Origin: an uncultured Solirubrobacterales bacterium
GTDB taxonomy: Bacteria; Actinomycetota; Thermoleophilia; Solirubrobacterales; 70-9
Reading direction: 5' to 3'
Length of the DNA: 64,000 nucleotides
NCBI GenBank assembly: GCA_963705365.1
Contig: OY970074.1
Coordinates: 866,064-930,063 of the forward strand
Shown here: positions 1 through 64,000 of the stretch, in pieces
Layout of the letters: the number at the start of each line of letters is the position of its first letter
Position numbering within the stretch: position 1 is the first letter of the stretch
Position numbers and translations under genes: made by a program
Notes under the pieces: generated by a model
What the model was told of the DNA's origin: nothing
The model's input: only the letters and a program-made list of their open reading frames with translations
Databases searched by the model: none

Positions 1-482
1 CCTACAAGAAGCGGCTGCAGCAGCACCTGCGCGAGACCAAAGGACACGCCAAACAGGTGGAGCGCCGGATCAAGAAACTCGGCGGCGGCGGCAACGCCCT
101 CCAGACCATCGTCGGCAAGACGATGGCGGCCGCGAAGGGCCCCCTCCACATGGCCCGCGGCAGCGGCGAGCAGGAGAAAATGCTGAAGAACGCCAAGACG
201 GAGTACTTCAACGAGCACGAGGAGATCTCCACCTACCTGGCGATCGAGACCTTCGCCGAAAGGGTCGGCGACAAAGAGACGGCCAAACTCGCGCGTGGCA
301 TCCGCCGCGAGGAGGAGCGGATGGCGAAATTCCTCGAGAACCAGATCAAAGCGCTCTCGGGCGCCGTCGCCAGCGATGAGGTGCCGGCGGCGCAGCGGCG
401 CTCGTCCAACTCCAAACGGAAAGCGCCGGTGAAAGCGAAAGCGAGACCGAAAGCCCGCAAAAAAGCGGCGCGCAAACGCTAG
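1..482 (+). CDS. DUF892/YciE-like ferritin-like stress protein, 5' end outside window, Lys/Arg-rich tail
   Basis: The frame is open from the window edge (codons from nt 3: YKKRLQQHLRETKGHAKQVERRIKKLGG) and continues into track ORF 57..482. Helical YciE/YciF-like motifs resemble the ORF at 14150..15115. Confidence 0.7.
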   Translation, partial: YKKRLQQHLRETKGHAKQVERRIKKLGGGGNALQTIVGKTMAAAKGPLHMARGSGEQEKMLKNAKTEYFNEHEEISTYLAIETFAERVGDKETAKLARGIRREEERMAKFLENQIKALSGAVASDEVPAAQRRSSNSKRKAPVKAKARPKARKKAARKR

Positions 483-1501
483 GTCGTCTTCTGGTCCTTG
501 GGGTCGTCGCGAGGCTCGAGCTGGATCTCACGCTCGGCCCGCGGCCGGCCTTCCTCGATCTCGCGGCCGCGCTCGATCTCGGCGTTGAGCTGGTGGCCGA
601 AGAGGATCGCCAGGTTGGTGATCCAGAACCAGACGAGCAGGGCGACGAGGCCGCCGAGCGTGCCGTAGGTCTTGTCGTAGGAGCCGAAGTTGGCGACGTA
701 GAAGGCAAAGGCGGCGGAGGCGACGATCCAGACGACGATCGCGACGACGCTTCCCGTCGTCACCCATTTGAAGCCGCGCAGCTTGACGTTGGGGGAGGCG
801 TAATAGAGGACGGCAACCATGAGCATGAAGAGCGCCGCCATCACCGGCCACTTGGCGATGTTCCAGACGTCGATCGCGGTGCCGCTGAGGCCGATCGGCG
901 AGGCGACCGCTTCGACCACGGGGCCGGTCAGGACCAGACCCACCGCCAGCAGCGCCATGATCAGGATCATCGCCAGCGTTACCGCGATCTGCAGCGGTCG
1001 CAGCTTCCAGAACGGCCGTCCCTCCGGCGTCTCGTAGATGACATTGGACGCGCGCATGAAGGCGCCGACGTAGGCGGAGGCTGACCACAGCGCCACGGCC
1101 AGGCCGAGCACGAAGGCGATGCCGGCGGTGCCGCGGTTTTCGACGATCGATTCGATTGGGCCGGAGAAGGTCTCCGCGGCCGAGGAGGGGCCGATTTCGG
1201 TGATGATCTCGGTCAGGCTGTCGGTGGTCGTTTTCGGATCGCCGAAGATCCCAATCAGCGAGACCATCGCGATCAGGGCCGGGAAGAGCGAGAGCAGGCC
1301 GTAGTAGGTGAGCGCAGCCGCCCAGTCGGTGAGGTTGTCCTCCATGAACTCGGCCACCGTGCGTTTCGCCGTCGCGAACAGGCCGGTGTCACGGGGGGCG
1401 CCCTCCGGCGCGTAGTCGCGGCGAACCTCGCCGCTGACGGCGTCGCCGTCGTGGGAATCCCGCTCGCGCAGTTCCTGATCCCTCTTCCGGGGTGCGTCCA
1501 T
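479..1501 (-). CDS. YihY/BrkB family inner-membrane protein
   Basis: 340-aa ORF with multiple hydrophobic helices. N-proximal FMEDNLTDWAAALTYYGLLSLFPALIA is typical of the YihY/virulence factor BrkB family. Confidence 0.85.
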   Translation of the reverse strand: MDAPRKRDQELRERDSHDGDAVSGEVRRDYAPEGAPRDTGLFATAKRTVAEFMEDNLTDWAAALTYYGLLSLFPALIAMVSLIGIFGDPKTTTDSLTEIITEIGPSSAAETFSGPIESIVENRGTAGIAFVLGLAVALWSASAYVGAFMRASNVIYETPEGRPFWKLRPLQIAVTLAMILIMALLAVGLVLTGPVVEAVASPIGLSGTAIDVWNIAKWPVMAALFMLMVAVLYYASPNVKLRGFKWVTTGSVVAIVVWIVASAAFAFYVANFGSYDKTYGTLGGLVALLVWFWITNLAILFGHQLNAEIERGREIEEGRPRAEREIQLEPRDDPKDQKTT

Positions 1502-1557
1502 GCGCCCTGGGTACCCGTCACGGCGCGACCGAATCGTCTCTCTCGACCGGCGCCCAG

Positions 1558-3495
1558 CTAGGCGGGACCGTCGATCTCGACCGGCTCCAGTTGGTCGGCT
1601 GGATCAAAGCCGAGGATGCGTCCGTAGAAGTAGAGCTCGGCTTCGAAGCAGCGGATCTCAGTCTCGGCGCGGCGGAAGCCGTGCGCCTCGTCCTCGAAGG
1701 CCAGGTAGGCGTGGGGAACGCCGTTGCGCCGCAGCGCTGCGACCATCGTTTCGGCCTGGCTCGGTGGCACCACCTCGTCCTCAAGGCCCTGGAAGAGAAT
1801 CACCGGCGCCCGCAGCTGCTCGACGAAGTGGATCGGCGAGCGCTCCCGGTAGAGGTCCGCCCGCTCGGGATAGGGCCCGATCAGCCCGTCGAGGTAGCGC
1901 GACTCGAACTTGTGGGTGTCCCCGGCGAGGGTCTCGGTGTCGGCGACGCCGAAGTAGCTGGCGCCGGTGGCGAAGTCGTCGTGGAAGACGAGCGCGCAGA
2001 GGGTCGCGTAGCCGCCGGCAGAGCCGCCGCGGATCGCCAGCCGTGCCTCGTCCGCCTCGCCGGTCGCCGCCAGGTGGCGAGCGGCGGCGATGCAGTCGTC
2101 GGTGTCGAGCACGCCCCAGCCGCCGCGCAGGCGTTGGCGGTAGGGGCGGCCGTAGCCGCTGCTGCCGCGGTAGTTGACGTCGACGACGCCGATCCCGCGG
2201 CTGGTCCAGAAGAGGAACTCGCGGTCGAGCGCCGGCGTCGCGTGCGAGGTGGGTCCGCCGTGGCTCTGGACGATCAGCGGCGGCAGTTCGCCTTCCGGTG
2301 CCTCGAAATCAGGATTGGTCGGGGGGTAGTAGAAGCCGTGGGCGGTCTCGCCGTCCGTGGTCGGGAACTCGACCGGACGCGGGATCGAGACGTAACCGTC
2401 CTCGACCGCCTCATCAGCTGCGCTCTGGTGCTCCTCCAGCGCGCCGTCGCGGATGTCGAGCAGAACCACGGCGGTCTCGCGGGCTGGGCTGGCGGCGGCG
2501 AAGGCGACCCGCGTGCCGTCGCTCGACAGCGAAGGGAAGCCGAACGAGGTGTAGGGGAGCTCGAGATCGTCGAGCCGTCCGGCGCCAGGCTCGAGCAGGA
2601 AGAGGCGTTCTTCGCCGTGCTCGCAGCGAATGCAGACGATTGCGCCGTCTTCGAGGAAGGCGTAGGTGGAGCCGCCGAAGAGCCACTGCGGGTGCGCCAG
2701 CTCAGCTTCCTCATCGGTCAGCTGCGCCACCTCCTCGCCCTCGTCGCGATAGAGGTTCCACCAGCCCTCCCGGTCGGAGACGAAGTGCAGCCTGCCCTCG
2801 TGGTCCCACTCGGGCTGGAAGACCGACTCATCCCTTCCTCCCGCCACAAGGGTCGCCGCGGCGGTGTCCGCGAGCGGCGCGACCCAGAGCTCGGTCCCGT
2901 CCCAGGGCATGTTCGGGTGGTCCCAGCAGGTCCAGGCGAGGCGGGCGCCGTCCGGGCTGACCCGCGGGAAGGAGTAGAAGTCGCGTCCGGAGGCGAGCAC
3001 GTTCGCTTCCCCGGAGCCGTCGAGGGCGAGGGCGACGATCTGGTTCTCGGCTTCGCTCTCGCCGTGGACCTCGCGCACGCCGACGACGCTGCGGCCGTCC
3101 GGCGTGAGGCGGAAGTCGGCGTAGCGCAGGCCCGCAGGCATCTGCGGTTTGGGGGTGATCGCAACCGGCTCCTCGCCGAGCCGCTGCCGGTAGAGGCGCT
3201 GGTCGGCGAAGTCGACGAAAAGGACGAGGTCCGCGGCGGCGAGCGTCCAGGCGCCGCCGCCGTACTCGTGGACACGGGTGCGCACGTTGACGTCTCCAGG
3301 AGTCACCGCTTCGGGCTCGCCGCCGGGCTGGCGCCGCATCAGCACCACGCGCCCGCCCTCCGCCGGCCTGCCTTCGGCCCACCAGACCGCCCCGTCCGCC
3401 GCCAGCGCTGGTGCGCCCAGTCGCCGCCCGGCCCGCGCGACGGTCGCCGCGTCGATCGGCGAGCGCCAGGAGCCGTAGGGAGCGGTCGGGGCCAC
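1558..3495 (-). CDS. S9 family serine peptidase (prolyl oligopeptidase / acylaminoacyl-peptidase-like)
   Basis: 645-aa ORF with an N-terminal propeller-like region and a C-terminal alpha/beta hydrolase. Nucleophile elbow is GGSAGGYATL; distal acid/His region is FEDEAHGF. Confidence 0.85.
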   Translation of the reverse strand: MAPTAPYGSWRSPIDAATVARAGRRLGAPALAADGAVWWAEGRPAEGGRVVLMRRQPGGEPEAVTPGDVNVRTRVHEYGGGAWTLAAADLVLFVDFADQRLYRQRLGEEPVAITPKPQMPAGLRYADFRLTPDGRSVVGVREVHGESEAENQIVALALDGSGEANVLASGRDFYSFPRVSPDGARLAWTCWDHPNMPWDGTELWVAPLADTAAATLVAGGRDESVFQPEWDHEGRLHFVSDREGWWNLYRDEGEEVAQLTDEEAELAHPQWLFGGSTYAFLEDGAIVCIRCEHGEERLFLLEPGAGRLDDLELPYTSFGFPSLSSDGTRVAFAAASPARETAVVLLDIRDGALEEHQSAADEAVEDGYVSIPRPVEFPTTDGETAHGFYYPPTNPDFEAPEGELPPLIVQSHGGPTSHATPALDREFLFWTSRGIGVVDVNYRGSSGYGRPYRQRLRGGWGVLDTDDCIAAARHLAATGEADEARLAIRGGSAGGYATLCALVFHDDFATGASYFGVADTETLAGDTHKFESRYLDGLIGPYPERADLYRERSPIHFVEQLRAPVILFQGLEDEVVPPSQAETMVAALRRNGVPHAYLAFEDEAHGFRRAETEIRCFEAELYFYGRILGFDPADQLEPVEIDGPA

Positions 3496-3595
3496 GGCCG
3501 CAGTCTAGGTTCGAACGAACGCGAACGATTTTGGGGCCTATAGCCCCACTAATCGCTCTGGTTCGAGACGGCGATCCCCATAGACTGCCGCGCCG

Positions 3596-4741
3596 ATGAC
3601 CGATACCTACGAGGTCCCCCAGGAGTCCCGCGACCTGCGCGACATGGTGCGCCGGCTGGCACAGGAGAAGATCGCCCCGCGCGCCGGCGAGATCGATCGC
3701 GAAGGCGAATACCCGTGGGACGTGCGCAAGCTGCTGGCCGAGCACGACATCCTCGGCTTGCCCTTCTCCGAGGGTTACGGCGGCACCGGGACCGGCACGC
3801 TGGTCCTGCAGATGGCGGTCGAGGAGATCGCAAAGGCCTGCGCCTCCTCCGCTCTGATCCTGATGATTCAGGAGCTGGGGACGCTACCGCTTCAGCTCTT
3901 CGGCTCCGACGAGCTGAAGCAGCGCTTTTTGCCGAAATGCGCCAGCGGCGAGTGGTCGCCGGCCTTCGCCCTCTCCGAGCCGGAGGCCGGCAGTGACCCG
4001 GCTTCGATGCGGACGACCGCCGTCCGCGACGGCGACGAGTGGGTCATCAACGGGCAGAAGAACTGGATCACCAACGCCTCGATCGCCGACTTCTACGTCG
4101 TCTTTGCCGTGACCGACCGCGAGAACAAGCGAATGAGCGCCTTCGTGGTCGAGAAAGAGCGCGAGGGCTTCGATCCCGGCCAGCTCGAGCACAAGCTGGG
4201 AATCAAGGGCTCGCCGACTGGCTCACCGTCGTTCACCGACGTCCGCGTCGGGCACGAGAACATGGTCGGCACCGAGGGCAAGGGCCTCAGCGTCGCCCTC
4301 GGCACGCTGGAGCGGACCCGGCTCGGGGCCGCTGCGCAGGCGGTCGGGATCGCCCAGGGGGCGACCGACTACGCCAACGATTACGCGAGGGAGCGGATCG
4401 CCTTCGGCAAGCCAATCAACAACCTGCAGGGGATCCAGTTCAAGCTCGCCGACATGGAGACCGGCACCGCCGCCGCCCGCGAGCTCCTCTACAAAGCCTG
4501 TGCGCTGGCCGACAAGCCCGAGCGCCCGGCCGACCTCGGCAAGTGGACCTCGATGGCAAAGCTCTTCGCCTCCGACAACGCGATGCGTGTCACGGTCGAG
4601 GCGATCCAGGTGCTCGGCGGCTACGGCTACGTCAACGAGTACCCGGTCGAGCGGATGATGCGCGACGCCAAGATCACCCAGATCTATGAGGGAACGAACG
4701 AGATCCAGCGCGTCGTGATCGCCCGCGCGATGGGCGCCTGA
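3596..4741 (+). CDS. acyl-CoA dehydrogenase
   Basis: 381 aa. ACAD signatures include ALSEPEAGSD, GGYGYVNEYPVERMMRDAKITQIYEGTNEIQR. Confidence 0.92.
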   Translation: MTDTYEVPQESRDLRDMVRRLAQEKIAPRAGEIDREGEYPWDVRKLLAEHDILGLPFSEGYGGTGTGTLVLQMAVEEIAKACASSALILMIQELGTLPLQLFGSDELKQRFLPKCASGEWSPAFALSEPEAGSDPASMRTTAVRDGDEWVINGQKNWITNASIADFYVVFAVTDRENKRMSAFVVEKEREGFDPGQLEHKLGIKGSPTGSPSFTDVRVGHENMVGTEGKGLSVALGTLERTRLGAAAQAVGIAQGATDYANDYARERIAFGKPINNLQGIQFKLADMETGTAAARELLYKACALADKPERPADLGKWTSMAKLFASDNAMRVTVEAIQVLGGYGYVNEYPVERMMRDAKITQIYEGTNEIQRVVIARAMGA

Positions 4742-4766
4742 GCACCATCCCCCATTCGCGTGGCGC

Positions 4767-5270
4767 TTACTGATCCTCGGCCGAGATCTCGCGCAGGCGG
4801 TGGGTGTCGACGTCGTAGACGAAGCCGCGGACCGTTTCGCGGTGGGGGATGAAGGGGGAGCGACGGACGCGCTGGATCGACTGGCGTACGGCCTCATCCA
4901 CGTCCGAGAAGGCGCCGATAGGGAACTCGGGAGCGGCTCCGGCGTCCTGCTCGAGCTCGGCCCGGAAGCCCTCGTCGGTGATCTTCTCCATGCCGCAGTC
5001 GGTGTGGTGGATCAGCATCACCGCGCGCGTGCCGAGGCGCCGTTGTGAGATCGCCAGCGAGCGGATCGTGTCGTCGGTGACGATGCCGCCGGCGTTGCGC
5101 AGTACGTGCGCCTCGCCGTCGCCGAGACCGAGCGCCGCGAAGACATCCAGGCGCGAATCCATGCAGGTGACGATCGCCAGCTTGCGGCTCGGCTCGACGT
5201 CGAGATGCCGGTCGGCGAGGGGCTCGGCGAAGGCGCGGTTGTTGGCAAGCAGCTCGTCGATCGTCTCCAT
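4767..5270 (-). CDS. beta-class carbonic anhydrase
   Basis: 167 aa. Zinc-ligand motifs CMDSR and HHTDCGM. Confidence 0.88.
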   Translation of the reverse strand: METIDELLANNRAFAEPLADRHLDVEPSRKLAIVTCMDSRLDVFAALGLGDGEAHVLRNAGGIVTDDTIRSLAISQRRLGTRAVMLIHHTDCGMEKITDEGFRAELEQDAGAAPEFPIGAFSDVDEAVRQSIQRVRRSPFIPHRETVRGFVYDVDTHRLREISAEDQ

Positions 5271-5347
5271 GGCGGCGCAGCCTAGAGGTCCGCGGGGCCA
5301 CTCCGCCGCCGCGTTTCCCCGGCTGGCCCAGGGGGTACCGGCTCGCC

Positions 5348-5677
5348 ATGAGCGAGAAGCCGCGTCCTGACGATCCGCACGAGGCCGACAGCGGCTTCCC
5401 TGAGCCGTCTGGCAAGGATCCCGGCGACATATCCGGCGACCGCTCGCCGCACCACGCCCTCAACAACCCCGTGGGCGACCCCGACCCGACCGAGTGGCCG
5501 GATCCCTACGAGAAGCGCGAGGACCCGAAGGACCCGGAAGACCCCGATGGAGAGCCGTTCGGGGAGGAGCCGCATCCGCCGGGCGGCAGCACGAGCACCA
5601 GCGAGCCGCATCCCTCCCAGGACCCGGAGGCCGGTGACCGCTGGGAGGGGCCGAAGCGCGACAAGCTCGACGACTAG
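5348..5677 (+). CDS. hypothetical acidic Pro/Asp-rich protein
   Basis: 109-aa ORF with low-complexity DP/EP-rich sequence, just upstream of the ferritin-like gene. No recognisable domain. Confidence 0.4.
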   Translation: MSEKPRPDDPHEADSGFPEPSGKDPGDISGDRSPHHALNNPVGDPDPTEWPDPYEKREDPKDPEDPDGEPFGEEPHPPGGSTSTSEPHPSQDPEAGDRWEGPKRDKLDD

Positions 5678-5691
5678 AGAGAGGAAGGACG

Positions 5692-6201
5692 ATGGAGGCG
5701 AAGAGTTTCGACAAGGGGATCCTCGACGGCGACAGCTCCGCCACGCGGGACCACGTCGTCGAGCTGCTGACTAAGGCGTACTGGATGGAGATCGAGACGG
5801 TGATGAGCTACCTCGCCGCCTCGACCAACCTGGACGGGGTTCGCGCGCAGGAGATCAAGGAGTCCCTCGCCGAGGACATCGAAGAGGAGCTCGGCCACGC
5901 CCGCCAGTTCGCGGCCCGGATCAAGGAGCTCTACGGCGTCGTTCCCGGCTCGGAGGACTTCCGCGCCGAACAGAGCTTCCTGCAGCCGCCAGAGCACCAG
6001 ACCGACACCGTCCACGTGATCCGCGGCGTGATCAAGGCCGAGACCGGCGCGATCGAGCACTACACGCGGATGATCGAGGAGACCGACGCGGTCGATCCGG
6101 TCACCCAGGACATGGTGATCGGCATCCTGCGTGATGAGCAGGCGCACCGGCGGTTGTTCGAGGGGTTCTTGCGGGAGTATGAGTTCGAAGGGAAGGCCTG
6201 A
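5692..6201 (+). CDS. ferritin-like (bacterioferritin/Dps superfamily) domain protein
   Basis: 169 aa. Four-helix-bundle pattern with paired ExxH-type motifs (EEELGHARQF, LRDEQAHRRLF). Confidence 0.7.
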   Translation: MEAKSFDKGILDGDSSATRDHVVELLTKAYWMEIETVMSYLAASTNLDGVRAQEIKESLAEDIEEELGHARQFAARIKELYGVVPGSEDFRAEQSFLQPPEHQTDTVHVIRGVIKAETGAIEHYTRMIEETDAVDPVTQDMVIGILRDEQAHRRLFEGFLREYEFEGKA

Positions 6202-6216
6202 GGCGGGGTGATGGGA

Positions 6217-6357
6217 GGGACCTGGTCGCCCTCCAGTCGAATTAGTCGCGCACCCTTCGGGTGCGGCTCCGGATGATGGTGCGCGCCTATGGCGCGCAGG
6301 AGTCGGATTGCATGTCGCGGCCTGCGGCCACATTCGACTGGAGGGCGACCAGGCCCC
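6217..6357 (+). repeat. family-1 nested-hairpin intergenic element, copy A (GCTCCGGATGAT / GATTGCATGTCGC core)
   Basis: 6221-6242 pairs perfectly with 6332-6353 (22 bp). The 89-nt core aligns with cores at 40586-40677 (+) and 40855-40944 (-). Confidence 0.9.
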
Positions 6358-6387
6358 TCGCCAACACGTCGCCTAGGCTCATTTGCT

Positions 6388-6897
6388 GTGACAGGCACTG
6401 AGGGGAACCTGCGGATTCGGCCGGCGACGGAGGGGGATGTTGAGACTCTCTTTGGGCTGATCCTGGAGTTGGCGGAGTATGAGAAATTGAGCGATGTGAT
6501 GCGGGGGGATGCGGAGGTGCTGCGGCGTTCGTTGTTCGAGCAGCGGGCGGCGGAGGCGCTGATGGTTGAAGTCGGTGGAGAGGCGGTCGGCTACGCGATC
6601 TTCTTCACCACCTTCTCGACCTTCGAGTGCCGCTCCGGCGTCTGGGTCGAGGATGTCTACGTGCGGCCCTCGCATCGTCGCGACGGCATCGGCCGGGCGG
6701 TCATGGAGCACCTCGCGGCGCTGACTCTGGAGCGCGGTCACGTCCGCCTCGAATGGTGCGCGCTCGAGTGGAATGAGCCGGCGCTGCGCTTCTACGACAA
6801 GCTCGGCGCCACCCGGCTCGAGGAGTGGCGGATGCTGCGCCTCGAGCGCGAGGGCATGCAGCGGCTCGCGGGCGATGGGCCGATAAGTCGACCCTGA
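6388..6897 (+). CDS. GNAT family N-acetyltransferase (diamine/SSAT-like)
   Basis: Track ORF 6289..6897. The first 33 codons run through repeat A, so GTG 6388 (VTGTEGNLRIRPATEGDVE) is preferred. The GNAT acetyl-CoA region is RRDGIGRAVMEHL. Confidence 0.8.
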   Translation: MTGTEGNLRIRPATEGDVETLFGLILELAEYEKLSDVMRGDAEVLRRSLFEQRAAEALMVEVGGEAVGYAIFFTTFSTFECRSGVWVEDVYVRPSHRRDGIGRAVMEHLAALTLERGHVRLEWCALEWNEPALRFYDKLGATRLEEWRMLRLEREGMQRLAGDGPISRP

Positions 6898-6916
6898 CTC
6901 GACTTATCGGCCCATC
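6874..6916. terminator. 18-bp perfect hairpin between convergent genes, overlapping the GNAT stop codon
   Basis: gatgggccgataagtcga (6874-6891), loop ccctgac, tcgacttatcggcccatc (6899-6916). No U-tract. Confidence 0.5.
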
Positions 6917-6928
6917 GGCCGGCGGTCG

Positions 6929-7135
6929 CTACTCCTCGCGCGGCGTGATGCGGAAGATCGAGACGACCTCGGCCTGGTGGGCCTCGGGGTGGGCTACGTA
7001 GGCGCTGGGGCCGCCACCGAACCAGCCTGCGGCTTCGTTGTCGCCGACGAAGACGCCTGGATGGCGCTTGCCGTCCCCGTCCTGGACCCAGACCTTGTCG
7101 CCCTCCCTGAACCCGTGCTCGATCGCCTCGCTCAT
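6929..7135 (-). CDS. hypothetical small protein (68 aa)
   Basis: ORF translationally coupled to the upstream VOC gene (adjacent at 7135). No recognised domain. Confidence 0.5.
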   Translation of the reverse strand: MSEAIEHGFREGDKVWVQDGDGKRHPGVFVGDNEAAGWFGGGPSAYVAHPEAHQAEVVSIFRITPREE

Positions 7136-7509
7136 CAGCGCGTCCCTCTGGGCCGCACCTGCTGGACCGCCCAGCCGTTGCCGTCGGGGTCGCTGAAGAA
7201 GACGAACGAGCCCCAGTCGAAGTCCTGGATCCCGCTGATCTCGATGCCGCGCCCGCTTAGCTCCGCGTGGGCCGCCTCGATGTCGTCCACGACCAGCTGC
7301 AGGCCCTGTGCCGAGCCCGGCGTCATCTCGCTGAGCCCGGTTCCGATCGAGATCGACGTGGGGGAACCGGGGGGCGTCAGCTGCACGAAGCGCATCGCGT
7401 CGCTGACCCGGTGGTCGTGTTCGGCGACGAAGCCAGCCTGCTCGTAGAAGGCCTTGGCTCGGTCGACGTCCGAGACGGGGACGTTCACCAGCTCAAGTCG
7501 AAAATCCAC
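7135..7509 (-). CDS. VOC (glyoxalase/bleomycin-resistance/dioxygenase) family protein
   Basis: 124 aa. VNVPVSDVDRAKAFYEQ..GF and FFSDPDGNGW are typical of VOC folds. Confidence 0.8.
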   Translation of the reverse strand: MDFRLELVNVPVSDVDRAKAFYEQAGFVAEHDHRVSDAMRFVQLTPPGSPTSISIGTGLSEMTPGSAQGLQLVVDDIEAAHAELSGRGIEISGIQDFDWGSFVFFSDPDGNGWAVQQVRPRGTR

Positions 7510-7667
7510 CGGCCGAGTCTATCCAGCGCTGCGCTTTATTCCCGCATAGCGGGAGGAAGGCGCAGAGCGCAAGGGCGGCCGCGACCGCGGCGGTCGCCTT
7601 GGCGGAAGACCTCATCGGCGCCGATGCTAAGGCCCAGCGCCGTCTCGCCTGCGGGTAGCCTGGCGCC

Positions 7668-8615
7668 ATGGCCAGAGAGGGCGAGCCGATGAAGGCGAAG
7701 CTCACCGACCTCCCCTTCAGCGACCCGGCCTGGGTCTTCGAGCGCAAGCTCGACGGGATCCGAGCGGCGGTGCGCAAGGAAGGCGGCGAGGTGACGCTCA
7801 CCTCCCGCACCGGCAAACCGCTGACCGCCGCCTATCCGGAGCTGGTCGAGGCCCTGGAAGCCGAGCCGGCGACGCGGTTTTTGGCCGACGGCGAGATCGT
7901 CGCCTTCGACGGCACCCGCACCAGCTTCGAGCGGCTGCAGGGACGGATGGGCGTCCACGACCCGCGGCTGGCGCGCCTGACCGGGATCCGGGTCTTCCTC
8001 TACCTCTTCGACCTGCTCGAGTTCGACGGCCACGACCTGACCGGATTGCCGTTGCGCGCCCGCAAGGCGGCGCTGCGCCGCGCCTTCTCCTTCCACGGCC
8101 CGGTCCGTTACACGCCGCATCGCAATGAGCGCGGCGAGGAGTTCCTCCGCGAGGCCTGCGCCAAAGGGTGGGAGGGGCTGATCGCCAAGCGCGCCGACAG
8201 TACCTACGTCCACGGCCGCAGCGGCGACTGGCTGAAGTTGAAGTGCTCCTTCGAGCAGGAGCTGGTGATCGGCGGCTTCACGCCGCCGCAGGGAGCGCGC
8301 AAGCACTTCGGTGCGCTGCTGGTGGGCTACTACGAGGATGGGGAGCTGCGCTACGCGGGCAAAGTCGGAACCGGGTTCAGCGAGAAGACGCTGGCCACGC
8401 TCGGCGCCCGGCTGGAGGCGCTGGAGGCGCCGAAATCCCCGTTCGCCCGCGGCGGCGGGCAACCGCGTCTCGCCCGCTGGGTCGAACCGCGGCTGGTCGG
8501 CCAGTTCGGCTTCGGCGAGTGGACCCGCGACGGCAAGCTGCGCCATCCCCGCTACCTCGGGCTGCGCGAGGACAAGCGCCCTCGGGAAGTGGTTCGCGAG
8601 GTGCCGGGCGGGTAG
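7668..8615 (+). CDS. ATP-dependent DNA ligase, LigD-ligase-domain type (stand-alone)
   Basis: 315 aa. Motif I is ERKLDGIRA (adenylylated Lys); also FDLLEFDGHDL, EGLIAKR and DWLKLKC. Confidence 0.88.
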   Translation: MAREGEPMKAKLTDLPFSDPAWVFERKLDGIRAAVRKEGGEVTLTSRTGKPLTAAYPELVEALEAEPATRFLADGEIVAFDGTRTSFERLQGRMGVHDPRLARLTGIRVFLYLFDLLEFDGHDLTGLPLRARKAALRRAFSFHGPVRYTPHRNERGEEFLREACAKGWEGLIAKRADSTYVHGRSGDWLKLKCSFEQELVIGGFTPPQGARKHFGALLVGYYEDGELRYAGKVGTGFSEKTLATLGARLEALEAPKSPFARGGGQPRLARWVEPRLVGQFGFGEWTRDGKLRHPRYLGLREDKRPREVVREVPGG

Positions 8616-8624
8616 CAGCGGCGC

Positions 8625-9245
8625 ATGGCAGAGGATGCCTCCGAGTTCCTGCCGCCGCGCCGCACGATCCCGGCGCTGCGCCGCGCCTCGCAGGCCTGCC
8701 GCGGCTGCGATCTCTGGCGCGACGCGACCCAGACGGTCTTCGGCGCCGGCCCGGCGAAGGCGAAGCTGATGCTGGTCGGAGAGCAGCCGGGCAACCGCGA
8801 GGACCGCGAGGGGGAGCCCTTCGTCGGCCCCGCCGGCGGCCTGCTGCGACGGGCCCTGGACGAGGCGGAGATCGACCCGGAAGAGACCTACATCACCAAC
8901 GCGGTCAAGCACTTCAAGTGGCGGGCCCAGGGCAAGCGGCGACTGCACCAGACTCCCCGGGCGGGCGAGGTCGAGGCCTGCAAGCCGTGGCTGGAGGCGG
9001 AGGTCGGCGCCGTCAAGCCGCAGGCGATCGTCGCCCTCGGCGCCACTGCCGGCCGCGCCCTCTTCGGGACGAAGATCAAGGTGACGAAAGACCGCGGTCG
9101 CCTGCTCGAGTGCTCGCTGGCGCCGGTTGCCGCCGTCACCATCCACCCCTCGGCGCTGCTGCGCCTTCGCGACGAAGACGAGCGCCACGAAGCCTTCGGC
9201 GCGCTCGTCGAGGACCTGCGCGCCGTTACCGAGGCGCTGCCTTGA
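8625..9245 (+). CDS. udgX: family-4-related uracil-DNA glycosylase, UdgX-like
   Basis: 206 aa. Motif A is GEQPGNREDREGEPFVGPAG, with Fe-S cysteines (CRGCDLW, ACKPW). The insertion loop GKRRLHQTP matches the KRRIH loop that defines UdgX. Confidence 0.7.
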   Translation: MAEDASEFLPPRRTIPALRRASQACRGCDLWRDATQTVFGAGPAKAKLMLVGEQPGNREDREGEPFVGPAGGLLRRALDEAEIDPEETYITNAVKHFKWRAQGKRRLHQTPRAGEVEACKPWLEAEVGAVKPQAIVALGATAGRALFGTKIKVTKDRGRLLECSLAPVAAVTIHPSALLRLRDEDERHEAFGALVEDLRAVTEALP

Positions 9246-9474
9246 GCCGGTCCCAGCCCTCGCCGCTCAGCGCCACGTAGGTCCGCCCGTCGGGCCCGCG
9301 CCGTTCCAGCAGCAGCCCGAGTCGGGTCGCCCGCTGCACCGTGCGGCGCAGGTCGCGCTCGCTGAGGCCGCGGAAGCGCGGGACCAGGTCGCTGCGCCGG
9401 CAGAAGCCGTCGTCGGCCAGCTCGACGATCGCCGCCAGGACCTCCTCCGGCGCTGCCAGCCGCTTCGCGGCCAT
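9226..9474 (-). CDS. small winged-helix DNA-binding protein (82 aa)
   Basis: This is the C-terminal part of spurious track ORF 9226..10449. ATG at 9474 gives MAAKRLAAPEEVLAAIVELADDGF...RTYVALSGEGWDRL. It overlaps the udgX 3' end by 20 nt (convergent). Confidence 0.5.
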   Translation of the reverse strand: MAAKRLAAPEEVLAAIVELADDGFCRRSDLVPRFRGLSERDLRRTVQRATRLGLLLERRGPDGRTYVALSGEGWDRLKAAPR

Positions 9475-9485
9475 CGCGGGCGGGC

Positions 9486-10289
9486 TCAGTCCTTCTCGCC
9501 CGAGCCGGGCTCGGCCATGCCGCGGTGCATCTCGGCCTTTTTCGAGTCCGGGACGAGCCTGCCGGCGACGGCCTGGACTTTGTTCTTGAAGGAGCCGCCG
9601 ACGACCTTCTCCCGCCCCGCCATCAGCGCCTCGAAGCCCTGGCGGGCTACCTCGGCCGGGTCGTCCTTCTCTTCGGAACCGACCTTGGTGTCCTCCATGC
9701 CGGCGCGCTCGAAGAACTCGGTCTCGGTCGGGCCCGGCATCAGCGAGGTGACGGTGATGCCGGTGTCCTTGAGCTCGTTGCGGATCGCCAGCGCGAACGA
9801 CTGCACGAACGACTTCGAGGCGTTGTAGACGGCCTGGAAGGAGCCCGGCATGGTCGAGGCGATCGAGGAGGTGAAGAGGATGCGGCCCCCGTCCCGGGCA
9901 ACCATGTCGGCCAGCACGAGCTTGCAGAGGTGCACGGTCGAGCGCACGTTGAGGTCGATCAGCTTCAGCTCGTCGGCCAGCTCGGTTTCGGTCGCGAAGG
10001 CGCCGCCGGCGCCGATCCCGGCATTGAGGGCAAGCGCGTCGACCGAGCGGCCGGTGTTGGCGATGTGGCGATAGAGCTCGATCACTCCGGCTTCCGTGGC
10101 GAGGTCGACGCGGTGGGCCTCGACCGACGGGGCGGACGCTTCCAGCGCCCCCTGAGTGTGGATCAGCTCGCCGTCCTCGGCGGCGATCAGGAGGTCGTAG
10201 CCGTTCTCCCCGAACATTTTTGCCAGCTCGAGTCCGATCCCACTCGATGCGCCGGTGATTACCGCGAACGGTCGCTGGGTCGTCTCCAT
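9486..10289 (-). CDS. SDR family oxidoreductase
   Basis: 267 aa with ITGASSGIG and catalytic YNASK. Confidence 0.9.
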   Translation of the reverse strand: METTQRPFAVITGASSGIGLELAKMFGENGYDLLIAAEDGELIHTQGALEASAPSVEAHRVDLATEAGVIELYRHIANTGRSVDALALNAGIGAGGAFATETELADELKLIDLNVRSTVHLCKLVLADMVARDGGRILFTSSIASTMPGSFQAVYNASKSFVQSFALAIRNELKDTGITVTSLMPGPTETEFFERAGMEDTKVGSEEKDDPAEVARQGFEALMAGREKVVGGSFKNKVQAVAGRLVPDSKKAEMHRGMAEPGSGEKD

Positions 10290-10470
10290 GTCTCCTCCTC
10301 GGGGTTACTTTTCTCTCGCTGTTCCCGCCGCTCCGGAGGCAAAACAGGGTCGTCAGGGCAGCTGGAGCACGACCGATGGGCGCACTTCGCAGCGCAGGTT
10401 TGTCCACCCTGGACAGGGGGTAGTCCGGGACCACCAAGGTGGGTTTCAATGGGCTCTAGGAGGGATACAG

Positions 10471-10698
10471 ATGTTCTCGTGCGAGAGATGTGGGAGCAGC
10501 TACAGCGCCAGTCACATCGGGATCGAGCACTGCCCGCGCTGCCAGCTGCGCGATCGCGTCCAGGCTCCCCTGTCATTCAAGGTCTTCAAGCTGCCGGACG
10601 TGCGGTCCGTCGCCGAGCCGCGGCAGCCGGCGGGGCAGCAAGCGGCACCGCAGCCGGCTTCGCCGGTCCCGGCATCGCAATTCGCCGACGCTCCCTGA
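10471..10698 (+). CDS. small zinc-ribbon protein (75 aa)
   Basis: ATG 10471 is preceded by aggaggga. MFSCERCGSSY...CPRCQLRD carries two CxxC pairs. Confidence 0.5.
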   Translation: MFSCERCGSSYSASHIGIEHCPRCQLRDRVQAPLSFKVFKLPDVRSVAEPRQPAGQQAAPQPASPVPASQFADAP

Positions 10699-10714
10699 CC
10701 GCGGCCGGCGCCCC

Positions 10715-11764
10715 ATGACCGGCGCCGGCGCGATCGAAACGAGAGCGCCAGTCGCGGCGCTGCCCACGGCCGGGCCGATCAGCCAACTCGTGGCCGAGAA
10801 GCTCTTCGGTTCTCCGCGCGGCCTCGAGGGTCTTGCCCGGTCGGCCGAGGCGAGCGCCGACCTGGTGGCCGCCGTCGAGGAGCCGCTTGCCGACGACGAT
10901 CTGCAGCTAGCGCTCTACCTCTGCTTCGAGCTGCATTACCGCTCCTTCCCCGGCGTCGATCCGGCCTGGGAGTGGGATCCCGAGCTGCTGGCGACGCGAG
11001 CTCTGCTCGAGCGAGCCTTCTTCGACGCTCTGGAAGCGGCCGTGGGTCGAGGAAAGCCGGTCGACTCGGACCGGGTCGGCGATCTGCTCTTCGAGCTCGA
11101 GGCCGGCGACGAAGGCCCGTCCCTCTCCCGCCGCCTCGAGCTCGAGGCGGACCTCGAGCAGTTCCGCGAGTTCGTCGTTCACCGCTCGCTCTACCAGCTC
11201 AAGGAGGCCGACCCGCACAGCTGGGCGATTCCGCGGCTTAGCGGGCCGGCGAAGACGGCCTTGCTCGAGGTCCAGGGCGACGAGTACGGCGGCGGGCGCC
11301 CGGAGCGCATGCACTCCGCCCTCTTCGCGAAGACGATGCGGGCGCTTGGCCTCGACGACCGCGAGAACGCCTATCTCGACCGCATCCCCGGTCCGACGCT
11401 GGCGACGATCAACCTGATGTCAGCCGTGGGCCTGCACCGCGGCCGCCGCGGCGCGATCGTCGGCCACCTGGCGATGTTCGAGATGACCTCGGCGCTGCCG
11501 AACCGCCGCTACGGAAACGCCCTGCGTCGCCTCGGCTTCGGCACCGAAGCCACCGACTTCTACGACGAGCACGTCGAGGCTGACGCGGTGCACGAGAACA
11601 TCGCCGCCTACGACCTCGCGGGTGGCCTGGCGCGCCAGGAGCCGGAGCTGGCCTGGGACATCGTCTTCGGCGCCCGCGCGCTGCTCTTGCTCGAGGACCG
11701 CTTCGCGCGCCACCTGCTGGGGGCGTGGGAGGAGGGGGAGACTTCGCTGCGGCGGCCACTGTGA
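10715..11764 (+). CDS. iron-containing redox enzyme family protein (heme-oxygenase-like di-iron fold)
   Basis: ATG 10715 lies inside track ORF 10490..11764. Conserved C-terminal helices include HLAMFEMTS and DEHVEADAVHENI. Confidence 0.65.
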   Translation: MTGAGAIETRAPVAALPTAGPISQLVAEKLFGSPRGLEGLARSAEASADLVAAVEEPLADDDLQLALYLCFELHYRSFPGVDPAWEWDPELLATRALLERAFFDALEAAVGRGKPVDSDRVGDLLFELEAGDEGPSLSRRLELEADLEQFREFVVHRSLYQLKEADPHSWAIPRLSGPAKTALLEVQGDEYGGGRPERMHSALFAKTMRALGLDDRENAYLDRIPGPTLATINLMSAVGLHRGRRGAIVGHLAMFEMTSALPNRRYGNALRRLGFGTEATDFYDEHVEADAVHENIAAYDLAGGLARQEPELAWDIVFGARALLLLEDRFARHLLGAWEEGETSLRRPL

Positions 11765-12804
11765 CGTCCTATGTGCTGCCGCTGCGCTGGACCGAACCAG
11801 GCCCGATCGCCGAGCTGGCCGTCTACCTGCGCTCTCTTGCCGGTGAGGTCGACGAGGTGCTCGTGGTCGATGGCTCGCCGCCGCCGCTGTTCGAGCGGCA
11901 CGCGGCGGCGCTTGCCGGCGTCGCCCGCCACCTGGCGCCCCACACCGATCTCGACTTCGCGATGGGCAAGGTCAACGGCGTCGTCACTGGCGTCCGCGAG
12001 TGCTCGCACGAGCGGATCGTGCTGGCCGACGACGACGTCCGCTACGACCCGGCGGCGCTGCAGCGCACGGTCGCGCTGCTCGCCTCGGCCGAGCTGGTCC
12101 GACCCCAGAACTACTTCGACGAGCTGCCTTGGCACGCTCGCTGGGACACCGCCCGCTCGCTGCTCAATCGCGTCTTCACCGGCGACCCGACCTTTCCGGT
12201 CGGCGACTTCCCGGGCACCCTCGCGGTAAGGCGCAGCGCCTTCGTGGCCAGTGGCGCCTACGACGGCGACGCGCTCTTCGAGAACCTCGAGCTGATGCGG
12301 ACGATCGTGACGGCAGGGGGGAGGGTCCTGACGCCGCTCGACCTCTACGTGGCGCGGCGCCCTCCCAGTACCGCTCATTTCTTCTCGCAGCGTGTCCGTC
12401 AGGCCTATGACGACTTCGCGATCCCGGCCCGGATCGGTGCCTTCCTCGCCGTCGTGCCGCTGAGCGCGGAGCTCGTTCGCCGCCGTCGCGCCCACGTCCT
12501 GGGTGCCGCCGCCCTGGCCGCGATCGGGGCTGCCGAGCTGGGACGCCACCGCGCCGGCGGCGCCGAGCGGTTTCCGCTGAGCGGCTCGCTGCTGGCGCCG
12601 GCCTGGATTGCCGAGCGCTCGCTCTGCGCCTGGCTGGCGCTTGGGGCGAAGCTGAGGGGCGGCGTCTGCTACGGGTCCGGACGCCTCAGCCACTCGGCGA
12701 CGCCGCTGCGCCAGCTGCGTCGCCGCTACTCGAAGTCGGCTGGAGCGACGCCGCCGTCCACGGAGGAGGGTCCGCTCTCGGTGCGGAAGCCGATCGCCTT
12801 GTGA
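11761..12804 (+). CDS. glycosyltransferase family 2
   Basis: GTG 11761 overlaps the stop of the upstream gene (GTGA). VVDGSPPP and ADDDVRYD are GT-A DxD-type motifs. Confidence 0.75.
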   Translation: MTSYVLPLRWTEPGPIAELAVYLRSLAGEVDEVLVVDGSPPPLFERHAAALAGVARHLAPHTDLDFAMGKVNGVVTGVRECSHERIVLADDDVRYDPAALQRTVALLASAELVRPQNYFDELPWHARWDTARSLLNRVFTGDPTFPVGDFPGTLAVRRSAFVASGAYDGDALFENLELMRTIVTAGGRVLTPLDLYVARRPPSTAHFFSQRVRQAYDDFAIPARIGAFLAVVPLSAELVRRRRAHVLGAAALAAIGAAELGRHRAGGAERFPLSGSLLAPAWIAERSLCAWLALGAKLRGGVCYGSGRLSHSATPLRQLRRRYSKSAGATPPSTEEGPLSVRKPIAL

Positions 12805-12983
12805 GTGCCGTCGCAGAAGGGCCGGATCTGCGAGCGGCCGCAGCGGCAGAGCGCCACCACCCGCCGTTTGACCTCGATCTCGTTCCCCTCCTGGTCGACC
12901 ATCGTGAAGGGACCGCGCACCAGGTAGGGGCCGTTGCGGTAGGGGGTGATCCTCGTCGCGGTCGGCTCCGCGGCCTCGCTCAT
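12726..12983 (-). CDS. CDGSH iron-sulfur domain protein
   Basis: 85 aa from ATG 12983. CRCGRSQIRPFCDGTH is the CDGSH signature. The start overlaps the stop of the upstream ligase gene. Confidence 0.85.
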   Translation of the reverse strand: MSEAAEPTATRITPYRNGPYLVRGPFTMVDQEGNEIEVKRRVVALCRCGRSQIRPFCDGTHKAIGFRTESGPSSVDGGVAPADFE

Positions 12984-14107
12984 CGCGTGCGCTCCGCCAG
13001 ATAATCGAGCAGCCCATCCAATCCCGCTTCGCTGTGGATGCGGCGCTGGTCCTCGGCGCCGTTGCCCTCGCGCAGGATCCGCTCGATCTCCTCCAATGCC
13101 GCCTCGCCCCCGAGCTCGCGGGCGAAAGGCCGCACCGCGCTGAGCACACGCTGGCCAACCTCGCGGGCCGGCTCCGGGGTCTCCGCGTCGAAGAGGATCT
13201 CGGCGTCGAGGCCATGGCTGGCCGCCTGGAAGTAAGACTCCTCCAGCGCCTCGCGATAGAGGCCGGGCGCGGTTGGCCGCTCCAGCTCCTTTGCCGCGAT
13301 CGCCTGGATCAGGGCTGCGATCGCGCTCGATCCGGCCGCGTCCGTCTGCACGTCGACGGCCCGCACCTCGACCGTGCCGAGCCGTGGATGGGGGCGGACG
13401 TCCCACCAGATATAGGTGTAGTCCTCGACCCCCGCGGCGGCTATCAGCTGGTCGGCGACGCGGCAGAAGTCCTCGTAGTCGCGGAACAGACGCGGCACCA
13501 GGAAACGCGGATAGCTGCGCACCACCTGGGTGCGGGCGCTGGCGTGGCCAGAGTCGACCCCTTCGCGGAATGGCGAGTTGGCGCTCAGGGCCTGCAGTAT
13601 CGGCAGGTAGAGGCGGAAGGCGTTGGCCAGGCGCACGGCCGTCTCAGGGTCCGGCATGCCGACGTGCACGTGCAGCCCGCATGGCGGGGTTCTCAGGAGG
13701 TCGCCGAGGTCCTTGCGGACGATCTCATAGCGCGGCTTGGCGACGAGGTTCGCCTGGCCGGACTTTTCCGCCGGGTGCAGGCCGGAGCCAAGCAGCCCGA
13801 AGCCGGCTTCGCGGATCGCCCGCCGTCCCTCCCGCAGCTGGGCCAGCGCATCGTCGGCACCGAGGCAGACGCCCGTCTTCAGCTCGATCTGGTCGGCGAA
13901 GATCTCCGCGGAGATCCGCTCCGCGGCCGGCCCGGTGACGCTGTCGAGGACCGCTTCGCTGGCGGCGACCAGCTGCCGCCGCTCGTCGATCAGCAGCAGC
14001 TCCTCCTCGACCCCGAGCGAGAGCGGCGAGGCAGCGCCGAAGCGGTGGCTGTGAAGGTCGCGCTGCCCGGAAGGATCGCTGGATGAGGTTTGTTCCCTGG
14101 ACGTCAC
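12980..14107 (-). CDS. carboxylate-amine ligase, YbdK / glutamate-cysteine ligase family 2
   Basis: 375 aa. LGVEEELLLID, GLHVHVGMPD and ANSPF are typical of GCS2. Confidence 0.85.
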   Translation of the reverse strand: MTSREQTSSSDPSGQRDLHSHRFGAASPLSLGVEEELLLIDERRQLVAASEAVLDSVTGPAAERISAEIFADQIELKTGVCLGADDALAQLREGRRAIREAGFGLLGSGLHPAEKSGQANLVAKPRYEIVRKDLGDLLRTPPCGLHVHVGMPDPETAVRLANAFRLYLPILQALSANSPFREGVDSGHASARTQVVRSYPRFLVPRLFRDYEDFCRVADQLIAAAGVEDYTYIWWDVRPHPRLGTVEVRAVDVQTDAAGSSAIAALIQAIAAKELERPTAPGLYREALEESYFQAASHGLDAEILFDAETPEPAREVGQRVLSAVRPFARELGGEAALEEIERILREGNGAEDQRRIHSEAGLDGLLDYLAERTR

Positions 14108-14149
14108 GGGCCCTGCTTACCCCGCACGGCCCCCGGGTAGACATCGCTC

Positions 14150-15115
14150 ATGCCGGCCCAGACGCAGGAGCAACTGGTCAAGTACCTGACCGACGTGCAC
14201 TCGATCGAGGAGCAGGCGCTGGCTCAGATGCGACGGGCGCCAGATCTCGTCGAGGGCCCGCTGGCGGCCGACTTCCGCCGCCACCTCGAGGAGACCGAAT
14301 CGCAGGAGCGACGGGTCCGCGAGCGCCTCCAGGCCCACGGAGCCTCGCCGGCAACTGTCAAGGACGTGGCCGGCAAGGTGAGTGGGGCGGGGATGGTCCT
14401 GTTCGCCCGCTTCGCCCCCGACACCCCGGGCAAACTGACCGCCCACGCCTTCTCCTACGAGCACATGGAGGTCGCCGCCTACGAGCTGCTGGCGATCGTC
14501 GCTCGCCGAGCCGGCGACGAGGAGACGACCGCGATGGCGGCGGCGATCGCCGCCGAGGAGCGGGCGATGGCGGAGCGCCTGGCCGGCCATTTCGACCAGG
14601 CGGTCGAGGACTCCCTGCGGGCGCTCGACCCAGACGATCTCGGTGAGCAGCTGAATAAGTACCTGGCCGATGCGCATGCGCTCGAGGGTCAGTCACACAA
14701 GCTGTTGGAACGGGGGCGGAAGCTGGGTGAATCGACGACCCTGGCCACCATCTTCAACCGTCATCTCGAGGAGACGATCGAGCAGGAGCGTCGGCTCGAG
14801 CAGCGTCTGCAGGAGCGCGGCGGCTCGCCCTCGGCAATCAAGGACGCGGCTTTGCGCCTCGGCGCCCTCAACTGGGGCGCCTTCATGGCCGCCCAGCCGG
14901 ACACCCCACCGAAGCTCGCCGGCTTCGCCTTTGCCGTCGAGAACCTCGAGATCGCCTCCTATGAGCTGCTGCGCCGCGTCGCCGAGCGCGCCGGCGACGC
15001 GGCGACGGTCGCCGCGATCGAACGCACTCTCCCCGAGGAGCGCGCCGCCGCGACCGCGATCGCCGAGCAGTGGGAGACGGTTCTCGGTTTAGTTGAGCCT
15101 GCGCCTGGCAGTTAG
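14150..15115 (+). CDS. DUF892 (YciE/YciF-like) ferritin-like protein, tandem duplicated domain
   Basis: 321 aa. It has two similar halves, each with YL.D.H..E.Q......R and HLEET..QERR motifs. Confidence 0.75.
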   Translation: MPAQTQEQLVKYLTDVHSIEEQALAQMRRAPDLVEGPLAADFRRHLEETESQERRVRERLQAHGASPATVKDVAGKVSGAGMVLFARFAPDTPGKLTAHAFSYEHMEVAAYELLAIVARRAGDEETTAMAAAIAAEERAMAERLAGHFDQAVEDSLRALDPDDLGEQLNKYLADAHALEGQSHKLLERGRKLGESTTLATIFNRHLEETIEQERRLEQRLQERGGSPSAIKDAALRLGALNWGAFMAAQPDTPPKLAGFAFAVENLEIASYELLRRVAERAGDAATVAAIERTLPEERAAATAIAEQWETVLGLVEPAPGS

Positions 15116-15125
15116 GAGGTACTGG

Positions 15126-16043
15126 CTAGGCGACGCCGGCCGGCGCCCTAGCCGGATCACCGCCGTAGCCGAATTCGGCCAGCGCCTCCCACAACACGTC
15201 TTCCATCGCCGCCTGCTCCGCGGTGCTGAGGTTCTCGCGCCAGCCGCCGGGCCTGGCGCTGCGCACCGCTTGGCGCGGCCCGCGGTCGCTCGAGGGGACC
15301 TCCTCGAAGCTGTGGCGGCCGACCACCTCGCCCAGGCCCTCGCGGTCGAGGCCGAGCATCGCGCAGAGCTGTTCAAGGTAGAGGGCGGTGTCGGCGCGGA
15401 GGTCCTCATAGCGAATCAGGATCCGGCTCTCCGGCGGGCGGCTCTCGAATGCCTTGCGCACCGCGCGGCAGCGGAAGGCCCAGACTTCGGACAGCCAGCG
15501 GATCAGCGGGACGCGGCCCTCGGGCGCCACCGGGAAGGCACCGCCGGGGATCGCCCAGGAACCGTCGCTGTAGGCATCGAGCCAGGAGTCGACGACGTCG
15601 CGGCCGTCGCGCAGGAGGAAGATCACCTTCGAGGCGGGGAACAGCTCGGCCAGCAGCGGCGCGGCGTGAGACCCCGGCTCCTTGACCACGAAGAGCTTGG
15701 CCCTCTCGGGGTTGCCGGCGCTCTCTCCGGCCTGCGCCTCGAACCGCGCGCAGATCAGCTCCCGCAGCGGCTCCCACCAAGCGTCGCGATAGCGCTCGGC
15801 GAAGAAGTAGCCCGGCTCCTGGGCCTTGATGTCGAGCAGGGTGCTCAGCTGCGGTGGGTCCTCGCAGGCGGCCCAGGCGAGCGGGATCGGCCGCCAGACC
15901 CCGAGGTGGTGCCCGAGGTGCGGATCGTCGACGGGGACCACCCCCTGCAGGTCCGAGAGCATCTTCAGCAGCCAGGTGCTGCCGCTGCGTGATGAGCCGA
16001 AGATCCAAGCCAGTCGCTCCTCGCTCTCAGCAAGTCGCTTCAT
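15126..16043 (-). CDS. sulfotransferase family protein
   Basis: 305 aa. The PAPS 5'-phosphosulfate-binding loop is FGSSRSGSTWL; also RDGRDVVDS. Confidence 0.8.
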   Translation of the reverse strand: MKRLAESEERLAWIFGSSRSGSTWLLKMLSDLQGVVPVDDPHLGHHLGVWRPIPLAWAACEDPPQLSTLLDIKAQEPGYFFAERYRDAWWEPLRELICARFEAQAGESAGNPERAKLFVVKEPGSHAAPLLAELFPASKVIFLLRDGRDVVDSWLDAYSDGSWAIPGGAFPVAPEGRVPLIRWLSEVWAFRCRAVRKAFESRPPESRILIRYEDLRADTALYLEQLCAMLGLDREGLGEVVGRHSFEEVPSSDRGPRQAVRSARPGGWRENLSTAEQAAMEDVLWEALAEFGYGGDPARAPAGVA

Positions 16044-16105
16044 GGTGGGAAGGCAATACCCCGTCAGGGTTCCGCACCAAACCCATTGTGCGCCCGGTGC
16101 CGGCG

Positions 16106-17077
16106 CTAATCGCGCGGCAAGGAGGCGCGCGCGCCCGCGAGCCCGGCGAGAGCGCCGAACGCCGCCGCGGCAAAGGCCCGCCGCAGGGCCGGCCGCCGCT
16201 CGCGCCAGCCACCGTCGGTCGCATACGGAGCGGCGCCGGACAGGACGTTGCCCGGCATCGGTGGGGCGGGGACCGGTGCCATCGTGCCGCGCACGAACGC
16301 ACGGTGTGCGACCCGCCGGTAGAGGCTGGGGGCGGTCGCGTAGAGGATCTCCAGCGCCCGTCCGGACTGGCCGTAGTTGACCTCGCGCTTGGGATTTTCG
16401 GCGCAGGCCTCGATCCCGCTGGCCACTTCTTCGACGTCGAGGATGGGCGGGATCGGTCGAACGCGGTGGCCGGAGTAGTTGGCCGCGTGGGCAAAGATCG
16501 GCGTGTCAACTGCCTGCGGCACCATCGTCGCCACATGGATGCCCTCCTCGCCGGCAAGTTCGCCGCTGAGACACTCCGAAAAGGCCCGGACCGCGTTCTT
16601 GCTGACGACGTACGGCGTTACCTGAGGAGTGCTCACTCGACCCCAGACCGACGACATGTTGATCAGGACCCCGGAGCCCTGGACGCGGAAGCGCCGCAGC
16701 GCCGCCCGGGCCCCGTGGACCTGTCCCATCAGGTTCGTCTCGATGATCTGCCGGAAAACCTCCGAGGGGATCTCCTCGAACGCTCCGTAGGCGATCACGC
16801 CGGCATTGTTGACCCAGACGTCGAGCCGCCCGAAGCGATCGACCGCTTGCCCGGCGAAGCGCTCGACCGCGGCCTCGTCGGCGACGTCCAGTGCCATCAG
16901 GGTGACCTCGGCCCCCACCGCCTTGCACTCGGCGGCCACGGCGGCCAAGGGTTCGGCCGAGCGAGCGCATAGGGCCAGTGAGGCCCCCCGCCGTGCCAGC
17001 CGCAGCGCCGCCGCTCGCCCGATGCCACTCGAGGCGCCGGTTATCGCGACCACGGCCTCCTCCAAAGGACGCGGCAT
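16106..17077 (-). CDS. SDR family oxidoreductase
   Basis: 323 aa with ITGASSGIG and YVVSK. Confidence 0.88.
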   Translation of the reverse strand: MPRPLEEAVVAITGASSGIGRAAALRLARRGASLALCARSAEPLAAVAAECKAVGAEVTLMALDVADEAAVERFAGQAVDRFGRLDVWVNNAGVIAYGAFEEIPSEVFRQIIETNLMGQVHGARAALRRFRVQGSGVLINMSSVWGRVSTPQVTPYVVSKNAVRAFSECLSGELAGEEGIHVATMVPQAVDTPIFAHAANYSGHRVRPIPPILDVEEVASGIEACAENPKREVNYGQSGRALEILYATAPSLYRRVAHRAFVRGTMAPVPAPPMPGNVLSGAAPYATDGGWRERRPALRRAFAAAAFGALAGLAGARASLPRD

Positions 17078-17087
17078 CCGGTCCGCC

Positions 17088-17573
17088 TTAGCCGAGGCCC
17101 TTTTCCTCGGCGGCCTTGTAGGCGATCTGGAGGAAGTCGGAGATCGTCAGCGCCGCGAAGACGGAGGCGACGAAGCGAGTCAGCCGCGGCGCGAAAACCA
17201 ACCCGAACGCAAAGATGGCGACGACCCAAAGGCCGAGGCAGTAGGGGCAGATCAACAACTCGCCGACCGCCTTGCGAGCTCCCTGCCCCCGGGAGCTCTC
17301 CTCGTACTCCGCCGGCCCGCCCTTGCCTTCGAACTCGGTGAAGGGTGCTCGCAGGGGGCTGGTCACCTTGTCCTTGGCGAGCAGGCGGCTGAACTTGTGC
17401 GAGGCGGTCCCGATCAGGACGAGGTCGCCGGCGCCGACCTGCTCCGGCAGGCCGCGGCCGCTGCGCCGGGCGGCCACCAGGCCGCTCCCGAAGAGGGCGC
17501 TGAAGATCGCCATGAAGGCCGCGTAGGAGAGGAGCGGCGGGCGGCTGGAGCCGGCCGCGTAGTCGTCGAGCAT
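17088..17573 (-). CDS. DUF1360-like membrane protein
   Basis: ATG 17573 lies inside over-long track ORF 17088..18248. It has two TM segments, and ELLICPYCLGLW is typical of DUF1360. Confidence 0.65.
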   Translation of the reverse strand: MLDDYAAGSSRPPLLSYAAFMAIFSALFGSGLVAARRSGRGLPEQVGAGDLVLIGTASHKFSRLLAKDKVTSPLRAPFTEFEGKGGPAEYEESSRGQGARKAVGELLICPYCLGLWVVAIFAFGLVFAPRLTRFVASVFAALTISDFLQIAYKAAEEKGLG

Positions 17574-17612
17574 TGTTTGCTGGTACCCAGCGGCGGGCAC
17601 CTGCAACCTGAC

Positions 17613-18095
17613 GTGAACGACAGTCTCCTCACCATCTACCTCAACGACCATCTCGCCGGCTCGGTGGTCGGAGTCGAGCTGGCGAGGCGGAGTCGGGCCA
17701 GCAACGAGGGGACGGAGCTGGGAAGTGTGCTGGAGGAGCTCTGCGCCGAAATCGAAGCCGACCAGCGGACGCTGCGCGAGCTGATGGACCGGCTCGGGGT
17801 GGCTCCGAGCAGGGTTAAGCCGCACGCGGCCTGGGTTGGCGAGAAGATCGGCCGGCTCAAGCCGAACGGGCAGTTGCGCGGCTACTCGCCGCTGAGCCGG
17901 GTTCTCGAGCTGGAAAGCCTCTGCGTCGGGATCGTCGGCAAGCGCCAGCTCTGGAGCGCCATGGGGACGACCTTCGGCAGCGGCCTGCCCGGCTTCGACT
18001 TCGACGCGCTCCTCACCAGGGCCGACGCTCAGCAGCAGCGGCTGGAGGCCAGCCGTCTCGACGCCGTGGCCACCGCGTTCAAAGGGGGCGAGTGA
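17613..18095 (+). CDS. hypothetical protein
   Basis: GTG 17613 (VNDSLLTIYLNDHLAG) lies in the tail of track ORF 16806..18095. Coding-like composition; start uncertain. Confidence 0.45.
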   Translation: MNDSLLTIYLNDHLAGSVVGVELARRSRASNEGTELGSVLEELCAEIEADQRTLRELMDRLGVAPSRVKPHAAWVGEKIGRLKPNGQLRGYSPLSRVLELESLCVGIVGKRQLWSAMGTTFGSGLPGFDFDALLTRADAQQQRLEASRLDAVATAFKGGE

Positions 18096-18096
18096 G

Positions 18097-19146
18097 ATGC
18101 GCGTAGTCGTGGTCGGGGCCACCGGCAACGTCGGCACGAGCGTCCTCGACGCGCTCGCCGCCGAGCCGCAGGTCAGCGAGATCGTCGGTCTTGCCCGCCG
18201 CCTGCCCGAGCTGGAAAGGCCGAAGGTCCGCTGGGCAGCCGTAGACATCTCCTCCGGCGAGCTCGTCCCTCACTTCCGGGGTGCCGATGCGGTCGTCCAT
18301 CTCGCCTGGGCGATCCAGCCGAGCCACGACGAGCCGGTGATGGAGCGGACCAACGTGCTGGGCAGCCGTCGAGTGTTCGAGGCGGTGGCGGACGCGGGCA
18401 TCGGCAACCTCGTCTACACCTCCTCTGTCGGGACCTACAGCCCGGGGCCCAAGGACGAACGAGTCGACGAGTCCTGGGCCACCGACGGCATCCCGACTTC
18501 CGCCTACTCGCGCCACAAGGCCGCCGTCGAGCGTCTGCTCGACGAGTTCGAAGCCTCCTCGCCCGCGGTGCGGGTGGTGCGGATGCGGCCGGGGCTGATC
18601 TTCAAACGCGAGGCGGCGAGCGAGATCCGGCGCCTCTTCATCGGCCCGCTGTTGCCGAACATGCTGGTGCGGCCGCGGTTGATCCCATTCGTGCCGGCGA
18701 TTCCGAATCTGCGCTTCCAGGCCGTGCACGCCGGCGACGTCGGCGATGCCTATCGGCGCGCGGTGGTGAGCGACGCGCGAGGCGCGTTCAACATCGCGGC
18801 GGAGCCGGTGATCGGCCCCGAGGAGCTGGGCTCGCTCCTCAAGGCGAGACCGGTCCGCATGCCGGCGCGCGTACTCCGCGCCGCCGCCGACCTCAGCTGG
18901 CGCGCGCACCTGCAGCCCGCCGATGCCGGCTGGATTGACCTGGCGCTGGGTGTGCCGCTGATGGATATCTCGCGGGCGCGCGAGGAGCTCGGTTGGCAGC
19001 CGGCGATGACCTCGCTGGAGGCCCTGACCGAGCTGCTGCGGGGCCTGCGCGACGCTGAGGGGCTCGAGACGCCCCCGCTCGACACCAAAGCGGGCGGTCC
19101 CGGCCGGATCGGCGAGTTCCTCACCGGCATCGGGCAGCGTCGCTGA
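18097..19146 (+). CDS. NAD-dependent epimerase/dehydratase family protein
   Basis: 349 aa with Rossmann motif VVGATGNVG and YSRHK. Confidence 0.85.
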   Translation: MRVVVVGATGNVGTSVLDALAAEPQVSEIVGLARRLPELERPKVRWAAVDISSGELVPHFRGADAVVHLAWAIQPSHDEPVMERTNVLGSRRVFEAVADAGIGNLVYTSSVGTYSPGPKDERVDESWATDGIPTSAYSRHKAAVERLLDEFEASSPAVRVVRMRPGLIFKREAASEIRRLFIGPLLPNMLVRPRLIPFVPAIPNLRFQAVHAGDVGDAYRRAVVSDARGAFNIAAEPVIGPEELGSLLKARPVRMPARVLRAAADLSWRAHLQPADAGWIDLALGVPLMDISRAREELGWQPAMTSLEALTELLRGLRDAEGLETPPLDTKAGGPGRIGEFLTGIGQRR

Positions 19147-19227
19147 ACGCCGGGGTCGGGGCCGAGACGCTCGACCAGGGATGACCCCGCACCGTCGAGC
19201 AGTCGCGTTATGGCAGCGCGCCGCCGC

Positions 19228-20409
19228 TCAAGGCGTCAGCAGGACCTTGACGGCGCCGTCCTGCTTCTGCTGGAACATCTCGTAAGCGTCGGGCGCCTGC
19301 TCCAGCGGCACCTTGTGGGTGGCGAAGTCGTCGACCCCGAGCGGATCGTCGTCGCTCAACAGCGGCATGATCTCGTCGACCCAGCGCCGTACATTCGCCT
19401 GGCCCATCCGCAGCTGAATCTGCTTGTCGAAGAGGGTCAGCATCGGCAGCGGATCGGCCATGCCGCCGTAGACCCCGATCAGCGAGATCGTGCCGCCGCG
19501 ACGGACGATCTCGATCGCCAGATGAAACGCGGTGAGCCGATCGACCCCAGCTTTTTCGATCAACTTCCTGGCAACCGCGTCGGGGAGCAGGCCGGCGATG
19601 TCGTGGGCGAGCTTGCCAATCGGGGCGCCGTGCGCCTCCATCCCCACGGCGTCGATCACCGAGTCAGGCCCGCGGCCGCCGGTCATCTCGCGGATCGTCG
19701 CGACGATGTCGTCCTCGCCCTCGAGGTCGAGCGCCTCGACACCCCGCTTGCGCATGCGCTCCAGCCGCTCCGGTACGAGGTCGACGCCGATCACCCGCTC
19801 GACTCCCTGCTGCTGGGCAACCCGGCAGCACATGTCGCCGATCGGGCCGAGGCCGAGCACGACGACGCTGCCGCCCTTCGGCACGTTGGCGTACTCAACC
19901 GCCTGCCAGGCGGTGGGAAGGACGTCGGAGAGGAACAGGTAGCGCTCGTCCGGCGGCCCCTCCGGCACCTTGATCGGGCCGTACTGCGCCTGCGGCACGC
20001 GCAAAAACTGTGCCTGCCCGCCCGGCACCTCGCCGTAGAGCTTGGTGTAGCCGAACAGGGCCGCGCCCATTTCCTGCTCGCGCACCTGGGTCGTCTCGCA
20101 CTGGGTCTGCAGGCCCTGGTCGCACATGAAGCAGTGGCCGCAGGCGATCTGGAAGGGCATCACGACCCGGTCGCCGGGGGCGAGCTCGGTGACGGCGCTG
20201 CCGACCTCCTCGACGATTCCCATCGGCTCGTGGCCGAGGATGTCCCCCTCGCCCATGAAAGGTCCCAGCACCTCGTAGAGATGCAGGTCCGAACCGCAGA
20301 TCGCCGTCGTGGTGATCCGCACGATCGCGTCCGTCGGCTCCTCGATCGTCGGGTCGGGGACCTCGTCGACCCTGACGTCGCGTTTGCCGTGCCAGGTCAC
20401 CGCTTTCAT
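19228..20409 (-). CDS. zinc-dependent alcohol dehydrogenase (formaldehyde-dehydrogenase-like)
   Basis: 393 aa with GHEPMGIVEEVG, CGHCFMC and GLGPIG. Confidence 0.9.
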   Translation of the reverse strand: MKAVTWHGKRDVRVDEVPDPTIEEPTDAIVRITTTAICGSDLHLYEVLGPFMGEGDILGHEPMGIVEEVGSAVTELAPGDRVVMPFQIACGHCFMCDQGLQTQCETTQVREQEMGAALFGYTKLYGEVPGGQAQFLRVPQAQYGPIKVPEGPPDERYLFLSDVLPTAWQAVEYANVPKGGSVVVLGLGPIGDMCCRVAQQQGVERVIGVDLVPERLERMRKRGVEALDLEGEDDIVATIREMTGGRGPDSVIDAVGMEAHGAPIGKLAHDIAGLLPDAVARKLIEKAGVDRLTAFHLAIEIVRRGGTISLIGVYGGMADPLPMLTLFDKQIQLRMGQANVRRWVDEIMPLLSDDDPLGVDDFATHKVPLEQAPDAYEMFQQKQDGAVKVLLTP

Positions 20410-20481
20410 CGCTTTCCTCCGTTCGCACGCCCTTTGCCGTCTCGCTCGGGGTACCCCTGGCGCCGGGAAACTGAACCTGGT

Positions 20482-20533
20482 GCGAACGCCAGGACTTTTG
20501 GACGCTATGGCAACAAAAAGTCCTGGCGTTCGC
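20482..20533. repeat. 18-bp perfect inverted repeat in a divergent promoter region
   Basis: gcgaacgccaggactttt (20482-20499) and aaaagtcctggcgttcgc (20516-20533) flank a 16-nt spacer. Confidence 0.8.
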
Positions 20534-20579
20534 TCGCGACGCCGGGCGTGCCTTCGCCGGGCCTGGGTAGGTTGAGGGC

Positions 20580-21161
20580 GTGACCCGCAGGGGCACCCGA
20601 CATGACCGGCACCAGGGCGGCTCCGGCGCCACCGCCCTGCTCGTCGTCGACATGCTCAATCCCTACCGGCACACGGAGGCCGACCGCCTCGCGGCAAGGG
20701 TCGAGGGCGCGGTGCCGGCGATCCGGAAGCTGCTCGATCGCGCCGGCGAGACCGACCTCCCCGTCATCTACGTCAACGACAACTACGGCGACTGGAACTC
20801 CTCCGCCAAGGAGCTCGCAGACGGGGCGATGGAAGGCAAGCACCCAGAGTTGGTCGAGCCGGTTCTCCCAGGCGAGGGGCACTCGTTTGTGATCAAGGCC
20901 CGCCACAGCGTCTTCTACGAGACCCCGCTCGAGTACCTGCTCGACCAGATGGGGGTCGACAGGCTCGTCATCGCCGGCCAGGTGACCGAGCAGTGCATCC
21001 TCTACAGCGCCCTCGACGCTTACGTCAGGCACTTCCGTGTCGTCATCCCCACTGATGGGGTGGCTGCGATCTACGACCACCTCGCCAAGGCGGCGCTGGA
21101 GATGATGCAGCGCAATCTCTCAGCCGAGCTCTGCACCGCCGCCGGCTGCGCGCTGGAGTGA
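20580..21161 (+). CDS. isochorismatase family cysteine hydrolase
   Basis: 193 aa with ALLVVDMLN, VIAGQVTEQCILYSALDA (catalytic Cys region). Confidence 0.85.
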   Translation: MTRRGTRHDRHQGGSGATALLVVDMLNPYRHTEADRLAARVEGAVPAIRKLLDRAGETDLPVIYVNDNYGDWNSSAKELADGAMEGKHPELVEPVLPGEGHSFVIKARHSVFYETPLEYLLDQMGVDRLVIAGQVTEQCILYSALDAYVRHFRVVIPTDGVAAIYDHLAKAALEMMQRNLSAELCTAAGCALE

Positions 21162-22144
21162 GCGTGGGCAAGCTCGAGGACTACAAGGCGAAACGGGACT
21201 TCGGGACCACGCCGGAGCCCTCCCCACGGCGAGACCGCAAGAAGAAACGGGCGCCCCGGTTCGTCGTGCAGGAACACAGCGCCCGGCGGCTGCACTGGGA
21301 CCTACGCCTGGAGCACGAGGGCGTCGCCGCCTCCTGGGCCGTCCCGAATGGCATTCCCGCCGACCCAACGGAAAACCGCAAGGCGGTCCACACCGAGGAC
21401 CACCCGCTCGAGTACCTTGATTTCGAGGGGGAGATCCCTGCCGGCCAGTACGGCGCCGGGACGATGCGGATCTGGGATCGCGGCACGTATGAGTGCGAGA
21501 AGTGGGAGGACGGCAAGATCGTCTTCAGCTTTGAGGGCCAGCGCCTGCGCGGGCGCTACGCGCTGTTCCGCGCCGGCAGCGAGAAGGACTGGATGATCCA
21601 CCGGATGGATCCGCCGCAGGAACGGCGCGACCCGTTTCCCGAGGCGGTCGAGCCGATGCTGGCGCGACCGGCCCGGCTGCCGCGCAACGAACAAGGCTGG
21701 GCCGCGGAGGTTTGCTGGCAGGGGGAGCGGGCGATCGCCTACAGCCGCCCCGGGCGCCTGCGGCTTCGCGGAGGCGACGGCGACGTCTCGGATAGCTGCC
21801 CGGGCATTCACCGCCTCACGCGCCAGCTCGGCGCCCGCGAGGCGGTGCTCGACGGCGTCATCCAGGCGGCGACGACCGACCAGCGGGCCTATTACGCGAT
21901 CTTCGACCTCCTCTACCTGGAGGGGGACGACCTGATGGCCGAGCCCTACGAGCACCGGCGCGAACTGCTGCAAGAGCTCGACCTCTCCGGCGAGGCCTGG
22001 CAGACCCCGAGCTATTCGGTCGGACGCCTCAGGGAGCTGCGCGACGCGAGCCGCGAGCGGGGCCTGGGCGGCCTGATCCTGAAGCGGCTCGACAGCCCCT
22101 ACGAACCCGGCGGCCGCTCGGACGCGTGGCGCAGCGTGCGGTAG
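21158..22144 (+). CDS. LigD 3'-phosphoesterase (PE) domain fused to a degenerate, truncated ATP-ligase adenylation domain
   Basis: 328 aa. The PE motifs are KLEDYKAKRDFGTTPEP, VVQEHSARRLHWDLRLE. In the C-terminal half, ligase motif I reads EVCWQGERA instead of ExKxDGxRA, and motif V reads WRSVR instead of WxKxK. There is no OB domain. Confidence 0.8.
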   Translation: MSVGKLEDYKAKRDFGTTPEPSPRRDRKKKRAPRFVVQEHSARRLHWDLRLEHEGVAASWAVPNGIPADPTENRKAVHTEDHPLEYLDFEGEIPAGQYGAGTMRIWDRGTYECEKWEDGKIVFSFEGQRLRGRYALFRAGSEKDWMIHRMDPPQERRDPFPEAVEPMLARPARLPRNEQGWAAEVCWQGERAIAYSRPGRLRLRGGDGDVSDSCPGIHRLTRQLGAREAVLDGVIQAATTDQRAYYAIFDLLYLEGDDLMAEPYEHRRELLQELDLSGEAWQTPSYSVGRLRELRDASRERGLGGLILKRLDSPYEPGGRSDAWRSVR

Positions 22145-22238
22145 CCGCTCGCGTTTCAGGCCGATCGGCCGGGGGTATCCAGCGGCTGACTTCGAGCGCA
22201 ACGGGTCACCTCGGTGGCCCCGACCCAAGGAGAGAGCA

Positions 22239-22721
22239 ATGGCTGAGCTGACCACGTTGGAGGAGAAGCTGGCGGAGGTCCTCGGGCTTGCCCAGGCGGC
22301 CCAGGGAGCGACGGAGAAAATCGAGGGCCTGGTCGACGACGAGGAGGTCGCCGGCGTGCTCGCCCAGATGCGCGAGGAGGCCGAGGAGACGGAGCGGCGC
22401 TGCACCGAGCTAGCCGACGCCCGCGATGGCAAGAAGACCGCGATCCTCGAAAAAGCCCAGGAAACGAAATCCGAGGCAACGGAGATGATGAGCACCTACC
22501 TCGGCGACGACGCCGACGGGCTCGACGGCTTCGAGTTCCTGACCATGGCCGAGGCTGGCGAGGTCGGCCACTGGGCGGTGCTCGGCAAGCTCAACGAGTC
22601 GGCCGGGGAGGAGCAGGTGTCCGAACTGGTGAGCTGGGCGCTGCCGATCCAGGAACGCCACTTCGACCAGACCAAGGAGTGCTCGCTGAAGCTGGCGGGC
22701 GAGGAGGACCCCTACGAGTAG
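22239..22721 (+). CDS. hypothetical acidic helical protein
   Basis: 160-aa ORF with coding-like composition and no firm family assignment. Confidence 0.5.
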   Translation: MAELTTLEEKLAEVLGLAQAAQGATEKIEGLVDDEEVAGVLAQMREEAEETERRCTELADARDGKKTAILEKAQETKSEATEMMSTYLGDDADGLDGFEFLTMAEAGEVGHWAVLGKLNESAGEEQVSELVSWALPIQERHFDQTKECSLKLAGEEDPYE

Positions 22722-22735
22722 GGGTAGGGGCCCCG

Positions 22736-23755
22736 GTGAGCGCCCCAGCGGCGGGCGGCCGGCGGCTGCGACGCTCCGACTGCGCCGGCGCCGGGATCCA
22801 GCGGCGCCGGCGCGGCCGCGGCTTCTCCTATGAGGACGCGAACGGGGAGCCGATCGACGACGAGGAGACGTTGCGGCGAATCGGCGAGCTGGCGATCCCA
22901 CCGGCCTGGGAAGACGTCTGGATCTGCGCCGATCCAATGGGCCACATCCAGGCGACCGGCTTCGACGAAGCCGGTCGCAAGCAGTACCGCTACCACGACC
23001 GCTGGGAGCAGCGGCGGGCCGCGCGCAAGTACGAGGCGATGCGCGAGTTCGCCCGCGCGCTGCCGCGGCTGCGCCGTGCGGTCAGCAGTGATCTGGCGCT
23101 GGAGGGGATGCCGAGGGAGCGGGCGCTGGCTTGCGCCGTGCGGCTACTCGACCTCGGCTTCTTCAGGGTCGGGGGAGAGGAGTACGCCGAGGCGAACGAG
23201 AGCTACGGGCTGGCGACGATCCGGCGCCAGCACATCTCGATCAAGGATGGGGAGATGATCTTCGACTTCCCGGCCAAGAGCGGGCAGCGGCGGGTGCAGT
23301 CGATCCACGACCGGGGTGCCCGCGAGGCGATCGAAGCGATGCGCCGCCGCCGCGGCGGGCCCGACGACCTGCTCGCTTTCCGCGAGGACGGTGGCTGGCG
23401 CGACGTCCGCTCGGTCGACGTCAACGCCTACATCCAGGACAAGATTGGGGAGCAGTTCTCCGCCAAGGACTTCCGTACCTGGAGCGGCACCGTCCTCGCC
23501 GCGACGGCGCTGGCGGGCGCGCCGCCGCCGCAGTCGGAGGCCGCCGCACGGCGCACGATCGCCGCGGCCGTGGAGAGCGTCGCCGCGGCGCTCGGCAACA
23601 CCCCCGCGGTCTGCCGCCGCTCCTACATCGACCCCCGTGTCTTCGACCGCTACCGCAACGGGGACACGATCGCCCCTGTCTCCTCTCCGAATGGGGAGAT
23701 GAGCCAGCGGGTTCGCGCCCGGGTCGAGCGCAGCGTTCTCGCCTTGATCTCCTGA
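22736..23755 (+). CDS. DNA topoisomerase IB (bacterial/poxvirus-like)
   Basis: GTG 22736 lies within track ORF 22679..23755. Motifs include RGRGFSY, AIPPAWEDVWI, DEAGRKQYRYH and the catalytic Tyr context CRRSYIDP. Confidence 0.88.
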   Translation: MSAPAAGGRRLRRSDCAGAGIQRRRRGRGFSYEDANGEPIDDEETLRRIGELAIPPAWEDVWICADPMGHIQATGFDEAGRKQYRYHDRWEQRRAARKYEAMREFARALPRLRRAVSSDLALEGMPRERALACAVRLLDLGFFRVGGEEYAEANESYGLATIRRQHISIKDGEMIFDFPAKSGQRRVQSIHDRGAREAIEAMRRRRGGPDDLLAFREDGGWRDVRSVDVNAYIQDKIGEQFSAKDFRTWSGTVLAATALAGAPPPQSEAAARRTIAAAVESVAAALGNTPAVCRRSYIDPRVFDRYRNGDTIAPVSSPNGEMSQRVRARVERSVLALIS

Positions 23756-23818
23756 CCGATGTAATCAGCGCCGTTTGTCTGCCGGCCGCACGGGGTAGCC
23801 CGAGAGTGGACAAGGACA

Positions 23819-23844
23819 GCCCGCCGGCCTTCGCGCCGGCGGGC
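23819..23844 (+). terminator. GC-rich hairpin downstream of the topoisomerase IB gene
   Basis: gcccgccggc-cttcgc-gccggcgggc (10-bp stem) followed by gaatattt. Confidence 0.5.
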
Positions 23845-23874
23845 GAATATTTCGACTCAAACGGGGGAGATTGC

Positions 23875-24454
23875 ATGTTCCCGCTCAAGGACAAGCGGAT
23901 CGCCTTCCTGACGGCCAACGAGGGTGTCGAGCAGATCGAGCTCGACGGAGCCGCTCGAAGCGGTGCGTGGGGCAGGTGCCGAAGTCGACCTGCTGGCGCC
24001 CGAAGCGGGTGAGGTCCAGGCCTTCAACCATCTCGACAAGGGCGAGAAATTCGAGGTCGACCGCGCTGTCGGCGACGCCGACGCCTCCGAGTACGACGGC
24101 CTGGTGCTACCGGGCGGGGTCGCCAACCCAGACCAGCTCAGAACGAAGCCGGAGGCGGTCGAGTTCGTGCGCGCTTTCTTCGAGGGCGGCAAGCCAGTGG
24201 GGGCGATCTGCCACGCACCGTGGACGCTGATCGATGCCGAGGTCGTGCGCGGGCGCACCCTCACCTCCTGGCCCAGCCTCGAGACCGACCTGCGCAACGC
24301 CGGCGCCGAGTGGGTCGACGAGGAGGTCCACGTCGACGAGGGCCTGGTCACCAGCCGCAAACCGGATGACCTCGAAGCGTTCATCTCGAAGCTGCTGGAG
24401 GAGTTCGCCGAGGGCGTTCACGAAGGCCAGCACAGGAGCGCCGCCGCCCGCTGA
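23875..24454 (+). pseudogene. DJ-1/PfpI family type-1 glutamine amidotransferase-like protein, frame interrupted by an apparent 1-nt insertion near 23943-23944
   Basis: MFPLKDKRIAFLTANEGVEQIEL (frame from ATG 23875) continues as TEPLEAVRGAGAEVDLL...AICHAPW in track ORF 23924..24454. The join is at gagctc-g-acg. Confidence 0.8.
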
Positions 24455-24468
24455 CGGAAGGAGACGCC

Positions 24469-24807
24469 ATGCCACCGCGCGGAGTCAAGAAAGGCAGCAA
24501 GCGGGACCGCCAGTACAAACACATCAAAAAGAGCGAGAAGGAAGCCGGCCGCTCGACCAAACGGGCGGAGGAGATCGCGGCGCGCGCCGTCAACAAGGAA
24601 AAGGCGCGCTCGGGCGAGTCGAAGAGCTCGTCGCGCAGCTCGACCCGCGGACGATCGGCAAGCAGCCGCGGCGGCAAGCAGTCGGGCAAAGGTCCCGGTG
24701 GCCGCACCCGCGAACAGCTCTACAACGACGCCAAGAAGCTGGGCATCGAAGGCCGCTCGAATATGAGCAAGAAAGAACTCCAACGCGCTGTGGCCGGCGC
24801 GAGTTGA
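24469..24807 (+). CDS. basic protein with C-terminal Rho-N-like (SAP-like) domain
   Basis: 112 aa. Lys/Arg/Ser-rich, ending in TREQLYNDAKKLGIEGRSNMSKKELQRAV. Confidence 0.65.
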   Translation: MPPRGVKKGSKRDRQYKHIKKSEKEAGRSTKRAEEIAARAVNKEKARSGESKSSSRSSTRGRSASSRGGKQSGKGPGGRTREQLYNDAKKLGIEGRSNMSKKELQRAVAGAS

Positions 24808-24820
24808 GGGCCCTGGCCCT

Positions 24821-25774
24821 TTGACGCAGGTCGGCTACACCCTGTCCAGCGAGGAGAACGATCCCCCGGCGCTGGTCGCGCAAGCGGCCCGCGCCGAGGA
24901 GGTCGGATTCTCCTTCGCTTCGATCTCCGACCACTTCCATCCCTGGGTCGACCGCCAGGGCCAGAGCCCGTTCGTCTGGGGCGTGCTGGGAGCGATCGCC
25001 CAGCGCACGGAGCGCTTGGAGCTGATCACCGGCGTGACCTGTCCGACCGTCCGCATCCACCCGGCGATCATCGCCCAGGCCGCCGCAACGGCGGCGATGC
25101 TCCTGCCGGGCCGGTTCTCGCTCGGCCTCGGCAGCGGCGAGAACCTCAACGAGCACATCCTCGGCGACCGCTGGCCCCCGGTGGCCGAGCGTCAGGAGCG
25201 TCTCGAGGAGGCGATCGAGGTGATCCGCCGGCTCTGGGAGGGCAAGCTCTGCAGCCATCGCGGCCGCCACTACACGGTTGAGAACGCCCGCCTCTACAGC
25301 CTGCCGGAGCAGGCGCCGCCGATCCTGGTTGCCGTGGCCGGGAAGAAATCGACCGAGTTGGCCGGGCGCTGCGGCGACGGCCTCGTCGGAACCGCACCCA
25401 TCGCCGAGACGATCGAGCGCTTCCGCGCCGGCGCCGGCGCCGACAAGCCGGCCTACGGGCAGATCCACGTCTGCTGGGCGGAGAGCGAGGAGGAGGCGCG
25501 GCGCACCGCGCTGGAGTGGTGGCCGAACGGCGCCTTCAGCGGCAGCCATTTCCTCGAGCTGCCGCTGCCCGCCCACTTCGAAGAGGCGGCGGAGATGGTC
25601 GACGAGGACGACATCGCCGAAAGCGTGATCTGCGGCCCCGATCCCCAGCGCCACCGCGACGCGATCGCCGAATACGCCGATGCCGGCTACGACCACGTCT
25701 ACGTCCACCAGGTCGGCCCTGACCAGGAAGGCTTCTTCGACTTCTACGAGCGCGAGATTCTGCCGAGCTTCTGA
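24821..25774 (+). CDS. LLM-class F420-dependent oxidoreductase (TIGR03557-like)
   Basis: 317 aa. GYTLSSEE....L...A..AE..GF....ISDHFHPW is typical of this luciferase-like clade. Confidence 0.8.
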   Translation: MTQVGYTLSSEENDPPALVAQAARAEEVGFSFASISDHFHPWVDRQGQSPFVWGVLGAIAQRTERLELITGVTCPTVRIHPAIIAQAAATAAMLLPGRFSLGLGSGENLNEHILGDRWPPVAERQERLEEAIEVIRRLWEGKLCSHRGRHYTVENARLYSLPEQAPPILVAVAGKKSTELAGRCGDGLVGTAPIAETIERFRAGAGADKPAYGQIHVCWAESEEEARRTALEWWPNGAFSGSHFLELPLPAHFEEAAEMVDEDDIAESVICGPDPQRHRDAIAEYADAGYDHVYVHQVGPDQEGFFDFYEREILPSF

Positions 25775-26410
25775 CGATCGCCGCGCAGTTCGTCGATCGA
25801 TTCGACGACCTCGGCGGCGCCGGCCTCGCGCAGCTCTTGCTCGGAGAAGCCCCCGGTCAGGACGGCCAGAGTCGGGATGCCGGCGGCGCTCGCAGCCTTC
25901 ACGTCCCAGGTCGAGTCGCCGATCATCAGCGCCGGGCCGTCGCCGGCCTTCCCCAGAGCCGTGCTCACCAGGTCCGCGGCCGGCTTCGTCTGCTCGACGT
26001 CGGCCGAGCTGGTCCAGCCGTCGACGAGATCACGGGCGTCGAGCAGATCGAGGTAATGGTCGACCTCGTCCTGCTTCGCCGAGCTCGGCGAGGATCACCG
26101 TCGAGCCATCGGAGCGCAGATCCTCGATCAGCCCCCGCGCGCCCTGCATCGGCTCGACTTCGCCGATCAACTCGGCGTAGGCCTCGCCCTCGGCGGCGCG
26201 GATCTCGTCGCCTTCGTCCTCCTCCACCTCGTCTCCCGTGAGCGCCGCGACGATCTTGTCGCCGCCCATGCCGATGTGGCGGTGCACTTTCCACATCTGC
26301 ACGCCGTGGCCATGCGCTCGCAGAGCGCGGTGCCAGGCGATCGCGTGGTGGTAGTTGGTGTCGACCAGCGTGCCGTCGACGTCGAGGATCGCGGTGAACG
26401 ACATGGACAC
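25744..26410 (-). pseudogene. HAD-superfamily hydrolase, frame interrupted by an apparent 1-nt insertion near 26086
   Basis: The N-terminal part is in track ORF 26030..26410 (motif I ILDVDGTLVDT). The C-terminal part is in ORF 25744..25968 (motif IV GDSTWDV). Skipping one base after ...TVILA restores SSAKQDEVDHYLDLLDARDLVDGW.... Confidence 0.8.
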
Positions 26411-26468
26411 GGCCTACCCGCGCTTGACCGCAAGCCAAACGGGTAGCCGCGTAGCGAGGAGGTCGTTC

Positions 26469-27209
26469 GTGAAACCGGTGCGGATCGGATGTTCGGGGTG
26501 GAGCTACAGCGACTGGAAGGGCGGCCTCTACCAGGACGTGCCGGCCTCGGCATGGCTCGAGCGCTACGCGGAGGTCTTCGACACGGTGGAGGTCAACGCG
26601 ACCTTCTACCGGCTGCCGAAGCGTGAGACCGTCGCCGGCTGGGTCGAGCAGACGCCCGATGCCTTCATCTTCGCGATCAAGGGAAGCCGCTACTTGACCC
26701 ACATCCGGCGGCTGCGGAACATCGAGGAGGGAGTCGCCCGTTTCTGGGAGCCGCTCGAGCCATTGCGCGAGGCCGACCGGCTCGGCCCCGTCCTCTGGCA
26801 GCTGCCGGCGAACTTCCCGCGGGACGACGGCATCCTCGAGGCCGCGCTCGCTGCCCTGCCGCCGGCGCGCCACTGCTTCGAGTTCCGCCATCCCAGCTGG
26901 TTCGCCGAAGGGGTCCGTCGCCGGCTCAACGAACGCGGCGCCTCGCTCGCGCTCGGCGACGACGCCCGGCGGCCGCTGCCCGACGCGAGCCCGCTGGGGG
27001 AGATCGCCTACCTGCGTCTCCACTACGGATCCCGCGGCAGAGACGGCAACTACTCGTCGGCCGAGCTCGCTCGCTGGCGCCGGCGGGTCGCGGCCTGGCG
27101 GGCGCGGCGCGAGGTCTTCGTCTACCTCAACAACGACTGGCGCGGCTTCGCGCCTGCCAATGCGCGCGAGCTGCGGCACGGCCTCTCACGGCCGGTCGCG
27201 CGTGTGTAG
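26469..27209 (+). CDS. DUF72 domain protein
   Basis: GTG 26469. IGCSGWSYSDWKG and TFYRLP are typical of DUF72. Confidence 0.8.
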   Translation: MKPVRIGCSGWSYSDWKGGLYQDVPASAWLERYAEVFDTVEVNATFYRLPKRETVAGWVEQTPDAFIFAIKGSRYLTHIRRLRNIEEGVARFWEPLEPLREADRLGPVLWQLPANFPRDDGILEAALAALPPARHCFEFRHPSWFAEGVRRRLNERGASLALGDDARRPLPDASPLGEIAYLRLHYGSRGRDGNYSSAELARWRRRVAAWRARREVFVYLNNDWRGFAPANARELRHGLSRPVARV

Positions 27210-27237
27210 CGGCGACGCCAGGGGGTATCTGCCTCCT

Positions 27238-27435
27238 ATGTCATCGATCAAGAAAGCCATTGCCCGCAAGGTGGTCAAGTCGACCACCAAGCACACCGCG
27301 CAGGGGACCGCCTCGAAGCTGAAGCGGGACCCGATCCGCGCAGTCACCCTCCTGGGCGCGGGCGCGGTGGCCGGCGTCGCCGCCGGCTGGGCACTCGGCC
27401 GGGCCGCGACGAGCACCGCCGCGGTCGCCGACTGA
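27238..27435 (+). CDS. small basic protein with C-terminal hydrophobic helix (65 aa)
   Basis: ATG 27238 lies inside track ORF 27160..27435. The gene is followed by a strong hairpin. Confidence 0.45.
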   Translation: MSSIKKAIARKVVKSTTKHTAQGTASKLKRDPIRAVTLLGAGAVAGVAAGWALGRAATSTAAVAD

Positions 27436-27446
27436 GCTGACTTTCG

Positions 27447-27477
27447 GAACCGGGGCGGCGGTTCGCCGCCCCGGTTC
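27447..27477. terminator. bidirectional terminator-like hairpin between convergent genes
   Basis: gaaccggggcggcg-gtt-cgccgccccggttc (14-bp stem). Confidence 0.6.
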
Positions 27478-27486
27478 GATCAGTTC

Positions 27487-27717
27487 TCAGGAACCGAGGC
27501 GCGAGCGCAGTAGGGCTTTGCCCTGCTCGGCGCCCTTGCGGCTGGTCTCCTGGGCCCGGCGGAAGAAGTCGGCGAGCTCGGAATCCCCGTCCCGCTCCGC
27601 GTCTTCCACGTAGGTCTCGAGTCGCAGCACATTGCTGAGGCACTGCTCGGTGAACCAGATGACGTTGTAGTCCTTGTCCTTGGTACCAGTGACCTCTCCG
27701 GCCTCCTGTAGGGCCAT
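27487..27717 (-). CDS. hypothetical protein (76 aa)
   Basis: ORF with coding-like composition and no recognised domain. Confidence 0.5.
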   Translation of the reverse strand: MALQEAGEVTGTKDKDYNVIWFTEQCLSNVLRLETYVEDAERDGDSELADFFRRAQETSRKGAEQGKALLRSRLGS

Positions 27718-27829
27718 TTCGCTCCTCCTCTGGTTGCTTCGGTTTCCCTGCGACTACCCACCGCGGGGCGAAGTGAAAACGGCGCGGCACACGAGTTTCG
27801 TGCGTGCTCGGCATGGGTAGCCGGACGGC

Positions 27830-28060
27830 ATGTACGCGATACCGATAGTCGCCATCGTCGTCCTGGCACTGATCGCGGTGGCCTGGTCGCCGCTGTTCGC
27901 GCTGATCGTCTTCGTCCCCGCGTTCATCGCCTTCCTCGCCTACGTCGGCATGAGCCGGCGCGCGGACGAAAAAATCGCTCCGCCACAGGCATCCGCGACC
28001 GGTCCCAGCCACGAGGACGGTCCCGACACCGGCCTCTGGGGAGAGCGACGGCCGTCATGA
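27830..28060 (+). CDS. small membrane protein (76 aa)
   Basis: Two hydrophobic helices (IPIVAIVVLALIAVAW, LFALIVFVPAFIAFLAYV). The stop overlaps the next start (ATGA). Confidence 0.55.
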   Translation: MYAIPIVAIVVLALIAVAWSPLFALIVFVPAFIAFLAYVGMSRRADEKIAPPQASATGPSHEDGPDTGLWGERRPS

Positions 28061-28392
28061 CTCCGGACGACGAGACGCGAATCCCCGCGGACGAGGCGCG
28101 AATCGCCGAAGAGGAGGCCGAGGCGGCCGAGGAAGCCGCCCGAATCGGCGGTGAGGCGCCGAAAGAGAGCGAGGACCCCGCCTGGCAGCCGCTGATCGAG
28201 GCCGGCGAGGGCGAGGCGGAGGGCTTCGAGCTGGCCGAGAAGCAACTGGAGGACAACGCAACCCACGGCAACGAGCGCAGCTTCCCTGAGCGCGACGTGC
28301 CGGTGCCGGAGGAGCGCGGCGACGCCGAGTACGGCGAGCCCGACGAAGCGATTCCCGCTGACGGCCCGATCCCGCCGGAGGGAAGCGAATGA
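28057..28392 (+). CDS. hypothetical highly acidic protein (111 aa)
   Basis: ORF translationally coupled on both sides. Glu/Asp/Ala-rich. Confidence 0.5.
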   Translation: MTPDDETRIPADEARIAEEEAEAAEEAARIGGEAPKESEDPAWQPLIEAGEGEAEGFELAEKQLEDNATHGNERSFPERDVPVPEERGDAEYGEPDEAIPADGPIPPEGSE

Positions 28393-29207
28393 GCGCGACC
28401 GCGACCCGCAGGCTGCTGGCGATCGTCCCCGACGCGCTGCAGGGCGAGGAGGAGATCGACGAGGTCCGGCGCGCCGCCAACGGCAGCGGCACCGAGGTGC
28501 GCGTGGTCGTGCCGGCGGTCGAGGCGACCGTCTTCCGCCACACGCTGGGCGACATCGATGAGCCCAAGCAGGAAGCCGAGGAGCGCCTGCGCGCTTCCCT
28601 GGCATCGCTGCGGGACAGTGGCATCGAGGCCTCGGGGGAGGTCGGCGACCCCGACCCGGTCCAGGCCGCCCAGGACGCGCTGCTGAAAGCACCGGCTGAC
28701 GAGGTTCTGATCTTCGAGCGCGAGGAGCAGCAGGCCCGCTGGTTCGAGGAGGGGCTGTTCGAGAAGGCCCAGGCGGCACTGGAGCCGCCGCTGCGGATGG
28801 TCGTCGTCCACGGCGACGAGGACGGCGGCGAGCACGTGGTGGGCGTCGAGGAGGCTGGTGCCGGCACGGACGGCAAGGAGGAGGACGACCTCCATATCTC
28901 AGAGAACCTGCCGCCGCTCTCCGCTCGCGACCTCGCAGGAATCGTCAGCGGGATCGTCGGCACGATCGTGACGATAATTCTCGCCGCCGTGATCGCCTCG
29001 GGCCCTGGCCCGGAGGCCGGCTGGAAAGCCGTGGCGATCGGGATCGCGATCTTCACGGCGCTGATCAACATGGCCCACGTCGTCGGGCTCACCATCTTCG
29101 AGAGCGTGCGCTACCGCGGTGGCTTTGCGACCTTCTTCCGCACCCTCTCCATCGTCGGCACCCCAGGGGCGGTACTCGCCAATCTGCTGATCCTCATCCT
29201 GACCTGA
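28389..29207 (+). CDS. hypothetical protein: USP-like N-terminal domain plus C-terminal multi-TM region
   Basis: 272 aa. VGDPDPVQAAQDAL resembles VGDEDLVQAVEDQL in 33260..33907. The C-terminal part has hydrophobic helices. Confidence 0.55.
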   Translation: MSATATRRLLAIVPDALQGEEEIDEVRRAANGSGTEVRVVVPAVEATVFRHTLGDIDEPKQEAEERLRASLASLRDSGIEASGEVGDPDPVQAAQDALLKAPADEVLIFEREEQQARWFEEGLFEKAQAALEPPLRMVVVHGDEDGGEHVVGVEEAGAGTDGKEEDDLHISENLPPLSARDLAGIVSGIVGTIVTIILAAVIASGPGPEAGWKAVAIGIAIFTALINMAHVVGLTIFESVRYRGGFATFFRTLSIVGTPGAVLANLLILILT

Positions 29208-29264
29208 CGCCGTCCCGCAGCGCAGTAGGCGATTTGCAGCGCGAGGACGACCTAGTATTGGCCC

Positions 29265-29429
29265 ATGGCGGGTGACGCAAAACCATCCAATCCCGAGGCA
29301 GCAGCCGAGGCGACCCGGATCAAGCGCCTGCGCGAAGACGCAAAGCGCCCGGTGAACGTGAACCTTGCCGAAGGAATTGCCCTCAGCCACAAGCTGCTGC
29401 GATTTGCGGGAGTCGCTCGAAACTCTTGA
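29265..29429 (+). CDS. small helical protein (54 aa), possible partner of the downstream nucleotidyltransferase-fold protein
   Basis: ATG 29265. The TGA stop at 29427-29429 overlaps TTG start 29426 of the next gene (TTGA). This ORF is below the 60-aa track cutoff. Confidence 0.4.
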   Translation: MAGDAKPSNPEAAAEATRIKRLREDAKRPVNVNLAEGIALSHKLLRFAGVARNS

Positions 29430-29902
29430 GCGAGCCTGCGTTCGACGAGCTTCTACGTCGGCTATCGGCGGCTGGGGTTGATTTCGTCCTGGTCGGGGGC
29501 CTTGCTGTGACTGCCTGGGGCGTTGTCCGCGCCACCAAGGACGTCGACATCGTCGTCGACTCCGATCCGGACAATCTCCGGCGGTTGGCGAACGTCGCCG
29601 TAGCCGCGAGCGGCCACGTTCATGCCGGCGAGTCGTTCCTCAGCAGCGCCTTCTCGATCGCCGCGCAGCTGGCGGGGGGAAAGCAGGTGGCGATCGAGAC
29701 CGAGCTGGGAAGGCTGGACGTCGTTCAGGGACTCGACGGAATCCCGTCCTATCGAGAGCTGCGAGCGCGGGCCGTAGAGGCTGATGTCCTGGGGGTTTCC
29801 GTCCCGATCTGCTCGGTTGACGATCTCAAAGCCATGAAGCGGGCCGCCGGTCGCGCCAGGGATATCGCCGACCTCGAGGACCTCGAAGCCGCCGGCGACT
29901 GA
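29426..29902 (+). CDS. nucleotidyltransferase-fold protein (MNT/AbiEii-like)
   Basis: 158 aa. VDFVLVGGLAVTAWGVVRATKDVDIVV fits the minimal NTase G(G/S)...D.D pattern. Confidence 0.55.
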   Translation: MSEPAFDELLRRLSAAGVDFVLVGGLAVTAWGVVRATKDVDIVVDSDPDNLRRLANVAVAASGHVHAGESFLSSAFSIAAQLAGGKQVAIETELGRLDVVQGLDGIPSYRELRARAVEADVLGVSVPICSVDDLKAMKRAAGRARDIADLEDLEAAGD

Positions 29903-29930
29903 GCTCCCGACGCTGAGAGGGTTACGCAGA

Positions 29931-30302
29931 TCAGTTGCGCAGCGCGGCGAGAGCTTCGTCGCGGCTGCTGTGAATCGGGATCGAGAGCTCGAGACCGGTG
30001 ATCTCGAGCACACGGCGGACCTGGTCGTTGTAGCTGCAGATCACGACCCGTCCTTCTCCTCCGTTGTCAGCGGAGCGATCGAGGCGCTGCCAAGCCCGGA
30101 CGATCAGGGCGATTCCAGTCGAATCGATGAAGTCGCACTCGGAAAGATCGACCAATAAAGAGGTGTCGCCAGCGGCGATTGCCTCGTCGAGCGGTCCCTC
30201 CAGGTCAGGGGCAGTACTCAGGTCAAGCTCGCCACGAACCGCGATGACGCGAATCCCGTCATCGAGCCTGGCGGCGGATGCCTCAAACGGCGCCGGATTC
30301 AC
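29931..30302 (-). CDS. STAS-domain anti-sigma-factor antagonist (RsbV/SpoIIAA-like)
   Basis: 123 aa. DLSECDFIDSTGIALIV contains the phosphorylatable Ser/Thr context DST. Confidence 0.8.
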   Translation of the reverse strand: MNPAPFEASAARLDDGIRVIAVRGELDLSTAPDLEGPLDEAIAAGDTSLLVDLSECDFIDSTGIALIVRAWQRLDRSADNGGEGRVVICSYNDQVRRVLEITGLELSIPIHSSRDEALAALRN

Positions 30303-30456
30303 GCGCCGATGCTACCGCAGGCGGGCATTTGCCCGGGCCGAGTTTCGCCCCCGACTGCCGGGGTAGGAATTTTGGGAGCGGCGACGGAAAGTTCGAGAAG
30401 TGGCGGACGCGACTATGCTCGCCACCAACCGGCCTATGGCATGGATTGAATAACTT

Positions 30457-31296
30457 GTGAATACGACCACCGACGATCGATCGGGGCTCCAGATGTCCCT
30501 CCCCGCCCGGGCCGAGAACGTAGCGGTCGTGAGACACGCGCTGGCGGGGCTGGCGGACCGCCTCGGGATGGAAGAAGCGGGGATCGCGGACCTGAAGACG
30601 GTCGTCACCGAGGCCTGCATGAACGTGGTGGTGCACGCCTATCCTCAAGAGGAGCCAGGCTTGCTGGCGGTCGAGGCGACGCCGGAGCCCGAGGGCCTGA
30701 CCGTCATCGTCCGCGACTTTGGCCGGGGCATCCAGCCCCGCCCGGAGTCCGACCGACCGAGCCTGCGGATCGGTCTCACCCTGATCGCGGCTCTCTCGGC
30801 GAGCTTCGAGATCAAGGGCGGTATTGACCGTGGCACCGAGACTCGGATGTTCTTGCCGCTTTCCGCCCGTGATGAGAGCGCCGAGCGCGAGCAGGCCTCG
30901 GAGGCGGCGCCGATTCGTAGCGAGGCGACCGCGATGCGAGTCGGGCCGCCGGAGCTGGTTGGCCCGATTCTCAGCCGTGCCCTGGGGGCGCTCGCGGCGC
31001 GGCGTGAGATCAGCGTCGACCGCCTCTCCGACGCGATGCTGCTCAGCGACGCGATCTCGGCCCGGGCCCCGGAAGGGTTCACCGACGGCCACGTCTCGCT
31101 CAGTCTCGCCGATCGCCCGGAGGGAGTTCAGCTGCGAGTCGGTCCGATGAAGAGCGGCGCCGCCGAGCAATTGCGGGCCAGCCTCGACCTGCCGGAGGTG
31201 GGCGGCACGCTCGCCACCCTGGCGGATGAGCTGCGGGTCGAGCAGGACGAAGAAGGAGACTTCCTCGTCGTCGGCATCGCCTCGCTCTCGGGCTAG
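30457..31296 (+). CDS. anti-sigma factor / serine kinase (RsbW/SpoIIAB-like HATPase) with ~140-aa C-terminal extension
   Basis: 279 aa. It has an N-box-like motif (TEACMNVVVHAY) and DFGRGI. The C-terminal half has no recognised domain. Confidence 0.7.
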   Translation: MNTTTDDRSGLQMSLPARAENVAVVRHALAGLADRLGMEEAGIADLKTVVTEACMNVVVHAYPQEEPGLLAVEATPEPEGLTVIVRDFGRGIQPRPESDRPSLRIGLTLIAALSASFEIKGGIDRGTETRMFLPLSARDESAEREQASEAAPIRSEATAMRVGPPELVGPILSRALGALAARREISVDRLSDAMLLSDAISARAPEGFTDGHVSLSLADRPEGVQLRVGPMKSGAAEQLRASLDLPEVGGTLATLADELRVEQDEEGDFLVVGIASLSG

Positions 31297-32108
31297 CCTC
31301 CGTCGTCGTCCTGCTGTTCGGCAACCTCCGCCCGGATCCGCTCCAGGGTGCGGCGCAGGATCCGCGAGACATGCATCTGCGAGTGGCCGATTCGCTCCGC
31401 GATCTGGGACTGGGTCATGTCCTCGACGAAGCGCAGCCGCAGCACCAGCCGCTCGCGCTCGTCAAGGTGGGGGAGGGCGCCTTCCAGAGCCAGTTTGTCC
31501 TCGACCAGCTCGAAGCCCTCGTCCTCGTCGCCGACCCACTCCGATGCCGGCGATTCTTCCTCGTCGCCGCCGACGGGGCGATCGAGGGAGAGCGGACGGC
31601 GGTTGTGGTTGGCCTCGAGCACCTCGAGTACGTCGGTCGGGTCGACGTCGAGCTTCTCGGCGATCTCGCCGACCGAAGGGGAACGCTGTAGGTCCACGGT
31701 CAATGCCGCGATCGCTTTGTCGACCTCCGCCATGCGGTCGTGCAGACCACGCGGCACCCGCACCGTCCAGACGCGATCGCGAAAGTGGCGCTTGAGCTCG
31801 CCCAGGATCGTCGGCGAAGCGAAAGCGGTGAAGGGGGTTCCGCGGTCCGGTTCGAAGCGGTCAATAGCGTTGACGAGACCGAGGCTGGCGACCTGCAGTA
31901 GATCGTCGAAGGACTCGCTGGCGCCGCGATAGCGCAGCGCCAAGTTCTTGGCGAAGGGCAGGTAGCGACGCACCAGCTCCTCGCGGGTCGCCTGGTCGCG
32001 ATTCTCGGCGAAGCGGGCCCAGAGCGCTCGCTCGCTCGCGAGGCCGTCGCCCGGGCCTGAGGCGGGGTCACGCTGGGGGGGTGAGGTCTCTTCTTTTTTC
32101 GCTGCCAT
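31293..32108 (-). CDS. SigB/SigF/SigG-type RNA polymerase sigma factor
   Basis: 271 aa. Region 2 is DLLQVASLGLVNAIDRFEPDRGTPFTAFA. The region 4 HTH is TQSQIAERIGHSQMHVSRILRR. Confidence 0.88.
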   Translation of the reverse strand: MAAKKEETSPPQRDPASGPGDGLASERALWARFAENRDQATREELVRRYLPFAKNLALRYRGASESFDDLLQVASLGLVNAIDRFEPDRGTPFTAFASPTILGELKRHFRDRVWTVRVPRGLHDRMAEVDKAIAALTVDLQRSPSVGEIAEKLDVDPTDVLEVLEANHNRRPLSLDRPVGGDEEESPASEWVGDEDEGFELVEDKLALEGALPHLDERERLVLRLRFVEDMTQSQIAERIGHSQMHVSRILRRTLERIRAEVAEQQDDDGG

Positions 32109-32291
32109 CTATGCCATGCGCCGGGTCATCTCACCGGCGCCGCCCTGAGGGCGTAGACGAAAGCCGTGCAGCGCCCGCCGGCCCGATCGGCCGCCGTGTT
32201 CACACCATAGCGTGCGTTCACGCCGTCTCCCATTCCCGGATCCGGCATTGCTCAATCACCCCTATCCCGTCCCGGCGACGGTCAATAGGCA

Positions 32292-32324
32292 CCCCGACGC
32301 CGCTCGGTCAGAGCGGCGTCGGGG
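32292..32324 (-). terminator. hairpin downstream of the wHTH gene
   Basis: ccccgacgccgctc-ggtca-gagcggcgtcgggg (14-bp stem), 20 nt past the stop at 32344. Confidence 0.5.
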
Positions 32325-32343
32325 TGGACGCCTGACTGCAGAG

Positions 32344-32967
32344 CTACTCGCTTGGGGTCGACTCCGACTCGGCTTCGTCTTTGCCGGGTTCGGGCGACTT
32401 GAAATGGAGCATGTGCACTTTCGAGAGGATGCCCCGCTCTGAATCGCTCCCATCGGCGATCCGCTGTGAGGCTTCCGCCTGAATCGCCAACACGCGGTCG
32501 AGAGTCTCTCTGAGCAGGTTCGATACGTCGGCCCAGCCCTGCTTGTCGACGACCATCGGCGTACGGCTCAGATGGAGATCATCCACCTCGTCGAGGGTCC
32601 CGCTGTTCGAGGCGTCCTCGAGATCTTCAAAGACGGATTTGAGCATCGCTCCCGCTAGGCCCGGCCGGAGGTTCTCCGGCATCCGCGCCCATTCCGAGTC
32701 GGTCAGGAACTGACGTCTGGTCGCGCGATAGAAGTGCTCGGTGGCTCCTCGGCGCTGTTTCGTGTCGACCAGCTCGATGCAGTCGTATTTCTCCAGGACC
32801 CGCACGTGGTAGGCAACCAGGTTGAGGCTCTGGTCCAGCTCCTGAGAGAGCAGGTTGGGGCTGGCGACCCGCTCATTAAGAATGATCAGGATCTGTACGC
32901 GCAGGGGGTGCGCAAACGCTTTGGCGACGATCTGTTCGACGCCGTCTTTCTTTTTGGTCTTCGGCAA
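32344..32967 (-). CDS. ArsR-like winged-helix transcriptional regulator with C-terminal extension
   Basis: 207 aa with HPLRVQILIIL....SPNLLSQEL......VAYHVRVLEK. GC content looks locally lower than in neighbouring genes. Confidence 0.7.
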   Translation of the reverse strand: MPKTKKKDGVEQIVAKAFAHPLRVQILIILNERVASPNLLSQELDQSLNLVAYHVRVLEKYDCIELVDTKQRRGATEHFYRATRRQFLTDSEWARMPENLRPGLAGAMLKSVFEDLEDASNSGTLDEVDDLHLSRTPMVVDKQGWADVSNLLRETLDRVLAIQAEASQRIADGSDSERGILSKVHMLHFKSPEPGKDEAESESTPSE

Positions 32968-33092
32968 GGGGGCTTTCCTTCAGTCGTTGTCAGGGATGGC
33001 GGCCGATTACAAGACTTTAAAGATTTGAACTCAGGATTTCCACAACGGTCCCGCAATTTTCGTTTATTTCTTCATTTCTTGGTCTATCTGGC

Positions 33093-33121
33093 TTGATTGA
33101 TAGAAACTTTTAGAGTATTAA
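33093..33121 (+). promoter_or_regulatory. sigma-70-like promoter candidate in an AT-rich spacer
   Basis: TTGATT (33093-33098), 17-nt spacer, TATTAA (33116-33121). About 16 nt downstream lies a short hairpin (33138-33156) followed by TTTT. Confidence 0.3.
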
Positions 33122-33259
33122 TTCCGATCGTACGCGGAGCCGCTTGGGATGCGGCTTTTTGGGATGGGGACTCACGAGGGGAGGTGGATGAGCGTGAAGA
33201 TCGGAACGACGGAGGATCGAGTTACCTCGGTAGCGATTGTCAAGGGCTCCTAGCCAGGC

Positions 33260-33907
33260 TTGAGGGACGGCGGTCGCGCCTGGCAGGCTGTGGGAGTGGC
33301 ACCATGGAAGCTGCCTTTGGTCATAGCCGCGATCGCCGTCCCGGTTATCGCCGGCTTCTACGTCAGCCCGGGGCTGGGCCTCGCGGCTGGCGCGCTGGCA
33401 GCCGTCGTGATCGTTGTCGCGGCGGCGCGCCAGCGGCCGCGCAGCGCAATCGGGACGCCGGCGCCGGCCGCTGGACGTTCCCGTCTGCTGGTCCTCGTCA
33501 GCCGGCCGGTCGAGGACGCAGCGACGATTCAGGAGATCGCCGCCACGGCGAACGCGCGCGGCGCCGCTCTTCCCGCCGAGGTCCTCGTCCTCTCACCGGC
33601 TCGGATCGGCTTCCTCGATCGCTGGGCCTCTGATCTCGAGGCCGCCCGCCGCGAGGCCCAGCGGCGGCTTGTGATCACGGTCGCCTCCTTGGCCAAAGCG
33701 GGGATCGCCGCCGAGGCGCGGGTCGGCGATGAGGATCTCGTCCAGGCGGTTGAGGATCAGCTCGAGAGCTTTGCCGCCACCGCGGTGATCCTGGTCAGCG
33801 GCGATGCCGAGGAGGACCCCGCGGCCGAGGCCGCCGCGGCGGAGCTGGCGCAGCGACTGCGCGCAGAGTTCAAGCGGCTGGTGATCAGTGGTCCAGCAGC
33901 TCGTTGA
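33260..33907 (+). CDS. hypothetical membrane-anchored protein with USP-like C-terminal domain
   Basis: Track ORF with an uncertain start (TTG 33260, or GTG near 33297). It has N-terminal TM helices and a C-terminal part paralogous to 28389..29207. Confidence 0.5.
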   Translation: MRDGGRAWQAVGVAPWKLPLVIAAIAVPVIAGFYVSPGLGLAAGALAAVVIVVAAARQRPRSAIGTPAPAAGRSRLLVLVSRPVEDAATIQEIAATANARGAALPAEVLVLSPARIGFLDRWASDLEAARREAQRRLVITVASLAKAGIAAEARVGDEDLVQAVEDQLESFAATAVILVSGDAEEDPAAEAAAAELAQRLRAEFKRLVISGPAAR

Positions 33908-34157
33908 AGCGAAGCGCCGCCCGCGTCGGCACGACGAACGAATCATGCCGATGGAGGAGCCCGGCGCCGGCGAGGTCACGGATCGCTCGTTCAATCGCGT
34001 CACGCTGCGCGAAGCCCAGCGGCTCACCCGCGACCTCGCGGACGAGTTCGGCAACTGTCACCTGAGTCGGGTGGAAGTCGAGTACCTGCTGCAAAACGGC
34101 GGACTCGGTGGCGGCGTCTTCTGCGGCTGGCGTCCAGCTGTCATCGGTCTCACTCAT
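33885..34157 (-). CDS. hypothetical small protein, possible winged-helix (90 aa)
   Basis: ORF whose 3' end overlaps the convergent 33260..33907 gene by 23 nt. Confidence 0.45.
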   Translation of the reverse strand: MSETDDSWTPAAEDAATESAVLQQVLDFHPTQVTVAELVREVAGEPLGFAQRDAIERAIRDLAGAGLLHRHDSFVVPTRAALRFNELLDH

Positions 34158-34180
34158 CGTCCTCTCCCCCTCACCGGGCG

Positions 34181-34537
34181 CTAAGTCCCCTGTTCGGTCG
34201 AACTCTCCCCTTCCGATTTCCCTTCCTCGCTCAGACCGAGGATCTGGCGCGCCCAGGGGGCTTTGATCGCCGCTCGGTAGTAGTGCTGCACCGAGCCTCG
34301 CACCGGCTTGGTCCGCACGAGGGCGATCGCAGCGCGATCGGCGAGGACCCGCACGTGGTAGCTCACATTGCTGAGCGGCTGCCGCAGGGCGTTGGCGAGC
34401 TCGCGCGGGCTAACCGCCTCCTTGCCGGCCATCTGGCGCAGGATGTCGCGGCGCATCGGATGGCGCAGCGCCACCAGCAGGTCGTTGTCGTTGGAACGGT
34501 TGAGATCCGTCATCTCGGCCCGCGCAATATAGACCAA
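34181..34537 (-). CDS. ArsR-family winged-helix transcriptional regulator
   Basis: 118 aa. ALRHPMRRDILRQM....SPRELANAL......VSYHVRVL. Confidence 0.75.
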   Translation of the reverse strand: MVYIARAEMTDLNRSNDNDLLVALRHPMRRDILRQMAGKEAVSPRELANALRQPLSNVSYHVRVLADRAAIALVRTKPVRGSVQHYYRAAIKAPWARQILGLSEEGKSEGESSTEQGT

Positions 34538-34597
34538 CCGAAACGTTCTGTCTGTAGATCTTTTGTCTGCGGACGATTCTGTGCAGGTTCAGATGAC

Positions 34598-36493
34598 TCA
34601 GGCGTCTTCCCGAACGCCGCCCATCTCGCTGAAGACGGCGGTAACGCCACCGTCCTGCCGCCGCTCGTCGGCGATCACGTGCGAGACGGCATTGATCAGA
34701 GCGAGATGCGTGAAGGCCTGGGGGAAGTTGCCGAGGTGCCGGCCCGATTCCGCGTCCAGCTCCTCGGCGAACAGGTCGAGCGAGCCGGCCGCCTCCAGCA
34801 GGCGCTCGCAGAGCTTCCGTGCCCGCCGGCGCTCGCCGATCTCTGAGAGCGCCGAGACCAGCCAGAATGAGCAGATCAGAAAAGTGCCCTCCTTGCCGTG
34901 GAGCCCGTCGTCGGTCTCCTCGACCTTGTAGCGGCAGACCAGGCCATGCTCGGTGAGGTCGGCGGCGATCGCGTTGACGGTCGCGCTGACGCGCGGATCG
35001 TCTGGCGGCAGGAAGCGGAGCAACGGGATCAAGAGCAGCGAGGCGTCGAGCGCGTCGGTCTCGTAGTGCTGGCGGAAAATCCCGTGGCGGACACCGCGCT
35101 CGAGGATCTCTGCGCGGATCTCGTCCGCCTTTGCTTCCCATTCGGCGGCGACATCGTCGACGCCGAGGCTGCGGGCGAGGCGGGCACCGCGGTCCGCGGC
35201 GACCCAGATCATCAGCTTCGACGAGACGTAGTGCTGGGGGGCTCCGCGGGACTCCCAGATCCCCTGATCGGGATGCGGCCAGGCTTCGATTGCAGCCTCC
35301 ACCTGGTAGCGGATCAGCTGGCGATCGGCTGGGGTGCCCGTCCCCCGCAGCGCCTTCTCATGCAGGTAGATCGAGTCGAGCAGCGAGCCCCAGACGTCGT
35401 TCTGGCGCTGGTCGTAGGCGCCGTTGCCGATCCGCACCGGCTTGGCGCCGCCGTAGCCTCCGAGGTGGTCGAGGATTCTCTCCTCGAGCTCCTTCTCGTG
35501 GCCGATTCCGTACATGATCTGGAGATCGGGCTCGTCTTTGCAGACCGAGACGATGAAGCGCATGAAGTCGCGCGCCTCCTGGTCGAAGCCGAGCGTGTGC
35601 AGTGCCCAGAGGCTGAAGGTGGAGTCGCGGATCCAGCTGAAGCGGTAGTCCCAGTTGCGCTCGCCGCCGGGCGTCTCAGGCAGCGAGGTGGTCGGCGCCG
35701 CCACGATCGCTCCGGTCGGGGTGTAGGTGAGGCCCTTGAGAACGAGAGCGGAGCGCTGCAAGTGGATTCGCCACGGGTGGTCCGGGAAATCGCCGTCGCG
35801 CAGCCATTCGCGCCAGAACTCTTCGGTTGAGTCAAGCCGCTCGAGCGCCTCGGGGGCGCTGCGCGGACCGCCCAGCTCGTCATTGCCCCAGGTGACTGCG
35901 CAGAAGCCGGTCTCGTCCTCGCGCAGCTTCAGCGTGCCGCGCACGGTGCCGCCCTCGATCGAGAGATCCATGTCGCTGGTCAGGTGCAGCTCGGTCCCGT
36001 CGGCGGCACGGGCAACTGCCTCTCCCATCTCGCCACCGCTCCAGCTCGCCCCCTCGATTCCGTAGCCGAAGCGCGGCAGGCACTCCATCTCCAGCTCGAC
36101 CTCGCCATCGACGCAGGTGAACGTCCGCAGCAGGGAGCGGTCGGACTCGTGCTTGGTGTCCGGCCGGCTGCGCTTGCCGCCGGCACTGGCCCACTCGGCG
36201 ATCGTCAGCGCGTCGTGGACGACGACCCAGCCGGTGTCGGTCACCCAGGTCGTCTCGATCACGAGCGTCCCCGGTTTGTAGCGGCGGCCGATCGGCACCA
36301 CGACGCCGCGCGGCCGCAGCTGGAAATGCCCGGCGCCGCGGTCGAGCAGAGCTGCGAAGGCGCTGGGCGAGTCGAAGCGGGGGAAGCAGAGCCACTCGAC
36401 GCTGCCGTCATAGGAGAGCAGGGCGGCGGTGTGGCAATCGGAAAGAAAGCCGTAGCTGCCGATCGTCGGAAAGCGGTCGTCTGCGGCTCCCAT
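34598..36493 (-). CDS. glycoside hydrolase family 15 (glucoamylase/trehalase-like)
   Basis: ATG 36493 (MGAADDRFPTIGSYGFLSDCHTAAL) lies inside over-long track ORF 34598..37012. Also RNWDYRFSWIRDSTFSLWAL. Confidence 0.85.
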   Translation of the reverse strand: MGAADDRFPTIGSYGFLSDCHTAALLSYDGSVEWLCFPRFDSPSAFAALLDRGAGHFQLRPRGVVVPIGRRYKPGTLVIETTWVTDTGWVVVHDALTIAEWASAGGKRSRPDTKHESDRSLLRTFTCVDGEVELEMECLPRFGYGIEGASWSGGEMGEAVARAADGTELHLTSDMDLSIEGGTVRGTLKLREDETGFCAVTWGNDELGGPRSAPEALERLDSTEEFWREWLRDGDFPDHPWRIHLQRSALVLKGLTYTPTGAIVAAPTTSLPETPGGERNWDYRFSWIRDSTFSLWALHTLGFDQEARDFMRFIVSVCKDEPDLQIMYGIGHEKELEERILDHLGGYGGAKPVRIGNGAYDQRQNDVWGSLLDSIYLHEKALRGTGTPADRQLIRYQVEAAIEAWPHPDQGIWESRGAPQHYVSSKLMIWVAADRGARLARSLGVDDVAAEWEAKADEIRAEILERGVRHGIFRQHYETDALDASLLLIPLLRFLPPDDPRVSATVNAIAADLTEHGLVCRYKVEETDDGLHGKEGTFLICSFWLVSALSEIGERRRARKLCERLLEAAGSLDLFAEELDAESGRHLGNFPQAFTHLALINAVSHVIADERRQDGGVTAVFSEMGGVREDA

Positions 36494-36559
36494 TCTGCGC
36501 GCCCAAGCTAGCAGCGCCGACGGGGGCGAAGCGGCGATCGGCGCCGCTACGCTGGCTTC

Positions 36560-37471
36560 ATGACCCTGCCGTCCGCCCACGTGGGGAGCGCCTTCGCCCC
36601 GCTCGAGTTGCTGCCCCTGCTCGTCGTGGCCGCGCTCTACGCGAAGCGGGCGGCGACCCTGGCCCAGAAGGGAAGGCCGGTGCCGGTTTGGCGCCAACTC
36701 TGTTTCGCCGCCGGCGTGCTGGCGATCGTCGTGGCGCTGTTCTCGCCTGTCGGCCACATCTCCGAGGAGCTGGTGATCGCCCACATGGTCGAGCACCTGC
36801 TGCTCGGCGATGTGGCCACCCTGCTGCTGGTGCTGGGGCTGACCGGGCCGCTGCTGCAGCCGGTCTTGGCGATCCCGGTCTTCGACCGCCTGCGGATCCT
36901 CGCCCACCCGCTGGTTGCTTTGCCGCTGTGGGCGATCAACTTTTACGTCTGGCATATCCCCGCGCTCTACGAAGCCGCCTACGGCACGGCCTTGATGCAC
37001 GTGGTCGAGCACTCGACGTTCATCTTCTTCGGCTGCCTGATGTGGATGCCGGTGTTCGGGCCATTGCCAACCCCACAGTGGTTCACCGCGGCCTGGAAAG
37101 TGGGCTACGTGATCGCGGTCCGCTTCGCCGGGGCGATCCTCGGCAACGTGCTGATGTGGTCGGGCTCGGTGCTGTACCCGATCTACGCGCCAGGGCAGCG
37201 CTACTGGGGAATCTCGCCGCTGGCCGACCAGAGCACGGCCGGCGTGGTGATGATGGTTGAGGGCACCTTCCTTGGCCTTGGGTTGCTCGCCTGGGTCTTC
37301 TTCGAGGCCGCCCGCGAGGGGACCGAGAAGCAGCGGCTACTCGACCTCGCACACGAGCGCGGCGTCGAGCTCGACGACGAGCGGGCGCAGCGCGCTGTTG
37401 CGGCCGGCCATGGCGACCGCCTCGAGCAGCAGCTGATCGCGGCGGGGAGAGACCCTGAAACCGGCACCTGA
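36560..37471 (+). CDS. cytochrome c oxidase assembly factor CtaG (Caa3_CtaG family) membrane protein
   Basis: 303 aa, polytopic. HMVEHLLLGDVATLLLVLG and MHVVEHSTF are typical. Confidence 0.75.
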   Translation: MTLPSAHVGSAFAPLELLPLLVVAALYAKRAATLAQKGRPVPVWRQLCFAAGVLAIVVALFSPVGHISEELVIAHMVEHLLLGDVATLLLVLGLTGPLLQPVLAIPVFDRLRILAHPLVALPLWAINFYVWHIPALYEAAYGTALMHVVEHSTFIFFGCLMWMPVFGPLPTPQWFTAAWKVGYVIAVRFAGAILGNVLMWSGSVLYPIYAPGQRYWGISPLADQSTAGVVMMVEGTFLGLGLLAWVFFEAAREGTEKQRLLDLAHERGVELDDERAQRAVAAGHGDRLEQQLIAAGRDPETGT

Positions 37472-38951
37472 GCGGCTGCTGCTGCCGGCGCTGGTCTTCG
37501 TCGTCGGCGCCGCCAGCCTCGGGGTCGAGATCGCCGCGGCGCGCCTCCTGGCGCCCTACTTCGGCGCCTCCACCATCGTCTGGGCGAACACGATCGGCGT
37601 CGTCCTCGTCGCCCTCTCGGTCGGCTACTGGCTCGGCGGGCGCTATGCCGATCGTCATCCCCACCTGCGCGGCCTCTGCCTGCTCGTGCTCGCGGCGTCG
37701 CTGCTGATCGCGGTCGTCCCCTTTGCCGCGCGGCCCTTCCTCGGCTTCTCGGTCGACGCTTTCGACACCGTCTCGGTCGGCGGCTTCGCCGGCTCGCTGC
37801 TCGGCGTCCTGGTCCTGGTCGCCGTGCCGGTGACCCTGCTCGGGGCGGCGGCGCCTTGGGCGGTGCGTCTGGCGGTGGCGGACGTCGACCGCTCTGGCGA
37901 GGTCGTGGGGCGGCTCTACGCGATCTCGACCGCCGGCTCGCTGCTGGGGACGATGCTCTCCGCATTGGTCCTGATCCCGCTGCTGGGAACGCAGCGGACC
38001 TTCTTCGTTTTCGCGCTGGCCCTGGCTTTGGTCGCCTGCGCCGGCGTCGGCTGGCGCTTCACCCTCGTTCCCGCCGGCTTGGTGCTGGCGCTGGCGCTGC
38101 CGGTGGGAACGATCAAGGGCGCCGACACCGGGCGCGTCCTCTACGAGGCGGAGACCGTGCACCAGTACGCTCGCGTGGTCGAACGGGCCGACGGCAGCCG
38201 CGCCCTGGAGCTGAACGAGGGCCAGGCGGTCCACTCCCTCTGGCGCCCAGGCACCTACCTGACCGGCGACTACTGGGACGGGCACCTGGTCCTCTCCGCC
38301 GCCTCCCGCGCGAGGCCGCCGCAGCGGATCGCGATTCTCGGTAACGCCGGCGGCACGGTTGCCCGCGCCTTCGGGCATTTCTTTCCCCGCACCGCTGTTG
38401 ATGCGGTTGAGATTGACGGCGAGCTGACCGAGCTGGGCCGCCGCTTCCTTGGCCTGCGCAATCGGCGCATGCGTACCTTTGCCGAGGACGCCAGACCGTG
38501 GCTCGAGCGCTCGGGCGGCGGCTACGACGCGATCATGGTCGACGCCTACCGCCAGCCCTACATCCCCTTCTACCTGACCACGCGGGAGTTCTTCGAGCTG
38601 GCGCGCGAGCGGCTGGCGCCGGGCGGCCTTGCGATTGTCAACGTCGGCCATCCGGAGGGCAGCGACGAGTTGGAGCGCGTCCTCGGCCGCACCATGGCGG
38701 CGGCCTTCCCGCGGGTGCTGCGCTACCCGATCGAGTCGACCAACACCCTGCTGGTCGGTGGTGCCGACGACTTCTCAGCTGCGCGCCTGCGCCGCAGCAC
38801 CGGTGTCCTGCCGCCGGCCCTGCGGTCGCTCGCCCAGCAGGCCGCCGCGCAGCTGGCGCCGCGGCTGCCCGGCGGCGAGGTCTTCAGCGACGATCGCGCC
38901 CCGGTCGAGTGGCTGGTCGACAGCTCCCTGCTGGAATACGCCAATGAATGA
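37455..38951 (+). CDS. fused membrane / spermidine-synthase-like methyltransferase-fold protein (apparent CTG start)
   Basis: The frame of track ORF 37686..38951 is open from 37437. The conserved TM region LLLPALVFVVGAASLGVEIAAARLLAPYFGAST...GYWLGGRYADR lies upstream of the first ATG/GTG/TTG, and only CTG codons (37455, 37476-37484) are available. The C-terminal part has VDAYRQPYIPFYLTTREFF. Confidence 0.7.
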   Translation: MKPAPERLLLPALVFVVGAASLGVEIAAARLLAPYFGASTIVWANTIGVVLVALSVGYWLGGRYADRHPHLRGLCLLVLAASLLIAVVPFAARPFLGFSVDAFDTVSVGGFAGSLLGVLVLVAVPVTLLGAAAPWAVRLAVADVDRSGEVVGRLYAISTAGSLLGTMLSALVLIPLLGTQRTFFVFALALALVACAGVGWRFTLVPAGLVLALALPVGTIKGADTGRVLYEAETVHQYARVVERADGSRALELNEGQAVHSLWRPGTYLTGDYWDGHLVLSAASRARPPQRIAILGNAGGTVARAFGHFFPRTAVDAVEIDGELTELGRRFLGLRNRRMRTFAEDARPWLERSGGGYDAIMVDAYRQPYIPFYLTTREFFELARERLAPGGLAIVNVGHPEGSDELERVLGRTMAAAFPRVLRYPIESTNTLLVGGADDFSAARLRRSTGVLPPALRSLAQQAAAQLAPRLPGGEVFSDDRAPVEWLVDSSLLEYANE

Positions 38952-39078
38952 CTTCTCCGGCGTTGCTTGGATCGACCGCGGAAGGGCCTGGCTGGTGACC
39001 GGCCCGGTCGGAAGGGGCCTCGCCTTCACGATCGACTTCGCGGCGGCCCTGCGCAGCTTCCTCGCCGGCCGCCGTGCC

Positions 39079-39124
39079 CGCTGAGGACTTTGACCTCGCC
39101 AGGGCGGGGTCAAAGTCCTCAGCG
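39079..39124. other. 17-bp perfect hairpin upstream of tig
   Basis: cgctgaggactttgacc (39079-39095), 12-nt loop, ggtcaaagtcctcagcg (39108-39124). Confidence 0.7.
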
Positions 39125-39161
39125 GCGCCCCGGCTCGCCGATCATCTAGGGTCGTCGGCCG

Positions 39162-40544
39162 ATGCAGACCTCTGTCAAAGAGCTGCCCGACTCGCGCGTC
39201 AGCGTCGAGGTCGAGGTTCCCGCCAAGGACGTCGAGCGCGCCACCTCGCGCGCCGCCCGGGCAATGGCAAAGGAGATGCGGATGCCCGGTTTTCGTCAGG
39301 GCAAGGCGCCGCCCTCGCTGGTGATCCAGCGGCTCGGCTTTGGGTCGGTGCTGCAGGAGGCGATCCGCGAGGCGCTGCCCGAGTGGTACGAAAGCGCTTT
39401 GCTCGACAGCGGCGTCTCGCCAATCGGCGATCCCAGCATCGAGATGGTTGCCACTCCCGAGGAAGAGGGCGAGCCGCTGGAGTTCAAGTTCGAGGTCGGC
39501 GTACGGCCCCCGGCGAAGCTGGGCGAGTACAAGGGCCTCGAGGTCGGCCGCAAGGAGAACGAGGTTCCCGACGACGTCGTCGATCGTGAGATCGAGCGGG
39601 TCCGGGAAAGCTTCGCCCGCCTGGAGCCGGTCGAACGCGCCGCGACGGATGGCGACTCGCTGCTGATCGACTTCGAGGGACTTATCGATGGCACCGCGTT
39701 CGAGGGCGGCAAGGCCGAGGACTACCTGCTCGAGCTCGGCTCGGGGCAGCTCATAGAGGGCTTCGAGGAGCAGCTTGCGGGTGCCGAGGCGGGGGACGAG
39801 CGGGAGGTGAAGGTGACCTTTCCGGCCGAATATCAGGCCGAGCACCTCGCTGGCAAAGATGCTGTCTTCAAAGTCAAGGTCAAAGAGGTGCGGGAGAAGA
39901 TCCTGCCCGAGCTCGACGACGACTTCGCCTCCGATGCGTCTGAGTTCGAGACCCTTGACGAGCTGCGCGCCGATATCCGCGAGAAAGTCGGAGAGGCACT
40001 GGCGGGCAGGGCCGAGGAAGACTTTCGCATCGCCGCCATCGACGCCGCAGTCGCCGTGGCGACGGTCGATGTGCCGGCGAGCCTGGTCACCGCCCGCGCG
40101 AGCGAACGCTGGGAGCGGATGGAACGGCAGCTGGCTCAGCGCGGGATGGATCCCAACACCTTCTTGCAGATGCAGGGCAAAACGCGTGAGGAACTGATTG
40201 AGGAATCGAAGCCCGACGCCGAGCGGGAGCTGAAACGCGAGGCGGTCGTCACCGCGATCGCCGCAGCGGAGGAGATCGAGGTCTCCGACGAGGAGCTGGT
40301 CGAGGCGCTCGAGCACAGCGCTCAGCACGAACGGACGACGCCGCAGAAGCTGCTCGAGCGGCTGCGCGAGAACGGTCGCGACTCGATGGTCGTCGAAGAC
40401 ATCAGGGCGCGCAAGGCGATCGAGCTGGTGGCGGAGTCGGCGGTGCCGATCCCGGTCGAGCAGGCGGAGGCGCGTGAGCAGATTTGGACGCCGGAGAAAG
40501 AGCGGGAGAAAGCCGGGGGGCTCTGGACGCCTGACTCCGAGTAG
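39162..40544 (+). CDS. tig: trigger factor
   Basis: 460 aa with FRQGKAP and an internal FKBP-type PPIase domain. Confidence 0.93.
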   Translation: MQTSVKELPDSRVSVEVEVPAKDVERATSRAARAMAKEMRMPGFRQGKAPPSLVIQRLGFGSVLQEAIREALPEWYESALLDSGVSPIGDPSIEMVATPEEEGEPLEFKFEVGVRPPAKLGEYKGLEVGRKENEVPDDVVDREIERVRESFARLEPVERAATDGDSLLIDFEGLIDGTAFEGGKAEDYLLELGSGQLIEGFEEQLAGAEAGDEREVKVTFPAEYQAEHLAGKDAVFKVKVKEVREKILPELDDDFASDASEFETLDELRADIREKVGEALAGRAEEDFRIAAIDAAVAVATVDVPASLVTARASERWERMERQLAQRGMDPNTFLQMQGKTREELIEESKPDAERELKREAVVTAIAAAEEIEVSDEELVEALEHSAQHERTTPQKLLERLRENGRDSMVVEDIRARKAIELVAESAVPIPVEQAEAREQIWTPEKEREKAGGLWTPDSE

Positions 40545-40555
40545 CGCGGGGCGGG

Positions 40556-40707
40556 GGAGGGGTGTCGGTAGTGCCCCGCGGGAATTGGGTCGCGCGCCCT
40601 GCGGGCGCGGCTCCGGATGATTGTGCGCCCCTCTGGGGCGCAGATGACAGATTGCATGTCGCGCCCCTTCGGGGCACATTCCCGCGGGGCACTACCGACA
40701 CCCCTCC
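40556..40707 (+). repeat. family-1 nested-hairpin element, copy B
   Basis: The perfect 30-bp outer stem pairs 40556-40585 with 40678-40707. The core 40586-40677 aligns with copies A and C. Confidence 0.9.
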
Positions 40708-40822
40708 ACGCACGAGCTCCAAGCAGGCGCCCGGCTCCCGGCAGCTTTTGCGAAAGCTGACGATCCTCGGCCGCTCCGACAGGCAGAAAGCTTCCACCCT
40801 GAGCTGTCCCAGGCTGCGTGTT

Positions 40823-40975
40823 GGAGGAGGGGTCTGGCCATCCCCCGGGCGAATGTCGCCGCAGGCGGCGAAATGCAATCTCATTATCTGCCCGCCATAG
40901 GCGGGCACCATCATCCGGAGCCGCACCCGAAGGGTGCGCGACAAATTCGCGCGCGGGGGTGCCGGCATCCCTCCC
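40823..40975 (-). repeat. family-1 nested-hairpin element, copy C (inverted relative to B)
   Basis: The reverse complement of 40855-40944 aligns with the A and B cores. The outer stem is imperfect (40842-40854 with 40945-40959, plus degenerate extension). Confidence 0.85.
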
Positions 40976-41020
40976 TCACTGCGCTCAGCCACGCTGGACG
41001 CCTTCTATAGAGTGCGATCC

Positions 41021-41605
41021 ATGAGCCCTCTGGTCCCAATGGTGGTCGAGCAGACGTCGCGCGGGGAGCGGGCGTTTGACATTTATTCGCGCCTGCTGGG
41101 CGAGCGCATCATCTTTCTGGGGACGCCGGTGACCGAGGACATCGCGAATCTGATCGTGGCCCAGCTCCTGCATCTGGAGTCGGAGGATCCGGACAAGGAC
41201 GTCAGCCTCTACATCAACTCGCCCGGCGGTTCTGTCTACGCCGGGCTGGCGATCTACGACACGATGCAGTTCATCAAGCCCGACGTCCAGACGATCTGCG
41301 TCGGCGTCGCGATGAGCATGGGGGCGCTGCTGCTCAGCGGCGGCGCGGCCGGCAAGCGGATGGCCCTGCCGAACTCAAAGATCCTCATTCACCAGGTCTC
41401 CGCGGGGTTCCAGGGCCAGGCCACCGACATCGAGATCCACGCCAGAGAGATCATCGACGTCCGTCGCCGGCTCGACGAGATCATCGCCAAGCACACCGGC
41501 CAGTCGTTCGAGAAGGTCACTCAGGACACCGAACGCGACTACTTCATGAGCGCTGCGGAGGCGAAGGAGTACAGCATCGTCGACCGCGTCATCGAGCACC
41601 ACTGA
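41021..41605 (+). CDS. clpP: ATP-dependent Clp protease proteolytic subunit
   Basis: ATG 41021 ([26 protein letters not shown]). The upstream part of track ORF 40934..41605 runs through repeat C. The catalytic Ser context is GVAMSMGA. Confidence 0.93.
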
Positions 41606-42117
41606 AGCGCCCCGTCCTTCTCGCCGTTTTCGTCTTCCTGGTCCTGGCCGCGCCGGCCACGGCCCGCACAGGCAGTCACGACGGTGGCATGCCGTATTTC
41701 GGCCACGTCTTCCCGGTCCAAGGCTCGCACGGAGTCCGCGGCGCCATCGGCGAGTTTGGCGCCCCACGTAACGGTGGACGGACCCACGAAGGCTTCGACA
41801 TCGTCGCTGCCTGCGGGGCTGAACTGGTCGCGATCAGCAACGGCCGCGTCCTGCGCCGCGGCTACGACCCCATCCTGTACGGCAACTATCTGCTTATTCA
41901 TGGCGAAGGGGAGCGCCGCAGCTATTTCTATGCGCACCTGCCGGGTCTTGCCGCGGTGAGCCCCGGTGAGCGGGTGTGGGAGGGGGAGCGGGTCGGTGCC
42001 GTTGGCGAAACCGGCAACGCGGTGGGGACCGGCTGTCACCTTCACTTTGAGATCCACGTCCGCGGCGTCCCGGTCGACCCCGCGCCTTACCTGCACCGCT
42101 GGGACCGCTACAGCTGA
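41602..42117 (+). CDS. secreted M23 family metallopeptidase (apparent CTG start)
   Basis: Track ORF 41689..42117 has HEGFDI and GCHLHFEI. The same frame upstream encodes a signal peptide, (L/M)[20 protein letters not shown], starting at CTG 41602, which overlaps the clpP stop. Confidence 0.75.
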
Positions 42118-42168
42118 CCAAGTTCGAAGCATTTGTGGGCCTATGGACCCCAAAATGCTTCACGTTCG

Positions 42169-42642
42169 CTAGGCCCGCTCGTCCTCCAGCACGCGTTCGA
42201 ACCAGAGGTTGGCCTTGGGATTGCCGTTGTAGTCGGCGACCTCGCGGTAGCCGGCGGCTCGGTAGAGGCTGATCGCGTCGGTCAGGTAGTCAGACGTGTC
42301 GAGGCGGACGGCTCGGCAACCGTGCCGGCGAGCAATTTGCTCGAGCTCGGCGAGCAGTGCCCGTGCGATGCCCTTGCCGCGGCAAGCGGGCAGCAGGTAC
42401 ATGGTCTTGATCTCCGCCACCTCGGTGTCGAGGTGGCGGATTCCCCCAAGGCCGGCTGGCTCGCCGTCGACCCGGATCAGGAGCAGGACACCGGCGGGCG
42501 GGGTCAAATCCCGCGGCGGGCCAGCCTCGATCTCTGCCTCCAGGTCGATGCCCAGCGGCCCGTCGCTCTCGCGGATGAAGTCCGCGTAGAGGGCCAGGAC
42601 CTCGGGAGCCTCGGGAGTCGCCATTTCGAACTTGGTGCTCAT
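42169..42642 (-). CDS. GNAT family N-acetyltransferase
   Basis: ATG 42642 lies within track ORF 42169..42747. The acetyl-CoA site is CRGKGIARALLAELE. Confidence 0.8.
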   Translation of the reverse strand: MSTKFEMATPEAPEVLALYADFIRESDGPLGIDLEAEIEAGPPRDLTPPAGVLLLIRVDGEPAGLGGIRHLDTEVAEIKTMYLLPACRGKGIARALLAELEQIARRHGCRAVRLDTSDYLTDAISLYRAAGYREVADYNGNPKANLWFERVLEDERA

Positions 42643-42722
42643 TACTAGCCCGACGCTAACCGGTTTGAAAGTTGGCTCCAACAGCGCGCATCCGGTGCGT
42701 CGGGCTCTGGCAGAATCGTCGC

Positions 42723-43178
42723 ATGAGGCGAAGGCTGTTGTCCGCACGACTCGAGCGCCACATTGAGCGGGGCGAGCATTTGATGGAGCTCAATCGTGCC
42801 GCGTTCGATCGCAACGCCGAAGCGTTCGCCCGCAACGCCGAAGCGTTCGATCGCAACGCTGCCGCGTTCGATCGCAACACCGATGCATTCGAGCAGATGA
42901 CGTCGGCCTTCGACCGCTTCGAAGAGAGATGGGACCAGCGCGAGGAGCGTTTCAACGAGAGGCTCGACGAAAACGCGCAGTTCATGCGGGAGATGAACCT
43001 TCGGGCCGAGAAGGTCGTGCAGGAAATGGTCCGCCGAAACGAGGAAGTGCACGCCCGAGCCGAGCGGCAGACCAGTGCCATTGTCGCTGAGGTGAAGGAA
43101 TTTCGCGAAGAATCCAAGGCCCATCGCGATGCGTTGCTGGCGCTGATCGACCGGCTGCCGCCGGCCGCGGCGGCTTGA
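42723..43178 (+). CDS. hypothetical coiled-coil protein with heptad AFDRNAE repeats
   Basis: ATG 42723 lies within track ORF 42672..43178. Strongly helical, charged sequence. Confidence 0.5.
   Translation: MRRRLLSARLERHIERGEHLMELNRAAFDRNAEAFARNAEAFDRNAAAFDRNTDAFEQMTSAFDRFEERWDQREERFNERLDENAQFMREMNLRAEKVVQEMVRRNEEVHARAERQTSAIVAEVKEFREESKAHRDALLALIDRLPPAAAA
42801..42905 (+). repeat. in-frame 21-bp tandem repeat (about 5 units)
   Basis: The units are gcgttcgatcgcaacgccgaa, gcgttcgcccgcaacgccgaa, gcgttcgatcgcaacgctgcc, gcgttcgatcgcaacaccgat and a degenerate fifth. They encode AFDRNAE-type heptads. Confidence 0.85.
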
Positions 43179-43184
43179 CCGGCT

Positions 43185-43640
43185 CTAGGCCTTCATCTCG
43201 TACTGGACCCATTCCGAGCGCTCGGCGCCGGTGCTGTCGTAGAGCCGCTGGGCAGTGACGTTGCTCGGCGCGGTGGCCCACTCGAGGGAGGCGGCGCCGC
43301 GTTCGCGGGCAACCTCGGCGCTGGCCTCGATCAGCGCGCGGCCGACACCGCGTCCGCGGGCCGGCTCGGCGACGAAGAGGTCGTTCATCAGCACCGTCTC
43401 CATAGCGCTGAGCGAGGAGAAGTGCCAGTAGAGGCAGGCGTAGCCGGCGAACCCGCTGCCCGCCCGGGCGCCCAGCAGCATCCCGTCCTCGCTGGGGGCG
43501 AGGAAGCGGCGGAAGAAGGTGCGGTTGCGCTCCTCGTCGATCTCCTCGACTTCGTAGAAGCGCTGGTAGTCGGCGATCAGCGGCAGCAGTCGCTCGAACT
43601 CAGCGGCTTTGACCGGGGAGATATCGAGATCCTCGGGCAC
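43185..43640 (-). CDS. GNAT family N-acetyltransferase
   Basis: 151 aa with ARGRGVGRALIEA. Confidence 0.82.
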   Translation of the reverse strand: MPEDLDISPVKAAEFERLLPLIADYQRFYEVEEIDEERNRTFFRRFLAPSEDGMLLGARAGSGFAGYACLYWHFSSLSAMETVLMNDLFVAEPARGRGVGRALIEASAEVARERGAASLEWATAPSNVTAQRLYDSTGAERSEWVQYEMKA

Positions 43641-43788
43641 CGCTTCACCGTAGCGGGACCGCGCAAGGCCCGGGTCACGAGCAGGGACCGCGCCGCCGGT
43701 GCCGTAAACGCCCCTCGTACCGGCTTGTGCGCCCCTCTAAGCTGTGGGTGCTGCCGGAGTCAAATCGTCCCGTTAGGAGGGGATTCCG

Positions 43789-45075
<1,287 letters not shown>

Positions 45076-45086
45076 GGGAGGCAGTA

Positions 45087-45207
45087 GGAAGGGGCGGGGC
45101 ACCCCTTTCTCGGAGCACCTCGTCGGGAGTGTCGCCTTCGGCTGCCGCCCGGAGGCTGCCGGCCCTCCTCATGCTGAGTACCGAGGAAGGGGTGCCCCGC
45201 CCCTTCC
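45087..45207 (+). repeat. family-2 nested-hairpin element, copy D (AGCACCTC ... CATGCTGAGTA core)
   Basis: The perfect 21-bp outer stem pairs 45087-45107 with 45187-45207. Confidence 0.88.
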
Positions 45208-45290
45208 CCGACACGCCTTCGCGGAACGGCTGGACTAACGGCGCTATTGAAAGCTGCCGCACCGCGCAGCGTCTGCTGGAGCTCGGTTGT

Positions 45291-45417
45291 GGGGAGGGTG
45301 CCGGTGGGGGTCTCCCGGTACTCAGCATGGAGCCGAGCCACTGTGGACCGGGGCGTCAGCCAATTGCCGCTTCTCTCGGCGGAGGTGCTCCGGGAGACCC
45401 TCACCGGCACCCTCCCC
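45291..45417 (-). repeat. family-2 nested-hairpin element, copy E (inverted relative to D)
   Basis: The 28-bp outer stem, with one mismatch, pairs 45291-45318 with 45390-45417. The core carries tactcagcatg and ggaggtgct, the reverse complements of the copy D motifs. Confidence 0.88.
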
Positions 45418-45446
45418 ACATAGGCGCACCTATCTAGACTCGCCGC

Positions 45447-48005
45447 GTGGACGCGGCACGCCGACAGAAGCTGGAGAACACCACTCGCTACGACCCCGCC
45501 GAGGTCGAGAGCCGCATCTTTGCCGAGTGGATCGAAGGCGGCTACTTCCACCCCGAGGCGGAGGGCTCGCCGGAGGAGAACTTCTCGGTCGCGATCCCGC
45601 CCCCGAACGTGACCGGGGCGCTGCACATGGGGCATGCGCTGAACGGCTCGATGCAGGACGCGCTGGTGCGGATGAACCGCATGCGCGGGAGAAAGGCGCT
45701 CTGGGTCCTCGGCACCGACCACGCCGGGATCGCGACCCAGTCGGTGGTCGAGAAAGGGCTGCGGGCGGAAGGAAAGAGCCGCCAGGAGCTCGGCCGCGAG
45801 GAGTTCGTCAAGCGGGTCTGGGAGTGGAAAGAGGAGTACGGCTCGCGGATCGTCGAGCAGTACAAGCGGCTCGGCGCCTCCTGCGACTACGAACGCGAGC
45901 GCTTCACCCTCGACGAGGGCTACGTCAAGGCCGTCTACCGCGTCTTCAAGCAGCTCTACGACAAGGGCTACATCTACCGCGACCACTACATGGTCAACTG
46001 GGATCCCGGCTCGCACTCGGCGATCTCCGACCTCGAGGTCGAGAACCGCGAGGTCGAGGACAGGCTCTACTCGATCGACTATCCCGTCGAGGACTCCGAC
46101 CGCGTGCTGACGGTGGCGACGGTGCGGCCGGAGACGATGCTGGGGGACACCGCGCTCGCGGTCAACCCGGACGACGAGCGCTACGGCGACCTGGTCGGCC
46201 AGTTCTGCGTCTTGCCCCTGGTCGGCCGGCGGCTACCGATCATCGCCGACGAGCACGTCGATCCGGAGTTCGGCACCGGGGCGCTGAAGATCACCCCCGG
46301 CCACGACCCCAACGACTTCGAGATCGGCCGCAAGCACGGGCTCGATGAGCTGGTCGTGATCGGTCCCGACGGTCGCCTGACCGCGGAGGCGGGGGAGAGG
46401 TTCGCCGGGCTCAGGGCTGCCGAGGCGCAGGAGGCGGTCGTGATGGCGCTGCGCGAGGAAGGTCGACTGCGCGCCGAGGAGCCCTACACCCACTCGGTCC
46501 CGTTCTCGCACCGCTCCGGTGAGCGGATCGAGCCGCTGATCTCCCTGCAGTGGTTCTGCCGCATGGACGAGCTGGCGGCGCCGGCGATCGCGGTGGTCGA
46601 ACGCGACGAGGTGAGGATCGCGCCGGCGCAGTGGAAGCGGGTCTACCTCGACTGGATGCGGGAGATCAGGCCCTGGTGCATCTCGCGCCAGCTCTGGTGG
46701 GGGCACCGGATCCCGGTCTGGTACTGCGACCCGTGCGAGGAAACGATCGTCGCCGAGCAGCGCCCCGAGCGCTGCGGCGCCTGCGGCGGCGAGCTGCGCC
46801 AGGAGGAGGACGTACTCGACACCTGGTTCAGCTCGGCGATCTGGCCCTTCGCGACGCTTGGCTGGCCCGACGACACCCCGGAGCTGCGCGCCTTCTACCC
46901 GACCAGCTTCCTCACCACCGCCCGCGAGATTCTCTTCCTCTGGGTGGCGCGGATGGTGATGATGGGAATCGAGTTTCCCGGGGCCGTGCCGTTCCGCGAC
47001 ATCTACGTGCACTCGGTGATCCAGGCTCGCGACGGGCGGCGGATGTCGAAGAGCCTCGGCACCGGGATCGACCCGCTGGAGGAAATCGACGTGCACGGCG
47101 CCGACGCCCTGCGCTTCGGCCTGCTGGCAATGTCCTCGACCCAGGACGTGCGCTTCTCCGACGCCAAGGTCGAGCAGGGCAGGGACCTGGCGAACAAGCT
47201 CTGGAACGCGAGCCGGCTGATCCTCCTGAACGCGGCCGAGGTCGAGCCGGCGCCGCGCGCGCTCCACGTCGAGGACCGTTGGATCCTCTCGCGGCTGGAG
47301 CGGACGATCGCCTCGGTGACTGCGAAGCTCGAGTCTTACGACTTCGCCCACGCCGTCCAGGAGATCTACTCGTTCTTCTGGCGCGACCTCTGCGACTGGT
47401 ACCTGGAGATCGTCAAGCCGCGCCTCTACGACGGCGAGGCGGAGGTCTCCGCGACCCTGCTCTGGGCGCTCGAACGGGTACTGGCGCTGCTGCACCCGAC
47501 GATGCCGTTCGTCAGCGAGGAGATCTGGTCCTTCCATCCGGCCTGCCGCGGTCATCTCGCCGTGCACCCGTTCCCCGCCGCGGACAAGTCGCTCTACGAC
47601 GACGCCGCCGAAGCGGACGTCGAGGGCGGGATCGGGCTGACCCAGCGCCTGCGAGCCTGGCGCGACCTGGTCGACGTCCCCGCCGCCAGCGTGCTTACGG
47701 CGAGGATCGAGGGCGTCGACCCGCCCGGGTTCGTCGGCCGACTGGCTCGCTTCGAGTTCTCCGCCGACGGCGGCGACCCGGTCGCCTCGATCGGCCCCGT
47801 GCGCGTGCTGCCGTCCGAGCAGCTCGACGCGGCGGCGGTCGCGGAGCGGCTGGACAGGCGGCGCGAGGAGCTGCGCTCCGAGGTCGAGCGCGCCGAGCGC
47901 AAACTCGGCAACGACCGCTTCGTCGCCAAGGCGCCGGCGGAGGTGGTCGAGGAGGAGCGCGACAAGCTCGAGCGCTACCGCGCCGAACTCGCCGAGCTGG
48001 CCTGA
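45447..48005 (+). CDS. valS: valine--tRNA ligase
   Basis: 852 aa with HIGH region PPPNVTGALHMGHAL and KMSKS region RMSKSLG, plus a C-terminal coiled coil. Confidence 0.95.
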   Translation: MDAARRQKLENTTRYDPAEVESRIFAEWIEGGYFHPEAEGSPEENFSVAIPPPNVTGALHMGHALNGSMQDALVRMNRMRGRKALWVLGTDHAGIATQSVVEKGLRAEGKSRQELGREEFVKRVWEWKEEYGSRIVEQYKRLGASCDYERERFTLDEGYVKAVYRVFKQLYDKGYIYRDHYMVNWDPGSHSAISDLEVENREVEDRLYSIDYPVEDSDRVLTVATVRPETMLGDTALAVNPDDERYGDLVGQFCVLPLVGRRLPIIADEHVDPEFGTGALKITPGHDPNDFEIGRKHGLDELVVIGPDGRLTAEAGERFAGLRAAEAQEAVVMALREEGRLRAEEPYTHSVPFSHRSGERIEPLISLQWFCRMDELAAPAIAVVERDEVRIAPAQWKRVYLDWMREIRPWCISRQLWWGHRIPVWYCDPCEETIVAEQRPERCGACGGELRQEEDVLDTWFSSAIWPFATLGWPDDTPELRAFYPTSFLTTAREILFLWVARMVMMGIEFPGAVPFRDIYVHSVIQARDGRRMSKSLGTGIDPLEEIDVHGADALRFGLLAMSSTQDVRFSDAKVEQGRDLANKLWNASRLILLNAAEVEPAPRALHVEDRWILSRLERTIASVTAKLESYDFAHAVQEIYSFFWRDLCDWYLEIVKPRLYDGEAEVSATLLWALERVLALLHPTMPFVSEEIWSFHPACRGHLAVHPFPAADKSLYDDAAEADVEGGIGLTQRLRAWRDLVDVPAASVLTARIEGVDPPGFVGRLARFEFSADGGDPVASIGPVRVLPSEQLDAAAVAERLDRRREELRSEVERAERKLGNDRFVAKAPAEVVEEERDKLERYRAELAELA

Positions 48006-48006
48006 C

Positions 48007-49308
48007 GTGCCAGACGGCGCCGACGCAAAGCGGAGCAGCCGTCGCTTGGCCTGGGATCCGGACGCCTATCTCGAGTCGCTCGAGCCGATCGGCTGGCGGC
48101 TCGGCCTCGAGCGGATGCACAAGCTGACGACCGCGCTCGGCCTGCCCCAGCACAGATTCGCCTCGATCCACGTCGTCGGCACCAACGGCAAGTCCTCGGT
48201 GGCGCGGATGACCGCGGCGCTGCTGGAGGCACACGGCGTCGGCTCCGGCGCCTGCCTCTCGCCGCACACCGCCCGCTGGACCGAGCGCACGCTGATCCAC
48301 GGCGAGGAGATCGGAGCGGGGGAGTGGGCTGACGCCGTAGCGCGCGTCGCCAGCGCTGCCGAGGGGGTGAACCGCACTCTGGCCGCGGGCGAAGCGGTGA
48401 CCGAGTTCGAGGCGGCGACGGCGGCGACGTTTGTCGCCCTGGCCTCGGCGCAGGTCGAGGCGGCGGCGGTTGAGGCCGGCCTCGGCGGTCGCCTCGACGC
48501 GACCAACACGATCCCCTCGCGGGTCACGGTCCTGACCTCGATCGGGCTCGACCACACCGAGTGGTTGGGTGAGACCGAGCTCGAGATCGCGGCCGAGAAG
48601 CTGGCGGTGCTGCGCGACCAGACGACCTTGGTCCTGGGCCGCGTCTCGCCCGGGGTCGAGGCGCTGGCCGAGCGCATCGCCGCGGAGCGGGGCGCGCGTC
48701 TGCTGCGTGCTCCCGAGGAGCCGGGACCGGAGCTGCGACTGCGGGCGCCGGGGGCATTCCAGCGGCGCAACTTTGCCCTGGCGATGACCGCGGCCGAGGC
48801 CTTCCTCGGCGCGCTCGACCCGGAGCGGGTGGTCCGCGTTGCAGCGAGTGTGCCGGTGCCGGGCCGCCTCGAGCGGATCGCCGAGGACCCGCCGACCTTC
48901 GTCGACGCCGCCCACAATCCCGACGGCGCCGCCGCCCTGGCCGAGGCGCTGCCGGGGGTTGCCGCTGGGCGCCGCGTGGTCGCCTGCCTGGCCATCCTCG
49001 CCGATAAGGACGCCGCCGCGATGGTTCAAGCCCTGGCCCCCGCTCTCGACCGCGCCGTCTGCACCGAGCTCCCCGCCGACGGGCCGAAAACGGGACGCAT
49101 GGTCGCGAAATCGGCCCATCGGCCGTCGGTTCCCGCGGAAGAGCTGGCGCGGCTCTGCCAGGAGGCTGGGCTGCCGGCGGAGGCGGAGCCGAGCTTTGAG
49201 GCCGCTCTCGGTCATGCGAGGGCCCTGGCGGAGCAACCCAACGGGGCGGTCCTCCTCGCCGGCTCCCACTACGCGATCGCCCCGGCTCGGGCTCTGCTCC
49301 GCGTCTGA
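48007..49308 (+). CDS. folC: bifunctional folylpolyglutamate synthase / dihydrofolate synthase
   Basis: 433 aa with P-loop VVGTNGKSS and a Mur-ligase-like fold. Confidence 0.9.
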   Translation: MPDGADAKRSSRRLAWDPDAYLESLEPIGWRLGLERMHKLTTALGLPQHRFASIHVVGTNGKSSVARMTAALLEAHGVGSGACLSPHTARWTERTLIHGEEIGAGEWADAVARVASAAEGVNRTLAAGEAVTEFEAATAATFVALASAQVEAAAVEAGLGGRLDATNTIPSRVTVLTSIGLDHTEWLGETELEIAAEKLAVLRDQTTLVLGRVSPGVEALAERIAAERGARLLRAPEEPGPELRLRAPGAFQRRNFALAMTAAEAFLGALDPERVVRVAASVPVPGRLERIAEDPPTFVDAAHNPDGAAALAEALPGVAAGRRVVACLAILADKDAAAMVQALAPALDRAVCTELPADGPKTGRMVAKSAHRPSVPAEELARLCQEAGLPAEAEPSFEAALGHARALAEQPNGAVLLAGSHYAIAPARALLRV

Positions 49309-49376
49309 CCATCGCCGCGTATGTACTTTGTCGCCCAGAGGGCGACCAGAGGCGAACGCTGTGCGAGGATTCGCGC

Positions 49377-49499
49377 ATGAGCAACCGCAGCGCCGGCTCC
49401 GAACTTCTCTCGATGATGGGCCTGGTTGCCGCCGTGGTGGCGATCGTGATCCTGGTCTTCTTTGGAGTCGGCTACCTGTTCGGCCGGCTCTTCCTCTAG
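49377..49499 (+). CDS. possible small single-pass membrane protein (40 aa)
   Basis: ATG 49377 gives MSNRSAGSELLSMMGLVAAVVAIVILVFFGVGYLFGRLFL. It is below the track cutoff and rests on ORF evidence only. Confidence 0.3.
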   Translation: MSNRSAGSELLSMMGLVAAVVAIVILVFFGVGYLFGRLFL

Positions 49500-49586
49500 C
49501 GGTCGCGAGCGCCCAGTGAAGGACGACAGGGTTTGCGGCTCACGTGGCGAAGTAGACTGCCCGCTCCCTCCACCGGGCGCCCACCC

Positions 49587-50210
49587 ATGTCACTAGCGAT
49601 CTTCGGCATCACCAACGACGGCCTCAACCTGGTCGCGACCCTATTCCTCCTGATGCTGGTCGTTCTGTGGCTGGCGCTGATCGTCTACACCTACCTCGAC
49701 GCGCGCCGCCGCATCTCCGATCCCTTCCTGGTCGCCTGCGCCACCGTCGCCTCCTTCTTTCCCTACATCGGCACCGCCGTCTACGCGATCGTGCGGCCGC
49801 CGGAGTTTCTCGAGGACGCGCACGAGCGCGAGCTGGAGATCAAAGCGGCGGAGCTGCGGGTCCGGCAGCTGAGAGAGCCGACCTGTCCCAACTGCGAGTA
49901 CCCGGTCGAGAAGAACTTCCTCCGCTGCCCCAACTGCCAGCGCCGCCTCAAGGACCCCTGCCCGACCTGCAGCAAGCCGGTCGATCCGCGCTGGGGCCTC
50001 TGCCCCTACTGCGAGACCACGCTGGCCGGGGGAGAGCGCAGCCGCCGCCCTCAGAAACAGGCTCGTCGCAAAAAAACGGTGGGCGCGGACGATCCCGCTG
50101 AGGTCGAGAGCAAAGCGCCGCCGCGCCGCGCCCCACGGGAGGCGCCGGACCCCAAATCAGAACAAAGGAGCCCCAGCCGTGAGCCGGACCCTGATCCTCG
50201 TCAAGCCTGA
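49587..50210 (+). CDS. membrane protein with PLDc_N-like N-terminal helices and double zinc-ribbon
   Basis: ATG 49587 ([12 protein letters not shown]) lies within track ORF 49533..50210. The zinc-ribbon motifs are [28 protein letters not shown]. Its 3' end overlaps ndk by 32 nt. Confidence 0.65.
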
Positions 50211-50586
50211 CGCCTTCGAACGCGCCCTCACTGGCGAGGTAATTGCCCGCTTCGAGCGCAAGGGGCTTCGCATCGCCGCCCTCAAGTCGATGCGCGCCGA
50301 CGAGTCGATCGCCAACGCTCACTATGCGGAGCACGCCGAGAAGCCGTTCTTCGGCGAGCTCGTCTCCTTCATCACCGGCGGCACGCTGGTGGCGATGGTG
50401 CTCGAGGGCTCCGAAGCGGTGCCGGCGGCCCGCCAGCTGATCGGGGCGACCAACCCGGTCGAGGCGGCGCCCGGTTCAATCCGCGGGGACTTTGCGCTGG
50501 AGGTCACCTTCAACATGGTGCATGGGTCCGACTCGGATGAGTCGGCTGAGCGCGAGATTGGGATCTGGTTTCCCGAGCTGGCGTAG
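50179..50586 (+). CDS. ndk: nucleoside-diphosphate kinase
   Basis: 135 aa. LILVKPDAF; the active-site His is in NMVHGSDS. Confidence 0.93.
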
Positions 50587-50702
50587 TGGCGGGGATCCGG
50601 GTAGGGGCTGCACTTAACTTTTTCGTGGGGCGCCGGCGGCCGTTCGAGATTCGCGGCGGCGAAAAAGTACAAGGCGTTCCGCCCCTACCCGGATCCCCGC
50701 CA
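50587..50702 (+). repeat. family-3 nested-hairpin element, copy F (TTTTCG ... CGAAAA core)
   Basis: The perfect 22-bp outer stem pairs 50587-50608 with 50681-50702. It spans the whole ndk-maf spacer and ends on the A of the maf ATG. Confidence 0.88.
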
Positions 50703-51289
50703 TGAGCGGAGCACGGGAATCCAGCTTGATCTCGAAGCGGGTGGTTCTGGCGTCCGGGTCGCCTCAGCGGAGGGAGATCCTCTCCAAGCTCGGCATCGAG
50801 TTCGAGGTTTTGGTGCCTGGCGTGGAGGAGCTCACCGGGGGAGACCCGGAGGTTGAGGTGGTGGAGAACGCTCGGTTGAAGGCTCGGGCGGTTGCGGCGG
50901 GCGCGGATGATTTGGTCATCGGCTGCGATACCGATGTCGTGCTCGATGGGAAGGCGTTGGGGAAGCCGGCGGATGAGGTGGAGGCGCGCCGGTATCTCGA
51001 TCGGATGGCGGGGCGGGCGCATACCGTGATGAGCGGGCTCGTCGTCCGCGAGGGTGGGGAGGAGCGAAGCGGGCTGGAACGGACCTCGGTGGTCTTCAAG
51101 GAGCTCTCGGAGGCCGAGAAGGAGCGGTACGTGGGGTTCGGGGAGTGGCGGGGGCGGTCGGGGGGGTATGCGATCCAGACCCTGGGCTCGACGCTGGTGG
51201 AGCGGGTCGAGGGGAGCGTCTCGAACGTGGTCGGGCTGCCGGTGGGGTTGCTGCTGGAGCTCGCCCCTCGCCTGTTCACACCTGCCTGA
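50702..51289 (+). CDS. maf: Maf family nucleotide pyrophosphatase
   Basis: 195 aa with [14 protein letters not shown] and GAYGIQ-like GGYAIQ. Confidence 0.88.
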
Positions 51290-51344
51290 GCGAGGGCTCC
51301 GGTCGATTTGCGTCGTTTGGGATGATTGCGCTGGAAATCGCGCT

Positions 51345-52379
51345 ATGGGCCTCTTCAGCTACCTGAAACGACTCGGTGGCCGCGATATGGCCGTCGACCT
51401 CGGAACCGCGAATACGCTCGTCTACGTCCACGGGCGCGGAATCGTGCTTTCAGAGCCCTCGGTCGTCGCGATTGACTCGCGTAACGGCCAGGTTCACGCG
51501 GTCGGCGCCGAAGCGAAGCGGATGCTCGGGCGCACGCCGGGGACGATCGCCGCAACCCGGCCGCTCAAGGACGGGGTGATCGCCGACTTCGAGGTTGCCG
51601 AGCAGATGCTGCGCCACTTCATCAGGTCGGCTCGTTCCAACCGCTTCTCCCACCCGCGGGTGATCGTCTGCGTCCCTTCCGGCGTGACCGGGGTCGAGAA
51701 GCGCGCGGTCGAGGAGGCCTGTCTCGCGGCCGGTGCGCGCGAGGCCTACCTGATCGAGGAGCCGATGGCAGCGGCGATCGGCGCCGGGCTGCCGGTTGCC
51801 GAGCCGACCGGCTCGATGATCGTCGACGTCGGCGGCGGCACCACTGAGGTGGCGGTGATCTCGCTCGGCGGCATCGTCGTCTCGCAGTCGATCCGGATCG
51901 GCGGCGACGAGCTCGACGACGCGATCGTCAACCATTGCAAGCGGGTCTACAAGCTGGCGATCGGGATGCAGACGGCGGAGGAGGTGAAGCTGGAGGCCGG
52001 GTCGGCCTCGAAGCTGGCGGAAGAGGTGGAGACCGAGATCCGCGGTCGCGACCTCGTCTCCGGGCTGCCGAAAACCGTCACGCTCGGCTCCGAGGAGGTC
52101 CGCGAAGCCCTCGACGAGACGGTCGGCCACATCGTCGACGCCGTCAAGGAGACGCTCGACCGCACCCCGCCCGAGCTGGCAGGTGACATCATGGACCGCG
52201 GCATCACTCTCGCCGGCGGCGGTGCGCTCTTGCAAGGACTGGAGCAGCGCCTGCGCGACGAGTGCCAGATGCCCTGTCAACTGGCAGAGTCGCCGTTGAC
52301 TTGCGTGGCGGTCGGCTCGGGCATCTCGCTCGAGGAGTTCGAGGCGATCCACCGTGCCGGAAAAAAGCAACGAATCTAG
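51345..52379 (+). CDS. mreB: rod shape-determining protein MreB
   Basis: ATG 51345 ([27 protein letters not shown]) lies within track ORF 51054..52379. Confidence 0.93.
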
Positions 52380-52388
52380 GTCTCCCAC

Positions 52389-53237
52389 GTGTACCGAAAG
52401 CAAGTACGCCGTCGAAGGGCGGTGCTCGCGCTGTTGATCGTCGGCTCCTTCGTGCTGCTGACGGCGACCTATGGGTCGGGGTCCAACGGCGTCCAGCGCG
52501 GCGTCAGCGCCATCTTCAGCCCTCTCCAGTCGGTTGCCGACGGGGCCCTGAAGCCCGCCCGCGACCTCGTCAACTGGTTCGACCAGACCTTCGACGCCCG
52601 CGGTCGCAACAGCCGCCTGCAGGACGAACTGCGCTCGGCGCGCGAGCAGGCGGTGGGGGCCGATGCCGCACTGGCCGAAAACGCCGAGCTGCGGAAGCTG
52701 CTTGCGCTCGATCGCAGCGGCGCGATCCCCTCCGGCTACGAACCGGTCGCGGGACGGGTGATCGCCCGCTCGCCGACCGTCTGGTTCTCCGAGGTGACGA
52801 TCGACGTCGGCAGCGACGACGGGGCCGAGGTCAACGACCCGGTCGTCAGCGGCGACGGGCTTGTCGGGACCGTTGCGGCGGTGACCGGCAGCACCTCGCA
52901 GGTGACCCTGATCGCCGACCACTCCAGCGCCGTCTCCGCCAAGGTCGTTCCGGTCGCGGTGCAGGGCGTGATCAGGCCGGAGGTGGGGGACCCAGGCACT
53001 CTGATCCTCGATTTCATCGATTCGACTAAACGCGTGCACAAGGGGCAGGTGGTGGTGACGGCGGGCTGGCGCTCGCAGGAGATCGAGTCGCGCTTCCCGC
53101 CGAACCTCCCGATCGGCGAAGTGGTGCAGGCCCCGATCCGCGAACAGGAGGCGAGCCAGCAGGTGAACGTGCGTCCCTATGCCGACCTGCGCAACCTCGA
53201 CCTGGTCCAGATCCTCACCGGGGGCTCGCGCGGGTGA
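52389..53237 (+). CDS. mreC: rod shape-determining protein MreC
   Basis: 282 aa with an N-terminal TM segment and coiled coil. Its position after mreB supports the call. Also VVTAGW...FPPNLPIG. Confidence 0.85.
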   Translation: MYRKQVRRRRAVLALLIVGSFVLLTATYGSGSNGVQRGVSAIFSPLQSVADGALKPARDLVNWFDQTFDARGRNSRLQDELRSAREQAVGADAALAENAELRKLLALDRSGAIPSGYEPVAGRVIARSPTVWFSEVTIDVGSDDGAEVNDPVVSGDGLVGTVAAVTGSTSQVTLIADHSSAVSAKVVPVAVQGVIRPEVGDPGTLILDFIDSTKRVHKGQVVVTAGWRSQEIESRFPPNLPIGEVVQAPIREQEASQQVNVRPYADLRNLDLVQILTGGSRG

Positions 53238-53782
53238 TCCTGACGCCGAACATCCTTGCCCGTCTGGTCGCGATCGTGCTGCTCGGCGTGCTCCTGCAGC
53301 TCTCCTTCTTCTCCCAGGTGGCGATCTTCCATGTCAGCCCCGACCTGCTGCCCGCTCTGGTCATCTCGCTGGGCCTGCTGGGGGGGACGATGACCGGCGC
53401 TGTTACCGGGTTCTCGGTCGGCTTCCTGCTCAACTGCCTGTTGGTCCAGCCGCTCGGCGGCGGCTCCCTGGTCCTGCTCGCAACCGGCTACCTGGCCGGG
53501 CTGTTCCGCGAGCGGATCGAGGTCCACAGCCCGCTGGCGCCGCCGCTGCTCTGTATGGGTCTGACGGTCTTCGCCGAGCTGGGATTCGGCGCGGTCGAGC
53601 TGATGCTCGGCGCCGACGCGACCGTCAGCAGTCTCGTCGTGCGCGACATCCTGCTCAAGGGCGCCTTCGCCTTCCTGCTCGGCTGGCCGCTCTACCTGGG
53701 CCTGCGGCGGGCGCTGCGCCCGGCCCTCGTCGACGAGCGACCGCTGCGCCGCCCGCGACCGCCGACCGTGCTGGGAGCCTAG
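53234..53782 (+). CDS. mreD: rod shape-determining protein MreD
   Basis: 182 aa, polytopic membrane protein. It overlaps the mreC stop and sits in the conserved position. Confidence 0.75.
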   Translation: MILTPNILARLVAIVLLGVLLQLSFFSQVAIFHVSPDLLPALVISLGLLGGTMTGAVTGFSVGFLLNCLLVQPLGGGSLVLLATGYLAGLFRERIEVHSPLAPPLLCMGLTVFAELGFGAVELMLGADATVSSLVVRDILLKGAFAFLLGWPLYLGLRRALRPALVDERPLRRPRPPTVLGA

Positions 53783-53786
53783 GCCC

Positions 53787-55655
53787 GTGTACCTGCGATC
53801 CAGCGATCGTCCCGGCGCCAGCCCCCGCCTGGCCCTGCGCACCGCGGTCCTCGGCGGCGTCGCCATCGCCCTCTTCGCGGTGCTGTTCATGCGGCTCTGG
53901 GACCTGCAGGTTCTCTCCGGCGAGGAGTACCTGGCCGAGGCCAAGAACAACCGAACCCGCGAGTTCAAAGAGATCGCGCCCCGCGGCGACATCCTCGACC
54001 GCGACGGCAACGTCCTGGTCGACAACCGCACCAGCCTGGCGCTCCAGCTCAATACGCAGAAACTGCCCGAGGATCTGGCTCTGCGGCGGGCTGAGATGGC
54101 GCGCCTCGGGGAGCTCGCCCACATGTCCCTTCCCGAGGTGCGGCGGACGATCCGCAAATCCGAAGAAGTCGCCGCGGGGGCGCCGGTGACGCTGCGCAAG
54201 GACGTCGGCTACGACCTGGTCTACTACCTGGAAGAGAACCAGCGCGAATTTCCCGGGGTCGCCGTGCAGCGCGTCTTCGTGCGGGCCTATCCGGACGGTA
54301 CCCGCGCCGCCCACGTCCTTGGCAGCGTCGGCGAGGTCTCCGGAGAAGAGTTGAAGGAAAAGCGGTACGAGAGACTCGAGCCGGGCGACGAGGTCGGCAA
54401 GGGGGGCGTCGAGTACACCTACGATCGCTACCTGCGCGGCGAGCCGGGGCTGACCAAGATCCAGGTCAACGCACTCGGGCAGCCGACGCCGGGCGGCCAG
54501 CTCGTCTCCCAGCCGCCCACCCCCGGCGACAACTTGAAGCTGACGATCGACCCCGACGTGCAGGCGGCCGGCGAAAGCGGCCTCGCCTTCCATGGGCTGC
54601 CCGGCGCCTTCCTGACGATGGACGTCCGCAGCGGACAGATCCTCGGCATGGGCTCGTTCCCGACCTTCGACCCCGCCGTCTTCACCCGGCCGATGACCCA
54701 GAGCCAGGTCAACCAGCTCTACCGCGACCCGGTGCTGGCGCCGTTGACCAACCGCGCTACCGAAAGCTATTACCCGACCGGATCGACCTTCAAGGTGATC
54801 ACCGCTCTGGCCGCCCTCGAAGGCGGCGAGGTGACGCTGACGGAGCCGATCTACGACAACGGCTCGATCACCGTCGGCGGTCAGGAGTTCCAGAACGCGG
54901 GCGGTGTCGCATTGGGGACGGTCGACATGGTTTCCGCCCTGCAGAAGTCCTCGGACGTCTACTTCTACACGCTCGGGCTGAGGATGTGGGAGACCAACCA
55001 GCTGCAGCAGTGGGCCGGCAAGCTGGGGATCGGCAAGGAGTCCAACCTCGATCTCCCAGGCGAGACCGAAGGGCTGGTCCCGAGCAAACAGTGGCGCGAC
55101 CAGCTCTTCGAAGATGAAGAAACCGACCGCCCCTGGTCGGCAGGCGACAACATCCAGCTCGCGATCGGCCAGGGCGACCTGCAGACCAACCCGCTGCAGC
55201 TGGCGATCGCCTACGCGGCGCTGGCCAACGACGGCACGATCGTCACCCCCCACGTGGGGATGGAAGTCGAGGATGCCGCCGGCCGGGTGCTGAGGGAATT
55301 CGACCCGAAGCCGCGCCGCAGGGTCGAGATCGACCCTGCCTACCGGGCCGCGGTGCTCGAGGGCCTGCACCAGGCGGCCCAGGTTCCCGGCGGCACCTCC
55401 TACGGTGTCTTCGGCGGCTTCCCGGTCGACGTCGCGGGCAAGACGGGGACGGTGGAACGGCTCGGCCATGGCGACCAGTCCTGGTACGCCGTCGTGGCCC
55501 CGTACCCGGACCCGCGTATCGTCACGATCGTGACCGTCGAGGAAGGCGGCTTCGGCGCCGACACCGCCGCCCCCGTCGCGCTCGACATCCTCGAGGCCTA
55601 CTTCCACAAGCGGGCGACCGAAATCAGTGCCGCCAACGGGGGAAGCCCGGGCTGA
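53787..55655 (+). CDS. mrdA: penicillin-binding protein 2 (elongasome transpeptidase)
   Basis: 622 aa with active-site motifs STFK and KTGT, located between mreD and rodA. Confidence 0.9.
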   Translation: MYLRSSDRPGASPRLALRTAVLGGVAIALFAVLFMRLWDLQVLSGEEYLAEAKNNRTREFKEIAPRGDILDRDGNVLVDNRTSLALQLNTQKLPEDLALRRAEMARLGELAHMSLPEVRRTIRKSEEVAAGAPVTLRKDVGYDLVYYLEENQREFPGVAVQRVFVRAYPDGTRAAHVLGSVGEVSGEELKEKRYERLEPGDEVGKGGVEYTYDRYLRGEPGLTKIQVNALGQPTPGGQLVSQPPTPGDNLKLTIDPDVQAAGESGLAFHGLPGAFLTMDVRSGQILGMGSFPTFDPAVFTRPMTQSQVNQLYRDPVLAPLTNRATESYYPTGSTFKVITALAALEGGEVTLTEPIYDNGSITVGGQEFQNAGGVALGTVDMVSALQKSSDVYFYTLGLRMWETNQLQQWAGKLGIGKESNLDLPGETEGLVPSKQWRDQLFEDEETDRPWSAGDNIQLAIGQGDLQTNPLQLAIAYAALANDGTIVTPHVGMEVEDAAGRVLREFDPKPRRRVEIDPAYRAAVLEGLHQAAQVPGGTSYGVFGGFPVDVAGKTGTVERLGHGDQSWYAVVAPYPDPRIVTIVTVEEGGFGADTAAPVALDILEAYFHKRATEISAANGGSPG

Positions 55656-56851
55656 TGTACGCGACCCGCGCCAGACGCGCCCGCCCCGAGCCGTTCGCCG
55701 TTCGGGTCGGCATAGCGGAGCGCCTCGGCCTCGCCCACATGGACTGGCCGCTGACGATCGCGACGGTGGCGCTTGCCGCGTTCAGCGTCTTCACCCTCGG
55801 CCAGGCGACCCTCAACGACGTCCCCGGCAGCCCCCGCTACTTCGTCGACCGCCAGGCGATCTACTGCGTACTCGGGCTGATCGGGATGCTGCTGCTGACC
55901 CGGATCGACTACTCGCGCTTTCGCGAGCTCCGGGTCGGCATCTACACCTTCCTCTGCGCCAGCGTCGCGCTCGTCTTCGTCTTCGGCTTCGCTGCCCGCG
56001 GCTCGCGGCGCGCCTTCGAATTCCCGTTCTTCAGCTTCCAGCCGTCCGAGCTCGGCAAGCTCCTGCTCGTCCTGGCGCTCGCCGGGTTCGTCATCGACGG
56101 CGCCAGGCGCGGCTCGGAGAAGCAGCGAACGGTGCGCTATCTGTGCCTCGGCCTCGCCCCGGCGGCGCTCGTTTTCCTGCAGCCGGACCTCGGCACCTCG
56201 CTCGTATTCGTGGTCGCCACCCTCGCCGTGATGTACTTCGGGGGTGTTCCCTGGACCCACTTCGCCTTCATCGGCTCAACCCTCGCTGTCTTGACCGCGC
56301 TCGTTCTCGTCGCGGCCCCCACCGTTGGGGCCCCGATTCTCAAGGGCTATCAGGAGGAAAGGCTTACCTCCTTCCTGAACCCGGACGAGCATGCGAGCGG
56401 CGCGGGTTACCAGCAGAACCAGTCCGTGGTCGCCATCGGTTCCGGTCAGGAGACCGGCCGCGGCGACCGTGCCACCCAGACGCGGCTCGACTTCGTTCCC
56501 GAGCGGCACACCGACTTCATCTTCGCGGTGATCGGTGAGCGCTACGGGTTCATGGGCGCCGCGTTCGTCCTATCCCTTTACGCCCTGCTCTTCTGGCGGG
56601 CGCTGAAGATAGTGACGCTCTCGAAGAACTCCTACGGAACCCTGGTCGCGGGCGGCATTGCCGTCTCGCTGCTGTTCCAGGTCTTCGTCAACGTGGGGAT
56701 GAACCTCGGCATCATGCCGATCACGGGCATCCCCTTACCGCTGATGAGCTATGGAGGCTCGTCGGTGCTCGCCACTTTCCTGGCGATCGGAGTGCTTCAG
56801 AGCATCAACATCCAAGCGCATCTCGCTCAGAAGGGAAGGTTCGCCTGGTGA
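55655..56851 (+). CDS. rodA: rod shape-determining protein RodA (SEDS family)
   Basis: 398 aa, FtsW/RodA/SpoVE family, polytopic. Includes PLPLMSYGGSS. Confidence 0.9.
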   Translation: MYATRARRARPEPFAVRVGIAERLGLAHMDWPLTIATVALAAFSVFTLGQATLNDVPGSPRYFVDRQAIYCVLGLIGMLLLTRIDYSRFRELRVGIYTFLCASVALVFVFGFAARGSRRAFEFPFFSFQPSELGKLLLVLALAGFVIDGARRGSEKQRTVRYLCLGLAPAALVFLQPDLGTSLVFVVATLAVMYFGGVPWTHFAFIGSTLAVLTALVLVAAPTVGAPILKGYQEERLTSFLNPDEHASGAGYQQNQSVVAIGSGQETGRGDRATQTRLDFVPERHTDFIFAVIGERYGFMGAAFVLSLYALLFWRALKIVTLSKNSYGTLVAGGIAVSLLFQVFVNVGMNLGIMPITGIPLPLMSYGGSSVLATFLAIGVLQSINIQAHLAQKGRFAW

Positions 56852-56909
56852 GGCCTTGAAAGAGGGCCCCCCCGGCCTGCGTACCTATCCGAACTGAGCT
56901 GAACAACAA

Positions 56910-58760
56910 ATGAAGAAAACCATTCTGGTCTCCGCCGAGCGCGGAGAGACCCGCGTGGCCGTCCTCGAGTCAAAGCAGAAAGGCGGCAAGCGCGACGTCG
57001 CGGAGCTCTACATCGAGCGCCGCGGCCGGCGGTCCATCGTCGGCAACATCTACAAGGGCAAGGTCGACAACGTCCTGCCCGGAATGGAGGCCGCCTTCGT
57101 CGACATCGGCCTCGAGCGCAACGGCTTCCTGCACGTCGACGAGATCGTCCTTCCTGGTGGCGAGCAGGCTCCCCGCCGCGGCCGCGGCAGCGGCCGCCGC
57201 ATCAACGAGCTGATCAAACCCGGGCAGGAGATCCTCGTCCAGGTCGTCAAGGACCCGCTGAAGTCGAAGGGCGCGCGGCTCTCGATGAACGTCTCGATCG
57301 CCGGCCGCTATCTCGTCTTCGCGCCCCAGGGCAGCGGCGTCGGCGTCAGCCGCCGGCTCTCGGACTCCGAGCGCGACCGCCTGCGCAAGATGGTCGACCG
57401 CACCTATAAGGGTCCGGGCGGGCTGATCGTCCGCACCGCCGCCCACGGGGCGAAAAAATCTGACTTCGTGCGCGAGATCGGCTACCTGCAGAAGCTCAGC
57501 GAGGTGCTGCAACGGCGATCGGAGGGCACCAAGGCGCCGGCGATGGTCTTCCAGGAGGCGGACCTCTCGGTGCGGGTCCTGCGCGACGTCTTCCTCAGCG
57601 AGTTCGAGAAGGCGATCATCGACTCCGAGAAGCAGTTCGAGCGGGTCACCAACTTCTTCCAGCGCACTGCGCCGGAGCTGGTTGCCGGCGTTGAGCTCTA
57701 TAAAGGGGAGAAACAGTCCCTGTTCGAGAAATGGAAGATCGACGAGGAGATCGAGTCGACCCTGAACCGCCGCGTCGACCTGCCCTCCGGCGGCTACCTG
57801 ATCATCGACTACACCGAGGCGCTGACGGTGATCGACGTCAACAGCGGATCGTTTACGGGCCGCGGCAAAGGCGGCCTCGAGGAGACGATCACCAAAGTCA
57901 ACACCGAGGCGGCCGAGGAGGCGGTGCGGCAGCTGCGCCTGCGTGACATCGGCGGCATCATCGTCATCGACTTCATCGACATGGCTCGGGCCAGCAATCG
58001 CGACAAGGTCCTGAAGGTGATGCGCAAAGCGCTCGACGCCGACAAGTCAAAGAGCTACGTGGTCGAGGTCTCGCCGCTCGGTCTGGTCGAGATGACCCGC
58101 CAGAATGTGACCGACGGGGTCCGCGAGATCCTCACCGCGCCCTGCCCGACCTGCCACGGCGAGGGCGTCGTGCTCTCGGCCGAGACGGTGGCACTCGAGG
58201 GCCTGCGCAAGATGCGCGAAATCGCCGCCGAGCACGGCGAGGACGAGGCCTTCCTGATCCGCGTCAACGCCAAGGTGGCCCACGAGCTGACCGACGCCGA
58301 CAGCGGCCTCACCGAGCTCGAGGCCGAGACCGGCAAGCGCTTCCACTTCGAGGGCGGCGACGCGCTGGCGATCGACACCTTCAAACTGGTCGAGCAGGGG
58401 ACCCGCGCCGAGATAGAGGAGCGGGCGCTGCCGTTCAAGGTCGGCGAGGAGGTGCTGGTCCAGATCGATGAGCCGCACATGTACAACGCCGACGACGCCG
58501 TCGCCCGGATCGACTCCTACATCGTCAGCGTCACCGGCGGCGGCCGCTTCGTCGGCCAGCGTCGACTGGTGCGGATCGAGGAGGTCGAGCGCTCGGCGGC
58601 GATTGCCTCGCTGCTGGGCTCCGATTCCCCCAACGGTTCCGGAGGCGGCGAGGAAAACGGCTCCGAGCTAGAATCCGGCGCTCCTTCGCGTAAACGCAGT
58701 CGCGGCCGCAGGGGCGGTCGGGGGCGTTCGCGCGCCAAACAAGGCAGCAAGGAAGACTGA
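56910..58760 (+). CDS. Rne/Rng family ribonuclease (RNase E/G)
   Basis: 616 aa. The S1 domain is GNIYKGKVDNVLPGMEAAFVDIG, with a catalytic core DFIDM and an Arg/Lys-rich tail. Confidence 0.9.
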   Translation: MKKTILVSAERGETRVAVLESKQKGGKRDVAELYIERRGRRSIVGNIYKGKVDNVLPGMEAAFVDIGLERNGFLHVDEIVLPGGEQAPRRGRGSGRRINELIKPGQEILVQVVKDPLKSKGARLSMNVSIAGRYLVFAPQGSGVGVSRRLSDSERDRLRKMVDRTYKGPGGLIVRTAAHGAKKSDFVREIGYLQKLSEVLQRRSEGTKAPAMVFQEADLSVRVLRDVFLSEFEKAIIDSEKQFERVTNFFQRTAPELVAGVELYKGEKQSLFEKWKIDEEIESTLNRRVDLPSGGYLIIDYTEALTVIDVNSGSFTGRGKGGLEETITKVNTEAAEEAVRQLRLRDIGGIIVIDFIDMARASNRDKVLKVMRKALDADKSKSYVVEVSPLGLVEMTRQNVTDGVREILTAPCPTCHGEGVVLSAETVALEGLRKMREIAAEHGEDEAFLIRVNAKVAHELTDADSGLTELEAETGKRFHFEGGDALAIDTFKLVEQGTRAEIEERALPFKVGEEVLVQIDEPHMYNADDAVARIDSYIVSVTGGGRFVGQRRLVRIEEVERSAAIASLLGSDSPNGSGGGEENGSELESGAPSRKRSRGRRGGRGRSRAKQGSKED

Positions 58761-58766
58761 TCGCAT

Positions 58767-59160
58767 ATGTATGCAGTGGTTGAAACCGGCGGCAAGCAGT
58801 ACAAGGTCGAGCAGGGCACCTCTCTGCTCGTCGATCGGCTCGACGCCAAAGAGGGCGACAAAGTCGCCCTGCGCGCGGTGATGTTCCGCGACGACGACGT
58901 GGTCGCGGCGCCCAAAGAGCTGGAGAAGGTGAAGATCGAGGCGAAAGTCGCCGAGCACCTGCGCGGGCCGAAGATCAAAGTTTTCAAATACAAGGCCAAG
59001 AAGGGCTACCGCCGCCGCGCCGGCCACCGTTCAGAGCTCGACGAAACTCGAAGTGACCAGCCTGAAAATGGGCAAATCGGCGGCAAAAAAAGCAGCGCCG
59101 AAAAAAGAGACTGCCGAGAAAAAATCCGCTGCGAAGAAGGAGGGCACCGATGGCTCATAA
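58767..59160 (+). pseudogene. rplU: 50S ribosomal protein L21, frame interrupted as sequenced by an apparent 1-nt insertion at 59039-59040 (probably intact in vivo)
   Basis: MYAVVETGGKQYKV...GHRSEL reads in the frame of 58767. The canonical continuation [39 protein letters not shown] lies in the +1 frame and ends at TAA 59158-59160. The 217-aa track ORF instead reads through rpmA out of frame. Confidence 0.85.
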
Positions 59161-59404
59161 GAAAGGACTCGGGTCCAGCCGCAACGGACGGGAATCGAAC
59201 CCGAACATGCTCGGCGTCAAGGTTTTCGCCGGCCAGCAGGTCAGCGGCGGCGAGATCATCGTGCGCCAGCGCGGCACCCGCTTCTGGCCCGGCGACGGCA
59301 CCGGAATTGGCAGGGACCATACGATCTTCGCCACCCGCGCGGGGACCGTCGATTTCAAGCCGGCCCGCAAGGGCCGAACCATCTACGTCCTCCAGGACGA
59401 CTAG
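59150..59404 (+). CDS. rpmA: 50S ribosomal protein L27
   Basis: 84 aa. [24 protein letters not shown].... Confidence 0.95.
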
Positions 59405-59416
59405 GGAAGGAATTCG

Positions 59417-61012
59417 ATGAATCTCGTCTCTGAACGCGGAGATCGGCGGCGCCTTGTTGCCCTGGCCTTTGCGGCGCTGGCCCTTGCCTGCATCGCGCTA
59501 CTTGCGATCGCCGGGCGTGCACAGGCCGCCGAAACCATCTACTGGGACAACTACTCGGCGGAACCCGAGTCCATCGCCTTCGCCGATATCACCGGCAGCG
59601 GCGGTGGCGCGCTGAACACCGCTGGCGCGGTGATAGAGGGTCCCGAAGGAATGGCCTTCGACTCGGCGACGGGCCGACTCTTCGTGGCAAGCAGTGAAGG
59701 CGGTCCCGGAGGCAAAGGCGAGATCGTCTTCGTCAACGTCGATGGCAGCGGTGCCAGCATCCTGCCCACGCCGGGAGCCGAAGTTAACGAACCGTACGGT
59801 GTTGCAATCGACCCGACGACCAGAATCATCTACTGGGCCAACAGCGGCGGTGGCGTTGGAGACAAAGGGTCGATCGGCTTCGCCAGGCTCGACGGCAGCG
59901 GCGGAGGCCTTCTCAACACGACCGGTGTCGCGGTTGAAAACCCCTACAAGCTTGCAGTCGACCCGGTCACTGGGCGGGTGTTTTGGGGTAACACCGACGG
60001 CGTCACGGATTCCATCGCTTTCGCGAATCTCAACAACACCGGGGGCGGGGGCATTCTTCCTTTGACCGGTGCCACCCCTCCGACCAGCATCTACGCGATT
60101 GCCGTCGATTCCGCGGCTGGCCGGGTCTACTGGCTTGACAGCGGCAAAAAACGTCTCTCGTTCGCGAGCGTCAACGGTGGCGGCGGCGCGGATATCGATC
60201 TCACCGCGGCGCTCATCAACAATGCGTACGGACTGGCGATCGATCCTCTGCTCGGGAGGATCTACTGGGCGAATTTCAGCAACGGTGAAACCCGAACGAA
60301 TGCAATCGGCTTCACCGGTTTGAACGGCGGATCCTTCGGCGGCATCAGTCCTGCGACGGCTCCCGTGAACGGTCCGCAGGACCCGGTCGTCCTCAAAAGC
60401 CCGAGCGGTGCCGGGGCGCCAACGGTCACGAAGTCCACGACCACGCGCTCGTCGCTGACCTGCTCACAGGGCAGCTGGGGAGCCGATTTCGCCGGCTCGT
60501 TTGTCTACCAGGCGCCGCGTACGTTCGCCTACCAGTGGACGAACAACGGCGCGCCCATTCCCGGTGCGACCGCGCCCGCACTGGAAGCGACGGCCTCGGG
60601 CAGCTACGCCTGCACCGTCACGGCCAGCAACCAGGCCGGCACCGCCAGTCAGACGAGCGCGCCGGTCGTCATCGCGGCTGCGAAAGTGAAACTGACGACC
60701 AAGAAGAAAGCCCGCGTCCAGCCGGGCGGCGTAGCTACCTTCAAAGTGAAGGCGGTCAACCAGGGCGATCTCGAATCGAAAAACGCCCGGGTCTGCGTAA
60801 AGGTCGCGAACAAGGCGAAAAAAGATCTGAAGGCGAAGCCGAAGTGCAAGCCGCTCGGCAAAGTCATTGGTGGTGGCAAAGACTCGGCCAAACTGAGGAT
60901 CAAGGTCGGCAACGACGCCAGCGGTACCTACAAGGTGACGTTCCAGGTCAAAGGCAGCCCAGGCAAGGCAGCCAAGGCAAAGATCATCGTGGCTGCGCCG
61001 AAAGGGAAGTAG
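59417..61012 (+). CDS. secreted six-bladed YWTD-type beta-propeller protein with C-terminal Ig-like and Lys-rich domains
   Basis: 531 aa with signal peptide ...ALLAIAGRAQA. Six repeats carry the (I/V)(Y/F)W.N ... (I/L).F..(L/V).G(S/G)GG pattern, followed by an Ig-like module (SLTCSQGSW...YACTVTASNQAG). Confidence 0.75.
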   Translation: MNLVSERGDRRRLVALAFAALALACIALLAIAGRAQAAETIYWDNYSAEPESIAFADITGSGGGALNTAGAVIEGPEGMAFDSATGRLFVASSEGGPGGKGEIVFVNVDGSGASILPTPGAEVNEPYGVAIDPTTRIIYWANSGGGVGDKGSIGFARLDGSGGGLLNTTGVAVENPYKLAVDPVTGRVFWGNTDGVTDSIAFANLNNTGGGGILPLTGATPPTSIYAIAVDSAAGRVYWLDSGKKRLSFASVNGGGGADIDLTAALINNAYGLAIDPLLGRIYWANFSNGETRTNAIGFTGLNGGSFGGISPATAPVNGPQDPVVLKSPSGAGAPTVTKSTTTRSSLTCSQGSWGADFAGSFVYQAPRTFAYQWTNNGAPIPGATAPALEATASGSYACTVTASNQAGTASQTSAPVVIAAAKVKLTTKKKARVQPGGVATFKVKAVNQGDLESKNARVCVKVANKAKKDLKAKPKCKPLGKVIGGGKDSAKLRIKVGNDASGTYKVTFQVKGSPGKAAKAKIIVAAPKGK

Positions 61013-61030
61013 CGCGATAGGTGTAGCGGT

Positions 61031-61155
61031 GGGAGGGGCCGAGGGGTCCCTCCCATTTCGCTGGGATTTTCGCCGTTAGCGCCGCGTCTCTCGCCGCGAG
61101 CTCCGCTGCGAAAATCAGGGACGCCGCTCATGGGAGGGACCCCTCGGCCCCTCCC
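61031..61155 (-). repeat. family-3 nested-hairpin element, copy G
   Basis: The perfect 25-bp outer stem pairs 61031-61055 with 61131-61155. An inner inverted repeat is gattttcgc...gcgaaaatc. Confidence 0.88.
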
Positions 61156-61246
61156 GGTCAGCTACGGCCTCGCTCGAAGTGGGGGCGTGCGCTTTTTGTC
61201 GCCCAGAGGGCGACAAAGTGCATGAGCGCCATACCCTCTTGATTCG

Positions 61247-62540
61247 ATGTATGACAAGGCGAAGATTTGGGTTGAGGGCGGGGCCGGAGGGAACGGTTCC
61301 GTCTCCTTTCGGCGGGAGGCGCATGTGCCACGTGGGGGGCCCGATGGGGGAGATGGGGGGCATGGCGGCGACGTCGTGCTGGTTTGCGATGCCTCGAAGC
61401 GGGATTTAGGGGCGCTGAAGGGCAGCAGGCACTTCCGGGCCGAACAGGGGCGGCACGGGGAAGGGTCGAACAAGCACGGGGCGCGGGGGGAAGATCTGGT
61501 GATTCCGGTGCCGGCGGGGACCCAGGCGGTGACCGTCGATGGGAGCGCTGTTGACCTTGTCGAGGCGGGTCAGCGGGCTGTCGTCGCTCAGGGTGGGCGA
61601 GGAGGACACGGGAACAAGCGGTTCGCGAACTCGACCCGGCAGGCGCCTCGATTTGCGGAGAAAGGGACTGGTGGCGAGGCCGGCTGGATCGAGCTACGGC
61701 TGAAACTGCTGGCGGACCTGGGGCTGGTCGGGCTCCCGAACGCAGGAAAGTCGTCGCTGCTGGGACGTCTGACGCGGGCGACGCCGAAGATCGCCGACTA
61801 CCCGTTCACGACGCTCTCACCGGTGCTGGGGACGATCGAAAGCGACGACAGGCAGGCCGTTATCGCCGACATCCCAGGGCTGATCGAGGGGGCCGCGGAG
61901 GGCGCCGGCCTCGGGCACGAGTTCCTCGCCCACGTCGAGCGCTGCTCGATGCTGGTCCACCTCGTCGACCTGGCGCCGACCGAGGGGACGCCGGAGGAGA
62001 ACTACGCGATGGTACGCGGTGAGCTGGCCGCTCATGGCGCGGGCCTGGAGCGGTTGCCGGAGCTGGTCGTCCTCTCCAAGCGTGACCTGCTCGAGGCCGC
62101 GGCGGTCGAGGCGGCGCTGGCGGACTGGGAGCAGCGCCTGGGCACGGAGAACCTTGGGGTTCTCTCCGTGTCCTCGGCAACCGGAGAGGGGCTCGACGAC
62201 CTGCGCCGGCGGATCCTCACGGAGCTGCCGGAGTCCTCGCCGGCCCAGACCGATGCGAGCGCGGGTGCAGCCGGCGAATTCGAGTCCGAGCACCGCGTCT
62301 ACCGGCCGGTCGGAGAGGGCGGATACCGGGTCGAGCGCGAGGGGGATGGCGCCTTCCGTGTCCTCGGGCGCGGCGTCGAGTCTGCTGTTCGAGCGCCACG
62401 ACGTGAAAAACGAGGAGGCGCTCGCCTACCTCGAGCAGCGCTTGGGGGAGATCGGCGTGCTCGCCGCCCTCACCCGCGCCGGCTTCGAGCCAGGCGACGA
62501 CGTGCGGATTGGCGAGCATGAGTTCGAGCTGCGTATTTAG
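61247..62540 (+). pseudogene. obgE: GTPase ObgE/CgtA, frame interrupted as sequenced by an apparent 1-nt insertion near 62381 (probably intact in vivo)
   Basis: The Obg fold and G domain (GLPNAGKSS) lie in the frame of 61247. The conserved C-terminal extension LLFERHDVKNEEALAYLEQRLGEIGVLAALTRAGFEPGDDVRIGEHEFELRI lies in the +1 frame (track ORF 62019..62540). Confidence 0.85.
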
Positions 62541-62555
62541 CGATGGCGGTGGTGA

Positions 62556-62672
62556 GCCCGGTCGGGTGTCCCTCCCGCTGCGCTGTCGTTTTCGCTCGGA
62601 AACTCTGTGGCCTCGCGAGGTTCGGGTGGGCGAAAACGTAGCGCCGCTTGCGGGAGGGACACCCGACCGGGC
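62556..62672 (+). repeat. family-3 nested-hairpin element, copy H
   Basis: The perfect 23-bp outer stem pairs 62556-62578 with 62650-62672. An inner inverted repeat is cgttttcgc...gcgaaaacg. Confidence 0.88.
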
Positions 62673-62690
62673 CCGTCGAGCCGGCGCTCT

Positions 62691-63449
62691 CTAAGCCAGG
62701 TTTGAGAGGGAGGCGGCTAGGGCGAAGCCTAGGACGGTGACGAGGCCGGCCGTTCGGCCGGCCTCGGCGCGGGCGTCGGGGATCATCGAGTCGATCAGCA
62801 TCGTCAGCAGGGCGCCCGCGGCGAAGCCGTCGATTGCGGCCTGCGCGTCGGTGCTGACGGTCTCCGCGGCGAGATAGCCGATCGCGGTGAAGAGCGTGCA
62901 GATCCCCGCGACGAGCAGCCAGAGACGCAGGATCGCCGAGCGGGACCTTCCCGCTTCGTGCATCTGCTCGGCCGAGCCCAGGGCCTCGGGTAGGTTCGAG
63001 ACGAAGATCGCGACCAAGAGGGCGACGCCGACGCCGTCTCCAGCCGCCAGGGTGATGCCGAGGACCAGCTGCTCGGGGATGCCGTCGAGAAATGCTCCCA
63101 GGGCGAGCGCGGTGCCGCCGTCGGAGCCGCCGGCTCGTCCGCGCCGGCCCCTGCCCGCGGAGTGGCGTTTGGCGATGGCGCCGTCAAGCATGAAGTAGGT
63201 GAGCGCGCCGACGCCGAGTCCGAGCCCGGTCACTCCCGCCCCGCCAAGCGCCAGGGCCTCCTCCGCAAGCTCGAAGCTGACGGCACTGATCAGCGCCCCG
63301 GCGCCGAAGGCGAGGACCAAACCGACCTGGCGCTTCGACCAGCGGTGGGCGAAGGCGAGGGCGGCGCCAAGTAGTAGGGAGCTCGCCGCCAGGGCGCCCC
63401 AGGCCAGTGCCGCAATCATCCACCTCAGCTTAGGAGGGTCGCGGCCCAC
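62691..63449 (-). CDS. ZIP family metal (zinc) transporter
   Basis: 252 aa, polytopic, with a Gly/Ala-rich TM pattern and an HxxxE-type motif (LPEALGSAEQMHEAG). Confidence 0.7.
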   Translation of the reverse strand: MGRDPPKLRWMIAALAWGALAASSLLLGAALAFAHRWSKRQVGLVLAFGAGALISAVSFELAEEALALGGAGVTGLGLGVGALTYFMLDGAIAKRHSAGRGRRGRAGGSDGGTALALGAFLDGIPEQLVLGITLAAGDGVGVALLVAIFVSNLPEALGSAEQMHEAGRSRSAILRLWLLVAGICTLFTAIGYLAAETVSTDAQAAIDGFAAGALLTMLIDSMIPDARAEAGRTAGLVTVLGFALAASLSNLA

Positions 63450-63467
63450 TCATACACTTGCCCGGCC

Positions 63468-64000
63468 ATGGCACTGGTCGTCAAGCTCGGTTCCTCCATC
63501 GTCGCCGCCGATGACGGCGAGCTGCGCACGGACGTGCTCGATTCCGTCTGCGCGCAGGTCAGCGAGCTCGAGCGCGGTGGCGAGCGGGTGGTGATGGTGA
63601 CCTCGGGCGCAATCGCGCGGGGAATGCGGCTGATGGGCCTGTCGAGGAGGCCGAAGGCGATGGACGAGCTGCAGGCGGCGTCCGCGGTTGGCCAGGGAGA
63701 CCTGTTCCGAGCCTATGAGAGTCGTCTGGCCGCGCACGGCACCCGGGCCGCTCAGGTGCTGCTGACCCGGGGGGACATCACGCGCCGATCTCATTACGTC
63801 AACGCACGCCGGACGCTGGAGCGTCTCATCAACTGGGGCGTCGTTCCCGTTCTGAACGAGAACGACACGACGGCCACCGACGAAATCAGCTTCGGGGACA
63901 ACGACTTCCTGGCCGCGCAGGTGGCAGTCCTGCTTCGAGCCCGTCTGCTCGTCCTGCTGACCAATACGGATGGCCTCTTCGCGACCGATCCGCGGCTGCA
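63468..64000 (+). CDS. proB: glutamate 5-kinase (3' end outside window)
   Basis: ATG 63468 gives MALVVKLGSSIV...VMVTSGAIARG...NENDTTATDEISFGDND. The frame is open to the window end. Confidence 0.9.
   Translation, partial: MALVVKLGSSIVAADDGELRTDVLDSVCAQVSELERGGERVVMVTSGAIARGMRLMGLSRRPKAMDELQAASAVGQGDLFRAYESRLAAHGTRAAQVLLTRGDITRRSHYVNARRTLERLINWGVVPVLNENDTTATDEISFGDNDFLAAQVAVLLRARLLVLLTNTDGLFATDPRL

Follow-up and report, generated by a model that had tools for sequence, protein, structure and literature searches.

Three copies of a nested-hairpin element

The stretch of DNA analysed here (64,000 nucleotides in total, referred to as the window) contains three copies of one nested-hairpin element. 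Copy A follows a gene for a ferritin-like protein, and copies B and C lie between the genes for trigger factor (tig) and clpP; the positions of the copies and their parts are collected in Table 1. Close relatives of the ferritin-like protein are annotated as Solirubrobacterales. The element that the initial annotation had placed at 6217–6357, an outer stem enclosing three hairpins, is present in the sequence with that structure. The proposed 22-bp outer stem, formed by 6221–6242 and 6332–6353, does pair but was drawn too short, as the arms are each 28 nt long (6215–6242 and 6332–6359) and 96% complementary, with a single A.C mismatch. The hairpins of copy A are connected by TAGTCG, GCTCCGGATGATGG and GGAGTCG-GATTGCAT-GTC. 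The RNA fold of this copy has a predicted energy of -98.4 kcal/mol (z = -9.5 relative to shuffles), and folding of the core as DNA gives the identical three hairpins on either strand.

A scan of the window with the covariance model of the family returned exactly three copies, with scores of 169 (A), 162 (B) and 135 (C) bits, and an 18-nt linker motif matches three times in the window compared with 0.17 matches expected by chance. The cores of copies B and C align with the core of copy A as had been described, the linkers GCTCCGGATGAT(G/T)G and GATTGCAT(G/T)TCGC are identical across the three copies, and our alignment reproduces the paired substitutions previously listed for hairpins 1–3. The outer stems had been considered unrelated in sequence and always paired, and neither statement holds. 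Instead, the stems share the ends GGGAGGG/CCCTCCC and GAAT/ATTC as well as a consensus, they belong to two subtypes, and the stem of copy C has only 22 of 30 pairs in Watson-Crick form. Two further features had been missed, a conserved 3' tail beyond the outer stem and the convergent pairing of copies B and C. The tail carries CAACACG... in copies A and C and ACGcACGAGCTCC in copy B, where its sequence is ACGCACGAGCTCC; the type-I tail of copy C, read on the minus strand, is CCAACACGCAGCC. Copies B and C are the halves of one convergent, heterotypic pair, positioned tail-to-tail 89 nt apart and flanked by tig and clpP. Other hairpin families in the window have similar termini and different cores.

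Table 1. Positions of the three copies and their parts in the window.
Feature	Position	Strand	Remarks
Copy A (whole)	6213–6368	+	One of three window copies
Copy A outer stem, 5' arm, type a	6215–6242	+	GAGGGACCTGGTCGCCCTCCAGTCGAAT; 28/30 model pairs Watson-Crick
Copy A hairpin 1	6249–6265	+	7 bp, TTC loop; conserved TAGTCG directly 5'
Copy A linker 2	6266–6279	+	GCTCC kept family-wide; GGATGATGG variable in copies found without the search pattern
Copy A hairpin 2	6280–6298	+	8 bp, conserved TAT loop
Copy A linker 3	6299–6316	+	GGAGTCG (variable), GATTGCAT (invariant, 6306–6313), GTC
Copy A hairpin 3	6317–6331	+	TGC loop, conserved C6318.A6330 mismatch; adjoins the outer stem
Copy A outer stem, 3' arm	6332–6359	+	Arm complementarity
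Copy A 3' tail	6360–6368	+	GCCAACACG; truncated type-I tail, belongs to the sequence missing here in relatives
Copy B, type b (whole)	40556–40721	+	Begins 11 nt past the tig stop codon
Copy B outer arms	40556–40585 / 40678–40707		30/30 pairs
Copy B core	40586–40677	+
B/C spacer	40722–40810	.	Two inward-pointing tails, AGCT-rich
Small hairpin in B/C spacer	40742–40759		CAGCTTT-TGCG-AAAGCTG
Copy C (whole)	40811–40975	-	Convergent partner of B, about 45 nt upstream of the clpP ATG (41021)
Copy C core	40855–40944	-

A family with a conserved fold

To collect further loci the search pattern CTCCGGATGAT...GATTGCAT was used. A pattern scan of one genome per species gave at least about 45 true copies in at least 22 MAGs among the matches listed, and a stricter pattern gave 40 soil-metagenome loci. 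The initial annotation had suggested a covariance model and a census of copies; with a model built from alignment A3, 109 copies score above 97 bits, 103 of them distinct. The family thus counted has at least 109 copies (at least 103 distinct) from at least 22 species-level MAGs and soil metagenomes, and all hosts are uncultured and labelled Solirubrobacterales, Thermoleophilia or Actinomycetota. The family unit is about 165 nt long and consists of an outer stem of about 30 bp enclosing three short triloop hairpins, which are joined by the conserved single-stranded linkers TnAGTCG, GCTCC and GATTGCAT. The outer stem has diverged around the consensus GGGAGGG...GAAT / ATTC...CCCTCCC, with a recognisable middle GGGAGGGatgCCGGtacCCCTCCgcGGGAAT. 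The termini GGGAGGG(R)T...CCCTCCC are common to the copies and to both subtypes, which are distinguished by arms ending in ...CGAAT or ...GGGAAT. The conserved tail extends 10–40 nt beyond the outer stem and has one of two forms, CAACACG (following the 3' arm as CCCTCC-CAACACG) or CAACGAAT. The linkers contain the short palindromes TCCGGA and TGCA.

The fold, besides the sequence, is conserved and selected in this family, as the initial annotation had held from three copies. In the alignment of the 103 distinct copies, fitted to the covariance model, 94.1% of the cells are paired compared with 41–49% when partners are slid, both sides have changed in 42 of the 50 pairs (1071 cells), and none of 500 shuffles reached any of the observed measures. 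A separate MAFFT alignment of 40 copies gives nearly the same picture, with 92.4% of cells paired versus 42–49% on sliding by 1–3 columns and double changes in 37 of 50 pairs, and RNAalifold run on a MAFFT alignment independently predicts the same helices. The indels in loops and linkers are not multiples of three and therefore no conserved peptide is plausible, in agreement with the earlier view. The pairing is almost strictly Watson-Crick, with 4751 Watson-Crick, 31 G.U and 114 A.C cells; G.U thus accounts for 31 of 5084 cells, and one-sided wobble changes amount to only about 30 cells. If selection acted on one RNA strand alone, so few G.U pairs would be unusual.

Among orthologous copies the apparent conservation of the junctions is inflated, since 19 of 34 junction positions belong to the search pattern, and it was therefore re-evaluated on the 35 copies found by the model only. 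In these, GAATT, GTCGCG, GCTCC, GATTGCAT, ACATTC and the TAT loop are each conserved at ≥95%, whereas the GGATGAT half of linker 2 and the 7–8 nt before GATTGCAT are variable, so that the junctions, initially described as invariant, are so only in part. This set does not preserve TCCGGA in linker 2 either. A hammerhead-like CUGAUGA in linker 2 was discarded because that stretch varies among the model-only copies. A further helix, pairing linker 2 with the variable linker or involving GCAU, was given up since its pairing is lost across copies.

The C.A mismatch of hairpin 3, which had been reported for all three window copies, is also found in 101 of the 103 distinct copies, and two other mismatches are conserved: hairpin 1 has a C.A at its base in 33 copies, and the type-a arms contain an A.C in 10 copies. 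On the opposite strand all three become G.U or G.T, and the T-N-C loops of hairpins 1 and 3 become G-N-A. In 30 of 40 copies the predicted stability is marginally higher for the antisense strand, an effect too small for folding energies to decide on a strand asymmetry. The cell counts of A.C versus G.U seemed to be a significant strand signal; however, the A.C excess comes from a few columns, and we therefore rely only on the A.C type of all three conserved mismatches. This gives a hint toward the strand opposite the mRNA of the upstream gene, and the mRNA-sense strand may not be the one that matters.

Arrangement, genomic placement and turnover

The family contains 39 pairs (36 distinct), all of them convergent with gaps mostly of 50–120 nt; there are no tandem or divergent pairs among the 39. 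About 31 of 37 pairs join a copy with a ...CGAAT arm to a copy with a ...GGGAAT arm, each with its own tail type, and the spacer between them consists of the two tails and small AGCT-stemmed hairpins. The possibility that pairs are recent inverted duplications was rejected because partners are no more alike (72% identity) than random copies (71.5%). In about 85 loci of 2–14 kb no gene lies between inverted copies, and the longest pair spacer, 300 nt, is without an ORF. Solo copies also occur, at least one of which arose through deletion of its partner; in L002 the partner copy was deleted and a 15-nt remnant of an arm was left.

Gene placement was assessed with a simple GC3-based coding score of the flanks, which gives crude calls. 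Every copy with callable flanks is intergenic, with one ambiguous case at a contig edge. The neighbouring genes run in tandem or converge, and a divergent layout was noted at most once, in a weak case. As a rule the 5' end lies 1–40 nt from a stop codon, for example of atpC, tig, ferritin and HPF-type genes, and in solos the gene whose stop adjoins this end is co-directional in 17 cases versus 3 (binomial p about 0.003). A Pfam analysis of 148 flanking proteins identified housekeeping genes, with atpC (ATP synthase epsilon) immediately upstream in at least six species and the tig-clpP flank pair in the window, L002 and L068. Among these 148 proteins encoded next to copies there was no candidate for a mobilising enzyme: no transposase recurred, and no TnpA, TnpB or RAYT was seen. 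Neither a U-tract terminator nor a sigma-70 promoter signature was found in or beside the window pair (terminator scan of 40300–41200).

Copies are retained at the same sites in 3–6 species, as seen between tig and clpP (window, L002, L068), at the end of the atp operon (six MAGs) and after a gene ending in GSGGVGPG (five MAGs). Identity between orthologous copies is 80% in the inner stems and 73% in the outer stem, compared with 67% at third codon positions and 39% in the flanks. As the stems at these sites have diverged and pairing has been kept, compensation happened in place. Alongside this retention, copies have been gained, lost and amplified in a lineage-specific manner. Relatives in which the ferritin protein is 96, 93 and 87% identical have no copy A behind its gene; in the window it lies with its 9-nt tail between GGCCTGAggcggggtgat and TCGCCTAGG, beside a two-gene deletion. 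Neither a target-site duplication nor a clean empty site is seen when copy A is compared with L109 and L108, a comparison blurred by the neighbouring deletion. No duplication is visible around the B/C pair, and no conserved target tetranucleotide or pentanucleotide was identified. In the SZAS-11 MAG, copies 95–97% identical to each other lie in unrelated flanks inside a longer repeat unit, and several metagenome contigs stop within copies. The initial annotation had favored selection on a fold rather than on a terminal repeat, an opposition that does not stand. The inverted termini and the tail are conserved, the element is multi-copy, related genomes differ by its insertion or deletion, and a recent burst took place in one MAG, indicating that the family also behaves like a mobile extragenic repeat.

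Relation to known elements and interpretation

The initial annotation recognized no named RNA family, IS or MITE, and our searches agree. No Rfam 15 covariance model matches anywhere in the window at gathering thresholds, and no Rfam ribozyme or ncRNA matches even at E = 10; the plant MIR1437 long hairpin, which appears when E values up to 10 are admitted, reaches 37–38 bits against a gathering score of 168 and is a chance match. Plasmid and phage collections gave no match, and a scan of viral contigs gave one chance pattern match only. A tRNA or tRNA-like element was dismissed, as ARAGORN finds 0 genes in the window and the inner loops are 3 nt long. In integron attC sites R''/R' boxes (RYYYAAC / GTTRRRY) bound an imperfect palindrome and the sites are arrayed in one orientation, whereas the termini here are GGGAGGG/CCCTCCC and the pairs are convergent. 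The accessible literature, searched by motif and for repeats of the Thermoleophilia, contained neither a description of the family nor an account of it as an IS, MITE or REP. By these searches, the four-helix repeat family of about 165 nt is previously undescribed and lies outside the named families.

REP, REPIN and BIME elements, found in Escherichia coli, Pseudomonas and many other bacteria, form inverted dimers mobilised by RAYT Y1-HUH transposases, and REPs have proposed roles in termination and mRNA stabilisation. REP dimers are inverted and mostly heterodimers of two subtypes with characteristic linkers, and the tag that defines a REP is an unpaired GTAG or CGTC at one end (PMC3733652). 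Like them, the members of the present family are high-copy imperfect palindromes outside genes, placed at gene 3' ends where the neighbours are tandem or convergent. They also share an orientation set by an asymmetry (here the conserved mismatch), single-stranded motifs beside hairpins, and the predominance of inverted, mostly heterotypic dimers. It behaves as a duplicating REP/BIME-like extragenic repeat at operon ends. In behaviour it is closest to REP/REPIN/BIME elements, although it differs from them in size, in having more than a single hairpin and in the tag. The unit is 4–8 times longer than a REP (20–40 nt) and forms a nested four-helix fold instead of one hairpin. The GTAG/CGTC tag is absent, the nearest feature being a GTCG that precedes hairpins 1 and 3. 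Thermoleophilia, the host clade, is not known to be among the clades with described REPs, and copies are kept at orthologous sites across species.

The likeness to other known systems is more limited. ERIC/IRU elements of enterobacteria (about 127 bp) and Correia/NEMIS elements of Neisseria (100–155 bp) are co-transcribed, MITE-like long hairpins, and Correia hairpins are cut by RNase III with effects on mRNA level. They resemble the present family as intergenic repeats of 100–170 bp whose ends pair into a long stem and which are transcribed with neighbouring genes. In contrast to it, they have sequence-conserved TIRs, and a TA target duplication in the case of Correia, and they are not known to have a conserved inner multi-hairpin core with covarying helices or obligate tail-to-tail heterodimers. 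The ends of IS200/IS605 elements and PATEs are acted on as single-stranded DNA. Here too recognition would rest on subterminal hairpins and nearby single-stranded motifs, structure matters over stem sequence and no target duplication is expected; the IS200/IS605 ends, however, are not inverted repeats and have no 30-bp outer stem. An intrinsic terminator would likewise be a GC-rich hairpin just past the final stop codon of an operon, for instance that of atpC, but was rejected since no U-tract follows the hairpin at the window pair. The element is also far larger than a terminator needs to be, its single-stranded linkers are conserved and its shared sequence is repeated.

We take the element, with moderate confidence, to be a member of a family of dispersed non-coding structured palindromic repeats of Solirubrobacterales that are REP/REPIN/BIME-like and also serve as hairpin punctuation at operon ends. 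The family would spread through the action of a putative trans-acting enzyme that is both structure- and sequence-specific. Enzymes of the HUH/RAYT type recognise REPs as a folded single strand, and by analogy the putative enzyme may recognise the folded single strand of the element through its hairpins and conserved single-stranded linkers. Resident copies would persist because the transcribed fold of about -100 kcal/mol punctuates the operon end, possibly as a 3'-end barrier, as a pause or termination site and/or as an extended duplex open to cleavage by RNase III. A transcript across a pair would carry one copy in each orientation, and both strands would then have to fold; this may explain why nearly all pairs are strictly Watson-Crick, for which DNA-level correction of palindromes is an alternative explanation. 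The long orthologous retention and the conserved linkers would be odd for a purely selfish repeat, and the element could thus be primarily a host element.

A rival reading, which we consider unlikely, is a dedicated host cis-acting RNA signal that is not mobile and acts in 3'-end formation, processing or insulation of operons in this order. It could work as a stabiliser, as an entry site for RNase III/RNase J or as a terminator that depends on a factor, with the linkers as the site of a host RNA-binding protein and the multiple copies explained by recruitment through duplication or gene conversion. The position 1–40 nt past the stops of atpC, tig, ferritin and HPF-type genes, the retention of these sites in 3–6 species, the avoidance of divergent promoter regions and the co-orientation of solos with the upstream gene (17 vs 3) fit such a signal, as does the higher conservation of the linker motifs compared with adjacent codon positions 1 and 2, a comparison subject to ascertainment bias for which the 35 model-only copies are the unbiased set. 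However, the antisense copy of pairs between tandem genes is as conserved as the sense copy, and the proximal copy outscores the distal one in bits in about 12 of 20 pairs. The element has no U-tract, the near-absence of G.U (31 of 5084 cells) is atypical for selection on one RNA strand, and the burst of 95–97% identical copies in unrelated flanks and the gain and loss between close relatives are at odds with an immobile signal. A structured ncRNA with an activity of its own, multi-copy and trans-acting, serving as a protein sponge or forming a new self-cleaving ribozyme that makes mRNA 3' ends, is considerably less probable. In its favor, the element forms a four-helix multiloop in which the single-stranded linkers are invariant and the helices covary freely. 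The RNA might be read from the strand opposite to that drawn initially, where the three conserved mismatches become G.U, the loops of hairpins 1 and 3 are G-N-A and stability is slightly higher in 30 of 40 copies. Against this, there is no promoter-like site in or beside the window pair and no Rfam ribozyme or ncRNA match at E = 10, conservation does not differ between the two orientations, wobble pairs hardly occur, and a perfect 30-bp duplex with triloops would be unusual for a catalytic core.

Two further explanations place the function at the level of DNA. A classical TIR-type MITE, in which the pair or each unit would be an internally deleted IS derivative with GGGAGGG... termini bound as dsDNA by a DDE transposase, is in our view improbable. 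The inner hairpins would be incidental and kept perfect by DNA-level homogenisation of palindromes (templated correction) and not by selection, and this does predict the strictly Watson-Crick stems with almost no wobble. The conserved inverted termini GGGAGGG(R)T...CCCTCCC, the multiple copies with presence/absence differences and the similar termini of other window hairpin families with different cores are also in line with a MITE. Templated correction, however, leaves unexplained the three conserved mismatches and the linker motifs and TAT loop at ≥95% while the flanks randomise, no duplicated target site can be seen beside copy A or the pairs, and an autonomous partner is absent from the approximately 85 loci. 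A DNA site that forms a cruciform or hairpin and is recognised by a nucleoid, replication or recombination protein, with neither an RNA role nor mobility of its own, is very improbable. Its function would resemble that of single-strand initiation sites or of the gyrase/IHF binding seen at BIMEs. Such a site would be consistent with strict Watson-Crick pairing on both strands, with both folding equally as DNA, and with the short palindromes TCCGGA and TGCA in the linkers. The centre of about 90 nt disfavours cruciform extrusion, however, the placement after stop codons and the orientation with the upstream gene point to transcription, and the unbiased copies do not preserve the TCCGGA of linker 2.

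Apart from the REP-like repeat that we favor, it is conceivable, though unlikely, that the family represents a new class of structured element, either as the folded ssDNA substrate of a putative structure-specific mobilising enzyme or as an order-wide RNA module that punctuates operons instead of canonical terminators. Such an RNA module may be a protein-recruiting or self-processing four-helix fold. In a new class of this kind the strand opposite to that drawn may be the active one, and the strict Watson-Crick pairing, the three conserved C.A positions (G.U on the other strand) and the obligate heterotypic tail-to-tail dimer would all be functional.

The comparative support for the family is very clear, with more than 100 copies, covariation in 42 of 50 pairs and conserved linkers. 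The repeats break metagenome assemblies, and the covariance model is ready for annotating Solirubrobacterales genomes. Solirubrobacterales and other Thermoleophilia abound in soil but are almost uncultured, and to our knowledge their non-coding genome has hardly been explored. If the element is a REP-like mobile element, it would extend this class to a much larger, multi-helix substrate and point to a further enzyme; if it is host punctuation, it would show how a high-GC clade without U-tract terminators ends its operons.

Additional palindromic elements in the window

A second family of nested-hairpin elements is present in the window and forms its own tail-to-tail pair. The outer stems are of the GGGAGGG type, like those of the four-helix Family-1 repeat, and the core, which is unlike that of Family-1, has GGTACTCAGCATG...GAGGTGCTCCG in common between the two units. 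The tails of the pair are CCGACACG and CACAACCGAGCTCC, with AGCT in the spacer. The covariance model of Family-1 matches this pair weakly (34–37 bits), via the stem. Three long-stem elements have arms of 23–49 nt, centers of 62–73 nt and TTTTCGC...GCGAAAA in their cores, and each begins a few bases past a stop codon. They are probably a third family that obeys the same rule of placement. Two further large hairpins are simple in form. The first, with arms of 32 nt, spans the stop of the GNAT gene, and the second is a perfect 18-bp stem, GCGAACGCCAGGACTTTT/AAAAGTCCTGGCGTTCGC.

Coordinates of palindromic elements, tail modules and compared sites
Feature	Sequence	Positions
Second-family pair	window	45087-45207; 45288-45420
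Long-stem elements	window	61031-61155; 62556-62672; 50565-50724
Simple large hairpins	window	6860-6930; 20482-20533
Tail module, examples among many copies	L124	3840-3925 (-)
	L147	2686-2740
	L139	
	L130	
Ferritin-like/GNAT interval	window	6199-6400
	L108	1700-2720
	L109	1700-2300
cttcTATAGAgtgcg upstream of clpP	window	40990-41023
	L002	7280-7306
Deleted pair partner	L002	7255-7275

Tail modules and surrounding repeats of Family-1

Type-a copies of Family-1 carry an extra conserved module, GGGACGGCCGAGGGTTCGG(C)AGCT, 3' of the CAACACGCAgCAtc tail, and the related motif GGGACGGCC recurs in other repeats of the same genomes. In the SZAS-11 MAG (loci L019, L039, L044, L048, L085, and L096) the element lies inside a larger repeat unit, 500 nt or more in length, in which it is preceded by tandem repeats of ~17 nt (GAGGGACGGCCGGCTRC) and CCAGGGACCAAGGTTTCGC, and followed by CCCAGGGTTCGGGCG repeats, CCCCATCTCTCTT-GAGCTGACAAGGGGACGG, and a hairpin with a 16-bp stem, GAGCTGTTCCTTATGT...ACATAAGGAACAGCTC. 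These contigs are short and terminate within the repeats. Contigs from metagenome loci L112, L113, L122, L123, L125, L136, L138, and L144 start or end inside Family-1 copies, as would be expected if a multi-copy repeat interrupts short-read assembly.

Gene and partner loss at Family-1 sites

Relatives (L108, L109) carry a luciferase-like and/or TrmO gene in the ferritin-like to GNAT interval, and these genes have been lost from the window genome. Of this stretch the window genome retains just the first bases, GGCGGGGTG, together with the spacer upstream of TrmO and the TrmO start, TCGCCTAGG...GTG, which is now fused to the GNAT reading frame. Copy A is positioned at this junction.

At the tig-clpP site, the conserved cttcTATAGAgtgcg lies 10 nt 5' of the clpP ATG and directly adjoins copy C in the window or its remnant in L002. 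cttcTATAGAgtgcg looks like a candidate -10 box, which would give clpP a short-leader or leaderless transcript; any -35 region would then fall within the repeat arm. In the L002 MAG the pair partner is deleted except for 15 nt of its arm, GGAGGGGCCTGGCAC, which shows that pairs can give rise to solo copies.

Follow-up and report, generated by a model that had tools for sequence, protein, structure and literature searches.

The closest described counterparts of the repeats reported here are palindromic elements that lie between genes. The BIMEs of enterobacteria are extragenic composites at gene ends; their palindromic units, 35-40-nt REP hairpins of Y and Z types, alternate in orientation, are linked through a few conserved motifs, and combine into mosaics that some orthologous sites have and others lack. 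Correia elements (Neisseria), ERIC (enterobacteria) and bcr1 (Bacillus cereus group) measure 100-170 nt, have terminal inverted repeats whose pairing gives a long stem, and occupy intergenic, co-transcribed positions, with proposed effects on termination and mRNA stability. An outer stem around small hairpins also characterizes AAV and parvovirus terminal repeats, Streptomyces telomere foldbacks and G4-type priming sites. We know of no target-site duplication for the RAYT-type transposase family. REPINs are defined in PMC3337134. They pair two inverted REPs of ~20-30 nt across a short spacer, occur beside single units, and persist in a lineage with their hairpin kept by compensatory changes. 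The closest lead in the literature is the long inverted repeats that flank RAYT-related TIRYT transposase genes, some of which share GGGGWSAS and some families of which occur as singles and dimers (PMC3733652).

We analysed a 64-kb stretch of Solirubrobacterales DNA (the window; 68% G+C) in which two copies of one repeat, B and C, occupy the spacer between tig and clpP. We favour, at a probability of roughly 0.6, the reading that B and C are mosaic palindromic repeats of Solirubrobacterales that are gained, lost and swapped at gene ends and form a hairpin barrier there. Their organisation is a mosaic of the BIME kind, with all the BIME features listed above except the unit type, the linker motifs here being T1, T2 and a central hairpin. 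Unlike BIMEs, the units are 155-nt four-way junctions arranged exclusively tail to tail, and the host belongs to a different phylum; BIMEs also bind DNA gyrase, IHF or Pol I, which these elements are not known to do. As in REPINs, the entity is two inverted units, singles exist, the repeat persists in a lineage and compensatory changes keep the hairpin; target-site duplications are likewise not seen. Unlike in REPINs, each unit is multi-hairpin, the two 155-nt junctions lie ~110 nt apart, and partners differ in outer stem and may differ in family. The GTAG tag of GTAG-type REPs appears in a minority of copies only.

Other known systems resemble the repeats in part. Size, terminal inverted repeats and intergenic position recall Correia, ERIC and bcr1. 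In contrast to such MITE-like repeats, ours come with no target-site duplication and, in the window and ~150 loci, no parental insertion sequence, their terminal repeats vary between copies yet stay self-complementary, and the doublet arrangement is obligatory. With the multi-hairpin single-stranded DNA structures they share strict Watson-Crick pairing, a triloop in hairpin 3 and copies that face each other inverted, but they are chromosomal, internal and numerous, at ~420 nt per composite. That likeness is a resemblance only and indicates no role in replication or priming.

The tig-clpP spacer and its two repeat copies

The spacer and its flanking genes comprise the following features, to which copy A, elsewhere in the window, is added:

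6211-6366, plus strand: copy A, a lone family-1 module situated 9 nt past the stop of ORF 5692-6201
39162-40544, plus strand: tig (trigger factor), from the ORF list, with homologues carrying Trigger_N, FKBP_C and Trigger_C
40554-40712, plus strand: copy B, a family-1 module (family-model match of 156 bits, fold, covariation)
40708-40720, plus strand: T1 (ACGCACGAGCTCC), the start of the copy B 3' tail (flank tables, alignment)
40742-40759, plus strand: 7-bp linker hairpin CAGCTTT-TGCG-AAAGCTG
40782-40820, minus strand: T2 (CACGCAGCCTGGGACAGCTCAGGGTGGAAGCT...), the copy C 3' tail
40821-40976, minus strand: copy C, a family-1 module (family-model match of 133 bits, fold, alignment)
41008-41013, plus strand: -10-like hexamer TAGAGT, 7 nt 5' of the clpP ATG
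41021-41605, plus strand: clpP, 194 aa, ATG at 41021-41023, in frame with ORF 40934-41605

Copies B and C form an inverted pair from one repeat family. A first-pass annotation made from the sequence had described them so, and every detail of its description is confirmed. Family-model matches and alignment place B on the plus strand and C on the minus strand, with 76% identity over 153 nt. The core motif GGCTCCGGATGATNGTGC has exactly three occurrences in the whole window, one in each of A, B and C, where 0.42 would be expected. The long spacer does measure 476 nt, from the tig stop codon (TAG, 40542-40544), which lies 9 nt 5' of the family-model match to copy B, to the clpP ATG. Taken as 40556-40707 and 40823-40975, the copies leave the reported gap of 115 nt, and the 7-bp hairpin described within it is present. 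What had been overlooked is that this gap is no free spacer: it consists of the conserved tails of both elements. T1 recurs beside modules at unrelated loci, and the linker hairpin has counterparts in the spacers of loci L029 and L151 and in a doublet at an unrelated locus, L004; the L027 spacer has only a related GGCAGCTT stretch in its place. The dismissal of the listed clpP start at 40934 was also right: the 194-aa ClpP of relatives matches ATG 41021, with calls of 194 aa in nine of ten and of 188 aa in L152.

The two copies differ in the state of their closing stems, again as first described. In copy B, outer stem P1 pairs 40556-40585 with 40678-40707 over 30 nt at 100% complementarity. 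It encloses hairpins 1 (40593-40609), 2 (40624-40642) and 3 (40663-40675), and the junction holds the conserved strings GAATT, GTCGCG, GGCTCCGGATGAT, GATTGCAT and ACATTC. Its predicted RNA fold has an energy of -119.9 kcal/mol (z = -10.9 against shuffled sequence), and its DNA folds score z = -9.6 and -10.9 on the two strands. The closing stem of copy C is degenerate and its fold reaches z = -2.6; copy C is therefore probably decaying.

Pairing between the copies accounts poorly for the doublet. On tig read-through, B and C could pair into a long double-stranded RNA cut by RNase III, uncoupling tig from clpP, a reading that we regard as improbable. The two are complementary (57 nt at 84%), and folding the spacer as one transcript, as the first pass had proposed, favours their pairing: the whole spacer reaches a minimum energy of -297 kcal/mol, and the two local folds give -130 and -97. 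However, the perfect 30-bp stem of copy B would form before copy C is transcribed. Single modules are also common, and since doublet partners often come from other subfamilies or unrelated families and are unable to pair, the reading cannot be general.

Fold, conservation and distribution of the family-1 module

The family-1 module is a four-way junction of ~155 nt, with an outer stem of ~30 bp around three hairpins and a 3' tail of roughly 45-60 nt. The four-helix unit described for copies B and C is thus a family trait, backed by covariation. A seed set of 20 copies yielded the consensus junction, with compensatory double changes in 34 of 50 pairs, and a covariance model was built from it. 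In the 39 genome copies that the model recovered, 95.7% of cells are paired, against 41-50% in shifted-partner controls, and covariation extends to 37 of 51 pairs. The model also recovered a further 142 copies from soil metagenomes, among which 41 of 51 pairs covary and 28 of the 30 outer-stem pairs are changed on both sides. Arms of the outer stem, the module's terminal inverted repeats, are 23-31 nt long. Modules begin with a GT(A/G)GGGGAGGG-like 5' end.

Unpaired bases of the module are better conserved than its stems. The junction strings GAATT, GTCGCG, GCTCC, GATTGCAT and ACATTC are nearly invariant across copies, and mean identity between copies is 74% in the core against 58% in the outer stem, which nonetheless stays complementary. 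This difference is evidence of purifying selection on single copies; a host function would be compatible with it as well. The modules could accordingly be cis-acting structured RNAs of host function in 3' UTRs, which selection maintains copy by copy and which do not spread as selfish DNA. Such RNAs might, for instance, act as stabilisers that bind protein, serve as processing sites, or form a self-cleaving or other catalytic fold. Heavy covariation and near-invariant junctions in genomes whose Tig proteins are only 86-90% identical speak for such RNAs, as do the better-conserved core and a consistent sense orientation immediately after stop codons. We hold this reading to be unlikely, but apparent purifying selection on the junction bases of individual copies keeps it a serious rival.

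The pairing itself is almost purely Watson-Crick, which argues against a host RNA. G.U pairs make up 0.6-0.7% and are rarer than A.C mismatches (1.5-1.6%), an unusual near-absence that sets the modules apart from known structured RNAs. Complementarity thus seems to be kept at the DNA level or on both strands. The loop of hairpin 3 is mostly C-TTC-G and reads C-GAA-G on the other strand; C-GAA-G is a compact DNA triloop type. The excess of A.C over G.U mismatches, with these GAA-type triloops, hints that the strand opposite to the model is the one that folds. DNA folding energies are equal for both strands, and the loops of hairpins 1 and 2 depart from the GAA-type pattern. A host RNA is also hard to reconcile with co-directional spacers, where the only likely transcript would carry one of the two modules in antisense.

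The repeats belong to a superfamily that, on the best-supported reading, is new and lineage-specific to soil Solirubrobacterales (Thermoleophilia). A gapped core pattern found 22 loci among species-representative genomes, 19 of them in metagenome-assembled genomes labelled Solirubrobacterales, Thermoleophilia or Actinomycetota, and soil metagenomes contributed at least 120 loci. The window's own Tig protein groups with Solirubrobacterales proteins. Collections of viral contigs, plasmids and phages held nothing similar, and the elements were nowhere described in our literature searches. Rfam, another point against a host RNA, gave no match at gathering thresholds over the whole window, and permissive E-values returned only chance-level matches (E ~3-8) across 40500-41050. 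A weak likeness to box C/D RNAs, with the idea of a k-turn, was considered and dropped because the would-be pairing positions vary without compensation across copies.

The window holds further palindromes of several kinds. Long-stem elements at 61031-61155 and 62556-62672 have near-perfect outer stems of 23-26 bp and a TTTTCGC...GCGAAAA core in common with a family-3 element in the tig-clpP spacer of L025; another, at 50565-50724, has 49-nt arms that are 80% complementary. With all families counted, the 64 kb contain about nine long-stem elements. Just 5' of the tig start, a near-perfect palindrome at 39078-39125 (23-nt arms, 96% complementary, 2-nt loop) is unrelated to GGGAGGG-type elements. 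Two strong palindromes of other type lie at 6860-6930 and 20482-20533; one has 32-nt arms at 84% complementarity, and the other is a perfect 18-bp hairpin with an A/T-rich inner end.

Doublet geometry, orthologous sites and possible mobility

Doublets follow a single geometry. All of the ~70 found are tail to tail, plus then minus, with 5' ends outward and 3' ends inward, and none is tandem or divergent. The REPIN/BIME-like layout proposed for B and C thus proved to be the obligatory arrangement of the family. Convergent doublets occupy 14 of ~20 genome loci, 43 of 78 metagenome loci and 12 more loci. Partner spacing runs from a 6-nt overlap to ~320 nt (median gap ~110 nt). Within a doublet the outer stems differ, and the two modules are often of separate subfamilies. 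Many apparent singles prove to be partnered in that geometry too, by a long-stem element from a different family or by a short GGGAGGGG-loop-CCCCTCCC hairpin.

Linkers are mosaics of shared motifs. Each linker is formed where two tails meet, frequently around a small AGCTTT...AAAGCT hairpin, and tails carry motif T1 (ACGnAnCGAGCTCC) or T2 (CACGCAnCAnCGGGACGGCCnAGGGTnCGGAAGCT). These end motifs are common to unrelated loci and to different module families, and the L004 doublet, at a locus without tig, aligns with the window doublet over its full length, linker included. T2 was also considered as a possible target motif in its own right. Among the 25 T2 matches listed, those checked out of 24 adjoin a module, and one, in the clpX-valS spacer of L029, lies clearly away from a family-1 module, in a linker without large modules. 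Downstream in the window, a family-2 doublet repeats the layout of B and C:

45087-45207, plus strand: first family-2 module, clpX-valS spacer
45288-45420, minus strand: second family-2 module, same spacer

It lies tail to tail, has the T1 motif and the core GCACCTC...CATGCTGAGT, and fills the spacer from the clpX stop (45075) to the valS start (45447).

The short GGGAGGGG-loop-CCCCTCCC hairpins sit where relatives or partners bear full modules. They occur at L028 11387-11420 and in the inner flanks of L037, L018 and L063. They could be deletion remnants of modules or ancestral simple terminator hairpins.

Orthologous tig-clpP spacers reveal insertion-type polymorphism. We compared ten, whose Tig proteins are 86-100% identical to that of the window:

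window: 476 nt, family-1 doublet
L023: 477 nt, family-1 doublet, flipped
L027: 500 nt, family-1 doublet
L026: 430 nt, degenerate family-1 copy and subfamily-1b copy
L024: 369 nt, family-2 module and module of another family
L029: 282 nt, single family-1 module
L151: 231 nt, single family-2 module
L025: 159 nt, single family-3 module
L028: 94 nt, 10-bp hairpin only
L152: ~86 nt, nothing

Two sites are empty (L028, L152), three hold singles of three families and five hold doublets. The T2-tailed module is on the left in L023 and on the right in the window and L027. This polymorphism, with one doublet flipped, identifies the tig-clpP doublet as a mosaic repeat of insertion type, similar to BIMEs and REPINs. 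It is not the conserved leader against which the first pass had proposed the comparison. The tig-clpP copies are not each other's nearest relatives, and therefore do not behave as a leader conserved at this site. Because relatives have no repeat, one copy or other families there, the doublet is dispensable for tig and clpP and is no clpP regulator. Sites that are empty or hold unrelated families in close relatives also count against a host RNA.

A conserved regulatory leader or attenuator of clpP is almost certainly the wrong description of the doublet. It would suit a long spacer with clpP co-directional with tig. It is contradicted by the two relatives whose spacers of ~86-94 nt lack the element, and it sits badly with a repeat present at dozens of unrelated loci and with a conserved -10-like box downstream of copy C.

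Two observations point to movement. Two contigs break off within copies, and in one metagenome-assembled genome, copies of a family-1 subfamily on two contigs (L014 662-825 and L020 1987-2147) match at 139 of 141 positions between unrelated flanks. The L020 copy has no 3' stem arm and abuts the tail of a neighbouring copy; a nested insertion there was considered and dropped because the supposed displaced arm matches too poorly, and we treat the copy as truncated. All other same-genome copies are at most 87% identical, and so give no sign of a recent burst. No target-site duplication was found around 64 doublets, where the longest k-mer common to both flanks averages 3.28, against 3.41 +/- 0.11 in shuffled pairings.

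Searches of the window and the collected loci for a mobiliser returned no candidate. A tblastn search with E. coli RayT against 1.19 Mb of sequence gave nothing credible, a weak match at L056 being an RpiR-like regulator, and none of ~150 loci showed a RAYT or TIRYT gene nearby. Neither the window nor these loci yielded a transposase flanked by a module pair or a parental autonomous element with the same ends, and long-range inverted repeats up to 5 kb apart in the window were chance pairs only. Wide doublets were inspected for cargo: in L124, two separate insertions enclose what is left of a GNAT acetyltransferase gene, L111 contains a nested hairpin, and in L002 nothing could be recognised. 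At L151, from a close relative, an IS1595-family transposase gene (5866-6762) lies ~1.3 kb downstream of the clpP start; short inverted repeats near it (GATGCGTATCCGGTT), probably its ends, bear no relation to the hairpin repeats.

Watson-Crick compensation, equal folding of both strands and the C-TTC-G/C-GAA-G loops lead us to infer a folded single-stranded DNA intermediate or repair within the palindrome. The module folds, as DNA or RNA, into its four-way junction, and two modules face each other around a linker made of their tails; on our favoured reading, mobility would proceed through a folded single-stranded intermediate with the enzyme encoded elsewhere. On this reading, composites are gained, lost, flipped and exchanged for sister-family modules over evolutionary time.

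A more radical version of this idea is tentative. The modules may be the folded single-stranded substrate of an undescribed mobilisation or recombination system, which would add, remove, flip and swap them at both ends of a conserved linker in gene-end regions, without target-site duplication and through an enzyme encoded elsewhere; or they may be host-domesticated, modular transcription insulators bound by a dedicated protein. If true, either reading would explain the Watson-Crick covariation and invariant junction bases, and likewise the obligatory tail-to-tail geometry and interchangeable module families.

Gene ends and the probable clpP promoter

The repeats sit at gene ends. A same-strand gene ends 0-68 nt upstream of the module 5' end in 21 of 33 genome copies. 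The genes on either side of 66 doublets are co-directional in 35 cases, convergent in 17, divergent in one and unclear in 13; a gene end adjoins 52 of the 53 with callable flanking genes, at a median stop-to-element distance of ~17 nt. Where the genes are co-directional, the second module adjoins the gene that follows. The mosaic repeats lodge between a stop codon and the promoter or stop codon of the neighbouring gene.

A promoter directly behind copy C, which the first pass overlooked, very probably belongs to clpP. TAGAGT stands 7 nt before the clpP ATG in all ten orthologous spacers. Comparable -10-like hexamers lie 6-8 nt 5' of the starts of clpP (TAGAGT, 41008-41013), valS (TAGACT, 45435-45440) and the GNAT-like gene after copy A (TAGGCT, 6374-6379). 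They suggest leaderless transcripts starting right behind the repeats. Leaderless promoters occur in actinobacteria. A scan with the sigma-70 consensus, which is of E. coli type, found no promoter. We infer that clpP is probably transcribed as a leaderless mRNA from its own promoter just 3' of copy C. With its start at 41021 behind the -10-like box, the doublet lies between the tig stop and the probable clpP promoter.

The effect of the doublet is most plausibly that of a hairpin barrier to transcription. A G+C-rich hairpin stands just after the tig stop, as in intrinsic terminators; a scan of 40400-41100 found no terminator-like site and no U-tract after the stems, whose tails are G+C-rich. 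As a strong barrier, the doublet would end or stabilise the tig transcript and insulate clpP, itself presumably started from the promoter just behind copy C.

These elements endow an abundant, uncultured group of soil Actinomycetota with an undescribed and richly structured repeat superfamily, and the ~180 aligned copies are a seed alignment ready for a new family model. Such hairpin repeats lead to wrong start-codon calls, as at the 40934 clpP start, and to broken assemblies, so recognising them improves the annotation of these metagenome-assembled genomes. Present knowledge of REPINs, BIMEs and MITEs accounts for neither the fixed tail-to-tail geometry nor the strict Watson-Crick compensation, nor for the replacement of one module family by another at a single site. 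An explanation could reveal a new mode by which palindromic repeats spread or come to insulate gene ends.

Follow-up and report, generated by a model that had tools for sequence, protein, structure and literature searches.

Two long hairpins in the clpX-valS spacer

In the window, by which we mean the whole stretch of 64 000 nucleotides that was analyzed, clpX (ORF 43864-45075) is preceded by tig and clpP and followed by valS and folC; clpX and valS were named from matches to equivalog models. The spacer between clpX and valS holds two long hairpins, D and E, in each of which a core is enclosed by a long stem. The features of the spacer are as follows.

45076-45446: clpX-valS spacer, holding the two long hairpins D and E
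45073-45075, + strand: clpX stop codon TAA, 11 nt 5′ of the D stem
45087-45207: whole D hairpin, core in the + orientation
45087-45112, + strand: 5′ arm of D, D-type stem class
45113-45181, + strand: D core, 69 nt, in the sense of clpX; minority subfamily GAGCACCTC-GTCGGGAG...CCCTCC-TCATGCTGAGTAC
45182-45207, + strand: 3′ arm of D
45208-45239, + strand: D tail, with the motifs CGACACGC (45209-45216) and GGAACGGCTGG (45223-45233)
45240-45260, no strand assigned: small central hairpin, decayed in the window, GGCGCTATTGAAAGCTGCCGC; family consensus GCAGCTTT-loop-AAAGCTGC
45261-45287, - strand: E tail, reading CGAGCTCC..AGACGCTG.. on this strand
45288-45420: whole E hairpin, core in the - orientation
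45288-45317, - strand: low-coordinate arm of E, E-type stem class
45318-45390, - strand: E core, 73 nt, main subfamily, antisense to clpX and valS; nhmmer score 70 bits, E = 6e-21
45391-45420, - strand: high-coordinate arm of E
45430-45446, + strand: native valS leader CTATCTAGACTCGCCGC, kept beside valS in 8/8 orthologous spacers, the empty one included

The initial annotation described D and E as hairpins with long, near-perfect stems, and both are present as described. The outer 21 pairs of the D stem are perfect, and the pairing extends to 26 with a single T•G; the E stem is ~30 bp in length with one G•T on the + strand. The two stems are separated by 80 nt. Both cores start with GAGCACCTC and finish with CATGCTGAGTAC, on opposite strands. 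The 14-mer CATGCTGAGTACCG and the 11-mer CGGAGCACCTC, previously picked out as end motifs common to the two loops in opposite orientation, have two exact occurrences each in the 64-kb window, one in D (+) and one in E (-), confirming that observation. A profile search of the 64-kb window at full sensitivity found no third copy.

Both hairpins are predicted to be extremely stable. The + strand of D folds with a free energy of -91 kcal/mol (z = -6.5) and that of E with -104 kcal/mol (z = -8.5); in each case none of 200 shuffled sequences was as good. The predicted fold of the entire spacer comprises two separate hairpins. There was no match to Rfam 15 at gathering thresholds anywhere in the window, and in E-value mode the locus returned just sub-threshold look-alikes of microRNA hairpins. 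The valS leader has a -10-like sequence TAGACT at 45435-45440, 6 nt 5′ of the GTG at 45447. It lies outside the repeat, and marks its right boundary.

Size and distribution of the family

How general are these hairpins? We scanned one genome per species for both motifs, giving at least 120 loci; three of those listed (L070, L109 and L112) are chance matches lacking stems. There are at least 152 exact copies, and at least 160 by profile search, in ~25 genomes. D and E are thus members of a real repeat family, characterized as proposed in the initial annotation by long stems, sub-terminal motifs and a recurrent inverted doublet, and the recurrence of the motifs refutes a chance local duplication. 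Among the matches listed, the hosts are nearly all Solirubrobacterales or metagenome-assembled genomes labelled 'uncultured Actinomycetes', and one chromosome of 2.56 Mb carries at least 21 copies. Searches of a plasmid collection and of viral contigs gave no match in either, and a literature search on repeats of Solirubrobacterales found none. The family is apparently undescribed, lineage-specific and multi-copy, with dozens of copies per genome in soil Solirubrobacterales.

The outer stem has a median length of 25 pairs. The stems of D and E had been regarded as unrelated in sequence, a view that fails when the whole family is considered: there are two conserved classes, the E-type GGAGGGTGCCGGTGGGGGTCCCTGG with 109 copies and the D-type GGGAGGGACGGGGTACCCCTGCTCG with 41 among the matches listed. 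The core is 68-77 nt in length (70-77 in nearly all copies), and ~40 of its nucleotides are almost invariant over some 25 species. Within the core there is a helix P2, GCCGNG/CNCGGC, in which the position N covaries as 51 A-U, 46 C-G and 36 G-C. In some subfamilies P2 is replaced by GGCGGG/CCCGCC or by GGGAG/CUCC; the latter is the version in the D core of the window, whose subfamily recurs at three further loci (L006, L048 and L001).

A second scan was anchored on the E-type stem only, and was thus blind to the core. This gave 17 hairpins, of which 17/17 contained this core family, including subfamilies with an altered junction between stem and core. The interior of the core differs between subfamilies, and no consistent fold was found for it; minimum free energy folds and RNAalifold agree on the outer stem P1 and on P2 alone. 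The possibility that the core encodes a peptide was rejected, since the differences in core length are not divisible by three.

The composite doublet

The complete unit runs in the order hairpin, tail, small central hairpin, tail and inverted hairpin. One copy of the element is therefore D plus E plus the 80 nt between them, each module comprising a ~25-bp stem and a ~72-nt core. Beyond the 3′ arm, a set of 134 tails shows CGAGC or ACAGC at around +5 and RGACGC at around +17, and the tails also contain CAGCT at around +30; the GACGCC motif recurs in the core and in the tail. In doublets the consensus on the D side is CGACACGCA..GGACGGCTGAG, and that on the E side is CGAGCTCC..AGACGCC. The tails of a doublet meet at the central hairpin GCAGCTTT..AAAGCTGC. 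At one locus (L113) this hairpin is altered on both sides to GGGAGCTT..AAGCTCCC, and a second type, CCGAGACCGC..GCGGTCTCGG, is found at other loci. In the window, the spacer at 45208-45287 fits the pattern of tails and central hairpin, with the central hairpin decayed, and the D tail fits the consensus CGACACGCA..GGACGGCUGAG obtained by aligning 17 doublet spacers. A conserved 5-bp pairing between the tails, GGACG/CGUCU, is predicted. It shows no covariation, and we therefore read the tails as sequence motifs and not as a helix.

The arrangement of the doublets is strongly constrained. Among the matches listed, 38 are arranged tail-to-tail ('+-') and none in the opposite sense ('-+'); 22 are composed of D+E, six of E+E and none of D+D. 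The most common length of the doublet spacer is 80-92 nt.

The window contains another doublet with a different core, located in the tig-clpP spacer at 40556-40707 and ~40824-40975. The initial annotation noted that its architecture was the same as that of D and E, and the likeness goes further, extending to the sequences of the tail and central hairpin; the stems also begin alike, with GGAGGGG.... These shared elements lead us to regard stem, tail and central hairpin as a common scaffold, into which the cores are placed as alternative inserts. At least four core families are found on this scaffold, all ~10 nt past stop codons.

Covariation of the stem and the structure of the junction

Nearly every position of the stem varies within the stem classes, and the two arms change jointly. 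Standard pairs occupy 97.8% of the alignment cells, compared with 73.4% in shuffled alignments and 42-52% in controls where the arms were slid, and 1046 cells are changed on both sides compared with 281 in the shuffles. Such two-sided changes occur at 24/25 of the outer-stem pairs. The expectation that the stems covary while the motifs remain fixed thus holds for the stems; the motifs are nearly but not absolutely fixed, as there are subfamilies with changed junctions that themselves covary. The initial annotation had also remarked that the G-rich arm is on the 5′ side in both copies, which is true, and had used this to draw a conclusion on the mode of insertion. The latter is a logical slip, because reverse complementation leaves a perfect inverted repeat as it was, and the position of the arm is thus uninformative.

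In total the outer stems contain 3398 Watson-Crick pairs, 20 G•U, 46 A•C and 55 other oppositions. Within the interior of the stem the mismatch rate is ~1%, with A•C and C•A together contributing 15 and G•T and T•G together four. Some mismatches close to the core are fixed in a given subfamily, such as the C•T in gctcg/cgatc. G•U is not favoured in the outer stem, unlike the usual drift of an RNA helix. Since G•U is tolerated no more than other mismatches, we infer that the arms are matched by a process acting at the level of DNA.

The junction of stem and core has a different character. In the copies found by the core-blind scan the stem runs on into the motifs as GAGCAC/GAGUAC. The C-G pair of this segment is invariant, while the G•U is replaced by A-U in one subfamily. 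The A•A opposition at the junction becomes C-G in 9/24 sequences, the remaining 15 having A•A, with no example of a mixed state. The inner hairpin of the D-associated subfamily has G-N-R-A-N (GNRA-like) loops, and G•U outnumbers A•C there by 13 to 4. Thus the stem-core junction and the inner hairpin look like a folded sense strand. A k-turn or a loop E was considered for GAGUA/CUGA, and judged by eye neither fits. We think that two levels both matter: a palindrome that is copied as DNA, and a single-stranded fold that is recognized, either as RNA or as single-stranded DNA during copying.

Location of the hairpins relative to genes

The copies are closely coupled to stop codons. Among the matches listed, 86 copies have a called upstream gene that is co-oriented, and in 73 of these a stop codon lies 0-26 nt 5′ of the stem. 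This distance is mostly 6-15 nt, and is 11 nt in the window. Likewise, for 55 of the 67 single hairpins among the matches listed, the neighbouring gene on the 5′ side is co-oriented, the median gap being 11-13 nt. The orientation of the core is the sense of the upstream gene. Seventeen doublets lie between convergent genes, 12 between co-directional genes and none between divergent genes (among the matches listed). For the co-directional pairs, the D-type hairpin adjoins the upstream stop codon in 9/9 cases among the matches listed (p = 0.004), and the window has the same arrangement. TAG stops are in excess, at 48/73 compared with a background of 258/663 (p = 5e-6). The upstream genes are unrelated housekeeping genes with nothing in common, and the idea of a regulon was rejected on that ground. 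For two complete chromosomes, the GC skew of the 8-kb loci was too noisy for a replichore assignment.

Could the hairpins be intrinsic (Rho-independent) terminators? Such terminators have a U-tract directly after a GC-rich hairpin. A run of at least five T in the 10 nt following the stem was found in 0/135 copies, with a mean of 1.5 T, and the candidate was rejected. The window has no more terminator-like sites than shuffled sequence does. Since hairpins without a U-tract do not terminate mycobacterial RNA polymerase in vitro (PMC3993855), the hairpin is probably not a self-sufficient terminator here.

Turnover and copying

We compared eight orthologous clpX-valS spacers, including that of the window. 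One is empty (L051), comprising 65 nt that finish in the valS leader CTATCTAGACTCGCCGC. Two (L069 and L010) have a single E-type hairpin with its core (+), in the sense of clpX. The window and L004 have D(+) followed by E(-), and in the remaining three (L121, L131 and L091) E(-) is preceded by a hairpin from a different core family. The tig-clpP spacer varies in a similar way; it is empty in L069, occupied by a D+E doublet of the present family in L051, and by the doublet of the other family in the window. These comparisons indicate that members of the family are gained and lost at gene 3′ ends, where they are also exchanged.

On chromosome OY969571.1, three E-type modules that lie far apart share 92-97% identity, which extends through the variable core interior and is lost beyond the hairpin foot. 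There is no target-site duplication at the boundaries of these three near-identical copies. A CTCACC repeat at L004 was considered as such a duplication and rejected; it is part of a stem extension, and is missing at L029 and L026. L025 holds a chimeric copy. The initial annotation had taken identical stems as the mark of recent amplification of a MITE (miniature inverted-repeat transposable element). The stems in fact mostly differ between copies, but the few within-genome copies that are 92-97% identical do point to recent copying. No transposase, recombinase or other mobilizing gene was found among the recurrent neighbour families in ~1 Mb of sequence flanking at least 120 element-bearing loci. 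The recurrent families found include transporters, dehydrogenases and sigma factors, among others.

Comparison with known repeats

Among known systems, the element comes nearest to the REP, BIME and REPIN mosaics of proteobacteria and to the TRIT hairpins of mycobacteria. The mosaics of repetitive extragenic palindromic (REP) sequences known as BIMEs (bacterial interspersed mosaic elements) are the closest in kind. As described by Gilson and by Bachellier for E. coli and its relatives, these are extragenic and multi-copy, lying after genes or between genes of an operon. In a BIME, palindromic units of two related types, each of ~35 nt, alternate in orientation and are joined through a limited number of conserved linker motifs. 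The palindromic units of enterobacteria are bound by IHF, gyrase or Pol I. The REP itself is a short, imperfect palindrome of 20-40 nt, which in E. coli has a GTAG head. The present element is likewise a mosaic, with D- and E-type hairpins joined tail-to-tail through conserved tails and a central hairpin. It differs in that the unit is ~120 nt, with a perfect 25-bp stem and a conserved core of ~72 nt that has its own helix and a structured junction; in having several core families on one scaffold of stem and tail; and in its actinobacterial host, with no apparent sequence similarity to REP consensus sequences. GTAG occurs at the 5′ foot in 35/135 copies, a number confounded by the stop codons, and a unit of ~120 nt is not a short palindrome.

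The element also has much in common with the REPINs. RAYT genes are normally flanked by their own REPINs, whereas there is no RAYT among the recurrent neighbours in the ~1 Mb of flanks sampled here. A REPIN is a pair of inverted repeats with a spacer, forming a long hairpin in single-stranded DNA or mRNA with compensatory changes (PMC3116915). The hairpins of the present family are similarly compensated, exist in dozens to hundreds of copies as singlets and doublets, and have been copied within genomes. Yet the ends of REPINs are conserved while the spacer is loose (PMC3116915), whereas here it is the core that is conserved while the stems drift. Moreover, REPINs are reported to lie at random within extragenic space (PMC3116915), while the present copies are tied to stop codons.

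A further parallel is provided by the TRIT ('tuberculosis Rho-independent terminator') of Mycobacterium tuberculosis, a conserved palindromic hairpin present in 147 copies at a narrow distance from the stop codon and without a U-tract (PMC3152330). Our family shares with this the actinobacterial host, the multi-copy hairpin, the narrow distance from the stop codon (73/86 copies) and the lack of a U-tract. However, the TRIT is a short, simple hairpin centred at about -8, within the coding sequence, and is reported in Mycobacterium only (PMC3152330). In the present family the stem starts at about +6 to +15 past the stop, and there is a large structured core and a composite doublet. The sample shows none of three marks of a MITE, namely terminal inverted repeats conserved across the family, a target-site duplication (looked for at the three near-identical copies) and a parent insertion sequence. 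The Correia elements of Neisseria and the ERIC sequences of enterobacteria are ~120-150 bp with terminal inverted repeats, and form long hairpins when co-transcribed. The present family resembles them in size and in forming long hairpins from terminal inverted repeats. The terminal repeats of both are conserved family-wide, and Correia duplicates a TA target; neither is known to have a conserved structured loop or a coupling to stop codons. Three features of the present family are unusual: the core is conserved and structured, core families can be exchanged on one scaffold, and placement and polarity past stop codons are strict.

The nature of the element

We favour the view that D and E constitute a mosaic palindromic repeat resembling REP, BIME and REPIN sequences, which is copied as DNA and transcribed as a hairpin in the 3′ UTR; we put the probability of this at about 0.6. 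Copying as DNA within genomes is shown by the empty and filled orthologous sites, the near-identical copies at distant loci and the chimeric copies. The arms would be kept complementary by a process at the DNA level, either arm-to-arm correction within the palindrome or frequent re-copying. Given that it lies past the stop codon and ahead of the next promoter, with the same orientation as the upstream gene, a module would be transcribed as part of the 3′ UTR. The transcript would fold into a very stable hairpin lacking a U-tract, and this probably blocks 3′ exonucleases or marks the end of factor-dependent termination or processing. The G•U and A•A oppositions, the switch between A•A and C-G, and the presence of GACGCC in both core and tail make the stem-core junction a putative site of protein recognition, by a copying enzyme or an RNA-binding factor.

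Some observations run counter to the copied-repeat reading. There is neither a mobilizing gene among the recurrent neighbours nor a target-site duplication at the three near-identical copies. The core is more conserved than the ends of the stem, the opposite of REPINs and MITEs. The coupling to stop codons, the sense orientation and the polarity with D first would not be expected of a selfish repeat that is passively tolerated, and the junction and inner hairpin behave as folded RNA. Selection at the level of RNA may thus be no by-product but the principal force.

Alternatively, the element may be primarily a cis-acting structured RNA of the 3′ UTR, with the core as a functional module and the spread as DNA incidental. 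The core would be a binding site for a factor in termination, processing or decay, or a self-processing RNA; the long stem would present or protect it, and copies would persist since each gene needs one. The location of copies 0-26 nt past the stop codon in the sense of the upstream gene would be explained, as would the ~40 near-invariant nucleotides over some 25 species, the covariation of P2, the G•U and A•A oppositions of the junction with their switch to C-G lacking a mixed state, the G-N-R-A-N loops with 13 G•U to 4 A•C, and the lack of an excess of canonical terminators in the window. Yet the outer stem does not tolerate G•U, one member of a doublet is always antisense to a given transcript (and E(-) of the window has no convergent gene), and a given site may be empty or carry another core family. 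Nor is there an Rfam match, or a consistent predicted fold for the core interior. We consider this account possible but doubtful. Rather more speculative, and held with less conviction, is the idea that the cores are exchangeable functional RNA modules, with the scaffold serving to deliver a structured RNA by which mRNA 3′ ends are defined or processed, in a lineage taken to lack canonical terminators. The RNA might then be a docking site for a termination or decay factor or be self-processing, and copying at the DNA level would be the way in which the cell or the element installs end-markers on genes.

If instead the hairpins were true REPINs or REPs, they would be non-autonomous and would move as single-stranded DNA hairpins, through the action of an HUH/Y1 transposase (RAYT) whose single-copy gene lies at another place in the genome. 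This would accord with the extragenic copies by the dozen per genome, with compensated inverted repeats of the kind known in REPINs (PMC3116915), with the lack of a target-site duplication, and with an imperfect, strand-asymmetric foot of the hairpin (G•T, A•A) that could distinguish the strands. GTAG is present at the 5′ foot in 35/135 copies, but the excess of TAG there is confounded by the stop codons. With no Y1 transposase among the recurrent neighbours of at least 120 loci, and units of ~120 nt with a conserved loop in place of REPs of 20-40 nt with a loose spacer, we regard this as unlikely. A classical MITE, whose ~25-nt arms would be terminal inverted repeats bound by a transposase from a parent insertion sequence, perhaps with TA duplicated, is very improbable. 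Its size of ~125 nt, the terminal inverted repeats, the multiple copies, the empty and filled sites, and the TA...TA flanks of some copies are as expected for a MITE, but the arms match within a copy and vary between copies, the opposite of sites shared by one transposase. The orientation follows the direction of the neighbouring gene, and CTA at the 3′ foot occurs at the background rate (21/135 versus 19/135). Moreover the sample holds no parent element; the only '+ ... -' pair kilobases apart is in L061, where it encloses ordinary-looking genes. We give almost no credence to the idea that the 72-nt core flips between its inverted arms of 25-30 bp, making the element an invertible DNA switch. 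It is true that beside the valS leader the core within an E-type stem is (+) in L010 and L069 and (-) in the window, L004, L121, L131 and L091. However, the (+) examples are single hairpins and the (-) examples are in doublets, so that separate acquisition explains them; the orientation is strongly non-random relative to genes, and the recurrent neighbours include no recombinase gene.

Implications

Canonical terminators are absent from many Actinobacteria, which raises the question of how mRNAs end in these bacteria. In this lineage of Solirubrobacterales a large share of gene ends is marked by modular, highly stable hairpins with conserved cores. This provides a rule for annotating these genomes: the end of a gene, ~10 nt, then a hairpin beginning GGAGGG.... 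The hairpin elements also explain the spread of spacer lengths between close relatives, from 65 to >900 nt. If these are selfish repeats only, they constitute a new REP-like system in a poorly studied, uncultured group of soil bacteria, and would be useful for strain typing and for studying the upkeep of palindromes. If the cores are recognized as RNA, they would point to an unknown factor that forms the 3′ ends of mRNA.

A different core on the same scaffold

The scaffold of the D/E doublet, the inverted pair of hairpins D and E in the clpX-valS spacer, is not restricted to a single core. A second doublet is found in the tig-clpP spacer, and its core, GGCTCCGGATGAT..GATTGCATGTCGCG, differs from that of the D/E family; it contains three inner hairpins, and these covary between copies. 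The linker comprises a tail and a central hairpin (GGCAGCTTTTGCGAAAGCTG) of the same kind as those of the D/E doublet. The stem has decayed in the second copy. This spacer is empty at locus L069 of another genome, and at L051 it is occupied by a D+E doublet of the D/E family.

A single copy with the tig-clpP type of core lies elsewhere in the window, beginning 12 nt downstream of a TGA stop. We find a third type of long-stem element with a TTTTCGC...GCGAAAA core, together with a looser relative, and in all three of these locations the end of a gene directly precedes the element.

Further long-stem elements of the window, with strand where assigned
40556-40707, +, first copy of the tig-clpP doublet
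~40708-40823, linker of the tig-clpP doublet
~40824-40975, -, second copy of the tig-clpP doublet
6215-6359, single copy with the tig-clpP type of core, 28-bp stem
61031-61155, TTTTCGC...GCGAAAA core, perfect 26-bp stem
62556-62672, TTTTCGC...GCGAAAA core, perfect 23-bp stem
50565-50724, looser relative

Variant copies in other genomes

In the clpX-valS spacers of L131 (~180-740) and L091 (~190-500) the two hairpins are separated by an additional 250-550 nt. Part of this extra segment is a central hairpin of a second type, GAGACCGCAAAAACC..GGTTTTTGCGGTCTC, in which a GC stem is placed between an A-run and a T-run, giving it a sequence resemblance to a bidirectional terminator; a small ORF may also lie within the segment. 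At L025 (4880-4960) an E-type arm, together with the initial third of a core, is fused directly to an inverted copy. This chimera looks like the product of recombination or deletion between the halves of one doublet.

Stem ends and flanking genes

Genes with a copy downstream at loci L001-L120 end in TAG in 48/73 cases, compared with 258/663 for the other genes of the same loci (p = 5e-6). In all families the 5′ arm of the stem starts with a Shine-Dalgarno-like GGAGGG ~10 nt past the stop codon, and the 3′ arm ends in CCCTCC. The core too includes CACCTCC, a sequence identical to the 3′ end of 16S rRNA.

Taken from the first start codon past the upstream stop, the clpX ORF (43864-45075) encodes 403 aa. 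It is without ~20 N-terminal residues of ClpX models and the zinc finger is partly absent; this may be due to an atypical start codon or to an error in the sequence. On the other side of the doublet, CTATCTAGACTCGCCGC is conserved 5′ of the valS start, both in the window (45430-45447) and in the orthologous spacers L004, L010, L051, L069, L091, L121 and L131. A –10-like TAGACT lies 6 nt upstream of the valS GTG, and from its sequence this upstream region looks like the promoter of a leaderless mRNA, abutting the repeat.
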